In this document: positions 1-64,000 of the stretch, in pieces
Numbering within the stretch: the first letter of the stretch is position 1
Layout: the number at the start of each line of letters is the position of its first letter
Origin: Zygnema circumcarinatum SAG 698-1b
Taxonomy: Eukaryota; Plantae; Zygnematophyceae
NCBI GenBank assembly: GCA_037447605.1
Contig: CM074811.1
Location: 2,294,001 to 2,358,000 of the forward strand
Reading direction: 5' to 3'
DNA: 64,000 bases
Notes under the pieces: model-generated
What the model was told of the DNA's origin: nothing
Database searches by the model: none
Seen by the model: the letters and a program-made list of their open reading frames with translations, nothing else
Program-made: the position numbers and the translations under genes

Positions 1-20
1 CTTAGTTTCAGGTAAGTTAC

Positions 21-1399
21 CTGCTCATAAAAGTAGAGACTATCATTAATCACACTGGCAAGGTCATCTCCAAGCAAACGACGATTCCCTTCTCGCGTAT
101 CCCCACTCCTATGAGCACCGCGCATGTGCCGTCGGCTCTGCGCGCTCCAACAGCAAGCCATTCAACATTATTTTCAAAGGCATTACCGATAATTCTAAGC
201 TAGTGGACATGTGAGACGTGCAGCAAAATGCATATGTTCTTAGGTACTCTATATCGAAACTGCTAGCCCTCTAATCTACCTTTCACCTTCATTATGCAAC
301 TGTCTTTTCACAGCATTTTTCATCACTTTTGGCCCAACCCATCTCTCGCAACTGCGTCATGTTCCGAACGTCCCTTATTGCAGCAACACGCTGGGCATGA
401 ATGCTATGCTGCTCATTGTTATAGCGTGCCAGTGCAGGCCTGTCAGCACATCACATGCTGCTACAAGCACAGCACATCTCGCTATCAGCACATCACATCT
501 TGCTACAAGCAGCAGACAGCCATCGAAGTTGGTGGACAAGGCAACAATCAGGTGACCCTGTTTCCGCTAGTGTCACGTCACTCTGCTGGCCAGTCGTGAA
601 CCAGTGACAGCAGCCACTACCCATAACCCGCCTATTCCTGTTTGGCCTCTTCCAGCTATCCATTAACTACTCAAATGTGAGGAGTCCTGTAACAAAATCA
701 CTCACAAGTGAGCAACTAAAAGCCCATAAACCTAAACCAGGAGTGCGACTACTATTTGTTGCCTAGCCGTTGTCTATGGCCATAATCACTGGCCTCACTA
801 ACCTAAGTGGCTGAGTTCATCTCCACTGTCAGAGTCCATTTCATCTATAGCTACCATCACCTTCATGAAGATAGACAACCGAGCTAGACAGATGACCTCT
901 AACGGTGGATTCCCTTCAGGACATCAACGCGGCAATGGCCATTTTTAAAAGCCAATCATCCCCACTGTTGTACTTTCCTCCAATTTTGCGGCTAATTATT
1001 TTTTGACAGAAAATGACAAGTTCGAACCATAAAAGTAAGAACTTTTGTAAACACGCCACAAACGAACACACAGCTGCTAAACAGAACGATGCTGCTATAA
1101 TCAGCACCTGTGTGACGATGTACAGCCGCCTTGTCTTCGCGTCTCCAAAGTCAGAATCGTCATCTGTAGTTTCCTCCCTCCTGTTTGTACAACGATACTC
1201 ACTGGTCAATCTTCAGCTGATTGTTGCTTTTCCGGTCAACTACCACAATTTTCTTTCAAGTAGCATGGCAGACATATCTGATCAAGCCCGTGGCATGTGC
1301 TCATCACCTCGCTTAAGCTGGTTAGTTGCAAATAGGGAAAATTTAGCCCTTGCAGGAACCAAGCCCTTGACGAAGTTCCATTTTTGCGCATATACAGAC

Positions 1400-1456
<57 letters not shown>

Positions 1457-4400
1457 AAGAAAGACAGACAGAGAGGGACAGAGAGAGAGTGGTTTCCACC
1501 ATGTTCCACGTACCGTCTGTCAGTCTCACCTTCACCAAAAGAATAGAGAGCAATATGTGACTTACAGTTTTGTCACAGCGTGCAACGCCGGGCGTAGCTC
1601 AAGCTCTTCATCTAACTGAAAGGTATCCTCTGCTTCACTTCTATTGCCGGATGCATGAGCCTGTGATTGGGATGCAAAAGCAGCACTGAGTCCTCCTGTA
1701 TCTGCTGCAAGTCGTGACCCTTGCGGTCGCTTTACTGAGCCGCTGCGCCTCTTTAAGGAATTTCGCAGTGATGGGCCCTCTGTATCAGTTTCATCATCTG
1801 CCATAACCCCAATATCAATTTCTGTGTCCCGATGTGTTGTTTTATCTGTCCTATCAACACGCAACCGTGACGAAACCGGAGTCATTGGAGCCTCCTTCCA
1901 GCCCTCGTTCATGTCTCCAGCTTTCATGTCTGTGCCATCACAGGCAGCTTCCACCAGCTTAGGACCCTCCCGATCTGCTACCAAAATCTCTGAATTCATG
2001 ATACCCTTTAATTCTGTATTAATTCCTGCAGATTGCTGCAAATCTGATCCACTATTCTCACTTCTTGCCCCAATCTCACTGTCATTTCCTTCCAAGTTCC
2101 TAACACCCTCTCCCCTTTCACCCATTACGCGCTCACTGTGTTCCACAGCGGTGACTAATACCTCTGTTTCGCACTTGGCAGGGGCTTCCCCTTTGAATGC
2201 TGCTGACAGTGGCTCGTCAGTACGACTGACTTGGCTCTGCTCTTGTCCTTCACTTAAACCTACCGCATTATCTCCGGGATCTTGCAGCTGACCTTCAGGT
2301 TCTCTACCTTTATTTCGGCCAACTGCCAAAGGCATTCCAGATGATTCTATCCTTGTATCTCTAGCATCATTTGCTGCTAGAGTCTTTTCTTCATCAGCTG
2401 TCCCATCTCCTCCTCCTAAAATCCCACCGGATGATCTACCTTCCGCTGAGGCCTCCGCACTTTCTGTTTCTGCCCGAGTCTTATCTTGCACGAGTTCTTC
2501 AGACACACCCCTATTCTCCGTCTCTCTGACCTTAAGTCCTCCTGCTACCTCTCCTTCATTATTCCCATCCCTCTCAGCTACAGCATTGCCTGTAACTTCC
2601 GCTTTCTCTGATACACCTTTAGCATCATGTCTTCCATCAAAGTCCAATGTTGACGGAGGATGAGCCGCAAGAAGTGTAGGAGGTAACAGCCATTTGGCCC
2701 AATCATCCAGCCTGCGAATCTTGTCCTCCTGCACGCCATGTCTCGTTTCCAAAAACGAATCAGCAGACAAACAAAATCGTTTGAGAGGCGACTGCTTTGA
2801 GGTCCCACTTACACAAAACCAGACCGTGCAGAAATAGTGTAAAAATCGGAGCAGAAAAAAACTATCAACCAGGCCAAAAATGCAAGACTTGGCTGAAACT
2901 CCCGAAGTCCCCCTAAAGACAAGAATTAAAATTTCACCAAAAAAGCTATCAGGGGACTTTGTGACAAAGCTCCAAGCATCCTCAACATGCAAAATTATAT
3001 ATATAGAGGATAAGAATAAGTAAAAGATGTGAAACGATAATAAGGAGAAGACCGGTAATTGCCGCACTCCAAAGGAAGGAGACAGCAATTACAGTTGCCT
3101 ACACAATCGCTAAACAGCTCGTGCATGCAAGACATCCCTTATTTCTTCCAATAAGATTTCAAAAAGAGGGAAAGAGTCCCCAAATGTTCCACATAATTTC
3201 TGTAACTTGCTTCTAACAAAAAAAAAGATGATTAGAATGGTAATCAATAGTACTGACCAAACACCATAACTGCGGCCTTAGCTGTTAAAAAAATCCGCCA
3301 ACTACGAGCTTCTATTGGCAACAAGTCCACTTTACTTCCTGCTATCGCAACTGATTTTCCGAAGTAGCCACAAAATCCAGGACGAGCAATAAGCCTTGGA
3401 GATGCATCAAGACTGAAATGGAAGTTTACGCCCCATATGCATCACCTGGACTTCAACAACCGTGGAATCTTGAAGTGCTTCAATAATCATAGAAGGATCT
3501 GCTGTCATCATCTTCACCTGTGAATGCGCATCCCCCCACATTGTCTGCCTTACATCAGCATATCTTCCAGAAGCTAAGTGTGGCCAAAAAAATTCTTGCT
3601 AATCCTCATGTTTCCCTGGAGATAGTACTTCAGCTGGGCTGCCTGCCCTCACCCGATTGAACGCCGCAATAACAGTCACAGGGATGAATCCTTCATCATC
3701 CATCTTGGACCGCAGGAAAATATCCCGACAGAGGTTTTCTATGCTGGTCACCCATCAGCACCCGGAACAAACCCGTCAAGTGCCAGCACTTCCTTGAAAG
3801 CTCCTCCTGGGCTTCTTTACCCCCAAACAAAGTCTCCTTGAACTTAACTCGTTCCACCTAGCAAAACAAAAACAGCTAATCTGCATCTCCAGAAACTCGT
3901 TCATTCATCTGCTTGATTAGACCATATTCTGCCAAACGGCTACACATGCCCTGCTGTTCTGCAATGGGGAACTAAATAGAATCATTTTTTTGGGTTTTGT
4001 GGACTAAACTCTCAGAAGCTCGACTCGCAGGGTCTCTTCCAGTCCCAAAATTTATCAAATAACTCGACTTCACTTCTACCTCCGAAAAGTCGTATGACAC
4101 GCTTACAACTAGGAAATGAGCTTAAATGGGCTCCTCGCATTTGCAGCCTAACGCGTCAGAAACCCACAATTTTCTCTTGGAGCCTGGCTGCCTACCATGG
4201 AAACCAACTTGCCTGAAATAGTATTCAATCTGTTTCGCAATCATTGCTCGTAGAGGAGTTGATCCATCGCCTGCTCCTGGGAGCATAGTGGTTGCAGGGT
4301 ATGGCGCAAAAAAGGTGGCCCCCCCTGTCCCTCTGCCCGCGCCTGGTGCTATATCTACGGTTCCAGCTGGTACAAAATACATAGCAGGAGCCCCTGTCAA

Positions 4401-7400
4401 TACCCACGTCCCATTCACGTCCAGTGAGACGAATTCTAGACACAAACTTCTCACTTATTCTATCCCCGTAGCCATTTCATTGCTAGCCCGTAATTGAGGC
4501 AGCCTGCTTAGCCTTCCTTAGTCTTTGGACGATGTGAACTAAGAAATGTCTGCAAAATCATAGAATGGCACATTCGTCTCTCAACTTCAGCTATCTTGCA
4601 GGCGTTTCAATGAAACGTATTTTCGTCTCTGCAACTCCTACATCTGAAATACCCGGGTTCACGTCTTCATTCATATATACAACCAAAGAAGCAGCTTTCA
4701 TGCCATCAAACTATACATGGAGTCGAAGTAAAGTCAGTCCTGACTCTCCTCTTTGCTAAGTTTTAACACGCATCGTCAACATCAACTTTCGTGACAGTCA
4801 TAGCAAACCGCTAGAAACGTCTTCAACAAAGCCCCATGGAACTCTCAGACTTACGTTCTCGTTGGATTCGGAAATAAACACAAGCCACAATTTCCGTGAC
4901 TTTTCTAATGGAATCAAACACCATGAATGCAGCAATAATCGCCTCCTAGGCACATCCAAAAACAACCTTCTCGGGATCACCTTGCAGTTCCACGATTGCA
5001 CAAAATCACAAAATCACAAAATCAAGTACATTTATTTAGTCCCACAGATGCCATTAACTTTATCCCTCCCAAGGAAAAGCCTCTTCTGCCTTTCAGTGAT
5101 AGCAGAACAAGTATCTACGACCTTCGTTCGATCTTGTAGCGCATGGGCCTTTACCTACAAGTTAAGACCAAAGCACAAGACTTCGCTATTCGCTGTGGCA
5201 GATGTTCACTACTTACTCTCTAGCACTAGTACCAAGTAGACTTCAGCAGAATCTGTTTCCCTATCCCTTGTTGACCTATGTTTTACATCCCTTGTACTTC
5301 TCAAACATTCGCGTATCCTGATTCACACATCACTCCGTACCATGGTCCAATAGACGTCAAAGATCTAGACTTACCTCCAAACCTGGCTTGTTTCAGGAAA
5401 GCCCAGGGGAATTCTTTGAGCATTCACGCTCCTGACTTAATGTTTGAGAAGTAGAAAGAATACGACAATAACAAAACTGACTTTGTCCATTAATTGCCCA
5501 TCAACACTCGTCAGCCAAAACAAGTTCTCAGGAGGCTCACTTCAGTGGTAGCATTCCTCACCTAGTGCCTCAAGATAGGTAGGGAATAAGGTCCAATAAC
5601 AGGTTATTCTATCTAATCAACGGACTAACCATCTCCTTTAATCGCCAAAGATTCAGCGGCGCGAGTCAAAAGCATCCTTGAAATGTGCTCAACCTCATTG
5701 ACGCCCCTTGAGCCTAAACACCGGGGATTGCCTTCAAGTTCTAACTGCATTGGCAACAATATCATGGCCACATTGCAAAGCGATAAAGACATTGCCATGA
5801 ATATTCGAGAGTTTCCTGCGTTTTTTGCTTGAATAAGACTAGCCTCCCTTCAGAAACATTACCGCAAAAGAAAGAAGCGGGGAAAGGCCTTGCCTGGAGC
5901 TGCTCCAAAAGCTGCTGGTTGCCCAACTCCAAACGTATTACCCTGTCTCTTATAGCTGTTTCTCCCGGCTCCGCGTCCCCCACCTACGCCCTCCATTGGC
6001 ACTGCACCATTTGCAGAAGGTCCTGCGCCTCTTGCAACACCTTGGGGAAAGTTGCGGTTTACCCACGTTCCCCCAGAGCTACTCCTTCCCTGCTCACGGT
6101 TCCCGGCTCTTCGCCCTCCTTGATTCAGAAAACCAGGCCTCTGACCATGAATTGGCTTCATTGTGCCATTCCTCTCTGGAACATGCCCTGCGTTCCTTAC
6201 GACAGCTTGGCCTTCCCCACCGTTGACCCCTGCCGAAACCTTGCCGGAACTAGCAGCAGGAGCAGCTATGCTCGTATTAGAGGCTGCTTCTGTACCAACT
6301 GATGTTGTTTGCGACGGCGTAGCAGTATGATGCAAAGGAACCACTCGTGCTTTGGAGCCCGCCTTCGGCCTCACCGCTTGGCTTGATTCACCAGATGTTC
6401 CATTCACCACTATCCTCTGGGGTTGCGTCGCTTGCCAGACCTGGTCGAAGACACACAAGAATAAGGTTCACCCATTGGACAAAATAATAAGACTTCCGAG
6501 AGACAAAAGAACCTGCAAGTTTCGCAGGCTAAACACAGCAACCTAACGACAAATTCATGTCCCACTCTGTGCAAGAGAAAGGTGTCACGATTTAGCTGCC
6601 TGCATAGACTCTTTTCGATTCCGAAAAAATAAGGTTCCAGAAATTATTCGTTCGACAGAATCTCAGAAATGAACTAGTAGCAGCTAGTGTACAAGTTCTC
6701 TCCCTTCAAACATTCATTTGATCTGCATTTTGCCCTTATCAATGTCACATCCAAAACCATCTGCAGCCACACAAGCCTAAAGAAACTCGACCTAATGGAC
6801 CTGGTAGCAAACCTGTTCTGTAGCTCCCCCTGGTCCCTTTGCATCATCCTGCTTCTGGCGGGCTTCTGCCAGTGCTGGCCATGCGACTGCTCCGCCCATA
6901 ACAGCGGAGTTGGCAGCCTTTAATACCGCAGCAACGGGTTTTGACCAAGCAGGTTTCGAAGGCTTCGAAGTTTCCTTGACACCGGCAGCATCTACATCTC
7001 GCTTGTTGTTGTCAGCCTTGATTGTCTGCACTGGCTGGCCTGCTGTTATTTTGCTACTGTCGTCTCCTCCTCCAGCCTTTGAGTCGTTGCTTCCTGCCAC
7101 CACAGCCGGTTTCTTCTTGCCTTCTCCTGGGCCTTCAGAGTGTGCCTGCTTGCCCCCTTTTCCACCAGCATGCCTGCCACCGCCACTGTGTCCATGAGAT
7201 TTCCCTCCACCAACCCCCATATTGCCTCCTCGCTGACTTCCGGCGCCACTAGCCCTATGTTGACCAACAGAAGCCGAAAAACCCTGGGCTGGACCTTTTG
7301 AGCCCTGAGCTCCTGCGGGGCCACTACCAGCAGCAACACGGTTGTTAGTGCGTGTATGAGGCGGTCTCTGATCACTTTCAAGACCGTCAGTCGATGCAGG

Positions 7401-7898
7401 CACTGACACCTGGTTACCCTCTGCGCTGGCTGCGCTTAAGGGGGGAGTTGGTCCTACATCTAATGAAGTCACCCGAGCTTTTGACGGGTCTGACTTCACC
7501 ACTTGAGACCAGGCCCCTCTCGGCCGCATAGCGCTTCCTGCCTCAGTGCTCGGCTTCTTTTGGCCCTCCAGTGCTTCACTCGAGGCCCTCTGGCTTCCAG
7601 ATAATGCAGATGATGTGCTTGCTACAGGAGTCAAGTCCTGTCCTGCTGCTGGATGAGGATCAGCATCCTTCTCAGCACTAGCAACATCTCCAGAAACTAC
7701 AGCTGGCGGCTTCTCAGATGCTCCTGAAACTGAACTCTGAGGCTCGCCAGCTGGCAGGTCAGCGGTAGCAGGCGCAGACGGCGTCGAGGTTGGCACTGGC
7801 GCTGGTGCTGGTGCTGGTGCTGGTGCTGGTGCTGGCGCTGGTGCTGGTGCTGCCACTGCATCTGCAGCAGAGCCCTCGTCACTGGCACAAGACGCCAT
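21..7898 (-). CDS. LARP1: La-related protein 1 (LARP1 family), multi-exon, 3' end beyond the left window edge. Exons: 7898-6813, 6440-~5941 (donor uncertain), 4393-4213, 3743-3653, 3517-3446, 2728-1566, 1180-1108, 137-21
   Basis: The spliced La motif reads [14 protein letters not shown]|[30 protein letters not shown]|[24 protein letters not shown]|[13 protein letters not shown]. Plant LARP1 motifs [36 protein letters not shown] and [15 protein letters not shown] are present. Exon phases are consistent. Confidence 0.92.
1395..1489 (+). repeat. (GA)n/(GACA)n/(GAAA)n compound microsatellite in a LARP1 intron
   Basis: Direct read of a long gagaga run with gaca/gaaa flanks. Confidence 0.95.
7791..7853 (-). 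repeat. (GCTGGT)n hexamer repeat encoding an (Ala-Pro)n tract near the LARP1 N-terminus
   Basis: gctggtgctggt... on the + strand; translates as APAPAPAP in ORF 6792-7898. Confidence 0.9.
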
Positions 7899-8179
7899 GG
7901 AACCCTAAAAGGTTCCGAGCAGCAGCCTCAGCTCCTCACTCACCTCAAGCCCTCCACCCGTCTCCCCCACCCAGGCGATGTCCCTCCCTCGCCCTAACCC
8001 ACCCCTCTCGGCAAGCTAGTCGCGCCAGTCGCACGCAGCGCGGCGGAGGGCGGAAGCCATAGCCCGCAGTGGGTGCCGGCCGCCGCGAAAGAGGGCGGCT
8101 GGGTTGCAGAGTCCCCCTATAAAAAGCGCTTGCGCTGGGCGGGCCCCGGCCTTAGATTCCCCCAACGGAAGATTCGGCT

Positions 8180-8205
8180 CCGGCCCGGCCCGGCCCGGCC
8201 CGGCC
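8180..8205. promoter_or_regulatory. (CCGGC)n GGCCC-rich tract about 300 bp upstream of the LARP1 ATG (site II/TCP-like)
   Basis: ccggcccggcccggcccggcccggcc read directly; a similar ccgggccgggccgg lies near 29216-29230, upstream of another gene. Function is inferred. Confidence 0.35.
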
Positions 8206-8653
8206 TCCGCGCGGCGGATGAGGGAGGCGGGCGGGATTCTTTTGCGGATTGCTGATTGCGTGCGAGCCAGGCGTCCCTCCTTACCTCCCTCCGTCCCTCC
8301 CTGGCTGGCTGGCTGGCTTAGGGCGAGGGGATAAGGGCGGGGGAGGGGGCAGGGGCAGGGGAGTTTGAGCGAGAGACCGCCTTCATCTTCAACTTCAACT
8401 AGCTGTTATTTTTTTAAATTTAAGGATAGGTTTGGTTTTGGAGAGGCTGTTAGGGTTGCGTGGAGTTCGTGATTTTCTCTCCGTGTTTTGGTTAACGTGA
8501 TCTGTATGCTATTTGTAATGTAATGCATGTGTTGAGTGTGTTCCGGTTTGGCTGTTTTCCTCGCAGGATATTGTTGTCAGTTATGAAATATTTCACATAG
8601 GTGACAAGCCATGCAGTGAGCAAATGCTTGGGAACGTCAATATTGAGACGCTT

Positions 8654-11122
8654 TCACTTGTCAAGTTTAGTTTCACTGCTTTTAGTGAGGCCGCCTTCCT
8701 GGTCCACCTGCCTGCGAGGCTTGGCTGGGCGAATAGGCATCCACTCAGGCCAGCTCCAATCAGCCATCCACACTAAGCCATCGCCTGAGTTCCCCTTGGA
8801 GTTGTCTCCATTCACTCTCCCCTCCCTGGCTGAAGCTGCAGCTTCCTCCACTCCCTGCTCGTGTCTTGCACGTGCTGCATCAAGCTCTGCAACCGAAGTC
8901 CCTCTTGATCCTTCTACAGCCCAGCCTCTCTGCCCCTTTGTCTCTCCTGCAGCTAACATATTCTCTACTTCGTTTAGCTGCAATTGAGCTGCGATTTGTC
9001 GAAGTCGAAACTCTCTTATCTCAACGGTGACCCATTGGAGACCGGCTCCTGCCATAGCCATGAGAGCGCCAGTGGGCCACGCAGAAGGAGGGCCTCCTGC
9101 AGGGAAGCAATGAGGCACACTGTCTTTCAATGGCAGCGTAGTGCAACTTCAGCAACTTTTTAGTTCAGTAAGAGACGGATGATGAAGGCATACATATGAA
9201 ACAGAGGACCTATTTCGGGCCATGCAATCCTCAGCATGCTGTTTCAAGGACATGTCATGATGTAATTCAAAAGCCTTAAACTTTCGGAGACATCGAAGTA
9301 AACCAATGCAAAAATGCCATTTGAATAAGAGAACAGTCTATTGCTGGGTATTGGTATCCATACGGGACGCCAAATGACTGCTTACTTGATAATATCAGAT
9401 GAGGTCTTGGGAAGACTAGATAGATAGCCATTGCATTATGCCATTTGATCAGTTACCCTATGCAAAAACTGCTTATGAACAGTTAACAGCCTAACTCCTC
9501 AAACAACAGCGGCATTTTGAAAACAGCACTTTGCAAGTGGAGGTAGCCAGACCTGATACAAAGGTTGCATGGAAAGGCAAGGGTCAGAAGTTACCTTTAA
9601 GACGGCCACCTAAGGCCCCAATAACAAACCCGCCAAGGAGTCCATTAACAAGATTATCGGGATGCGAAAAACAAACTTCTCTCACCACCTCCTGCGCTCC
9701 TGAGGTCATCCGCCACAGAAAGGTGACAAACCTCCTAAGGGCTGGCAACTTTAAAAAACGAATCTCGTCCCACAAAGCATTGAATCCTAATTTCAATAAA
9801 TATACTTCGACCGGCATAAACCCCCACGATTTGTTCTGATCGTGTCGGTCATGTACCGAAACTCGTTCATTCTGGTTTAGCGTAGACCAGGCACGGAGGA
9901 GAAGGTAGGGTCTGAGAGAGCTACAAAGAATCTGACCCCTGATGCTGGAGCCTTCCCAAGTATCCTTTGACGCCTGCCAATTCTTTACAGAACAGGCTCA
10001 TATATGTCCGGATACAACTTTAAATGAAAGACCACTTGCCTCCTAAATCTTCTTCAGCGACATGCAAGCGTAAAGATGGCTGTTAAGTGCGGAAAACTGT
10101 GAACGAAAGACAACCGCTTTTGGGCGTAAATGAACAAAAGACTCACCAGCCAAGCAGGCACTGGCCAGAGTTGCGTTGAAAGTCACTGTCGCAGCATATA
10201 CACCCACTCGCTTCCCTCTCACAACAGCGACTGCTGTTCCACCGAGGGCCCCAAAGCACGCTGCATGCGAGGGCCCCATCCACTCAGTTAGGACTGAAAT
10301 ACTGGTGAAGAAGAGAGAGGAAAAAACACAAATCCTCATAGCAAAGACATTGGAAGGGAGAAATAGCGCACACGCTCATGTTGGCAAATTCAAAACAACC
10401 CAGCATTTCTTCAATTTACTTCGATGACCAGAAACATTTCCTTAGTCACCAGACAATTTGTTACTTTGGCGCCATTGCGCCTAGCCACCATACGGCAGGC
10501 ATTAAATCAATCGTCACGGAAGTCAGGAGGATGCAATTTCTACATTGTTGACGTCTTCATCGCTTCCTAGCTAGCGATTGGCTATGGAGCTAACATAAGC
10601 TGTCACCTTCTAATAGAAAATGAGCACCTCACGGCTTACTACAACAGTTAAACGTTTCAGATTTCCTTTCCTTTCCTTTCCGGAACAGTTTTTGACACTT
10701 TTCAAAATTCTAAATCAAAGCCGTGCATTCCTAACTCTCTTGACAACAATAATGGAATCAGGTTGAAGTCTTGAAATCTTCTGCCATTTTTGTTCAATGG
10801 AAAATGAGTTTCCTCTGAAATGAGTCAGTCAAACTTCAAAAAGTGTGCGGAGAAAATCCTCCTCCTCCTCCCTTTTTGCTTGCTGCCTAACCAAAGTTGC
10901 TTGCTTCGTTCGTGACATTATGAACAGTCTAAGATTTCTAACTGAACTCTGCCAAACTAAATTATATTCAGTGACTTTCTCAATACTCCAACATTCAACT
11001 CCGTTCAGACCAAACAAGTTATACGGAGTGCTGCCTCGGCAGACAGAAGCAGCAGAAGCGAAGAGGAGGGGGAGAGATACATACCTCCTGCAGCAGCTTG
11101 CAGCCTCATTCTCTCCTGCCAT
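8654..11122 (-). CDS. PRAT (Tim17/Tim22/Tim23-like) membrane protein, 246 aa, resembling the Arabidopsis At5g63000 type. Exons: 11122-11085, 10301-10147, 9699-9595, 9096-8654
   Basis: Four GT-AG exons join in frame (741 nt). Gly-rich hydrophobic helices AACFGALGGTAVAVV, NATLASACLAGAQEVVR and DNLVNGLLGGFVIGALGGRLKGGP, plus C-terminal WPEWMPIR. Family assignment is from memory, not a search. Confidence 0.75.
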
Positions 11123-11361
11123 CCATCTGCTCCGTCGTAGCCTGTCGGCTTCCTGTGGACGGCCATGCAGGAGACGAAGCACCCCCCTGCTCATGTTCCC
11201 ATGCCTTCCCTTCCCTCTCGCCTTCAAACCCGCCTTCAAAAAATCAAATTCAGTATTCGGAATTCGCCGAATTTGGGATTCGCGAGTTTGGAATTGCGCC
11301 AGTTCGCAGTTCCCCAAAACTTCACGACGCTCTATGCAAATTGGGCTGCGTTTCTGTTACG

Positions 11362-11582
11362 GTACCTCTGTTTCTATGTGCCGGCGAACCAGAATGCCGT
11401 ACATATATGTACGACTATTTGCCACACCGTACGGTATGTACCATACATTCGTACGGATGGTAGGAAAAACTACAGTACCGTATTGTACGGAATGTCTGCC
11501 GTACATCACCAACCATTCCGTACCGACCGTGCTGTACGGGTGAGTGGGGGCGTTGCCGGAGCTGTGCCGAGGTGCTCGTACT
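11362..11582. promoter_or_regulatory. GTAC/CGTAC-rich tract in the divergent promoter between the PRAT gene and ZFPL1
   Basis: 12 GTAC cores counted by eye in about 220 bp. Confidence 0.5.
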
Positions 11583-11856
11583 CCTGCTCCGACTGCTGCT
11601 GCTGCTGCTGCTGCTCTAGTTTGTTCTGGGTGCAGCGCATTCCCCTGCGTGCGGCATTCCATTGTAGCGCTGCCATGCGAGAGGAGAGAGGAGGCTGGAA
11701 GGGTGGAAGCTGTCGCAGTCAGGAGCAGGGGTTGCTGTGCCTTCTATTTATTGCAGATAAAGGGATTTCGGTGTTAGATTAGGAGGGAAGAGGAAGGAGT
11801 ATTGTCAGAGAGGCGCAACAGGTGGCGGTAGAGGCTGGTGACTCTGGCGCTTCCAG

Positions 11857-14800
11857 ATGGTGGTTTGCAAGTGTAGGAAGGTGAGCATGTGCATTTTCTG
11901 GTATTACTCTGCGATGTAAAGTGGCGGGATGAGATTTTTGCGGATACCTTTCTAGCTATTTCTCAGATTCAACGGCCGTTATCATAGATCTTTTGTAACC
12001 GATCGAGTGGGAGGAATTTTCCTGACATTTGGTGCTGTCTTTGCAGGCGACGAAGCTGTACTGTTTTGTGCACAAGATCCCCCTTTGTCTTGACTGTGTC
12101 TGCTCTCCTGAGCACGCAATCTGTGTGGTAAGCGCAAAATCCGCTCCTGCATTTCAGCTTTCGACCTTGTCGCGCGCTAGTTGAGTGTTTTCTGCATGCA
12201 TTTGTCTTGTAAAGCAGTGGGGCCATGTGGTCAAACTGTGGCGGAACTGGACCACGGATCAAGGCTTTCTTACCTTTGTTTTTGCGGTGGAGGATGCATG
12301 GCGCCTGATTTGCAAGAGACTTTCTTTGCGCTCATTTTAAACTATCATCTGTTGATCTATTCCTGTGCAGGTTGGACAGTACTCTGAATGGGTTAACGAT
12401 GGGGACTATGATTGGCCCCCAAAGTGTTCGGTCTGCAGTGAATCCCTTGAAGAAACTTCGAAGCCAACCATTCGGCTGGCATGCTTGCGTATGTTCTCTT
12501 TCACCCCCCCCCCCCCCCTTTCCCTTCCTCCATTTAATCGTAGGACCAGGTGAAGCCTGTAATATCTGAAATTAATTTTCTTTCCTTTTGCTGGCGCCCT
12601 TATCAAGAGTTGTTAGAGAGACACATTTTGGGCACGGGGTTTGTATGCTATTTGCGAATTAACTAGCATTTTTTAGTTTATCGTCTTGTTGACACCAACG
12701 TAGAACTGGGTAGAGGCTCTCTTTCTGCTGATGCCCACTATGTCTCCATTAACAGACGTGCTTCATACGGAGTGCTTGGAGAAGCACCTTTCCAGCTATC
12801 CGGCTTATACAGCACCCGCTGGTTATACCTGCCCGGCATGTAATTCTCCTGTAAGTTGCCCATCACCCTTTATTCTCACTAGCGCTCCCTCGACGATCGT
12901 CCAAGTTATTTATCTGAGGGCGGTTAGATCATCTTAGTGCTTTTCGGTGTCGTCCTTATCGCGATGAGGCCATCGTGAATTTCTATTCACAGGCCTCAGA
13001 ATGCATCTCTACTTGCTGGAGCTTTGAGATAGGGAAATTTACTCTCGCAGTTTAGATCATCAAGTGTTGAGAGTTTGACACGGAGGAAGGCGCGGGCGTT
13101 CAACCGTATAGAAACTTGGCTTTCCTCAGCATATGGGAAACTTTGTTGATTCTGGGGGTCCGTTGGATCATTCGAAGGCAAATGGACAAGCCATTGATAA
13201 TGCTCGTCGATGCGTTGACATGCAGATATGGCCTATGAAGAGTCAAAAGGATTCTGCCACTACTCTGTACACAAGCTTGCGTTCTTTTCTCTCCAAGGTC
13301 AGTACTTCTCACAGGAATAACAACATTTTTGAACTGAGGGACTTTCTTCATTCGTATATGGCTCCTTATGGATGCAGCGGAAATCCTCTTTTTCGGCAAA
13401 TGCAACCCTTGCTGGAATGAGACCTTTTTGTAACGTTTATGCCTCTGTGGTCCCTTGTCGCTGTAGAATTCAGCTGCTTCAATTCTCCTTGCTGGGGCCA
13501 CCATCCAAGCATCAGAAAAGTCCTTCGAAAGTCCTCCACCTGCCGGGACAGTTCTGCCGGCGGAGATTACTGGAAATGGTGGCCCTTCTGTTTCTGGAAG
13601 CGGGCCACCAGTCGAAAACTCGCCTGCCGAGCTTATGAGCAATGGGCTAGTAGCGGAGAAACCTGTGTTAGATTCAGGCAGCGGTGCAGCAGAGGGTCAA
13701 GTCATTATGGATGGCTTGGAAGCTACAGCTGGTGGTGCGGTTTCCCAGGCAGCCCCTTCAGCACCCGGCTCTCTTTCCTCTCTCCCACCAGCCTCTGTAC
13801 TCCCTTCCCCCAGGAAATCGCCAGTGAGTATAAGCGCCTTTCATGATTGGCTATTTGGCTTAAGGATTTTATAAAAGCAGTTTCACGTTGCAATTGCCAG
13901 AGTGTCGAAGCTTGACATTCATGCAGAAACGTGACTTCCTTGGGGCGCTGTGTCGACTTGTGAAGAGGGCAGGAAGAAGGGCACATTTCTGGATAGTTCC
14001 CCGCTTGATATATGAGAGTTAGCCACGTGAAAACAGGATATGGGCACATTTCGGCGATATGTTTTGGCTGCTGAATTTAATCGGCACCCTTGCTAGGAAA
14101 TAAACAACATGGGGAGAGGGACAGTGGTTGCTTCTTGGGAGTAGAGTCCTAAGCGTTACCCGGGGCTTTTGCTGGAAAGCGGGATTAAGGATTCTTACAC
14201 ATGCAACTTTGTTTCACTTTAAAGTGAGGTAGATGAATGGACAAATGAGGGATTAAATACGTAAGAGAAGCAGCAGAGAAGTCAGGCTTTTAACTGTGAC
14301 TTGATGTTTTACGCAGACACCGCTTCAGCAGCAGAGTATGGGTCCCGGTGTCATTCCAAGAAAGCCCTCATATCGGAGTGGGGATAGAGCCATCGACATT
14401 GCAGAGGAGCCTATTCACCATCATGAGCAGCATTCTTACCATGATGACGATGATGGAAGTGAAAGAAAATATGTACGAAGAGGTAGGAATTCTTTTTCGG
14501 CTTAGAGCTATGCAATTGTGTGGTTGCGCTGTAATTTGGGCCCTGGTGAAGGAGCTGGGAAATGGAACAGTTGTGTTTGACATCGCAAAGTGCTGTTGGG
14601 TATTGATGTTCCTGATTTCCCCACAGACGGCTCTAAGTGTTACTGTCGTCTGAATGGTTAAAAGAGGGGAGCAAGTATGGCAAATTGACACTTATATGCT
14701 CTCTTCTGTTATGCACAAGGAGGGTTAGCAATACAGATCTTGTTCGATATCGAGAAGACTCTATACTTTTGAATCATGAGGCCTTTTCCGTTGACGGGGA

Positions 14801-15392
14801 GAATGAATTGTTTGAGAGCCTTTGTATGAGCATTCTTATAAACTCACCCTGTGCTAATCTGTCTCACATATGGGTGGGAGTGGTGGTCTGCAAATAACAG
14901 GTACTTTGTACACGCAACTGCTGCGACATGTAGCCCCATTTTGGGGCTCTGCAATCCAAGTTCTACCAGTAACAGCCCCTCAACGGAAAGATGATAGGGA
15001 GTCCAACTTGGCAGAAGATGGAGTGGAGGGACGTTGGAGACGCCGCACTCAACAATCTCGCCGGCCTGCTGTAGACCCGCGCAAACTATTGCTGGTGGTA
15101 GCTATCACGTGAGATGGGCCGAGCCTTCTTACCCTCAGCGTTACTTAGATGGATGCGGGGGGGTGGGAAATCAATTCCAGACGAGCAAAGTCGTTTATGC
15201 AGGCCATGAATTTTTAGCTCCCATTCATTACCAACTTGCTGTAACTTTTGAAGGACATAGAGTGAGCAGCCTGAGCTGATGCTCTTTGAAACGTTGTGCA
15301 GGGCCTGTCTTGCAACGATGATGCTCCTGTACTTCCGCCTGGCCCAGGCTTCCCTTGCGAGCAGCACAGTACAAGTTGGTCAAGAGCGCTAA
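11857..15392 (+). CDS. ZFPL1: Zinc finger protein-like 1 (B-box-like plus RING/PHD-like fingers, C-terminal TM), 403 aa. Exons: 11857-11880, 12047-12127, 12371-12488, 12756-12850, 13226-13297, 13467-13823, 14317-14482, 14901-15108, 15302-15392
   Basis: MVVCKCRK|ATKLYCFVHKIPLCLDCVCSPEHAICV|VGQYSEWVNDGDYDWPPKC...TAPAGYTCPAC...VDPRKLLLVVAITACLATMMLLYFRLA. Nine exons are in frame (1212 nt). Confidence 0.92.
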
Positions 15393-16021
15393 TAGGTGTG
15401 TGGGGGAGAGATCGGACGTATTTAGTGAAGTTGCTTCTTAAAGAGCCGGCTGTGTGCTGTGAATATGTAAGCGAAAGACTGTAAACAAAACTATATCAAG
15501 ATATCGTTTGTTCCTTAGGGACTGGAGGGGACTCTGGCAGCTTTGCAACTGTTGCAGCACATTGTGATAGGCGGGGAAACATTTCAACTGAACAACGATG
15601 CCTGGTTGTTCTTGTTCATCATTTTTGTATTTCTGAATGCCGGCTGTTTTTGCTTGCTGACTCAAGCAAGTTCATAGAGTCGACATAGCGTTGATTAAAA
15701 ATTGTCGCTTCCTTTAGGGACCTCGCCGGGGCCGTGTGGGCCGCACCTCACATGGGTCTCCTCGTGTTCAGTTGCTTAGCAAACAAGAGGCCTCGTCAAG
15801 CGGGAGTGATCCACATGAGACTGGCTAAGCTGCTGTAGTAAGCTGTTAAACAGGGCTCAGCAAGGGAGGTTGACTTAAGGAAACGAGAGAGAAACACACA
15901 TTTGGTCGTCTATATGATGAGCTTTGCTGCATTGAACGAAGGATGTGATTGCCGGCCAGCCATCCACGGCCACGGTGATGGTCACCATGCGAATCAGGGA
16001 TGCTGCTGAGAAAAAAGATTG

Positions 16022-16180
16022 CTATACCAATACCGATACTGATACTGGTATTCACACCAAGATCGGTATAAATACCGGAAACGATAACGGTATCGATACA
16101 TGTACTGGTGTATATCCGATACTATTGTCGATACCTACGTAGATACGATATATCTAATCGTACAAATATCGATACTGGCC
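16022..16180. repeat. Degenerate GATAC/ACCGAT hexamer-like tandem repeat upstream of the PEBP gene
   Basis: Repeated gatact/cgatac/atacc units read directly. Confidence 0.55.
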
Positions 16181-16385
16181 GATGGCCACCGGATTTCTTT
16201 GACAGGCGGAATCCCAGTTGTCCCCGCAGTAATGACGTCATACTACCGTAGTCTGCGTCATAGATCCAGATTTCCAGACTTCAGTAACTGCCACTTGGAA
16301 TGCGAGCCCTCCCCCGCATGCCGCCACGCGGCTGCTCCGCGCTCGTCCTCGCGACGCCAGCTGGCGCCCGGCATGCCACCGGCTG

Positions 16386-16405
16386 ACGTGGCACCCTTGC
16401 ACGTG
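16386..16405 (+). promoter_or_regulatory. ABRE (ACGTGGC, 16386-16392) plus G-box (CACGTG, 16400-16405) upstream of the MFT-like gene
   Basis: Exact matches to the canonical bZIP/bHLH elements; TGACGTCA also occurs near 16233. Confidence 0.5.
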
Positions 16406-16546
16406 CGACCGCCCTCGCCCCGGCCCGCGGCCATGGCGGGGAGGCTGCACGCGCTCTCGCCCGCTGCGCGGGTTTTAGGGTTAGCGGGCATCGCCTTGGT
16501 GGTCGTGCAGAGCGGCTTTGCGCTGTGGGGAAAGGAGCCGGCAGCC

Positions 16547-18136
16547 ATGGCGAAGTCTCTGGACGCTTTGCAGCTGGGGAGGGTGGTAGGGGATGTAATT
16601 GACTCCTTTAAGCCGCAGCTGGATGTGAGGGTGCAGTACCCTAACAGGAGGGTGAACAATGGAATGGAGCTGAAGCCAAGTGAGGCCGCAGGAGCTCCGC
16701 AGGTGGAGATTGCAGGGATGGCATCGGGAGAGCTGTATACGCTGGTGAGAGAGATTTGAAGATGGCGTGAGATAGTAGTCTATGTGTATGCGGGAAATTT
16801 GGGCGGGAGGTGGAGAGAGTGGGAGTGAATGAGAGGCGTGGGAGAGGGGCATGGAAGAAGTGAAGAGGGGAGCGGGAGATTTGCTGCAGGTGATGGTGGA
16901 CCCCGACGCGCCCAGCCCTAGTGAACCGACTGCAAGGGAGTGGCTGCATTGGTAAGCAGTGCGTTATGATTTAGTTTGATTGTAATAGCATTTTCTAATT
17001 TTATGAATATTGAAGATTGAAGGGATTATCTAGTTGCATGATTTTAGTTCGGAGCAAGGAGGGGCTGGTGAAAGATTCGTGGACCAACAGGTGCAGAGTG
17101 TTAGGTGATGAATAGTAGTCGGATAAATTGAGCAAATTGCCTGCTTTATTTAGCAGCCATGCGGCTGTAGGACTCTTTAACTTCTACGTATAGCTGTAGC
17201 TGGGGCTACTGCTTGAACAGCTCCAGCAAGACTCAGCGAAAGAGAGATAGAGAGAGAGAGGAAGAGGGAGAGATAGAGAGGGAGAGAGAGAAGAGAGTGA
17301 GGGGGAGCTAGAGAAAAGAGACAATAAAAAGAGTTGAGCATTCCCTGAATACTGTCCGCTTTTCCCGCTTTTTCTTGAGAGTCCATGGTTCAGGCAAGCC
17401 GTGATGAAGGCTGGTAAAAGGGGTCCCTCCATAGTTTTCAATTGCAAAGTAGAACCATTTGTGGGTATGTACAGACAGGCCTTTTATTAATGATGTCGTT
17501 GTTTTGCATATGCAGGATTGTGACAGACATTCCTGGAGCGAGCACGGTTCCACTTGCAGGTGCCTTCTTATTCTACCCTCTCCTTCTCCCTTCTGTTCCC
17601 TCTTTCCAATTTCCTTAATCCATCCATGTGTACCCCTCTCACGTTGTCATCTCTTAGTTTACCCTCCTTTTCATCCCTTCTGCCACATTCATTTTCTCCT
17701 TTCTTCTCTAATCGCTTCTTTCCTGGTTCACTCTCCACTGCTTCTCATCTCTTTCTTTCCTTCACTTTTGTTCCTCCGTATCCCCCCCCCCCCATCCACT
17801 TTTTTGTACTGGCTGCATCTCCCCTTTCCCGCTTCTTCTCCTCAGGATACTCCCTTCAATGCTATTGAAGTCAGAGCCAGTCCTTACTGCATGGTGTGCC
17901 TTGTTTCAGGAACCGAAGTTGTCCCATACAATGGTCCCACTCCTCCTGTTGGCATCCATCGCTATGTCTTTGTGCTCTTTCAGCAGAAAGGACTCCTCCA
18001 CGTATTGCCCCCGTCAAGTCGCAGGAATTTTAAAACCCGTCAGTTTGCAAAAGATTACAATCTTGGTCCTCCAGTGGCTGCTGTCTATTTCAACGCCCAA
18101 AAGGAAGGCAGCCAAAATGCTGGCCGGCGCCGGTAG
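16547..18136 (+). CDS. MFT: PEBP family protein, MOTHER OF FT AND TFL1-like, 176 aa from ATG 16547, with a possible 38-aa extension from ATG 16433. Exons: 16547-16744, 16890-16951, 17516-17559, 17910-18136
   Basis: Canonical FT/TFL1/MFT four-exon layout: a 62-bp exon 2 and a 44-bp exon 3 versus the usual 41. Motifs [39 protein letters not shown] and [10 protein letters not shown]. Trp at the FT-Tyr85/TFL1-His88 position is MFT-like. Confidence 0.9.
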
Positions 18137-18394
18137 GAGCTCCCTGTCAAGGGACAGGAATTATCCTTAGATTTTGCGAACTGTAAGCACATTGGCACAC
18201 ATGTACATAGGCACTTTCTTCATCGATGTTTAGGGGGGTGTTGGAAAAAGCCCCATGTTCTACTTGTACTATATCTGGTACAATAAAGGACCCTGTCCAC
18301 GGCTTGAGGAATTGTTTTTGGCTGTTGGTGTTGTAATAAACAGAAAAGTGTTTTAGATTTTGGTCATCCAGGTTTGTGCTTAATTCGAGCTATT

Positions 18395-18639
18395 AGGGCA
18401 TGTCAGACTTCACAAAATTGAACAAAAAAAGCTTCGTCAGAAATATTGAATTGACTCCTCGATGTCCCCAGAGTAATAGGGGGAGTCAGACCTTGACCAT
18501 CGCTTACGAAATTCCCGAATTCCTTATACTAAAAGTCACTTGGATGGTCAAGATTTGACTCCCCCTAATCGTTTTGGTTTAAAACTGACGAAAGTTTTCC
18601 CTTCATTAATTCTGACGATTTTTAAGTCTGACATGCCCT
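18395..18639. mobile_element. 245-bp MITE (non-autonomous DNA transposon) with 16-bp perfect TIRs
   Basis: AGGGCATGTCAGACTT...AAGTCTGACATGCCCT, flanked by ATT on both sides (alternatively a TA TSD with 15-bp TIRs). An internal inverted pair at 18477-18501 and 18543-18567 matches at 23/25. Confidence 0.85.
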
Positions 18640-19337
18640 ATTGAAAGAGTTTGTGGAGCGTATGGGCTCGCCTCCTTGTCTTCTTTGATCCCACCTGTTA
18701 GAAAGGGAAAGATTTACTTTTCCGTTGCACAAAAAACCTTAGCCCAATGTGCATGGACCAATCACAGTCCTCTGTCACACGCGGCAACCTGTTGTTGGTA
18801 CTGACAGACACCAAACACTCACAGGGGGCGGCGCATATTTCAAAAGTCTGAAGCCTTATTTGCTGAAAGAGCTACTGATTCTAAAAAATGCCCAAACGTG
18901 CGACGAAACGTTTTTGTAAGGTGGCAATCCGAGAATGTGAATTGACTTTTCAAGAGATCGGCGTGAATAATCGACACAACACTACAACTCATGCGGGCGA
19001 TAAATAATATCTACTGTACCTCTTTTCCACTCTTGAGTGGGTTCTACCTAAAGCTATAGACATCCTCCCAGGTCCGCTCCAACAGCAGCTGCCTCCGACT
19101 CCACTAGAAACTGGCGCTTTATTCTCTCCCCGTGACTTCTGTTCTAGTGGGGACTAAACTACGGAAAAACACCACAAAGCTTCAGTATCTGCAATGACGA
19201 CCTAAAATAACTCTCAAGCAATTACAGTACCCTCTAAAGTACCCCCTTCGACGCAAGCAGCTCTCCCAATTATCTTCCAGAGTACTGCTGTTGCTGCTGC
19301 TGCCGCCAATGCAATCCCCAACCCTAACCCGCCCACG

Positions 19338-22300
19338 TTATCCGTCTTCCCCACTCTCCAGGAGAGGGCGGAGATTGAGTACCATGTCATTCATCGTAGG
19401 TCTCAAGCTCGGGTCTTCTTGAATGCAATGTTTTGCGCTGATGGCGAACTTCTTCGCTTCTCTTTGCATCTCTCTGGAGGAGAACTCGGCATGAATGAGC
19501 GGATCTAATAAGGGCAAAATGTCAAGGCGAGGTTTCTTCAACACTTCGGAGACAGAGGCTACCAATGTGGGCGCTAAATCATTGTCAGGATCAACGGCTT
19601 TCCTCCCGGTAAGAAGCTCAAGCATTAGCACTCCAAACGAGTAGACATCACTAACTTTTCGGAGATAGCCTGCACCCCCCGACACTTCAAAGGATTCTTC
19701 ACTCTTACGTTCCTATTGACGAAATCTGTCCATTCCTGAGGGAGAAAAGATGTGAACAAACTAAAAGCTGAACAGAGAAGAACATCTTGAAGATTGTAAG
19801 TCGACCTAGCTTTCTAAAATGAATACTTCAAGCAGCCTTGTGAACAAAAGAAAATGATGTACCTGTCTCCATGTAGGAAGGGTCAAGATAGCCCATCGTT
19901 CCCAACACCTGTGTGCTCACATATGACTTGTCCTTGCTTGCAACTTTTGCGAATCCAAAGTCAGTCAACTTTGCACTGTAGTCCTGCACATAGCGTGCAA
20001 ACAAGGAATCATAAAAAGAAAAATAATTAACAAAAGCAACCTAGGTATCCCATATCAAGCAAGCAAATTCAATGAGTGTTACAATCAAGTATATAACCAA
20101 TGCTTTCTCGCTCTAGGTAGCCATACCTACCCGCGACCAGCCCCGTTTCCACACCATTCTAATGCTAGTATTGCCCACCTTATCCAAAAGCACATTCTGT
20201 GCTTTGAAGTCGCGATGAATAACGTCATTTTCATGCAAAAATGCCAACCCCATAGCCGAGTCGAGTGCAATTTTGACTCGTGTTTTCCATGAGAGCGGCG
20301 GAGTTGAATCTCCGTCTGAGCCCCCATGTGCCATGACATCAAGAACTCATTAACTTATTGTTATTGAAGTAACATCAATAACTTCAAGGAGGACTTCATT
20401 AAAGGAGTTCCACACACACTGCTGGAGTAGCAGAAGCACAAAGTTATTATCAAGTCCTCGTGTTCTCGCTAACAATGGACTGTTTGTACTTTGAAATAGA
20501 GGCACTCTCCCATAAGCTATCAGGTACTCAATACGTCAGGAGGCTTTGGTTTTTCACTCAACAACTCACTTCATCAATAGGTTTCAAAACATTCAGGAGG
20601 AGTGACATTCAAGTAGCAGGCCATTGAAACTGCCAAGTGAAATTCACTTCCTGAGAGTCAATTTCTGCAGATTCACAAGATTGCCTCCCTTCCAGAGGAT
20701 ATCCTTCATGGACCCTAATGCTGGTAACACTTTAACCAAGGGATACTTTTTTGTATGTTTTCGTGTTTAAATTCTAGCAGATTCTCGGCTAACGAGAATC
20801 ACGGATCGATGGGACAGGCGAGATATCCCCACCCGTCTCTTGACTGCGCATTGACTGAGTGCCTCTCAAATGTTTCATAACTGTGAAAGCGACGCAATTT
20901 CCTTACCTGAAAATAGGTGATAGTCGAGGCTTCCCAATGGCATAAATTCATACACAAGCAATTTTTCTTCTTTTTCGTTGCAGTAGCCCATAAGACGCAC
21001 CAAGTTTGGATGCTGCAGTCTCCCCAAAACTGTCACCTCCGCCTGCACAGTCCGCAGCTTGCTTTCACACAGAGGAAGCGCACTTGTACACTGCTCCCCT
21101 TTCCTTCCACTCCCACACTCCCTCCTCTCCCTCCTCTCCCTCCTCTCCCTCCTCTCCCTCCTCTCCCTCCTCTCCCTCCTCTCCCTCCTCTCCCTCCTCT
21201 CCTCCTCTCCCACCTCTCCCTCCTGTCCCTCCTCTTCCTCCTCTCCCTCCTCTCCCTCCTCTCTCTTCAAACATGAGAACCACATAACACTCGCCCCCAT
21301 CTTACAATCAATGATGCCCTCTCCCTTGTTTCGTCAGAATTCCGGAAGCCCTAAGATCTGTCACAGCACTGCAAAGGTAAAGGCTCTCACCAGCCACTCC
21401 TGCATCCCCTGCATCCCGTCTGCGTGCAGTCTTTTGACTGCAATTGGAATCGGATCCGGTCCTCGTTTGGAATCCTTCACCCACCCCTTGTACACCTTTC
21501 CGAAGCTTCCAGCTCCCAGCACCATGTCGGGCTCAAGGAAAAGCTTCGTAGCTTTACTAAGCAGCTTTATCGAGTAAACTTGCAGTCCCACATTTGCGTC
21601 AAATGCAACCATTTCTGGTCAGACAGTGGCACAACACAGAATGCGAGTTTAGGTTTTGAAGTTGCCTTCAGTTTTTCAGCCACTTTGTTTCAGCCACTCT
21701 TTGTTTGCATCCAAGTACTCCATACGCTATTGACGAGGCCCGAGAGACCTTCAGAGTTCACATATGCATCCACTGTGCCGTGAACTATTAGAATTCAGTC
21801 AAGCTTGTAATTAAGGAATAAGGCTGGGGTGCACCTAGCAGACTCTCAAGTGAAAAGGACCAATGGCAGTAAATAGCGGATGTTTAAGCGTTCATGGCAT
21901 TCCTGGAGCAATGACTGCATAGGAATAGTTGACTTCGTGTTCGTCTAATACGTGAACTACGTTTACGTGAACTACGTTTATCTAGCATCTATCTTATAAG
22001 CCAGCATAACCTTCATGTACGAATCACGTCCGAAACACCTTTCAGTCATAAGTCCATCCTTTCAAAGGGCCAAAGTGACCAAAGTGTCTCGAAATAAACA
22101 CACCAAGGAGATCAAGAAGGAGAATTTATCTGACGTGCAGTTGTACCTTCCGCATTGGAGGCTTCAGACCTCAGACTTCGATTCGAGTTATTGGAGCCAA
22201 AGGGCAAGCCATCCTCCTCATTCTTGTTCTCTAGAACTCCTGAAGCACCCCCAAAAGCAGCAACTTAACAGTTTTAGACGCATGTAGGATTTGACACTTT

Positions 22301-23228
22301 CCTATGAAAATCAGTTCTGTTAAGGAACGTCAAAGTCAGACCCTGTTCGGATTCGCATGTGGAGAGAACAGATGAGTTCTTCACCAATTGCACCGGACAT
22401 AATGCACTAGTTTTGTTTCATGCGTGTCCAGAAGATGCTACCTCCTTCTAAACTTGCAAGAAAAGGGTGAGGGCGTTAAGAACTTCTGAGTCCTGCCCCT
22501 GTTGGCCGCAATTTGCCTTAAGTTTGATAAGTCGTGAAAGCTTCCAGGTGCAGTTGCCGCTTCCCAGCGAAACTCAATGCATAACCTTTAGAAGCTGCTA
22601 CTCTGTCAAGCAAAAAAGTTGTTCATGTTCCACGGAACAAAAGAAAATGTAGGTTTCTATCTAACCCCGAACCCGTCAAAAAAGTGGAGCCAAGCTGGAG
22701 GAAGAAGGAACAGCAAACCAGCTTTCCCATCCATCCAGCACTACGCCTCTCTGCGTGTCTCTTTCACGAACCACCATCTCTTCCTCTCCTTCAACCCTGA
22801 ACAACTTTCCCCTCCTCTCTTCACTTCCCCTCTTTCTCTCCTCTCTCCTCGTTATCTACTCCCCCCAACCACGACCCCCTCTCCCCTTCCCCCCCATCCT
22901 GTAAATGCCCCCCTTCCAGCACCTCCCAACCATCGCCACCTCCCAACCCTAACCCCCCCCCGGAGCAGCAGCGGCGCAGCGTACGGGGGCTTCTGATGGA
23001 GAAGGACCCTTTGCGCGAGTTCAAGCCGCTCTTGGGCGTGCCCGGCGTGCCCGGCGTGCCCCCCGCGCCTGCCTGCGACCGCACCACCGCGATGGTCCGC
23101 TGCCCGCCCTCCCCCTCCCCCGCCCCCCCCCTCTCGCTCCCGCCCCGGCTCCCCCCCCCGCCCTTGCTCGCACTCCCGCTCGCCGGCCCCTTGGGAGACG
23201 GCGCGGGCGCGCTCGCGCAGCCCCCCAT
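19338..23228 (-). CDS. Receptor-like cytoplasmic Ser/Thr kinase (RLK/Pelle, RLCK-VII/PBL-like), 444 aa. Exons: 23228-22954, 22602-22586, 22239-22147, 21614-21391, 21042-20907, 20315-20179, 19983-19863, 19669-19338
   Basis: N-terminal MGGCAS (myristoylation/palmitoylation-type). Kinase motifs [50 protein letters not shown] and [18 protein letters not shown]. The joined CDS is 1335 nt in frame. Confidence 0.9.
21119..21266 (+). repeat. (CCTCTCCCT)n 9-mer pyrimidine tandem repeat in a kinase intron
   Basis: Direct read; it produces the spurious EEG/RRE/PPL repeats in the ORF track. Confidence 0.95.
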
Positions 23229-24039
23229 GGCTGCCGCAGGGAAGGGAAGGCACGGGCGGAGAGGAGGTGGGCGAGGGCAAGGACCCCCCAGGGACGGAGA
23301 GGGGAACTGCTGGAAGCCGTGGGGGACCGGTGACCGGGGACCGGGGACTGCCCGCCGCACGTGCGGGGTCAGGGCCCGTCAGACGCACCGCAGGGGACAG
23401 TCGGAGGGCGCTAGGCGACAGGGGAGTACGGACAGCGGAGATTGTGGATGCGTGGAAAGTACGAAATGGGCTTTCGTCGAATCTTAAAGATTTTAATATC
23501 TGTGATCTTGTGCTGGATCTGGTCAAGGAGGGATTCGATAACGTATGGAACATAGATTCGGTGTACGGGTAAAGGGCGCGGGGAAGAGTCGGGGCGTATC
23601 TGGATGGATGCGATAAAAACGAATCTGTAGGATCTTTCGTATCTGGAGAGGGGATAGATGGCACGTGGCACCGTGGAGGGCTTGAACACTCCCCATCATT
23701 CGCTGGGCCGGACCGGCCTCCTCCCGGCAGTGAGGAACGTACGGCCTACTGGTTATGTATGGAACGGAAGTCAATGGGGATATATGGCCATAGATTGGTT
23801 ACTGGTTGGCTCGCTGCTTAATTCCGGTTGAGATCGGAGTCGGGACTAAAGGTACAGTGCAGTACAGGTTTGGAAAAAGAAGCGGATGTGGCATTGATCT
23901 CACGATGGCGATGATGCCATCAAATGTACATGGACAACATCAGCATGGGGAACCACGAGGGACTGGTCGCGAAGGGCCTAAGAAGAAAAGAGAAAAGCTA
24001 GGGAGCGGAAAGCTACGCCTAGGCTCAACAACGCAGCCC

Positions 24040-24270
24040 TGGAAGCACGGACCATTGGATCGGCAACCACTGGACAACCATTGGATGGCAATGGTCGGAC
24101 GTTTAGTGGTTGGCAACCAGTCGAATGGTTGCCAACCATTGGCATCCACTAGTTCCTGGTTGTTTCGATCCGGCGCCAAAGGTTGGCAACCAGTCGAAGG
24201 GTTGGTCTCATGGTCCGACCTGTGCAGTGCAGTTAAGGGCAGTCCTGGGCCATCCACAGTTCCTGGTTCC
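24040..24270. repeat. Internally repeated, palindromic intergenic element
   Basis: Perfect 13-bp inverted repeat TGGTTGGCAACCA (24107-24119) / TGGTTGCCAACCA (24126-24138) with a 6-nt spacer. GGTTGGCAACCAGTCGAA recurs at 24181, and CATCCAC(T)AGTTCCTGGTT occurs twice. Confidence 0.6.
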
Positions 24271-25540
24271 TATGCAGAAAAAATATGTGGCATAGCTCTG
24301 CAGTGTTTTCAGTCCTGGAGTTAAATACCGCATGTTGAGAATTCTCGCCCCCGTTTTTCATGGACGCGGAGGAAGTAAATGAAAATCTATTACCGTATCG
24401 GAGGTTTTTTTATTACCTGCAGCAGGACAGAAGCAACACTTGACGCAGTGCAGATTGAAAGCTCGTTTTAATGCAAGCCATGAAGCCGGGGCAAGGAAGC
24501 ATGAATTGGGAGGTTAAAGTCGGCTCGGTTCCAGTACATCGCGAGATGCCAACATACACGTTTACTTCAAGGCACGTTTAGAAACGAAAGACGTGAGGTG
24601 AGGTGACGCAAGGAGGCGGGTTTTCCCCTTCACATGCCCCTGCGCCCCGCACTTGACAGTACAGCTACGGAACAACACTTTTCGCAGATATTTTCAAGCA
24701 GCGCCATAAGGCAGAAGCGCTGCGAGAAGCATCCACCTGCCACAGGTAAGAAAAGCCTATACCCTATCCTAGACAGAAAGAATAATACAAGCCCGGACCT
24801 CGAAGTGATAGAGGCAATCCTGGAGCTGCAGGCTCTAACTTTTAAGATCCATAGGCAATAATGGATCTCAAATTCAGGCAAAGGTCAAGAAAAGTTCCAT
24901 ATCTTCTATGGACCCTCGAAACCTATTACTTACTTGCAAAGGCAAATCCCCTCAAAAGGAGGAGTAGTGCAGTAATCCTCGTTCTGATTGGCTAAAAGAT
25001 TTCAGGCTTCTCTTCCATAAGTAACTTGAGTTGCTTGGAACCCTCTAAATTTCAAATGCTTGTACAAACCCTGCCCTTCTGCAGGGTTTCGTAATCCGAT
25101 GGAAACATCTAGTGGAACATATGTTGCGATGCCAAAGCTAGTCTCAACTGGCCTTTGCAATTGGTTCCGTACGAGTGTCGGACATCATCCTTTGTCTACC
25201 TGTCGGATCACAGCACCCACAACCATCTCCAGTCAGGTTCAGGGTCGTGTCAGAAGACCCTCGAGTAAGTCCTGGACAAGATGGAAGGTTAGCAAAGGGA
25301 AACTGTAGCTCATCCTCGTACTAAACAAAGCATCTTTCCTTTGCACACAGACTTAGCCAAACATCTACTAGAATGCCATCGTTCATCTTGTATGCATCTC
25401 GTCCAGAGAGAAACCTCACTCGATCAACACATTGGCAAAGGCCCTTTCCCCCGCTCTCCAAATTACAGCACCAATGCTCCTGCCCAATCTACAAAGCAGA
25501 GCTAGCCATTCACCCCATCCTTAGAAGACAAATGCAGAGA

Positions 25541-28500
25541 CTAAGCAGGGTAAACTCTCACCTTCTCCACCTCTTCAGAGACACCCGGCTGAGACTCAGA
25601 GGACACCTGCAAACCCTTCTCCCCCTCCTTTAACTGATTTGCAGCGCTCATAACCGGTTGCTCCATTGGTTTCTCCTTCGCGTCTCCTCCCTCCTCCCTC
25701 CTCGAACTTCCAGCAGATAATCGTTCCTCCCAAAAGTCTCGGTATCCAGGAATGCAGCCAGAGTTGAAGTTGCGACCATGTTCTGTCAATGTAGCTAGTC
25801 CTTTCCTCATGACCACGTCTTCATTACTACCTGACTTACCAGCCTCCTGCAACTGCTTGCCATGAGTAACGTTCAGGCATCCAAAACGTGTGTCTCCATG
25901 TTCAACTGCAGGCCCCTTTTTGTCGCCTGCTTTATCCCCAAACCAGGGCATGCTTACTGCGTGCATGCATTCGCCACCAGAGCACGTAATAACCGCATTT
26001 TCCTCCTGTTCTATCTTTTCCTGACGAACAGCAGTTGGCGGTTGTTGCTCATAATCGCTGTCTGACCTGTCCTCAGCTCCACCTGTTTTTGTGCGCCGTT
26101 CCGTTCTGCGTCCTGCTTTTGCCTTCTTCCCACATATAAGTGGACACCAAGAGGCCGCCCTAGTTGTTTGTGCTTTGTTTATCTGTCTTGATGGCGGACT
26201 TCTTGACCCTGACTTTGAGCTGTTTGGCGACCTCCTTCCTCTGCTCTTCCCTCCTGTAAATGTAAAACACGACTGAAAGAAGGGCACGCGATGCCGACCA
26301 GCTTGAGGTTTTCGGGAGGCTGAGGCAGAAACACTTTCCCGTGCGTTTTCTAAGGTTGGGAGTAGACTACTACGCCCTGCAGTTGGATTCTTGGCAGGAA
26401 CAGGACTGTCAGAGGACAGTGAGGGAAGGAACATTGGAGAAGAGTCAATTTCCGTGACATGTCCTGAGCTTCCTGACCGGAATGGTGACTTATCTATGAA
26501 AGCAAATTGTGAGGATTCGAACGAAGAATTCTTGGTCGAAACCGTCAAGGCTGGTGAAACGCTATCTAGTGGCTCCTCTCTCGGAGAAAGTAAAATTCTA
26601 ACCTTTTCTTCATCTGCACTTGAGCCATTTTCTGTTTTTGCCTTTAACTCAGCCCAGCCTTTTATGTCCCTCCATTCGTCTCCTTTCTCTTCTACTCCAT
26701 ACCCTTCCTCTGAGACGTTGCCCCCTTCAGGCCATCCACCAATCATAGAATATATAGTCTCTCCTGGAGTCTCACCTCGGTTTTCCTTCAAAATCACTTC
26801 ATTGTTCGGTTCCTCTTGTTGCTCATTTTCTTTTACTTCTCTTTCATTTTGCCTCGGACTTTGCTCACTCTCTAGAATCTCCCCGTGACTTTGCTCCTCG
26901 CCTTGCTCCCGACTTAAAACCTCACCTTCACTGGGTTTCTCAGACTGCTCTCTTGTGAGGACTTCACCGTGCTCGTTCTGAGTCACCTCATTTTGCTGTG
27001 CAAACACACCATAGGAGTTCATATCGTTACTCTTATGCTGTCCTTTTCTCCCTTCCACTGAATTGCTATCCTCTCTCTCGAAACTAAATGGCTCATCAGG
27101 ATCTATCGACTCCTCTACACCGTCCATATGTTTCAAGCCCTCATTTCCCTCATGAAGGGGCTCACTAGCTACCAATTCTTCCAAGGCATCATTGGATGCT
27201 TTTCTATCTCCGCAACCAACTTCCAGTCCCTCCAACAGTTGAACATGCTCCACCTCACCTCCAGTTCTTGCTCTGCTTCCATCCCCATCAGGCACAATCG
27301 TTTGGATGTCCACGTCATTTGCCGCCATACTCTCAACATCCTCATTAGCATTTTCACAATCTTCAACCTCCTCTGTCCTTCGAGCACCATCCTCCGAGTG
27401 CACTTGTCGCACTCGGCATTCAGTGAACTCCGTTTCATCACTTGCATGCGCTTTCCCAATTGCAGGTTCCACTCCTTCAAGGGGTACCTTACTCAGCCCC
27501 CAAAGTCCCCACAGCTCGTTCACATACTGCGGCTGCGATTCCTCCCATAGGATTCTGACAACTGCCTCCCTCATCTGCTGTATCTCTACCCGGCTCGTAT
27601 ACAGCGAGTCTCTAGGCTCATCTTGCCATATTCCTTCTTTCTCTGCCGAGGGTCGTACAGATACGGGACTGAGAGGAGGAAACATAAATTCTTGTGCTTC
27701 TTCAGGCTCTGCTGACAAAATAGGGTCCTCACTTCCTTGTGTCGACAGAAACTTCTGGCTCATTGTCTCCTGATTAGGTCTTAGGTTACCCTCGGTGACA
27801 TATGTGGAGGTGACTCCTACTGACAATGGCTCCGCAATTGACGGTACTGGATGTTCAAAGGTCACAACAGGCATAGCACTGATTGGTGTAAATGGGGAGT
27901 TTCTCCTAGTACTTAGCGACGCTTCAATCCCATCTAAGGCCGTAGACGGATGAATGATGTCATCTGGTAGAAGATTCAAGGAGCTCCGGTTTTGCTCTGC
28001 CAGAACCTCTGAGGTGGCTTCTTCCCTGGTCTCTTGAAGCAAATTTCCTTCTGTCACCTGTCTGGTAAAGATGTAAGCTAACTGATCTTCAAGTGGAAAA
28101 GCAATTGGAGGGTCCTCCGATAAGGATGGATCATAACTAGAATGGTAAAGAGGATGGTCAGACGAAATAGCGTTAGAGAGTCTTATCGGTACCTGTGGAT
28201 CCGTATAGGAGTCAGTGCAAGAATCGGGCCCAAGAGAGCCAGAATACTTGGTTTTTAATCGAGTAGAAGCTTCATTTTTCAAAACAGTGGCTGGAAAAAC
28301 TTCCAGTTCAGCGACGTTTCCTAGTGCTTGTACAGGCGGAATAGGCAGGCTTTCCGGAAGTTGCCACCTACTCTCCGTAACTGGGTCTGAAGCAGCACCG
28401 TTTTGATTGAGAGATTCTACCGCACTCTCTGCAGGGAAGGCATCTACCAATGTCGGCGGTTTCCTGGGAAATTCCCAGACTCTCCTATTCTTGGGAGCAG

Positions 28501-28711
28501 TGTCTACGTTTTTGTCAACCGATTCCTTGCGCTGTGACGCTGACTGTTCCTCACTGCTAAGCCGGCGTGGCGGAGAACTCAGAAGCCTGAAGTCCTCAAG
28601 CTGCAGCCACATTCTCTGAGGGGACTTGGAACCTCCTGCGACTTCAGGAGCCTTCAGCTTGCGTTCAGGCTTCTGCTTCTGACCACGCTTTCTCCCAGAT
28701 ACAGACAACAT
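25541..28711 (-). CDS. Large uncharacterised, Glu/Ser-rich, probably disordered protein (single exon of >1050 codons, likely spliced at 25562 to small 3' exons)
   Basis: 1056-codon ORF from ATG 28711, with a strong donor AAG|gtgaga at 25562/25561. No recognisable domain. Confidence 0.7.
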   Translation of the reverse strand: MLSVSGRKRGQKQKPERKLKAPEVAGGSKSPQRMWLQLEDFRLLSSPPRRLSSEEQSASQRKESVDKNVDTAPKNRRVWEFPRKPPTLVDAFPAESAVESLNQNGAASDPVTESRWQLPESLPIPPVQALGNVAELEVFPATVLKNEASTRLKTKYSGSLGPDSCTDSYTDPQVPIRLSNAISSDHPLYHSSYDPSLSEDPPIAFPLEDQLAYIFTRQVTEGNLLQETREEATSEVLAEQNRSSLNLLPDDIIHPSTALDGIEASLSTRRNSPFTPISAMPVVTFEHPVPSIAEPLSVGVTSTYVTEGNLRPNQETMSQKFLSTQGSEDPILSAEPEEAQEFMFPPLSPVSVRPSAEKEGIWQDEPRDSLYTSRVEIQQMREAVVRILWEESQPQYVNELWGLWGLSKVPLEGVEPAIGKAHASDETEFTECRVRQVHSEDGARRTEEVEDCENANEDVESMAANDVDIQTIVPDGDGSRARTGGEVEHVQLLEGLEVGCGDRKASNDALEELVASEPLHEGNEGLKHMDGVEESIDPDEPFSFEREDSNSVEGRKGQHKSNDMNSYGVFAQQNEVTQNEHGEVLTREQSEKPSEGEVLSREQGEEQSHGEILESEQSPRQNEREVKENEQQEEPNNEVILKENRGETPGETIYSMIGGWPEGGNVSEEGYGVEEKGDEWRDIKGWAELKAKTENGSSADEEKVRILLSPREEPLDSVSPALTVSTKNSSFESSQFAFIDKSPFRSGSSGHVTEIDSSPMFLPSLSSDSPVPAKNPTAGRSSLLPTLENARESVSASASRKPQAGRHRVPFFQSCFTFTGGKSRGRRSPNSSKSGSRSPPSRQINKAQTTRAASWCPLICGKKAKAGRRTERRTKTGGAEDRSDSDYEQQPPTAVRQEKIEQEENAVITCSGGECMHAVSMPWFGDKAGDKKGPAVEHGDTRFGCLNVTHGKQLQEAGKSGSNEDVVMRKGLATLTEHGRNFNSGCIPGYRDFWEERLSAGSSRREEGGDAKEKPMEQPVMSAANQLKEGEKGLQVSSESQPGVSEEVEKVRVYPA

Positions 28712-29704
28712 TATGACTGGAGCAGGCAGCTGACGGCCAGCTGCGGAAGGATATGCAAGTCCTTTAAGTAATGCCTGCGGAAGAGTTTTCAGGCGTGATT
28801 CTGGTAATTTTGTGAAAAGGGAAGCGAAAAAGACATGTACGGTCCAGGTATCTTAAGGAGAGTAGAAGAGATTCCAAAGCCATCCCTCAATTGTCTACGC
28901 AGCAAAATGTATGATCCAAGTGTGTCCATTCCCCTCTTCAAGCGTCTTTACCCAGCCCTTCGCTCTACAGAGACATGAAAAGATTGAAGACTGCAGTTTT
29001 TCCAAACAATGTGCCAATCCTCAAGTTTCAACGCTCCACTCGAAATGCTCTGCCGCACATGGACACGCCCAAACTCTACTTCCTCCTTCTCGAATTGCCT
29101 TACATTGCCACCAACCCTATCCGCAGCCCTGCCATCAGCTCCCGAGTTCGAAATGCCGATCGAACCCTTCCTTACTGAGTTACGGCAACCTAACAACTCC
29201 GGCCCGCAGACAGAGCCGGGCCGGGCCGGCGAGCGAGGAGTCTCCTGTTTGTGGCTGGCCGGCCGGCTGTACCGCCCGCTCGCCTGCAAGGGCCCGCCCA
29301 CCCACGCCCACCTTTCTCCCCCCCCCCGGTTGGTGCCCCTTCCCTCCCTCACCTGCACAGCCTGTACTGCTCGACAGCCATGTAATGTGATGTGATGGGA
29401 TGCGATGCGATGGGATGGGATGGGATTGGATGTGCCAAAGCTGCCATGTGTAAGTAACATGTCACTTGCCGAGCCCATCATGCCATGCCATGCCCTGCCA
29501 GATGTGACATGCGGATCACGATGGACAAGATGATGCCATGTCATACCATGCCAGTGTCGCTCTCGTACGCATACCGTTGTGCTGTACTCGTGGGAAGGTG
29601 GAGGGGCCAATTCGACGTTACCGTACCGTACGGCCGACCTCCACGGGAGTACAAATGGATCATGATCTGACGGCGCTCGCCGCGCCACGTATCGCTCTAG
29701 CTTT

Positions 29705-29883
29705 GGACCGTTGCGTGGCCCCCCGCAAAGGCCAAGTCATCATCCGTACAAGGCCGACATCCTACCGTTGAGAGCTTAAGGACACACTTCAAGGCCGTAC
29801 AAATACCGTACCGTACGGCACAGCACGGAAGGGGAAGGCCGGCGGGCTTCCCGGGGCGTCCATTTGAATTTTTTGGCGCGGGA
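29705..29883 (+). promoter_or_regulatory. Cell-cycle cis-elements upstream of NDC80: two AACGG (MSA-core) sites on the - strand plus adjacent TTTGAA (29863-29868) and TTTTGGCGCG (29871-29880)
   Basis: Motifs read directly. They match the MYB3R MSA core, the CHR/TCX hexamer and the E2F consensus, which fits a mitotic kinetochore gene. Confidence 0.5.
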
Positions 29884-30319
29884 GGGAGGGAGGGAGGGAG
29901 CTGGAAGCTGGACGGGACGCCAAGTCGTGGGCCGCCATTGACGCGCCGCCAGAGCTTCTTCCTGCAGCATTTTTTGAAAAGCAAGGTACGGTTCTGGCTC
30001 CCACACTTCGTCGCCTTTCCTTTATTTTTCTCCCTCTGTGTCATTTCTTCAGGCGCTTGTCTTGCATCTGCAAGAATACCTAGCCATCCCTGTAGTTTTC
30101 CTGATTGAGGTAGTTCCGTCAAGACTGTGCAAATAATACGCCGTCGTATTTTTCTAATATTTAGCGATGACTCAATTTTTTTGATTTTGAAACTTTCAAT
30201 GGAATACCAGTGTAATTCGTCACGTAGAAAGTCTGGATTTCTAGGCACCATAAGAAGGCCAGCAATGTGAACCATTCGGATATATCCCTGATGTAGGCGC
30301 ATGTCTTCAGGTACTAGAG

Positions 30320-33300
30320 ATGAGGCGAAACACCTTAAGTGCGCTTAGCCCTGCTCAGTTGAACAGCCGCATTGGCCTGGGTAGAGGGAACAACGACTAT
30401 GGCTCAGTCAAACGGATGGGTCCCGGGTTCGGCTTCGGATCCGCAATGAGTCGACCTATGTCTCTTGCCCCGGGAGCTCTAGATGGAACTCCATCAGCCT
30501 TGGCGAGGAGATCAAGCATATATGGCGTTGGGAAGGGACAGCAGGCGAAGAATGATCCTCGTGCTGTGAACGATAAACAGCTGCAGCAGGCTCACGTCAG
30601 AGTGCTCATTAACTATCTTTCGCAGCATGGATATGACCATCCTCTCACTCCGAAAGACCTAGCAAGTCCAACTAACAAAGAGTTTATTCACTTAGTTCAG
30701 TTTCTGTTAAGGAAAACTGACCCTAACCTGAAGATTGCTGGCAAAGTCGAAGACGAAGTACCAGTCCTCTTCAAGCAGCTTGGGTACCCGTTTCCAATAA
30801 GTAAGAGTGCATTGTACGCAGTTGGAAGCCCCCATGCGTGGCCAGCTCTGCTCGCAGCTGTCGTCTGGCTGGTGGAATTGCTTGAATATGAAGAAAAGGC
30901 CGAAGAACTCAAAGAGGAAAGTTCGTATGAAGACGAGCTCCTGGAAAAGGAATTTGACGATTATATGGAGAGAGTTTACCAGTTTTATCTTCTTGGAGAT
31001 GACGAAAATTGCTTTCTAATGGATCAACACATAAATCAACGATACCAAGACATACAACAGGAGCTGAAAACCAAATCAGAGCAACTAATGCAAGCAAACA
31101 TGATGCTCCAGGTTTGTATTTCCCTTGCACTTTACCTTACGAGTCTTATTTGAAACGTCATCCCTTTACTGGCTTTCCCTACATTTCTTACAGGTGAACC
31201 AGCCCATAGAAAATGGGAATAGACCAAAGTGCATCAAAGGATGCTCGAGAAACTTGATTCAATTTGCTGACGTTCGCATTCATAATTACCGTAATAAGCA
31301 TGGCGTAGTTCAAGTGATCACAAGTCCAACAGATTTTTTTCTGCGCTTGGTACATTTCGACTCCGGTACTCCCTGTTAGACCATTTTTTGACCATATGAG
31401 TTCCTATGGCGTGTTGATGTCAATTTGAAAAGGCTTCTAATACGCCAGAGTTCTCCTGCAGGCCGAACTAGAAGTGGTGCAGGCCGAACCTACTCCCATG
31501 CAAGTTATGGAATTGCACCTTTCGGACCATAGAAAGGACGTTGAAAGGATCAGCAGGCTCTTGGTTTACCTTAAGGACACGAAAAACGTGAGATCTCTAC
31601 CTTCTCGAAACGTTTTTTTTGAAGTGGCTGAAGAATTTTGCCGTGTTAGTTTGCTGTCTATATATATGGAAGTAAGGGAACCGAGTCAAATGAATGTGAT
31701 GTTAGCGCTAGCACAATTTTTTTTTGGGCGGTTCGGTTGGAAAAATGAAAGATGAACACCTGTATTGCTGTTAGCCATTGTTCTAAAACCATTAGCGAAA
31801 TTCAGTCCCGCACTTTTAAGCTTTTTAGTTGACACTAAAGAGATCCAGTGCGTCCAGCTCTAAGATTTGGTTTAACGTGTCTTTAAGCACCATGCTTTTT
31901 CATCGGTTTTCCCTCTTTTGGAATACGCCTGATGAACCCTGTTAACCTTCTCGTGTCTGTCTCAGCATGAGTAATCAACTCCTTGCTGATAGTTTCAACA
32001 CTGCATTTGATGCATTGATGCATGCACCCAGGATAGAGTCCCAGCTCCAATTCTGACTTCGAATTCTCAAGCATTTTCATTCCTTTGTAATTAATGTTTG
32101 TGGAGTCTTCCGTGAAAACGTTTAGAATCGTGTGCTAAGGATCAAGGTCATGTAAACCTTCATGGCTTCATTTTCACTCTTCGTCAATGCTCTGCAGACT
32201 TTGGCAGGTAAAATGGAAGAACACGAACGAGCCTTGGCTAGCACTCAGTCTGAGTTGGCTGATGTGAGGTCAGTTGTGGACACATTGAAGGAAAAGTTAG
32301 CAGTGCAGCAGATCAAACAGGCCGACATAGACCATCTGAGCCAGGAGAGAAGCAGGCTGAAGGAGAGTATTCAGTCGGTGACAACAAAACGAGAGGCGTT
32401 ACAGAAGGCATTGTGGGACCGTGAAGTCTTTGTTTCCAGAAAGTTGGAGGACGTGGAGGAAGCAGTGAGTCTTTTCCGAGCGGCGGGGCAAAGGTGAGTT
32501 GCTCAATAAGCACAAGTCTTGTAGTCTCTATCCTTTCTTTGCTCTGTTTGGGCTCACTATGACTTGATTTGGACCAACTTGAGTCGAGTGACGTACTAAT
32601 GATTTGTCTGACCCTACCACTTCTGATAGTTGAGTCCTGTTTGCGTGGAACTGGCCTACATGAAGGAAAGGTCTGTTTGAATGGGATTTTGACGAGTCAC
32701 TGCTATTTCTGGGGGAATTCCGCATAGGTTGCTGAGTGATTGGCGTGTTTTACCTACTAAATGTGATCTGAATGCTTACTTTACCTTGCTGCTTCAAATC
32801 TCTCCATTTTCCTGAGCCTACATATTCCGGTTCATGCTGTAAGCTGGAAGTTTGTCGAATTTATTTTTCAGATTGGATGCAATACCGGCAACAGCACAAC
32901 GTGCAAATGGCGTTGTGTATGATATCAACCTAAATCCTCGAGGCAGCAATCCTGAGGAGGTGTTGGGAAAAGACCTGAAGACTATTATAAAGCCCGCCTT
33001 GGTACAGTTGGACGAGAGGCTCAGCAAGCAAATAAGCGAAGTGGAGCATGAGGAGTGTACACTAAAAGAGCAATTGGCAACAAGTGAAGTTTTGAAGGCA
33101 GAGGAGCAGGCCGCGGTATTCATGATGGAAGTGGAGCTGAAACAGGTAATGAACAACGGTACTTTGAAGCATATCATCGTGCATCGTTCTCAGCGACGCT
33201 TACTCTCTGCTTTCGCGAACTGTAGCATCATGCTCTTTTTTCCCCATTTCTGCGGGGAGTTGATATCATAGTTGGAACCTGTTTGTATGAACTCATCGAA

Positions 33301-34232
33301 CGGTTTCACCCGGCATTTGGTTTAAAGATTGAAACGGCCTGATCAAAGTTTTGCTTGGTGGTGTTTCTATGCAGCTTGAGTCTGACTACAAAAGTGAAAA
33401 ACAGAAGTTCGAAGATGAATGTGCACTTTATGAACTTGAAGTTGACCGAATCACAGCTTCGATAGATAAGCTCTTCGTGAACAGCACTCGTGCGTTGCGG
33501 GAGCAGGAGGAGCGTCATGAGGTACATTTTTCTGGTCATGCCCCGACAGTGTGAACATGACTCACTGTTCGGGAGATTCAGAATTCATTTCTTGGGAGGC
33601 TACGTCATGGTCTCGATGGGTTGTCTGTCATACATGAAAACCACGCGTCTCCTACATGTTAGGACAACTTGTACTCCCGCTGACATTCTTTTCATTCTAT
33701 TACACACTGTTCACACCAGGTAGCACCTCTGTCCTCCACGTTTGATTTGTAGCTCTGTTTCTTAGGCTAAGCAGCAACTTTCAAAGGCATGACCTTGGGA
33801 GGAGAAGGGGTGTAGAGGACGAGAGAGGAAGAAAGACCGAGTTCCTGTTTGTTGAGGAAACCTTTACGAATAGTTCCTGAAGGCATGGTCCATCCAATGC
33901 ATCTGCTGTCTCTTAGCTATTGACCTGTCCCAACCTAACTCCATCAATTCGTGTTGAGGTCCTTCAAAATGCTTACCTTCAAGATCCATGAGTGTCATAC
34001 ATTTCATTCTCAACTGTGTGAATTGTGGCAGATTGCATCTGCGACCTACAAGAAGGTGGAAGAGGAATGTCATCGGGCCGCCAAAAAGCTTGAAAGTGAT
34101 GTCATGGAAGCGGCGGAGATGCTGAAGTCCCACAAGCTGTATGTGGAGCAGTCGCTGTCCGACCTGCGTTCAAAGGTCAGTCACGCGGAGAACAAGATGG
34201 ATGAAGTGATTCTTGTTAGAGTCGACTTATAA
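30320..34232 (+). CDS. NDC80: Kinetochore protein NDC80/HEC1, 611 aa. Exons: 30320-31111, 31462-31587, 32198-32493, 32872-33145, 33375-33521, 34032-34232; probable 5'UTR intron 29986-30310
   Basis: CH domain DPRAVNDKQ...EDEVPVLFKQLGYPFPISKSALYAVGSPHAWPALLAAVVWLVELL, followed by a coiled coil with a loop (LDAIPATAQRANG). Six exons are in frame (1836 nt). Confidence 0.93.
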
Positions 34233-35536
34233 TTGCTTCTTCACATCAGCAAATCGTGAGGCATTAAATATGTACATACGTCCTGGAGAGGTATAATAAA
34301 GTTAGTGGAACATGCAGCTAGAATCTGGAAGAGGCTATGCAGTCTGTAATGTAGAAGTGGAGGTGCGCTACGGCTCCTCGCACGGTTTAGCGTACTACCA
34401 AGTTCAAGCAAAGTAACCAAGTAGCATGCCAACAAGCAGAAAGGGGGAGATGGAGACAGTGGAAGAGAGCGAGAGACACATGTGGGTTGATAACTGCCGT
34501 TAGCTATCGGAGCACTTGTCCAAGGAGATGACACGGAGCATTGTCGCTTCAAATCACCTGGAGATCTGGCTTGGCGTGGCTGCCTATCGTCGGAGTTGTC
34601 TGAGCCGTCTGGGAAGCTTCTCTATTTTTACAAAGACACTGCTCCTGGATTGGCTGACTTTGTCACTTTATCGGCTGAGGAATTGGCTCCTTAGTACCCT
34701 GGTAGAGAGAAACATCTCATTGGCTCATGCAGTTGCTGCAGTACAACCACTTGGCCAAGCACCCACAGTGGTATGCACGCTTCCTTCACATATGCTTTGT
34801 CCCTTCTCCACCTACTTGTCTCTCAATGACTCAACCTCCGCCAATCATGCGCCATTGTTGCTGAGGATAGCATTCGACAATCCACACACAATTGACGGAA
34901 CTACCCATAACAGTTGGGTCAATGTGCGATTCTTTGCGAGTTCAAAACTCTGAAGATTCACAATGTAATAATAGTTCGTATGTCATACATGCGCAAGCAG
35001 CAGTCCAACGTGCCCGTCCAGTTATCTAATCTTTAGCACTGCATTGCTCGTCGTGGCTCCCAGGACCTCTGCCACCCACCAACTCGCCAGGCGTCAGCAC
35101 TCTCCCTCAGTCAAGCCTCAAGACCGGCCATTGCACTGCCCCATTTCTACGCTCCTTCCAACGTCACCTCCCGCCGTCCGCCCACTGCCGAATGGCCGTT
35201 CTGTCGCCCTCCCGTCAACGGCCAATGCTGCCGGCCGTCACTTTTGGCGCTTCATCCCCGCCAAGCCGTCGCCGGCCGGCGCCCTCTTGGCGTTGCCGAC
35301 CAGGGCCGTACACGGGGCCAAAGCCTCCACTAGACCTCCGTACGATTCGTACCATGATTGGAGGCCGTACGGCGTACGGCGGCCGTCTTGCAGCGCGGGG
35401 GGCGGCGCCTCTTACGAGCCGCCCGCCCTGCGCGCTGCGTGCAGGGGAAGGGAGGGAGGGACACGTGGCAGGTCCTGCAGGGCAGCGCAGCGCTCTTGTC
35501 AAAAGCTCTCTTTCTCTCTCTCTCTCCTGCGCCAGG

Positions 35537-35612
35537 GAGGAGGAAGAGGAGGAAGAGGAGGGGGAGGAGGGGGAGGAGGAGGAGGTGGAGGAGGAGGAGG
35601 AGGGGGAGAGGT
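35537..35612 (+). repeat. (GAG)n purine tract immediately upstream of the ATG at 35633
   Basis: Direct read. Confidence 0.85.
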
Positions 35613-35632
35613 AGGCGGGGGGGGGGGGACCA

Positions 35633-38600
35633 ATGAGCAGCAAGAGGGGGAACCCCCCCGTGCAGGGGTGCACGCTCACATGGTGCCAGGGTGCCGTGGC
35701 GACCACGGCTGTGAGGAGGGACGGGAAGAAGGTGACTCTGCCCCTGCAGCAGGGCTGGGCAGCTGTCGCAGTTCCGACAGGAAACTCGCTAACGCCGCTT
35801 CCAATAGACGTGCATCTCTATATCAGGGGAGGCCCTTGGATAGAACAGTTTGCAAGCAAGTTGGTAGGGGAGGTGGGAGGGAACAGGCACTTAAGTTCCA
35901 TCTATGTCAGCGGAAGCTTGAGGGAGCAAGGGGAGGCGGAGTATAGGGCGAGGCTAGAAGCGAAGGGGTGGACGTTGCCAGAAGGGTTTCAGTGCAGCGA
36001 ATGGGTGTTGTATCAGAGGCAAGGAGAGAGGATTATTATCAAGCTGTCATTCGCGAAAACGGCGGTGTTGGAGGGGCTTACTGTGTTCTTGGAGGCGAAA
36101 TTGACAGATAGGGATATTTGGTGGGCGCTGCCGGTGCTGGTAGATACAGGAGAGGAGCAAGTATTTGACAGAGCAGTGCCGTCTGGCATCTATTCTCCTG
36201 CAATTGAAGACCAGGAGATTGCCATCGGCATCGCTAATCGAGGTCCGGATAATGTAGCTGTTATGCCCTGCTTGGATGGACGGAACCTGCTCAAGGCGCC
36301 GTAAGTATCTGTATGGCATTCTTGCAGCCGCTTATTCTCACCTTCATGTGGATAATTCAAACAAACAAACATACTACTGGTTGATTCAATGTCCAGGATT
36401 AGGTCACAAAGTTAGACTTATGTGTATGTCAGATATAATAGTGGAGCAATCCAGGAACTGTCGGGCACCATAGCAAATGAATCCTGTTAACAATGGAAAG
36501 CTGTGAAAGGAACTGTTAGGTACTGATTTGCTGCCCATTACCAGGGCACAAGGTTAGATTTTAAGACATCATACACTATAGCATGAGCAACCAGGAACAC
36601 CGGGCGTTACGAATTAACGAAATTGGGGAAAATAAAGCTGTGAAGCGAATTAACTTCTCGATTCAAGCCAAGGACTTATCCTGCCTGTCTGAACGATTTA
36701 TAATACAAGAAAAGCTCGGCTGGAAACTTGATTGGATGCCTTTCTGCTCACAGTTCCTAGGAATAGGTGTAGTTTGTCGACGTAAACTGGTTTTGCGTCT
36801 ACTTTCATTATTACCAGGAAGCTTTTTTAGTGGATACTACCTCCCTAAACGTGGTTGCGACTCTCAAGAAAGGAGCAAATTCTCACTTCTTCTTTAACTT
36901 CTCTCAATGTTAACTTGCAAAGGAAGCACGGACGTGACAGCTAGAAGGAACTAGACGGGAGCTATGACTCGCATTTCACTCTTTACGTATCGTCCCTACA
37001 TAGAAGAGACAACGCTCAACGCTCATTGCATTGGGCATGCTCCTTCCACTTTGGAAAGTCAGTTTTTTGTCATCATGCAATTCGCATGGTCTTTTGGGCT
37101 TGAATAGTTACTTCGATGGTCTTTGGGCGTCGTAGGCTGACGACAATTTTAGGGCCCTTTTTTCCTGGAATCCAGATATTTTCTGTGGGCAGGTGATGCT
37201 CGGAAGAGAAACTGGGAGCAGGGAGGCCAGACCTATGTTTTGGTTCCAGGGCTGCAGACTGAACTCAACACAAACAAAAGGGGGAAGACATTCGTTACTT
37301 TTAAAACACTTAAATTCGTAAAGACGCAAAAAGTAGAAACTCAAGCTATGATACCTGATCGAGAACAAGGTTCCCTGAAAGTGAAAGTTTTTAAACCGAG
37401 GAGAATTGTATGGAAGTCGGATCCAGACCGAATGCTCGAGCAGATGGAACAGATGCGCAAGGAGGTTTTTGCGGCTTCTGCAGCAAAGAGCATTGGACCA
37501 CTGCGGCTTCGAGAAACCTCCAAAGTGAGTTTTACGCAATCTGTGAATTCTGGGTAAAAGGTTATCGCCGTGACATAGGAATGTAAGGGATGGAGCGAAG
37601 GTAGAAATCTGACTAAGGGAAAATTCAGGTTAGGCTTGGAGAAGACGTGGACTTTTACTAAGGGTGAAGGTCGTACTTTTGGAACGAGTGATGTTTAATC
37701 CATGCATTTGAATAGGATTGTATAGCTGTTTGCACTGGTCTTTCAGATATGCTTTTAGTGAGGAATCCAGAGTGGAAGCTAGCGTGCTTGGGTTGTCTGA
37801 CAGACTTTCTCGGTAGGACTTGGCATGCTGACGAGAGCTTAGCTTGCGTTTGAGTGTGGGCAGGACATTCAGCACTTTGATCTACATGTAACAACCTCAG
37901 CAGAGGAGGTAAAACAGACAATGAGCAGTCTGGAGATTAGTTCAGAGGTGCAATATCTTACAGGAGAAGTGGTAATAAATTATCGTTCACTTGGATGGTT
38001 TAGAGAAGCAGCGACAGTAAAGCATCGACTGCAAGAAGCTACATTACTTACTCCTTCACTCGGAACTTCTCCTTCAAATCCACTGCTCTCTATTCAGCAA
38101 TCGAAGGTGAGGCAGCCAACATTTGCGATGGTCCTCCGAAAGGGAAAGAATGACCTTATCGTTCCGAGTAAATGCGCATATTTTGGCAGAGATGTGTTTT
38201 ACTCTCTAGTCCCTGAACAGAACTATGCTTTTGTTTCTGCAGCCTCTCCCGATTGGAACTTCACCTGATTCCATCACTCCCATTCAGCTTCAGGAGGCTG
38301 ATTCTGCAAGCAGAAGTAGGCAGCCACAGGCAGTGAACTCCGGCGACATGTCGGTGAACCTCGAGTTGGAGAGGCAGCGTCTCGCACGAGTGAAGGCCAA
38401 GTCACCCGATCCTGAAGGCCGCTCATGTTCTCCATCTCCTCGCAGCCACAAATTGTTGCCTCCAACTCCAAAGACCGACTCTACACTCACTCTCCCTGCA
38501 GACGCTTATGGCCATCGCTACTCAGGGGGTCTTCAAACCTCCCCGAGTTTGACCAGCTCTCGTACGTCGAGGGATATTTCTCCGGCTCCAAGAAGAGGAC

Positions 38601-39423
38601 AGTCTGAGTCGAAATTGACAAGAGGTCGGCCCGCAAATACTGCACGGAGTCTGTCTTTTCCTCGCGAAAATTCTCCTGGGCAGACTCAGGTGCAGCTTTC
38701 GGATAAGTCTCCACGGGTGAGAGATAAGTCTCCTCTCCCGTCCCCATTCCCAGTGCGAGACAAGTCTCCCGGGCTTTCATTTGCTCGACCACGGGACAAG
38801 TCGCCTGCGGCCTCTCGCCCCGCACCTGCGACTAATTGGAAGGGAACGAAAGAATGCGGGCCTCAACCCTCTGACAAATTCAGCCCCACCAAAAGCAAAG
38901 GAAAAGTGAGGGGAAAGGAGCCACTCTCAGCAGGAAAGCAAACGGAGGTACGTGTTACTGCTGCAGGTCATGACTGTACTGCACACAGTATAGTCGTTTC
39001 TTTCACTCACGTGACGCCACAGGACTGCCCAGTTGAGCCATGTGCAAATGGGTTCTGAACTTAGCTGTCAATCATCAGTTTCATGCTGATCTTTTCATTA
39101 CGGTTGTTTTGTTGGGGCGTGCTGAGCAGGTAGAGGGCACCACTGTATGGGTTATGCCTCGCATCCAAGGCCGAGCAGAAGTGTTGCAGAAGGACGAGAT
39201 TGTGGTGAAGGCAGCCCTCCGGAATGTGGCCAACCTGCGGCGGCAGGTGAAGGTGGACTTGTCGCCTCTGTTGGACGAGTGGTCGACTGCTGAACTTGTG
39301 GTGATAGCAGGAGACGCAATCCTGCCCCCAGAACTGCTGCTGGAGGAGCTGCCTGCCGGCATGGGGTCTGCCTCAAACCCCATCATCTTGGAAGCTCCCG
39401 ACAAGGTCAAAGTGATCGCATGA
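35633..39423 (+). CDS. Uncharacterised ~808-aa protein with six predicted exons: 35633-36300, 36582-36766, 37193-37524, 37864-38106, 38243-38947, 39130-39423
   Basis: Six separate ORF blocks join in frame through GT-AG junctions with matching phases (2,1,0,0,0; 2427 nt). The protein has a globular-looking N-terminal half, an S/P/R-rich linker with repeated DKSP and a short ordered C-terminus. The family was not recognised. Confidence 0.65.
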
Positions 39424-40631
39424 CGGAAGGGGAAAGGAAGGGGCAAGGAGGGAGCTGCTGCAACTACTACTACCTGTGAATAAGGGCTCTTCAAGGCATG
39501 AAGGGGGAGGATAAGCGGCTGACTGCATTTCGAGGCGAAGCTTGTAGAATTGCAATTTCAATGTAAGTAGCATGCGTAGCGGAAGCTACAGACCGTGTTG
39601 CATATAGCGCAATCATGGGGGAGTTGTTCCACAAAGCTAATCGAGGCGGAAGGTGAGGCAACATTCTTTAGGTGTGGACGAGGTTTTTTCTTTTTTCTTT
39701 TTATTTTATTGGTTTAGCACCGTGCAGGCTGTAGCTAGAGTTTGATTTGGCAGTATGGTGGCGTCAATGGGGACAAAGCGGTCTTGTTAGGGGGAGCGGT
39801 GCGGGGCGTATTGTCCGGAGCTTACTCCTCTGGCTCAACTGAGGCAGTTCAGGTTGGCGGACTCTTCCCCGACCCTCAACTTGGGCGGGAAGTGAAATTC
39901 GGGTGTTGGGCTGAGCCGAGGAGGGGAAGGCCAAATTCTTTCATGCTTCTGTGCGTCGAACGTTAAGGCTTGAAGTTCAATGTGTTTCTTGGTTTTGGGC
40001 AGTCGCTGTTTCAACGAGGTTCTGAATGTTCCTGTTTTCACAAGGGGGAACACTTTCAATTGCGCCTGCAATGTAGAACTGTGCAGCGTCTGGTATTGCA
40101 AACCTGGATAGAGACTGGTTTCCAGGTGTACAGTACTCCGACCAGCTTGCACTGCTGGTTAATGGCGAGAAACTGACAACCGTCTGCATGGTTGCCAACT
40201 GAGGCAGCCGCAACGACCTGCAACTAGGGTCGGCAATTTAGTCACAAATAGATAGTCTTCTATAAGACTTAATAAACTAAAGCACTCTCTCCGGAAGCCA
40301 TTGTGAAACGAAAAGTTTGCTGACCGGGGCCAGTGCCAAACTACATAATTCCTAATCGGAGCTAGATAGAAGTGGAACGATTCTATCCACTGCTAGTAAC
40401 TAACTAAATGTTGATTAAGAAAAGCTATGAAGATAAATGTGAGTAAAGTGTATGTGTACACGTTGGAGATTACAAACTTGTGTGACTGAGACTCACATAA
40501 AATTTCAAAACATAACCATGATTTCATGTCGCATGTTAGGGAGTCCTAGTGAGGGCCATACCGTACGCTCCCCTTGATATTTAATCCATGGCTAGCGCTC
40601 GCCAGCCTCGGTTGGTGTTCAACCTCATTCT

Positions 40632-41208
40632 ATCCTACGGCCTCGATCTCTTCGCTACGGCCAAGAAATCGAGAAAATCCAGATGCCAAGGTTCATTCCA
40701 TCCTACGGCAGAGGTTGAGACAATCCTACGGCCTCAGTCAACTCCATCTTACGGCCCTCGTTGACTTTATCTACGGCTACTATTCATTCCATCTTGCGGC
40801 TAAGGGTGAGAGAATCCGACGGGTGGATTTCTTCCCATCCTACGGCTGCGATTACGATAATCCTACGGCCATAGTGCATTCAATCTTAGGTCGTGATAAT
40901 CCAACGGCCATAGTATACAGTATTCAAACCACGGCTGCGATCGATGATCTTACAGCTGCAGCCCTAAATCCTACGGCTCACTTTAAGATTATCTTACGGC
41001 TGGAATTCATTCACGATCGACGGCCACGATTGATTCAATCGGACGGCTCTAACGCCGTCCATCCTACGGCTGACATGGAGAAAATCTGACGGCTCAGTTA
41101 TATTCAATCTTACGGCTAGGATTTATATATCGGACGTCCAAAATGAATTTAATCTGACGGCTGTCATTGATAAAATCCTACGGCTGAGATATAATAAATC
41201 GTGCGGCT
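40632..41208 (+). repeat. Array of about 22-24 same-strand ATC(C/T)(T/A/G)ACGGC motifs at irregular ~20-45 bp spacing
   Basis: atcctacggc, atcttacggc, atccaacggc and atctgacggc recur throughout; counted by eye. Confidence 0.85.
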
Positions 41209-41655
41209 GAGGCTCAACGAATTGTTCATCAGCAGGGTGCTAATGACGTAAAAAAGTGCGCGAGGATGGCGTCATGCCCTAAACCGCAGGTTTTCGGCAA
41301 TCCCGGCCCCTGAAAGCCTGAGAGGAAAGCTCCGGAATGCAAACGAGTCGTCTCACAAAAGAAGAAAGGGAAAGAAAAAAGGACGATCTAATTAGAGAGA
41401 GGAGAGAGACGGTAGGATAAAGAAGAGAGAAAGGAGTCAGAAGAATAAGGGACAGGAGTCAAGAAGCTGCGATCGATCTGACAGGCAAGTCGTTTGAAGC
41501 GTGAGCTGCAGAATTGAAAGGGAGCGATCAGCGCACCCAAGCATGCGCTGACAGAACGTGTAGTTCTTACTCTTTCTGGGGCCTGCTTTTCATGCAGACT
41601 AAGATATCGAACTCTAAGATTTCTGCTTTTGTCACAGCGCCGGAAAAAAAAGGCA

Positions 41656-43751
41656 ATGACGACCATCAGACGTTTTACATGTTTCGATTTGTTCCGTTTC
41701 AATGCCGTCAACCTCGACTGGTACACAGAAACAGTAGGCGCTCCTGCTATTACTCTCTGCTATATCCGTTCGTTCCATACACTTGTCTGCGATAACATGC
41801 ACCCTCAGATAATTCTTGTGAATGAAACGCGATTTTTTTCAGAAGTTACGACACAGATGAAGCTTTCATGACACTGCATTCCATTTTGATGAAGCTTTCT
41901 CAAAACACTGCATTCCATTTGAAGAATTCGCACAGTTTTCATTAAAATGCACAATAATCTGCCCTCGTTATCGGGTCTTGAGAAGGCCTGAACCCGAGAA
42001 TTAGTTGCATTGCTGCTTGTTCAAATGCAGTGAATTTATAAAGGGATGGCATAGGCCTTGACAGACTGTTCGTATGAGTACTTTGTCGTCTCGACTTTGA
42101 CTTGACTTTGATGTTGAACTTCAGAGTGAGGACCTTGTCTCCCTCCAAAATTCTTATGTGGAAGTGCTTGTGGGCATGGGCCACTCTGCAGTACAACTTG
42201 ACTTTTTACCTCAGTTACCTCGCTCGATGGTCTGAGTACTTTCTTGCTGCCGAGGGTCCTGGAGGAAAGATGATGGGCTACAGTACTCACGCTCCCTTCC
42301 CACTCCCTTCCCCTTTAAACCTTCTTAAGTCTCCTTAATGTGAAGCTCTTGCAATAATCACTTTTTGGAGAAGAAAGGATAGCCTAGTGCAGGGTGGAGG
42401 GGTGCGGAAACGGTTGAAAGCATTGCTTCTTTAGAAAGTTCGGGAGCAAGCAATTTTAGGTCTTTAAGTGCAGCAGAGAGTTAGGAGTCGGAATGGCGCT
42501 TGTGTCTATGCAATTGTTGGAAAGTATAAAGGACTATAAGACTTGACCAAAAGGGGAGTTTCATGATTCAGATGATGATGATTTGCCTGCATGTGGAAGC
42601 TGGCTAAGTCCGCATGACCAATGTACTTGCTTATCCTATGTTGGCGTTCTATGTAAGCTGTTGTTAGCTTCGTAACCAAGAGAGTCATGGAGAACAGCAC
42701 TGTGGTGCATGGAGGCCGTTGCCTGCAGTTATGGGGAAGGTGGAGGGGGAGGGAGAGCTCTGGCACGGCCACGTGACAGCTGTCACGGTGGCGCCCGAGT
42801 ATCGTCGACAGCAGCTAGCTGCAAAGTTGATGGATATATTGGAGGAGATCTCAGAGAAGACGTGAGTTTCTGGAAATTGGAGATATGATCACTAGAGTCT
42901 CGCCCCCCCCTCTCTGCCAGAAGTTGGTGCTCAACTTTTTCGAGGAGCTCTGAAATCATGGATGGGCTGGATTTGCAACGCAGATACGATGCATATTTCG
43001 TGGATCTCTTTGTCCGGGTGTCGAATCTGGCTGCCATCAACATGTATAAGAAGGTGAGTACAATTCCTTTTTCTCCTGTTTGCGGAAGGGATTGATACTT
43101 CTGTGTCATCTGATGCTTTAAGGCACATTCTCTTCTGAAACTGTATCATACAGCAGTTCAGAAGCCTCTTCCTTTTGCTTGTTCTTGGCAGACACCCACA
43201 TGCTATTGTAGGGTATAAGTGTGAACTCTTGCATGAATCCATAGAATAAGAGAATGAAGAGTATGAGATAACCTCTCAGGGTTGGCCCCGGCGAAATGCC
43301 TTGCCGAAGACTGACACTGTGACCCTTGGCTGCTGCAGTTCGGGTACGCCGTGTATCGAAGAGTGCTGAACTACTACTCCGGTGAAGAAGATGCCTTTGG
43401 TATGAGCTCCTGCATGTGCTCCTCCTTCCTTTGTTTCGTGCCTAAGTTCATCGCTGGGTCTGGTGTACTTCTGGTGATTCATTGGTCTGTCAGGTGGCGT
43501 AGTGGGGAGTTTATAAACGTAGAATTAAAAATCGACTATTCATGCGGTCTCCACCTGCAGGAGACTCGTCTCCTGATTTCTTCCTTGCACGGCTCTTTGG
43601 TTTGCTGCTGTGCAAACGCTCACAATCTCTGACTGGCTGCTTGTTGGGGCTCCATGCAGACATGCGGAAAGCCATGCCTCGAGATAAGCACAAAAAGTCG
43701 ATGGTGCCTCTAGGTCGGCCAGTCACACCGGAGGAGCTTGAGCACGACTAG
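41656..43751 (+). CDS. NAA20: N-alpha-acetyltransferase 20 (NatB catalytic subunit), 174 aa. Exons: 41656-41733, 42192-42282, 42729-42861, 42984-43053, 43339-43399, 43660-43751
   Basis: MTTIRRFTCFDLFRFNAVNLDWYTET|YNLTFYLSYLARW...WHGHVTAVTVAPEYRRQQLA...AYFVDLFVRVSN...YRRVLNYYSGEEDAFDMRKAMPRD...TPEELEHD; 525 nt in frame. Confidence 0.95.
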
Positions 43752-44467
43752 GTGACAGGCAGCAGCACATGATTAGTCCGCGATCTATCACCAATCTCAT
43801 GTTGGAAAATGTACTGTCAGTCGATGCAGCAATTAAGGTCACACCTGATCTCTAATTCGTCCTGTCGTGTGGCTTTGAGGGGCGTTGTGCTTTCTAATGT
43901 GATGGGTCTCACTGGTGGAATCATTAAATGCTGGAATTTACACGGGGGCTTCAATCTTAGCATTCGCATTAAGAAATGCAATCAAAATGCGTACTTACGC
44001 AGCGGATCTTCTGCGCCAAAGAACACTGGTTTCGATTTTGGTTTCTACACATCTTCTCATTGTGGGAAGCGGTTCCGTGTGTGTGCGTTATTGTCTTGAA
44101 TGGTCTGTACTGCTCGGCCATGCGAGCTGACGCTTTAATGTTGTAGCTATTCGTTGCACTTAATATGACCGTTACTAATGACAGAAACACACACCTGACG
44201 TTTGTGTGTAGACGTACTATTCACAAGCATGAACGCATGAATACTCGTATGTACTATGTACATACCTCAAACCATGTCGCCATACAGTGGTGTCCCAGCA
44301 TGGACAGAAAGGCCGTCTTTGTGAAAGACAACATTCGTCAAGTTTTGGACACAAAACAAGGACGCTGCGCTATGCGGGGTGTGTGTCGCCAGAGGGGTAG
44401 AGGCAGCCCAGCCATGGCTGCCGGCCCTTCAGGGACTCCTCCACACGTGGCGTTCAGTGGGGACCGC

Positions 44468-47400
44468 TCAAAGGCTGGAGAGCAGCTCCTTGCCATGTCT
44501 CCTCACCTTCTCCACAACAACCTCCACATCCGCCATTCTCTCCTCCATGAACTTCTGCAACCCCTCCTTGATTGCAGCCTTCCTCTCTTCAACAGACATT
44601 GATTCCTTCACCGCCTCCGCATCCTCGCCAGCTTCAGCTTGAGCATCCGCGCCATTCCCGGACCACTTCTTTGCCTTGGTCATGAAAAACATCATCATGT
44701 CGTTATGCACAAAGTCGATGTCAATGATCCGTTTATGTTTCACAAGCTCTTCATCCTTCTTTCCTCCAAATTCTTCACTGTATAATCTCTGCTGGACCAG
44801 CATCCGCCATAGCCTCCGTTGGGTCTCTCCTTTAGGCCCCTCCGGAATAAGCAGCAGCAGCAGCAATTCCCAGCATCTCAGTGCCTGCTTTTTGCTCATC
44901 TTCAGTTCCGCCCTCATGCTCTCTATCAACTCCTTTGGAATGCTTCCCCACTTGCTTCCTCCAACCCCGATCGTTTCGGCCCCATATCCATCTCCAGGTT
45001 TCTCTTTTCCGATTGAAGCGTCGTCCTCCCTTTCTTCTCTCACCTCCCCTCCTGCACTCCTGACTTTAATGTCAACCGTTCTTTCATCTCCCGCCAATGC
45101 CTTCTCCTCTTCTCCATGCCCACCATTCAAACAAGCCCCTCCACCCACAGTCTCCTGTCTAACATCAAAAGAGTTGCCATTTGCAAGTGGTTTCTTTGCC
45201 TGTCCAGTCTGGAAACCTCCGCTCCCTGCAACTGCTGCCTTTGCAGCTGCAACTGCAGGAGGAAATTCTAGCAATCGCAAGACATCGACAGTCTCCCTCA
45301 AGCGTTGAAGTTCATCCGAGGGGTCCTCCACAGTCACATCGTAGCATTGCCTTTGCATGGCGGCTATGTTCACAGCTTGAAGCATGCGAAGGCCGTGGCC
45401 TTTACCCTGATAGGGTGGCAGCACCACCATCTGCATCGACGGGTCAAACATGTCATCCAGTTCTCAGACAATTCTAAGCCACTGACAAGGTTTCCCTGAG
45501 CAATCTACACAAGAAGCGTAAAACGCAAACTATGCTATTTGGACAAATATCGAGATCATTCGTTCATAAGATTCGAGCCACACAAAAATTCACTGACTCA
45601 GATTGGATCAGTTTTGGAGTGAACAGTAAATAAAAGGGGAATGGCTGGCAGAAAGAATTATGGCGTGTCACAATTTTAAAAGTAGTTACCTGGCTGATGC
45701 GAAGCCTTGTGCTTTCTGGATGATGATAGAATCGGTACACGAGGCAGAAGCCTGCAACTACTGATTCGACCAATTTTCCATCTCGTTTCTCACACACAAC
45801 ATATAGCTCCCAAAGGGGGTCTTCGCTATCGATTGGCTGGCCATCTGTTAGTCAAAAAAGTTGTGAATGTTCGGGACAGACATGAAAACAACGTACAGAC
45901 TGACAGACATAGAATCAGGGGGAGTAACTGTCTCAAAGCAGATTGCAAACAGTTTGCACTAGAAGCTTGGCATATGGCAGTGAATGACAATAGTTTTCTC
46001 AGCATCTTATCCACCAATATTCAATATGCTCCTTTACAGCTATTGTTTCTATCAAGAATCAGGGGTGAGGTTACCCACTATCAATGAAGAAGGGCACAAA
46101 AGGCTGCAATCGAGCATGCCAGTCTCGAATGGCTGCATCCGTAAGCTCCATACAGATGAGCTGGAAGACGGGCAGAAAAAACAAACTCGATATTGGAACT
46201 CGGTTGTATAACTTTTGCAGAATCACAGCTGCCTACCAATGCCTGTGTCTGAGGCTTTGCTCTAACCTCTGAAGTTTGGATGTTCAGATTGACAGGTCCT
46301 GAATGCATGCGTCAGGACATACTGAAGCACGTGTACACTTCCAAAAAAAAAGCCATAAGGCAAATAAGCCATAAAGCATATTGCTCCATGCAATCCCCAT
46401 CTATCTATCAGTGAAGTCAGTGCGAGCTCCCATGACTGCACCTCACACTGAGCGGCTGCTGCAGGTGTGGCATTCCCTCCACTGCCTGTACTTCCTCTCT
46501 GTCTACCATCTGTTTTCCATGTGTCAACGATTTGGCCTTTGTCGTGTAAAAGATGTCTGCATGAGACAGACAGTTGCATACGTGAACAACGCTTTCGTAC
46601 AAGAATATGCGACTCATTGCCTCACAACGTTTTGTCAGCTGCGAGTCTCTGCCTTAGTGGGTTAGCTGCAGGCTTCTGTTTCCCTAAACAAACTGCTTGC
46701 TTCTGCTGGAAATGGAGAGAAGAAAGAAACAACTTTGTGACTAATTCTCTGGTTACTCTCGACCTCCACTGACTTGAGGCAGCTCTAATTCAAAAACGAT
46801 GGACAGTGGATACCGCCCATCTGCAATGTAAATGGCAATTGACTCCTGTTGGATTCCAATGGTGATGTTCGTACGAGCAATAACAAATCAAAATGCTACA
46901 CACTGTTCATCTTCCCATCAACCCTCTTTCAAACTAACATGACGAAACAGTCATCGAGTCCTAAGGTCGCCCAAGGGAAAAAGTTTGCATGGTTGGGTTT
47001 CTGCCCGGCCTGCAATGCATGGTTTGTTTTCCTGATGTTGCTTCGCCTGCCCCACTCTCACATGCTTACTATAAACGTTTTGTGAGTGGCAGCCACCATA
47101 CATGAGGTCAATTGCGCCACCGCCCGCTTCGACTTGCCGAACAAATTCTGCCTTGCTCGTTGTAAAGCCCGCTGGGAAATGCTCCTGCGGAAAGTCCAAC
47201 AATAGAACTTCATACAACTGTAAAGACCCGTTTTAGGCAATTTAAAATCGAAGTTCTTCATTCGAGAAGTATTGGCAATTGAAATCGGCATACCATCGTC
47301 ATCATCAACAGCAGCAGCATGCCGTCATTGCTACTGCAATATCTTAACAAAGTTGTCAGCGACCAATACTGCTTGTTGTCAAGTATTAACATTCAATATG

Positions 47401-49634
47401 CAACAGCAGATTGAAAGGAGTCAACATATCGATGGGCATGGTTATCAGCACCTTCAGAACGGCTGTAATGTTGTCTGCTTTTTTCCGTCGCCCTGTCACC
47501 TACCCCCACACAAACCTATCCTTACAATAAACGGACTAGATGTTGCGGGGACAGGGTGGATAGGAGAACTCTAATTATAAAAATGAAGAAAATAAAACAG
47601 CCCTACTAGATTAAGGTATCAATCGCGTAGAACAATTCCAGAACCTTCTGTGAGCCTGTAGGATAGTAGCAGAGGTCCATCAAACACCGAACACCCTCTT
47701 CAGGAGGATGGGAGAAAACTAATAGGAAGAAAGTGAAAGATCAAAAGTAGTTGAGAGCTTATAAGGGCCGAAATATTGTGAGCAGCCAGTGACATTACCT
47801 TCTGTGAGAAGGAGACATCAATATATGTCAGAAAAGTCGTAGCATGCATCCAGATATTTATCTGCGCGAACCGACGACAGCTCCAACAAATGGTCACATG
47901 CCATCATTTGACTCCGTGGGGGGTCCAAAGCAAGAGATTACCATTGTATCTCCTACAGCTTACACAGCCAGTGTAACACTCCACAATTCAAAATGAAAAA
48001 GGTATTGTCAAGTGATGTATGCTTAATGAACCATACATCCACCAGCAGCATTAAACTGAAGAGAGCTGACTTTTGCGAAACATCTGAAGAAATTTTACAG
48101 GCTTAAAAGATGATATTTCGTGCAAATAATTTGAGTCCTGCAAGTCAAATGAATATAAAGCCCAACAAGAAGTCAACTGATCAAGAGACCCTGTATGCAC
48201 AAAAAAAAGTGCTGAACTATGATTACCCATATGAAATTGAGACTACTTTATAAAGCCAGCTGTTCTAGAATGAGTCATGTCCAGGACAAAAACATTACTT
48301 CATCTCTCTAAAAAGCCTTTTGACTCGCCGAACAGTGCTGAAGGTGTGGTTTGCAATGAAGGACGTACTAAGATTCAAGGTACTTCAGAAAACGATTGCT
48401 CCCATGCTCATGAGGCCAAGTTTCACTAGAGCTGGACTTGCCAAAGAATGGCTCAATCTATCCGCTGCTCCATGGAAGGCCTAATTGACTGATTTGCTCT
48501 AAGACAGCACCTTAGGGTATCAGTATGCACGCGAGCACCTGCAGGTCCTTGTAGCCGTAAATCTTCTCATCCTCTCCAAAATGCTGGTGAGTGTACTCTG
48601 GATGAAATCCTTCCGCTGTCTCCATTTCTTCTGCTGTGCGGACTGAAGGCACCCACAAGCGGAAACTTGTGATTTGTTTGGAAGAAAATTCGAGCAATAC
48701 CTGTAAGCTGCAGCTCTACGTTTCAAACCCTATTCGGTAGACACGCTATCGCGTTGCAAACCTATTACTGTAATCACCTTTACTTGTACACGCTTGAGCT
48801 TGGAAATGCAACCTGCACAAGTTTCGTCACGGCATCACCTCTAATCTTTTGAACATGCAAATTGTGACTTCGCCGATGGCAGAAAAACTTTCATCAATAC
48901 CCAATAATAAGAACGCGTCAAACAGAGTCCAGCTACACTTTTAACGTTAAGCAAGGCGGAGTCTGTAATATTTAGTGTAGAACGCATACAACCGAAGGGT
49001 GAAAAAAAAAAAAGTGATTCAAGGAAAACCAACATTCACTTGTCTCGTGAGAAGCTAATGCTTGAACCAAAAAGTGGCATTCACGCTTTCGTGTTTCATT
49101 AACAACGTACCCAAGTGAATGCTGATACAGTCCCGAGCAGAAGCTTCAAACTCCCCCAAATTGGGTTTCCGTGGAGACGTATCTTCTCGCTCCTCAACAA
49201 TTGGCTCCATGTTAGAGGCACGCCCATCTGAAACAAGCACAAGGTCCGTATGAACAGCCGCTGAAATTTGAGAAAAATGGTAAGAACAGTTCAACGACGA
49301 AAATAATATGCGATATAAAAACTCGAGCAATAAACCTGTTCTGGCGAGCAATAGCGTGTTTCGGTTTCAAATTTAGATTATTTGCCCCATTATGTATCCT
49401 TTTCAAAAAAACGCTTTGAGGATTTTCAATGTGATTCTAAAGGTATATGCAACAAAAACACCGCTTGTTTTGAGGCTTCAAATTGCCTTCAGCTGTTCCA
49501 AATGCAGTGAACAGGTCCATAGATAACAAGAGGCGCCTCAAAACAGTGCAGAACATCAAACGAAAGTACAAGCGAATGCAATGGACACCACCTGCTGGCA
49601 ACTTGCGGCGCTTCGCAGGGACGGAGTCCGCCAT
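44468..49634 (-). CDS. HAT1: Histone acetyltransferase type B catalytic subunit (HAT1/HAG2), ~601 aa. Exons: 49634-49592, 49260-49111, 48642-48539, 47861-47799, 47499-47452, 47184-47102, 46556-46442, 46160-46079, 45844-45690, 45430-44468
   Basis: [93 protein letters not shown] and LKMSKKQALRCWE; 1806 nt in frame. Confidence 0.92.
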
Positions 49635-49687
49635 GGCTGCCCCTCCCTCCCTCTGCAGCAGGCAGGCAGGAGGGTTTGAGGGGCGAG

Positions 49688-49699
49688 TTTTGGCGGGAA
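49688..49699. promoter_or_regulatory. E2F-binding site TTTTGGCGGGAA about 55 bp upstream of the HAT1 ATG
   Basis: Matches TTTSSCGS on + and TTCCCGCC on -, as expected for an S-phase chromatin gene. Confidence 0.55.
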
Positions 49700-50285
49700 T
49701 GCGAGCCTCGCTCGATAAAGTGAATATTACTTTAGCAGATGGTCCGGACAGTACGGTGTGGTCTGTTCTGGACCGCCCCATCGCGCCTTGTGGAACATAG
49801 ATTTCATGGTCAATGTTGATGTTCCAACTCGCTTGTCGTTTTGTCGCTGTCGTTGTTGTTGTTGTTGTTGCGAGCGACTGCAAGTTGAAGTGTTGACCTT
49901 ATGGCGGCGACGCCAAGGATGTACACAGAAACGAGCCGATACCCGTATGTAGAAGCGAAATGACATATGACCAAAAGACTAAGGACTGCCTAGGGTATGT
50001 TGACGCCCCATGCTGTTGTTCAAGCCCCCACACCATCAGTTTTTTTCAACCCAGGTTTAGCAGGATGAAAAAAAACACTCAAACGTTAATCAAACGACTC
50101 CTTTCTGGCGTAGAACTCGGCGTAAAGCCGCTCTGCTTGAGCCGACTACGAGCTGGGAGCGAATGCATTCTACTTTCTCCCCCGCGTTCCCTGTCGCCCT
50201 CGCCCTCTGCCCTCTTTTTGTTTCCCCGTCTCCCACTCTATTCCCCTCCTCTCCCTCCTCACTGTCCCCACTTCCCTCCCTACCG

Positions 50286-50650
50286 ATCTGCGAGGACAAG
50301 GGCAGTGCCTGCCCTGTGTGGGAGGACGTGGAGGGCATGGAGGGGGCCCTTGTGGTGAATTTGGGGGACATGCTCGAGCGCTGGAGCAACGGACTGTTCC
50401 GCTCCACGCTCCAACCAGAAAGCTATTCCGTTCCGTTTTACTTTGAGCCCAACTTTGACTGCGTCGTCGAATGCCTCCCGAGGTGTTGCGACGACAAAAC
50501 TCCTCCCAAGTATCAACGCGATCTCATGCCTTCTTTGTACAATGTGGTTAGCGTCGTGGGTGTATGGCCTGTCCTTCGTGTGGACGCGATGGTCATGAGG
50601 CTCATGGCTGGTCAATGTTCTAGTAAGTGCCCATTGACGTTCACAACCTA
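50286..50650 (+). pseudogene. 3' fragment of a 2OG-Fe(II) dioxygenase (outer copy), inactivated
   Basis: ICEDKGSACPVWEDVEGMEGALVVNLGDMLERWSNGLFRSTLQPESYSVPFYFEPNFDC. The HRV iron-ligand segment is deleted, the acceptor reads taccg versus tacag at 59298, and no upstream exons were found. Confidence 0.8.
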
Positions 50651-51505
50651 ATGTAGGTCATAAAAGGGGCAATTTTTTCATAATGTATTGTTGCTGTGCT
50701 GTGGCTCTAGCATCCTTCTCAATGTCCTTACTGCTCCTTTCCTTGGCCTGCAGATGGCCTCCTACCACCAGCGGGCAGCAACTGCTCAACATGTACCCTG
50801 CGACTCACACAGGATTTCATGGGCCAGAGGAAGAGACATAGGCACATAGGCATGGGCGGTTTCGGGGCAGAGGCGGCTAACCAATCAGTAAGAAAAAAAA
50901 TCTGACACTCGAGTGTGTATTTGAACTATTCACCCTTCAGATGCGATCAGAAGCTGACAGCTTTTCAAAATCTGAAGGGTGCTCAGACCCCCCTCTGAAC
51001 AGAGGAACGAGGGATGACATGATTGCGAGGTGTACGTTATTGTGAGTTTAACAACACCCACATGCTTTGACGGATTTCTCGACAACCACAAGATGTCGAC
51101 TTGTCGGCAAGTGCCGCTTCTTGTTTCCATGTACAATGTCGTGCACAAACGTCGGCATGTAAAAATGTAGGGGGTGTGCGCGCGTTCTTCATAAGGGCAA
51201 ACCTGAACTTGAGCCCCTCAGAACACTCGACATGCTCTCCTTTCCCATCAACTCTATTCAGACCTTCAGCAATTTACAAAAGCTGCCACCCCCCTCCCCA
51301 CTGAAAAAAGGAGCAAATATAACTTAACCCTACGCCCCAAAACTCATCCTTTTGTCCGTCCATCCGTCCATCGATCCATCCATCCCCCCTTATTGCCCAT
51401 CTCTAACAAAAACTTGAGCCCAAGTCTGCCTTGCTGTTAAAACAACACCGTCAACAAGAACTTGCGCCAACATGGGTCGCATGCCCCCTCCCTCCCTCGC
51501 CCGTC

Positions 51506-51945
51506 CTAGCACGTCGCCGAGTACACCCCTTTTCTCACTTTGACCTTGCAGCCGATCCTTGTGACCAGGCCCTGCAGGGGGTACGCGGGCCCCGTCAGGA
51601 CCGTGGACAGCGCCGGACAGCCGTTGACGTACGCGCCGGAAAGCGTCGCCACGACGTTGGTCCCGTCGTACGGACCGACCGTCGGGCCGCCGCTCATGCC
51701 GCCCTCGACCGAGACGTCCTGGCACAGTATGGAGCTGGAGAACTGGTTGCAACCGAGAGTGACGGCTTTTGACGTCACATCGTACACGAGGCTGACGCCA
51801 TCGTTCGTAACAGCGGGGTACCCAAAATTGGCGCGTGGGTCGGAGCCATTCGGAGCGCTCCACGTGTACGTCTGTCCAGGGAGGGCGCTCTTGAGCTTGA
51901 CGACCGCGAGATCTGAGCCGTTCAAAAGCGTGCTCTGCCACGACG
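51506..51945 (-). CDS. 3' part of a further copy of the active serine protease (B'), cut by the assembly gap at 51946-51955
   Basis: Identical by eye to 60511-60950, including GSDLAVVKL and GGMSGGP. Confidence 0.8.
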
Positions 51946-51955
51946 NNNNNNNNNN

Positions 51956-53435
51956 GTCGAATGCCTCCCGAGGTGTTGCGACGACAAAACTCCTCCCAAG
52001 TATCAACGCGATCTCATGCCTTCTTTGTACAATGTGGTTAGCGTCGTGGGTGTATGGCCTGTCCTTCGTGTGGACGCGATGGTCATGAGGCTCATGGCTG
52101 GTCAATGTTCTAGTAAGTGCCCATTGACGTTCACAACCTAATGTAGGTCATAAAAGGGGCAATTTTTTCATAATGTATTGTTGCTGTGCTGTGGCTCTAG
52201 CATCCTTCTCAATGTCCTTACTGCTCCTTTCCTTGGCCTGCAGATGGCCTCCTACCACCAGCGGGCAGCAACTGCTCAACATGTACCCTGCGACTCACAC
52301 AGGATTTCATGGGCCAGAGGAAGAGACATAGGCACATAGGCATGGGCGGTTTCGGGGCAGAGGCGGCTAACCAATCAGTAAGAAAAAAAATCTGACACTC
52401 GAGTGTGTATTTGAACTATTCACCCTTCAGATGCGATCAGAAGCTGACAGCTTTTCAAAATCTGAAGGGTGCTCAGACCCCCCTCTGAACAGAGGAACGA
52501 GGGATGACATGATTGCGAGGTGTACGTTATTGTGAGTTTAACAACACCCACATGCTTTGACGGATTTCTCGACAACCACAAGATGTCGACTTGTCGGCAA
52601 GTGCCGCTTCTTGTTTCCATGTACAATGTCGTGCACAAACGTCGGCATGTAAAAATGTAGGGGGTGTGCGCGCGTTCTTCATAAGGGCAAACCTGAACTT
52701 GAGCCCCTCAGAACACTCGACATGCTCTCCTTTCCCATCAACTCTATTCAGACCTTCAGCAATTTACAAAAGCTGCCACCCCCCTCCCCACTGAAAAAAG
52801 GAGCAAATATAACTTAACCCTACGCCCCAAAACTCATCCTTTTGTCCGTCCATCCGTCCATCGATCCATCCATCCCCCCTTATTGCCCATCTCTAACAAA
52901 AACTTGAGCCCAAGTCTGCCTTGCTGTTAAAACAACACCGTCAACAAGAACTTGCGCCAACATGGGTCGCATGCCCCCTCCCTCCCTCGCCCGTCCTAGC
53001 ACGTCGCCGAGTACACCCCTTTTCTCACTTTGACCTTGCAGCCGATCCTTGTGACCAGGCCCTGCAGGGGGTACGCGGGCCCCGTCAGGACCGTGGACAG
53101 CGCCGGACAGCCGTTGACGTACGCGCCGGAAAGCGTCGCCACGACGTTGGTCCCGTCGTACGGACCGACCGTCGGGCCGCCGCTCATGCCGCCCTCGACC
53201 GAGACGTCCTGGCACAGTATGGAGCTGGAGAACTGGTTGCAACCGAGAGTGACGGCTTTTGACGTCACATCGTACACGAGGCTGACGCCATCGTTCGTAA
53301 CAGCGGGGTACCCAAAATTGGCGCGTGGGTCGGAGCCATTCGGAGCGCTCCACGTGTACGTCTGTCCAGGGAGGGCGCTCTTGAGCTTGACGACCGCGAG
53401 ATCTGAGCCGTTCAAAAGCGTGCTCTGCCACGACG
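51956..53435. repeat. Exact 1480-bp copy of 50466-51945 between two 10-N gaps (51946-51955, 53436-53445); probable assembly artefact
   Basis: Constant offset of 1490, identical ORF translations, and both copies end at the same base before the N runs. Confidence 0.85.
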
Positions 53436-53597
53436 NNNNNNNNNNAAGAGAGGGAGGAGAGGGAGGGGCGGGCGGGCGGGCGGGTGAGAGCGCGAGAGAG
53501 GGATGTGAGGGAGTGGGAGTGGGAGCTGACAAGTGCCAGTTCCGTAGAGAGTGCCTCTTAACCTTGGAAAGTGGAAACGCAAACACATGAGCAGGCC

Positions 53598-54620
53598 GTA
53601 CGACACCGACGAAATCTTGTACGTACGAGAAGGCGAAATTCGTGACGGCGAAATTTGACCACAAAATGACAGATTGGAATCTTTTGGCGGTTGAAAATTG
53701 CCGGAGGGTCATCGGCCGACAAACAAGCAAACGACGAACAAAGCTTTCAAGATTCGGATCTTGACCTTCGCAACCGGTCCCTAATTGTACCGCCAGAGGA
53801 CAAAGTGTTGTACGGACGATGTCGGCGTCTTGTCCGCGTCAACGCCATTCAAAGCGTCAGTCTGTGGCGTGCAATGGTGACGCGTGGCCAGCATTTTGGA
53901 CCGTGCGTTAGGCTTTTTGGCTTTCCCTAAAATCGACTAGAGTAGCGGACGTCGATTAAACCTCCCCCGAAATTTCGACATGAAAGGTACTCTTTCAGGA
54001 GCACTCTCCCATTCTTTGGGCGTCCGCTAAGCGGCAGTCCGGCCTCGGGGGGATGCGGCGTTGGTCCCAAGGCGCCGATGGCCATGAGAGCGCAGGGCCT
54101 TGTAGGAGAATTCCAATTGAAATTTCTAAAAATGGTCAGGCCGTCTTATAGAAACACTTTTAGAATGGCCGGACAATTGTACGCATGTACGGACATAAGG
54201 CGTAACTGTACGACCAGTGCGAGCGCAAATCAAGTTGAAATTCATTGGTCGTACGGTCATGTGAAAAGTGTTCTATAACTCTGAAACTTTTAGGCATTAG
54301 AACGTTCTAATTCTGAAATCTAAAACTTTGAAAGCAGCTTGTACGGAAAAATGTAAGTTGTTAGTCCGTACACGTCCTTGGCCTGTACCGCACCAACCAG
54401 TGCTGCGCATCGATTATGTCCGCACACGCCAAACTTGTCGTGCAGGCTTCGTAAAGACATGCATATGTGTCGATTTACAAGGCCCAGGTAGTGTTCGTAC
54501 CGTTCCGTACGCTTCTTTTCTTTGCTTTTCTTGTCCTTTCGTGAACAGCAAGGAAATGTACAAAACCATACTGCAAAGTACGGACAAGCTTTGATCGGCG
54601 GCGGCTCGATCCTATAAAGT
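53598..54620. promoter_or_regulatory. Divergent promoter of the protease pair: GTAC-rich, with a TATA box (CCTATAAAG, ~54611-54619) before protease A
   Basis: 17 GTAC cores counted in about 1 kb; the TATA lies about 120 bp upstream of ATG 54737. The same sequence occurs at 62468-63490 between protease B and A'. Confidence 0.6.
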
Positions 54621-54736
54621 GAGCGTCGTGTCGAGGTCCAAGCAACGCGCTCCGCTTCCCATCCTCCTCCCTCTCGCTCTATCTTTCTATCTCGCTCTCG
54701 CTCTCTGTCTCTCTCTCGCGTCTCTCCGCAGCAGCC

Positions 54737-55705
54737 ATGGCCGTCCTCCTCACCCTCCTGCCCCTCCTCCTTGCGGCCCTGCTTCCTGCGGCAGCGGCGG
54801 GCTCTCTTCCAACCGTCACAGTGGCCGCCTCGAAGGACGTTTCTCTTTCTGCCAAAGCTATAGGTCAATTGTCCCTCTCGGGCAACATGTCCCTCCCCCT
54901 CGCCGTCAGCAAGGGCGGCGTGGCTCCCAAGGGCTTCCTCACCTGCAACACGGGCTCCCCTCCATGGCCGGCCTCCCTCGTCGTGCCGGGCTTCGAGGAG
55001 ACCGGCCTCGCCTCCGGCGTGGTTCTGCTCTACTTCACATTCGCCTCCACCGGCCGCACATTCCGCGCCTGCTCGGGGACTCTTATTGCGCCTACTCTCG
55101 TGGCTACCGCCGCTTCGTGCGTCTATGACACGGACGTGAACGTGTGGCAGATCAACTCAACCGTCACCGTGACCGCATTCACAAGGAGGAACGGAGTGAG
55201 CGATGCCTCCTACTCCACCGCCTTCGTCTCCACCGCTTCGATCTTCAATGGCTTCGTCAACGCGGCCTCGTTTGTGAAAACACTCCTTGACGGCAGCGAC
55301 ATCGCCGTTGTGAAGCTGAGTTCGCCCCTCATCGGACAAGCCTTCCAGTGGACCAGCGCCGTGCCAGCCCCATTTCCGCGCGCTGCTTTTGGGTATCCCG
55401 CCCAGACAGTCGACGGCAAGAGCATCGTCTACGACGTGACGGTGCTGGCCCTCTCGCGCGGCTGCCAGGGCTACTCCGCGAACGTTCTGTGCGAGGACTT
55501 GTCGGTGGAGGGCGGGATGGGAGGCGGCCCTCTCGTCACTCTGACCCCCAGTCTGCTCGCTGTGGGGCTGCTGTCCGCCGCTGCCACGTCCAGCTGTCCG
55601 GCGTACTTCACTGCTCTTGTGGGGACCTACTCGTTGGAGGTGCTCGCTCGCAGTGTGGGGTGCAATGTGTTCAACAACAACGGCATCTTCTCCGCTTTGT
55701 GCTGA
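54737..55705 (+). CDS. Secreted trypsin-fold (clan PA/S1) serine protease homologue, catalytically dead (protein A), 322 aa, intronless
   Basis: Signal peptide MAVLLTLLPLLLAALLPAAAA. CSGTLIAPTLVATAASC has His->Ser, GSDIAVVKL keeps the Asp, and EGGMGGGP has Ser->Gly. FGYP motif and 8 Cys are shared with protein B. Confidence 0.85.
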   Translation: MAVLLTLLPLLLAALLPAAAAGSLPTVTVAASKDVSLSAKAIGQLSLSGNMSLPLAVSKGGVAPKGFLTCNTGSPPWPASLVVPGFEETGLASGVVLLYFTFASTGRTFRACSGTLIAPTLVATAASCVYDTDVNVWQINSTVTVTAFTRRNGVSDASYSTAFVSTASIFNGFVNAASFVKTLLDGSDIAVVKLSSPLIGQAFQWTSAVPAPFPRAAFGYPAQTVDGKSIVYDVTVLALSRGCQGYSANVLCEDLSVEGGMGGGPLVTLTPSLLAVGLLSAAATSSCPAYFTALVGTYSLEVLARSVGCNVFNNNGIFSALC

Positions 55706-56479
55706 GCGTCGGGCGATGTGTGGACAGCACGCGTGCAACGTTTTTGCGCCCTTGGTCTCGAGTGTTTTGAACTCTTAAGAGGCTAAGAGTGGAAGTTATG
55801 CGGTGTGCTGTTTCTCGGAGTGGGTGGACTTGCAAATACGATTTGTCGACTTTCTATCAAAGATAGAAAGCCGGGACTAGTGGGTAATATTAGGTACTTG
55901 CAGGGGAACTTGGTGATTAGGAAATAGGCAATGCTGGTATCTCGGCAATAAATTTGTATGTGTATTTGGGTTTAGGAGAGACTTTTGGGCATTACTTGTC
56001 GGATCTCTTCTCTGATGAAAAGAAAAGTCAGTTTACCCTGTGACATTTGGAATGCGAGCTGCTGGAGGGTTTCCATTGATGCTATTTTGGAATCAAGTCA
56101 CTTCGTTTACCTGTTAATCCGATTCAACGATGGGTGACCGTGACACATGCATGTGCATTCACTTATTTTCATCCAATGGGAGTGTCAGCAATCTTGAGAG
56201 CAGCGCTTCTCAGCCTCTCTCAATGTCACGGGCGTCGGAGCTCAAATGCGCGGCTCAAGCGAGGCCGCCGAGCGATGCAGCGCTTGCCAAAATGGCCCAG
56301 AATCTCTAATCGCAAGAATCGGACGGCCCAGATTGGTCGGGCGGCGTCGCCATGCAGCGCATGTCCGTGTGACCGTGAAACTGTCGTCGCAGTGCCAATT
56401 CACGCGCCTCCGTTTCCCTGAACTCGCGGACATTCCGTACAGCCCCTCCTGTTCGTACAATCCTACCCGTAGGGCCGTG

Positions 56480-56513
56480 GCCCGTAGCCCGTAGCCCGTA
56501 GCCCGTAGCCCGT
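56480..56513 (+). repeat. (GCCCGTA)n heptamer tandem, about 5 units
   Basis: Direct read. Confidence 0.85.
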
Positions 56514-56579
56514 CCTCCATCGCAAAGAATCGTAAACCCGAAATTGGAAATGCCCTTAATCCTAACTTTAATCCCGACC

Positions 56580-58810
56580 ATGGCGGCGGAGCGAAGGCGA
56601 AGGCGGCAGGTCCTCCCATGGATGCGCTCTTCGCAGGTCCTGTGCCGCGCATCCATGGCTGCCAGCGCCGCCTGCAGAAGCACCCTCGTCCAAAGCGTCC
56701 GCCGCGCAGTAGCGAGCCATGGCGGCGCGGAGGAGGGCGGCGGAGCTCGCAGGGTTCAGCAAATTAGGGTTCGGGCTGCCCGGGGAGGGGCTGGGCGCCA
56801 CGTGGCCGGCCGCCCTGAACCGCCACCTGTGGTGTGAGGAGGGGCCATTCCGCGATCATGATGATGGGCATGGCTGTGGGGGGGAAGCCATGGGTGCAGA
56901 ACGGGAGAAGGAAGGACTAGCGGGAGGAGGAGGAGGAGAAAACATATGGAACCGCTGTGTTTAATGGAAAGTTGATCCTGGAGGCTTTGAAGGGAGCAGT
57001 GAAAAATCACGGAGGGAAATTTCTCGAAGATGTTCCTCGAACTTTGTCGGGAGGTGGGGAGAGAGACGGAGGAGAGAGGAGAGAGAGGAGAGAGAGGGAA
57101 AGACAAAGAGAGGGGGAGAAGGATGAGGGGGTGATCCAAGATGGAGAAGGGCCATCATATCGGAAAAACTTGGTTGTTGTTCCTCCTGGTCAGGTTGGCA
57201 ACTTCTCGCCCTCCCTGCCTCTCTTTTTCTCTCTCGCTTTGCCTCTGTTCTCTCTCTCAAAAAATTGCTTCTAAGGCCTTAATTGATGTGACGAATTTAA
57301 GACATGCAGCGGGAGATGGGTATAGAAGCAAGGAGGCTGTGAATAGGGAGGTAGAGGAGAGACTGAATGCAGGGTGTGAGAGGAGAGTCGAGTCAGGACA
57401 ATGTTTCCCTGCGAATTTGAATTGGGAGGCTGCGGGAAGAAGAAATGTGAGAGGAGATTTCAAGCTTAGGAAGCTATCGGAGTTGTGTTTGGAGAGAGAG
57501 GAGGCAGAGGAACGAGGGGAGGGAGAGGGGAGTGAAGGGGGAGAGGAGCGAGAAAGAAACGAGGAGGGAGAGGGGAGAAATGAGAACGAGGAGCGAGAGA
57601 AGAGACGGGAGGGAAAGTGGAGACATGAAATAGAGGAGCGAAAGAGACGGGCGGAGGGAGCGGGGAGTGATGAGAGGGAGGAGAGAGAAGAAGAAAAGTG
57701 CAGATGGAAAGGAGATATGGAGCTCAGAAAGAATGATTATGTGGAGGGTGATGAAATAAATGGAGAGAAGTGGGAAGAGTATGTAGGTTTGCAGAATTTT
57801 GAAGAAGAGAATGAAGGAGCAAGGGAGGTGGGAGACTCGGAAGAGGGAGAGAAAAATGAATGTGAGGAGCTGAGTTTTGAAGTTAACGGAGGTCAGTCTG
57901 CATGGAACACGGCGGGCCGCACAACGGATTTCCGTTGGGAGGAGGATGGAGAAGTAAAGCAACATAGAAGTACAGTGAGCGGAGCGACAGCTAGAGTGGC
58001 AGATATTTTACGGCAATTAGATGAAAACATGAGAGAGAGAACAGAGGAGAGAGGGAGAGAGGGAGAGAGGGAGGCGGATGATGACTTTGAAGTGAGAGGA
58101 AGTGAAAGGCTTTCTTGGGACGGGAGATTGAGTGAAAGGGAGGAGAAAGGAAGGAGAGAATGTTCAGTTCCGTAATAGGCAACAACATGCAACGGAGGAG
58201 AAAGCGGCTGACGAGAAGGAGAGAGAGAGACGGTTGGGAGAAGGGAATGAAAGAGACGGAACTGAGGGCATAGTACAGGGGAATGTAAATAATTCGACAA
58301 TTTTGGAAAATGGGGAAGATGATATTGTAGAGCTTCATGAAAGTAGTTTTGTTTGTATTAGTATGGGAAGGGAGCAATTGGGGTATAAAGGGAGTATTTC
58401 AAAAAGGCAGCAATAAAAATGGAACGCCAAAATCTCGTCGATTAATTACAGATTTTTTCCGTTTTCCGCTGGGCGAATGCAGGCAATCAATCGCAGGGAA
58501 AGGGGGGAGGAGGAAGGGAGCGTGTAAACCCTAAGAGTGGGAGATGGAGAGGGACAAGGAGAGGAGATGTTGGAGACGGGGAGGCCACTGGAGAAGAGAG
58601 GGGAGCGGTAGAGGAGGAAAATAGAGATAGAGCTCGAGGTGGGAGTGTGAAGTGGAGAAGGAGAGGGAGAGGGAGTGGGAGAGGGAGAGGGAGGGCGAGA
58701 GCTGCTAGAGGGGGCCAGTCGAGGGATGGAGCGAATCTTTGGGAAATTAGTCCCGGAACCAAGTTTCGAGTGGTAAACCCAAAAACCAGCGAATCGAAAA
58801 CCTTCAAATG
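56580..58810 (+). pseudogene. Degenerate gene with two BRCT-like segments and a long Glu/Arg-rich tail (nibrin/NBS1-like by eye); frameshifts and an in-frame stop
   Basis: Paired motifs LVQSVRRAVASHGG and ILEALKGAVKNHGG, plus IMMMGMAVGGKPWV and NLVVVPPGQ. A phase-consistent intron (57194-57275) leads into the E-rich ORF. TAG at 56918 and several frame changes. Similarity was not computed. Confidence 0.35.
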
Positions 58811-59298
58811 ACCAGTTTTTCAGATTCTAAGAATAAAATCCAATTTCATATATACCTCTATATCTCAATATATCTCATTTTTTATCTTTTGGGGAGACAT
58901 GCTCGAGTGGGAGTGTGATCTGCGTCTTGAGATGTCAGCTTTTGTTTCTGATCTGTTGCTTTTTGTGAACACACTGATTCTAGACTTGGATGGTTGTTTC
59001 TCCCTCGTTTGCCTGTTCCCTCTCTCTCGTCCTCTCCCTCGCGGTCCCCCTCCCTCCCTCCATCTCTCTGGCGCTCCCCTTTCTCTCCCGCTCCCGCTCT
59101 CGTCGCCCTCGCCCTGCCCATTATCTCTCCCCATTTCCCCATCTCCCTCCACACCTTTCCTCTCCCTCTCTTTCTCCTTCTCCCTCGTCCTCGTCCACGT
59201 TTGCTCAATCTCCCTCCATTCCTCCCCCTTTTCGCCCGTCTCCTTCTCTCTTCCCCTCCTCCTCTTCCTCCTCTGTATCCCCACTTCCCTCCCTACAG

Positions 59299-59576
59299 AT
59301 CTGCAAGGACAAGGGCAGTGCCTGCCCTGTGTGGGAGGACGTGGAGGGCATGGAGGGGGACCTTGTGGTGAATTTGGGGGACATGCTCGAGCGTTGGAGC
59401 AACGGCCTGTTTCGTTCAACGCTCCACCGTGTCTGCACACGCGGAACGGAATGGAACGCTATTCCGTTCCGTTTTTCTTTGAGCCCAACTTTGAGTGCGT
59501 CGTCGAATGCCTCCCGACGTGTTGCGACGACAAAAATCCTCCCACGTATCAACGCGTTCTCATGCCTTATTTGTAA
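59299..59576 (+). pseudogene. 3' exon fragment of a 2OG-Fe(II) dioxygenase (inner copy) with a 1-nt frameshift
   Basis: Acceptor ctacag|ICKDKGSACPVWEDVEGMEGDLVVNLGDMLERWSNGLFRSTLHRVCTR, then a frame change near 59441-59446 to NGMERYSVPFFFEPNFECVVECLP. No exons for the N-terminus or HxD motif were found upstream. Confidence 0.75.
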
Positions 59577-60510
59577 AATGTGGTTAGGGTTGTGGTGGTA
59601 TGACCTGTTCTTTGTGTGGACACAATGGTTATGTGGCTCATGGCTGATCACTGTTCTAGTAAGTTGCCATTGAAGTTCACAACCTAATGTATGCTGGGGC
59701 TCTAGCATCCTTCTCTATGTCCTTAGATGGCCTCCCACCAGCAGCGGATGCGGGGCAGCATCTGCTCAACATGTACCCCGCGACTCGCACAGGCTTGCAT
59801 GGGCCGGAGGAGGAGGCATAGGCGCACAGGCAGGGGCAGATGCAGGGCAGAGGGGGCTCACCAATTAGTTAGGAAAAAAAATCTGAAATTCGAGTGTGTA
59901 TTTTTGCTATTCATCCTTCAGATGCGATCAGAGGCTGACAGCTTTTCAAAATCTGAGGGGTGTTAAGGGCCCCCTCTGGACATGGGTACGAGGGACGCAC
60001 ATGGCTGCAAGGTGTACATTATTGTATGTTTAGCAACTTCACATTGCAAACATGCTCATGCTTTGACGGATTTCTCGACAACCACAAGATGTCGACTTGT
60101 CGGCAAGTGCCGCTTCTTGTTTCCATTCACAATGTCGTGAACAAACGTCGGCATGTAAAAATGTAGGGGGTGTGCGCGCGTTCTTCATAAGGGCAAACCT
60201 GAACTTGAGCCCCTCAGAACACTCGACATGCTCTCCTTTCCCATCAACTCTATTCAGACCTTCAGCAATTTACAAAAGCTGCCCCTCCCCCCCCCGCCCC
60301 CCCCCCCTTCCCACTGAAAAAAGCAGGAAATATAACTTAACCCTACGCCCCAAAACTCACCCTTTTGTCCGTCCGTCCGTCCATCGATCCATCCATCCCC
60401 CCTTATTGCCCATCTCTAACAAAAACTTGAGCCCGAGTCTGCCTTGCTGTTAAAACAACACCGTGAACAAGAAGTTGCGCCAACATGGGTCTCATGCCCC
60501 CTCGCCCGTC

Positions 60511-62157
60511 CTAGCACGTCGCCGAGTACACCCCTTTTCTCACTTTGACCTTGCAGCCGATCCTTGTGACCAGGCCCTGCAGGGGGTACGCGGGCCCCGT
60601 CAGGACCGTGGACAGCGCCGGACAGCCGTTGACGTACGCGCCGGAAAGCGTCGCCACGACGTTGGTCCCGTCGTACGGACCGACCGTCGGGCCGCCGCTC
60701 ATGCCGCCCTCGACCGAGACGTCCTGGCACAGTATGGAGCTGGAGAACTGGTTGCAACCGAGAGTGACGGCTTTTGACGTCACATCGTACACGAGGCTGA
60801 CGCCATCGTTCGTAACAGCGGGGTACCCAAAATTGGCGCGTGGGTCGGAGCCATTCGGAGCGCTCCACGTGTACGTCTGTCCAGGGAGGGCGCTCTTGAG
60901 CTTGACGACCGCGAGATCTGAGCCGTTCAAAAGCGTGCTCTGCCACGACGGGGCCTGCTGGAACTCCGTGTAGATCTTGACTTCATCATAGTACGCTCCA
61001 AAATACGTGTCGTTATCGCCGGCGCCGTTCACTTGGACGAATGCTGCCAAATTGACGGATCCACCGACCATCCACTTGTCTTTGTCGGTATCGTAAAGAC
61101 AGTGCGCCGCGGTGAGCACGAGAGTGGGCGCAATCATTGCCCCCGAGCACAGGCCGACGGGGCCCGCCCGGGTGACCAGAAGCAATAGGACCACCCCCGA
61201 GCTCAGCCCCGCGTCCTCCAATCCGGGCACCACCCTGGCCGCGGGCAGACCCACGTTGCACGTCGCAAACCCCGCTGGGGCCACACCGCTTTTGGGCTTC
61301 GGGTTCGGCGTGGATCCGCGCAGGATGAACTCGCTGGGGGATCCACCGAACGTGGGTAAACTCATGTACCCGATCAACGGAAGGCCTTTGCGGAGGAGGT
61401 CGATGGGCACTGCCTTCTTGTCCTTCACTATGGGAGCCTTGAAGGAGGAAGTTTCCGGGAAGGTGAGCCCCGCGGATTCTGCCAGCTCCCGGCGTGCCAC
61501 GTGGGACGAAGGCGGTTCCGCACGTGTGGAGGGGATGGAGGTCCCTTCAGGGCGCTCTGGGAGGGATCTGCAGATGCAAAAAATTTAAGAAATTCGAGGT
61601 CAAATATTCATTTAAGATTAACGTTGATACGCTTCGTGCATTGCATTGCCGGAAGGAATCGGGGTGGTTCTATGTATGCACGGAACGCTGAGAATGTTTT
61701 ACTGTCAACAGAACTGACGCCATGTGGCTGATGCGCAATGCAGTTGCTGCAAACGGCGAACAGAACGGAGAACGGAGCGGCGTACATGTGCACGCCGCGG
61801 CCCGCGCGGTCGCGTGACGTGACGCCCTCCCGCCGGCCGCGGTCCGCGCCCTCCGCCCACGAGGAGGCCCCGGACTCTGCGGGGGACAAAGGGCCACGCT
61901 CGAACTCAAACTCAAATTGAAACGCAGACTGAAACTCAAACTGAAACTGGAACTGCAACTGGAACTGAAACTGGAGCTGGAAGATGATGCATATTGCCAC
62001 GTTCCAATGGCTCGGCAGCGTGAATTAGAAGCTGGAGAAGTACACAAAGGAAGGGCGCGCTCTTACCTGCTTCAGGCGCTAGGGCCACCGCGCAGGCGGG
62101 GGCTGAGAGGAGGGCGACGACGAGGCATGCGCGGAGGATGGGAGCGAGGGCGGCCAT
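60511..62157 (-). CDS. Secreted trypsin-fold (clan PA/S1) serine protease with an intact triad (protein B), ~412 aa. Exons: 62157-62067, 61876-61786, 61567-60511
   Basis: Signal peptide MAALAPILRACLVVALLSAPACAVA. Two introns are confined to the signal/pro region (phases 1 and 2 join in frame). CSGAMIAPTLVLTAAHC (His), GSDLAVVKL (Asp) and EGGMSGGP (Ser); FGYP; 8 Cys. Confidence 0.88.
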
Positions 62158-62315
62158 GGCTGCCGCGGGGGGATGAGAGGAGGGGAGGGAGAGAGAGGGG
62201 GGAGAGGGAAGAGAGGGAGGAGAGGGCGAGAGGGAGGGGAGAGAAGTAGGGGAGGGGAGGGAGGAGAGGGATGAGAGGGTGAGAGGGAGGATCGGGAGAG
62301 AGGGGGGGAAGAAGG

Positions 62316-64000
62316 AAGAGAGGGAGGAGAGGGAGGGGCGGGCGGGCGGGCGGGTGAGAGCGCGAGAGAGGGATGTGAGGGAGTGGGAGTGGGAGCTGAC
62401 AAGTGCCAGTTCCGTAGAGAGTGCCTCTTAACCTTGGAAAGTGGAAACGCAAACACATGAGCAGGCCGTACGACACCGACGAAATCTTGTACGTACGAGA
62501 AGGCGAAATTCGTGACGGCGAAATTTGACCACAAAATGACAGATTGGAATCTTTTGGCGGTTGAAAATTGCCGGAGGGTCATCGGCCGACAAACAAGCAA
62601 ACGACGAACAAAGCTTTCAAGATTCGGATCTTGACCTTCGCAACCGGTCCCTAATTGTACCGCCAGAGGACAAAGTGTTGTACGGACGATGTCGGCGTCT
62701 TGTCCGCGTCAACGCCATTCAAAGCGTCAGTCTGTGGCGTGCAATGGTGACGCGTGGCCAGCATTTTGGACCGTGCGTTAGGCTTTTTGGCTTTCCCTAA
62801 AATCGACTAGAGTAGCGGACGTCGATTAAACCTCCCCCGAAATTTCGACATGAAAGGTACTCTTTCAGGAGCACTCTCCCATTCTTTGGGCGTCCGCTAA
62901 GCGGCAGTCCGGCCTCGGGGGGATGCGGCGTTGGTCCCAAGGCGCCGATGGCCATGAGAGCGCAGGGCCTTGTAGGAGAATTCCAATTGAAATTTCTAAA
63001 AATGGTCAGGCCGTCTTATAGAAACACTTTTAGAATGGCCGGACAATTGTACGCATGTACGGACATAAGGCGTAACTGTACGACCAGTGCGAGCGCAAAT
63101 CAAGTTGAAATTCATTGGTCGTACGGTCATGTGAAAAGTGTTCTATAACTCTGAAACTTTTAGGCATTAGAACGTTCTAATTCTGAAATCTAAAACTTTG
63201 AAAGCAGCTTGTACGGAAAAATGTAAGTTGTTAGTCCGTACACGTCCTTGGCCTGTACCGCACCAACCAGTGCTGCGCATCGATTATGTCCGCACACGCC
63301 AAACTTGTCGTGCAGGCTTCGTAAAGACATGCATATGTGTCGATTTACAAGGCCCAGGTAGTGTTCGTACCGTTCCGTACGCTTCTTTTCTTTGCTTTTC
63401 TTGTCCTTTCGTGAACAGCAAGGAAATGTACAAAACCATACTGCAAAGTACGGACAAGCTTTGATCGGCGGCGGCTCGATCCTATAAAGTGAGCGTCGTG
63501 TCGAGGTCCAAGCAACGCGCTCCGCTTCCCATCCTCCTCCCTCTCGCTCTATCTTTCTATCTCGCTCTCGCTCTCTGTCTCTCTCTCGCGTCTCTCCGCA
63601 GCAGCCATGGCCGTCCTCCTCACCCTCCTGCCCCTCCTCCTTGCGGCCCTGCTTCCTGCGGCAGCGGCGGGCTCTCTTCCAACCGTCACAGTGGCCGCCT
63701 CGAAGGACGTTTCTCTTTCTGCCAAAGCTATAGGTCAATTGTCCCTCTCGGGCAACATGTCCCTCCCCCTCGCCGTCAGCAAGGGCGGCGTGGCTCCCAA
63801 GGGCTTCCTCACCTGCAACACGGGCTCCCCTCCATGGCCGGCCTCCCTCGTCGTGCCGGGCTTCGAGGAGACCGGCCTCGCCTCCGGCGTGGTTCTGCTC
63901 TACTTCACATTCGCCTCCACCGGCCGCACATTCCGCGCCTGCTCGGGGACTCTTATTGCGCCTACTCTCGTGGCTACCGCCGCTTCGTGCGTCTATGACA
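62316..64000. repeat. Next tandem unit: identical by eye to 53446-55130 (offset 8870)
   Basis: Identical ORFs at a constant offset (53691/62561, 54078/62948, 54320/63190). Confidence 0.9.
63607..64000 (+). CDS. Second copy of the dead protease homologue (A'), truncated by the window end
   Basis: Same sequence as 54737-55130, including the ATAASC His->Ser motif. Confidence 0.85.
   Translation, partial: MAVLLTLLPLLLAALLPAAAAGSLPTVTVAASKDVSLSAKAIGQLSLSGNMSLPLAVSKGGVAPKGFLTCNTGSPPWPASLVVPGFEETGLASGVVLLYFTFASTGRTFRACSGTLIAPTLVATAASCVYD

Follow-up and report, generated by a model that had tools for sequence, protein, structure and literature searches.

A 64,000-nucleotide window of the Zygnema circumcarinatum SAG 698-1b genome (contig CM074811.1, positions 2,294,001 to 2,358,000) ends in a cluster of genes for proteins with the S1 (trypsin) fold. 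This green alga is a near relative of the land plants. Gene A (54737-55705, forward strand) is a single-exon ORF of 322 residues, with a signal-like amino terminus and a catalytically dead S1 domain. A probable 3' UTR follows (55706-56049, forward strand), over which RNA depth exceeds 340,000 throughout before it drops to about 760. Gene B lies on the reverse strand. Its exon 2 (60511-61556) encodes a pro-region and an S1 domain, with the ORF at 60511-61500. The intron (61557-62066; GT..AG, phase 1) and exon 1 (62067-62157) are predicted from sequence and reading frames alone: a GT donor at 62066; a frame-compatible AG acceptor ending at 61557; and an ATG at 62157, which yields the signal-like peptide MAALAPILRACLVVALLSAPACA. 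The signal peptides of both proteins were assigned by eye.

Within this unit, A and B are arranged tail to tail, 4.8 kb apart, with another transcript in between (56573-59935, forward strand). Its GT..AG joints, 57190>58480 and 58771>59298, were seen in RNA runs X1 and X2. This transcript, which belongs to the repeat unit described below, carries what remains of the 3' part of a 2OG-Fe(II) oxygenase gene; its translations are split over two frames, without a single long ORF. Beyond B, an intergenic region of 1,449 bp (62158-63606, no strand assigned) leads to A', the next copy of A (63607-64000, forward strand). The window end cuts A' after residue 131; these 131 residues, including TAASC, are 100% identical to those of A. 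B and A' are thus divergent, with starts at 62157 and 63607, and the repetition of this head-to-head arrangement, described in the initial annotation, was recovered with a period of 8,870 bp.

The A and B proteins are 48% identical over 273 residues (E 2e-67). Eight cysteines align (A 70, 112, 128, 243, 252, 287, 309, and 322; B 81, 118, 134, 249, 258, 293, 316, and 329), and both proteins contain the GVAPxGFxTCN, SGVVLL, and FGYP blocks along with the triad aspartate (A D188; B D195). The B triad comprises His133, Asp195, and Ser268 (ORF numbering), aligned with invariant or near-invariant family columns. Its motifs TAAHC and GMSGG have as counterparts TAASC and GMGGG in A, where Ser127 (55115-55117, forward strand, codon TCG) occupies the catalytic His position and Gly262 (55520-55522, forward strand, codon GGA) the catalytic Ser position. 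These codons are three and two bases, respectively, from those of B (CAC and AGC). The predicted A protein is without a general base (His to Ser) and without a nucleophile (Ser to Gly). Otherwise its oxyanion-hole strand is that of B (SVEGGM-G-GGP), and identity is 35/51 around the three triad positions, versus 126/255 across the whole domain. The pI of the A domain is about 5. Protein B, by its predicted features, is most likely synthesised with an amino-terminal pro-region and secreted as an endopeptidase. All sequence claims of the initial annotation were reproduced: the shared cysteines, blocks, and triad aspartate; and the loss of the catalytic His and Ser in A, with its ORF intact, while B retains both.

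Both proteins match the peptidase family S1 profile (PF00089, Trypsin; gathering cut-off 20.6 bits): A with 40.3 bits (E 4e-10), and B with 35.6 bits (E 1e-8). No NCBIfam family was matched. An AlphaFold2 model of A built on a 50-sequence alignment adopts the two-barrel chymotrypsin fold (pLDDT 83.7, pTM 0.84; the single-sequence version reached pLDDT 35.5). Foldseek returned at least 500 PDB matches for this model; the 50 listed are all S1 proteases, with S1A and S1B enzymes ranked alike. AlphaFold database clusters yielded generic serine proteases only. The initial annotation had called both proteins serine proteases or their homologues; the profile bears this out for A and B, and the modelled fold for A. 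With S127, G262, a retained D188, and an intact, expressed ORF, A has the features of an S1 non-peptidase homologue.

The best solved-structure match, by sequence and by fold, is the V8-like S1B glutamyl endopeptidase of Bacillus intermedius (1p3c). The model of A matches it with a TM score of 0.74 by target, and the PDB sequence match (E 0.004) covers 47 residues, in the His-loop region only. Neither 1p3c nor A and B have the Asp194-type zymogen-activation residue before the nucleophile, which in A and B is Met. However, identity to 1p3c is about 16%, the disulfide pattern differs from that of the eight-cysteine A and B, and further differences lie in their conserved amino-terminal CxxGxP...SGVVxL block and their carboxyl-terminal extension. 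A horizontal origin from bacterial (V8) enzymes was rejected, since the closest relatives come from algae and giant-virus-like DNA.

These relatives place A and B as paralogs within a clade of S1 (chymotrypsin-fold) serine peptidases that is rare and uncharacterised and is found in a xanthophyte, in eukaryotic transcripts, and in giant-virus-like contigs. All other clade members keep the catalytic His and Ser. Outgroup members of the family are 27-34% identical to A and, in a similar range, 27-38% identical to B. The accession of the run with the closest transcript turned up in no paper. An exhaustive HMMER search was required to recover the clade, to which word-indexed protein searches are nearly blind (one match with B, three with the family profile). 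One HMMER match, P0013, was dropped as a false positive, being a repeat protein. Locus scans of viral_contigs with P0005 and of metagenome_contigs with B gave no match.

Gene A is transcribed at a very high level under some conditions. Run X2, whose conditions are coded, contains RNA, as its GT..AG joints show. In this run, depth was 350,000-816,000 over A, about 19,000 on the B 3' end (60450-60649), and 300-760 (about 400) on the neighbouring transcript. Depth over A is roughly 25-40-fold above that over B and roughly a thousand times that of the neighbour, although depth here is that of assembled contigs, added up across many variant ones, and is a poor quantitative measure. Both A and B were high in X2 and much lower in X1, a comparison that spans two informative runs of assembled contigs; runs X7 and X8 contained almost nothing of the whole stretch. 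The initial annotation had allowed that A might not be expressed, and the outcome was the opposite. The RNA contains a further variant of A, differing by about 4%, at about half the depth. Variant copies of A keep the frame, the one single-base deletion listed (54725) lying upstream of the ATG. In X1 and X2, no variant at 10% of reads or more was found at the Ser127 codon, none was listed at the Gly262 codon, and none of the expressed variants brings back His or Ser.

Shared behaviour of A and B in X2 and X1 is one of three observations that suggest an enzyme and its cofactor, co-transcribed from a shared divergent promoter, with A assisting B in a complex as its cofactor, chaperone, or activator. 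A parallel would be the part that insect serine protease homologues play when prophenoloxidase is activated. The others are the head-to-head spacer, copied exactly in the next unit, and the conservation in A of the segments that form the cleft. However, the roughly 25-40-fold excess of A speaks against a cofactor in 1:1 ratio, and the stoichiometric cofactor or pro-domain-like chaperone raised in the initial annotation fits this excess poorly. Within the unit, moreover, A and B are tail to tail across another transcript; the head-to-head pairing occurs at unit junctions only. Neither protein contains a clip or other interaction domain: a domain search found the Trypsin and Trypsin_2 families only, at E up to 1. 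The analogy drawn earlier with clip-domain homologues consequently fails on architecture. Overall, this explanation is unlikely.

A promoter common to B and A' may be inferred from geometry only. A CT-rich leader lies on either side of the spacer, CTATAAAG stands about 120 bp ahead of the A' ATG, and an identical copy is found at 53446-54736, upstream of A. The spacer also contains eight CCGTAC/GTACGG motifs, versus 0.8 expected. Such GTAC-core (SBP/CRR1-type) clusters were considered as the mark of a shared A/B regulator and rejected: they recur elsewhere in the window, at about 11.4, 29.6-29.8, and 35.3 kb, in promoter-like regions that have no other similarity, which makes them a general promoter feature rather than evidence of co-regulation.

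The unit carrying A and B, about 8.9 kb long, is amplified in tandem. Positions 53446-55130 are 100% identical to 62316-64000, an exact repeat of 1,685 bp that reaches the window end. The upstream unit is interrupted by 10-N gaps at 51946-55 and 53436-45. A 3' half of a B copy (51506-51945, reverse strand) ends in the first gap; all 440 of its 440 positions are identical to 60511-60950, versus about 92% in its 3' flank. Across that gap lies a second 3' half (52996-53435, reverse strand), an exact duplicate that may be a scaffolding artefact. It forms part of an exact 1,480-bp duplicate flanking the gap (50466-51945 and 51956-53435, 100% identical), which leaves both the number of copies and their order uncertain at this place. 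The two gaps and the two exact repeats could together be read as a single A-B pair duplicated by scaffolding, with the array mostly an assembly artefact. Other parts of the repeat are not identical: 50752-51945 matches 59725-60950 at 91.5%, and 50221-50655 matches 59230-59691 at 86%, which indicates at least two real, diverged units. With the second A variant also present in RNA, an artefactual array is quite improbable.

Abundant mRNA from a young duplicate is no proof of function, and A could in principle be a recently inactivated duplicate heading for loss, its depth the product of an inherited strong promoter and of array copies. Tandem arrays do give rise to redundant copies, and contig depth is unreliable as a measure. 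Selection was considered at two scales. Between expressed A copies, pN/pS is 0.37-0.42, from 15 differences, a value not significantly below 1 (p about 0.07-0.08; rough one-sided binomial, by hand). In the family tree, the terminal branch of A (0.62) is not longer than that of B (0.65); the tree does not resolve the two as sisters (support 36-58), so the argument from equal branches is approximate. To this approximation, the A protein sequence has changed no faster than that of B. Recent decay is very improbable, given the old divergence (48% identity to B, with dead codons three and two bases apart), the 322-codon ORF, signal-like peptide, and eight cysteines that are intact despite this age, the ordinary branch length, and the expressed variant copies that likewise remain in frame.

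Very high transcription together with change no faster than that of B suggests that A is probably a maintained pseudoprotease rather than a decaying duplicate. The core of the initial annotation stands in this form: A is an intact, expressed, dead paralog, apparently not in decay, of a predicted and probably active secreted S1 protease. The explanation that we favour, with reasonable but limited confidence, is that A is a functional secreted non-catalytic paralog. It would act by binding rather than cutting. Secreted in large excess, A may hold peptide ligands or protease inhibitors in its preserved cleft; in the extracellular pathway to which B-type proteases belong, it could then serve as decoy or competitor. 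Alternatively, it may be a stand-alone binding or defence protein resembling azurocidin. The decoy role taken by itself is put forward tentatively. The site of action, perhaps cell wall or mucilage, is speculation.

Pseudoenzymes that survive by binding instead of cutting are a recurring, under-sampled theme. In azurocidin (CAP37/HBP), the substitutions likewise are His to Ser and Ser to Gly. Encoded in the mammalian AZU1-PRTN3-ELANE cluster, this protein resembles A as a secreted or granule S1-fold protein that is dead and abundant, and it acts by binding. It shares about 45% identity with its active paralogs and has lost two of the three triad residues (PMC4575391), and it stems from a duplication at the locus that also encodes proteinase 3 and elastase (PMC7914634). 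However, azurocidin belongs to the animal S1A granule-protease clade, which A matches at the level of fold only; its locus has neither tandem array nor head-to-head promoter; and A, with a domain pI of about 5, gives no sign of being antimicrobial or cationic.

The gene arrangement finds a close likeness in Phytophthora, where a secreted enzyme, XEG1, and its non-enzymatic paralog, XLP1, are encoded head to head; XLP1 binds the enzyme's inhibitor and thereby protects XEG1 (PMC12003678). B and A' likewise pair an active enzyme (as predicted for B) with a dead paralog. XEG1 and XLP1 are, however, GH12 glycoside hydrolases rather than proteases, and belong to a pathogen facing a host inhibitor.

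Multi-copy dead S1 paralogs beside active enzymes occur also in the scabies mite (SMIPP-S) and among the insect clip-domain homologues. The weak PDB sequence matches of B include an SMIPP-S structure, 3h7o. Unlike A, these are animal S1A proteins, and the insect homologues carry clip domains, which A and B lack. Their functions, complement inhibition for SMIPP-S and prophenoloxidase cofactor for the insect proteins, have no evident algal counterpart.

To our knowledge, secreted trypsin-fold proteases are essentially absent from land-plant apoplasts. A literature search on protease/pseudoprotease pairs in green algae or plants found no such pair described, in agreement with the initial annotation, which knew of no such module in green plants. 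Whether the arrangement had already been characterised has a divided answer: for green algae and plants no description was found, but a dead paralog beside an active enzyme is an established pattern outside the green lineage (PMC7914634, PMC4575391, PMC12003678).

A broader and more doubtful proposal is that A and B belong to an extracellular system of streptophyte algae that was unknown until now, in which the strongly induced, tandem-amplified A would be a decoy or ligand trap for the head-to-head B, drawn from an S1 clade shared with giant-virus-like genomes, and serving, for example, microbial defence or cell-wall remodelling. Even if A is merely an abundant binding protein, it would be a useful marker, and one easy to test, for a physiological state that is strongly induced. 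If A is a decoy or ligand trap, A and B would give the green lineage its first protease/pseudoprotease decoy pair. The logic of the paralogous decoy and of azurocidin would then extend to the algal relatives of land plants, and an unannotated protease clade common to algae and giant-virus-like DNA would acquire a function.

The locus lies in sequence of eukaryotic character, with spliced genes and CT-rich leaders. Gene A (54737-55705, + strand) is a single ORF of 322 aa. The main ORF of B (60511-61500, − strand; 329 aa) lacks an ATG bearing a signal peptide. An upstream exon on the same strand (ATG 62157, GT donor 62066) has 30 signal-like codons, MAALAPILRACLVVALLSAPACA..., and the AG ending at 61557 is the sole frame-compatible acceptor for its donor. 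Sequence and frames therefore predict a splice from 62066 to 61557, with a phase-1 intron of 510 nt and a product of about 378 residues. Several RNA contigs have loose ends near the A start codon (54716, 54764, 54780, and 54789), and a 1-base deletion is present at 54725; A copies therefore seem divergent in their 5' leader or signal-peptide regions.

A and B are 48% identical over 273 aa (BLASTP, E 2e-67), with eight of eight cysteines in register. Both contain the blocks GVAPxGFxTCN, SGVVLL, and FGYP noted in the initial annotation, and likewise GSD[IL]AVVKL. That annotation also described a complete triad in B and the loss of the catalytic His and Ser from A, as we find: B has TAAHC, D195, and GMSGG, whereas A has TAASC and GMGGG but keeps the Asp as D188. 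The dead codons, TCG and GGA, are three and two base changes away from CAC and AGC in B, which makes the loss an old one. Around the three triad positions (8 residues to either side), identity is 69% (35/51), against 49% for the whole domain, and the strand SVEGGM-x-GGP is the same in both proteins save for the nucleophile. The sequence observation is confirmed: an S1 pseudoprotease adjoins its probably active paralog.

Both proteins score above the Pfam Trypsin threshold; neither has an NCBIfam match. An exhaustive HMMER search with B against 1.84 billion cluster representatives returned 99 matches at E ≤ 1e-3 but just one at E ≤ 1e-30. Family-specific blocks are common to P0002, P0003 (from the xanthophyte Tribonema gayanum), P0004, P0006, P0009, and P0010 (the last four from runs of unnamed source), and P0005 and P0102, and the alignment keeps His and Ser in every row but that of A. 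The closest relative of B, at 38% identity, is P0002 (L001 122-1417, Logan SRR8128906), an SRA transcript contig. Its leader is CT-rich like those of the Zygnema window, and to judge by that sequence its source may be the same or a close species. (The N-terminus of P0002 is extended, and a Cys-rich stretch in the extension by eye resembles the plant LRR N-terminal cap; Pfam makes no call there at E ≤ 0.01.) P0005 and P0102 come from metagenome contigs of 42.6 and 56.7 kb, whose genes are densely packed and apparently intronless; L006 (ERZ25073694 ctg127648) is a contig of this pair. The P0005 contig (L002 1-19642, ENA ERZ27257064 k141_73189) also encodes DNA polymerase B, an RNA polymerase Rpb1 domain, and a D5-type primase, and resembles a giant virus. 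Algae and their large DNA viruses may exchange members of the clade.

Among solved structures, the best relative is Bacillus intermedius glutamyl endopeptidase 1p3c. Bacterial V8 identity is not demonstrable, since this match (E 0.004) covers the His loop only and S1A enzymes score similarly. The AlphaFold model of A, from a 50-sequence alignment, is confident (pLDDT 83.7, pTM 0.84) and shows a chymotrypsin fold. Structure search places 1p3c first (TM 0.74 by target), with animal S1A enzymes nearly equal; nothing nearer is present among the AFDB clusters. HMMER and structure searches (the latter with A) had both been proposed in the initial annotation; A and B fall in family S1, within a rare clade whose members are algal or giant-virus-like.

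Four runs were compared over 54650-60649, with depth taken as summed contig depth, a crude measure. X7 and X8 are nearly empty throughout, the neighbouring gene included, and so are uninformative. X2 contains RNA, as indicated by its GT..AG joints (57190>58480 and 58771>59298) and by depths that span a thousand-fold. Its depth over A and UTRs, from before 54650 to about 56050, is 350,000-816,000; over the next transcript it is 300-760, and over that transcript's intron 47-79, before climbing toward the B 3' end (689, 1,290, 3,550, then 19,235). In X1, depth is 6-400 over A and 0-54 over B. Even with crude contig depths, the contrast is very large.

B would be a secreted endopeptidase, active and made with a pro-region; A would be secreted and act through binding. 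The initial annotation proposed a cofactor, a pro-domain-like chaperone, or a decoy. The large excess of A over B is a poor fit to a stoichiometric cofactor or chaperone; that A is a cofactor of B is unlikely. More compatible with the excess are a decoy or competitor, as inhibitor sponge or substrate trap, and a binding or defence protein that works independently.

The tandem repetition also holds. Self-comparison finds 53446-55130 and 62316-64000 identical (100%) at a spacing of 8,870 bp, so the spacer between B and A' (the next A copy) and the start of A are repeated exactly. One unit contains A and, also on the + strand, a spliced transcript with the remnant of a 2OG oxygenase, together with B on the − strand; B and A' thus come to lie head to head where successive units meet. 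By tblastn, the window contains no further family members. The intervening transcript (56573-59935, +; spliced at the two joints seen in X2) encodes no more than the C-terminal portion of a 2OG-Fe(II) oxygenase, across two frames, and has a diverged counterpart at 50163-50651. It resembles a truncated gene fragment that was duplicated with the unit and is still transcribed.

Could the array be largely an assembly artefact? Upstream of A are two 10-N gaps (51946-55 and 53436-45), and the first is flanked by an exact 1,480-bp duplicate (50466-51945 and 51956-53435), probably a scaffolding artefact around a collapsed tandem repeat. But older units differ (50752-51945 versus 59725-60950, 91.5%; 50221-50655 versus 59230-59691, 86%), so the array is real despite the gaps; a largely artefactual origin, a reading that concerns the array only, is quite improbable. 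Between units, the 3' half of B coding sequence (51506-51945 versus 60511-60950) is identical at 440 of 440 bases, beside a 3' flank (50752-51505 versus 59725-60510) of about 92% identity with many indels (58 mismatches and 48 gap positions in 794 aligned columns). The switch falls no more than about 12 bp from the stop codon. Gene conversion restricted to coding sequence, or a consensus effect of the assembly, is indicated rather than purifying selection alone.

The RNA also contains a second A copy, which diverges by about 4% and reaches roughly half the depth. Its 15 variant positions leave codons 127 and 262 untouched and the frame unbroken; eight are non-synonymous and seven synonymous (pN/pS 0.37-0.42, suggestive only). 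Terminal branches in the maximum-likelihood tree are 0.62 for A and 0.65 for B, an approximate relative-rate argument given the weakly supported A/B sister grouping, and A is as similar to other family members as is B. Together with its RNA depth, these features make it very improbable that A is a decaying copy.

The B/A' spacer is 1,449 bp and has a CT-rich leader on each side; CTATAAAG occurs about 120 bp upstream of the A' ATG. It contains 17 GTAC cores (5.5 expected) and, within 62466-63448, eight CCGTAC/GTACGG sites (0.8 expected from shuffles), often CCGTACGG. Similar clusters occur in promoter-like regions at 11397-11534, 29621-29813, and 35306-35374, otherwise without sequence similarity, and so are not specific to the pair. 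The cluster may be a common promoter element of the genome, perhaps an SBP-type site. To judge by geometry and two runs, regulation of A and B may be shared.

A has an intact predicted fold, very high RNA, and no accelerated change, and the N-termini are signal-like. We somewhat favour a functional non-catalytic protein; within that reading, a decoy or competitor linked to B and an independent binder are each a tentative proposal.

Dead S1 paralogs are already well established as a class. Azurocidin/CAP37, which shares about 45% identity with elastase, has lost two of three triad residues (PMC4575391); it arose in the locus that also contains proteinase 3 and elastase (PMC7914634). In Phytophthora, the enzyme XEG1 lies head to head with its non-enzymatic decoy paralog XLP1 (PMC12003678). 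The clip-domain homologue analogy drawn initially fails, as A and B lack a clip domain; the initial interpretation as a whole is partly supported. The initial annotation was aware of no such module in green plants, and we likewise found no paper on a protease/dead-paralog pair in algae or plants. Three features distinguish A and B: RNA of the dead copy is very abundant and varies with condition, the unit is amplified in tandem, and giant-virus-like DNA also carries members of the clade. Acting as a decoy or trap, if shown, would raise the significance of the pair.
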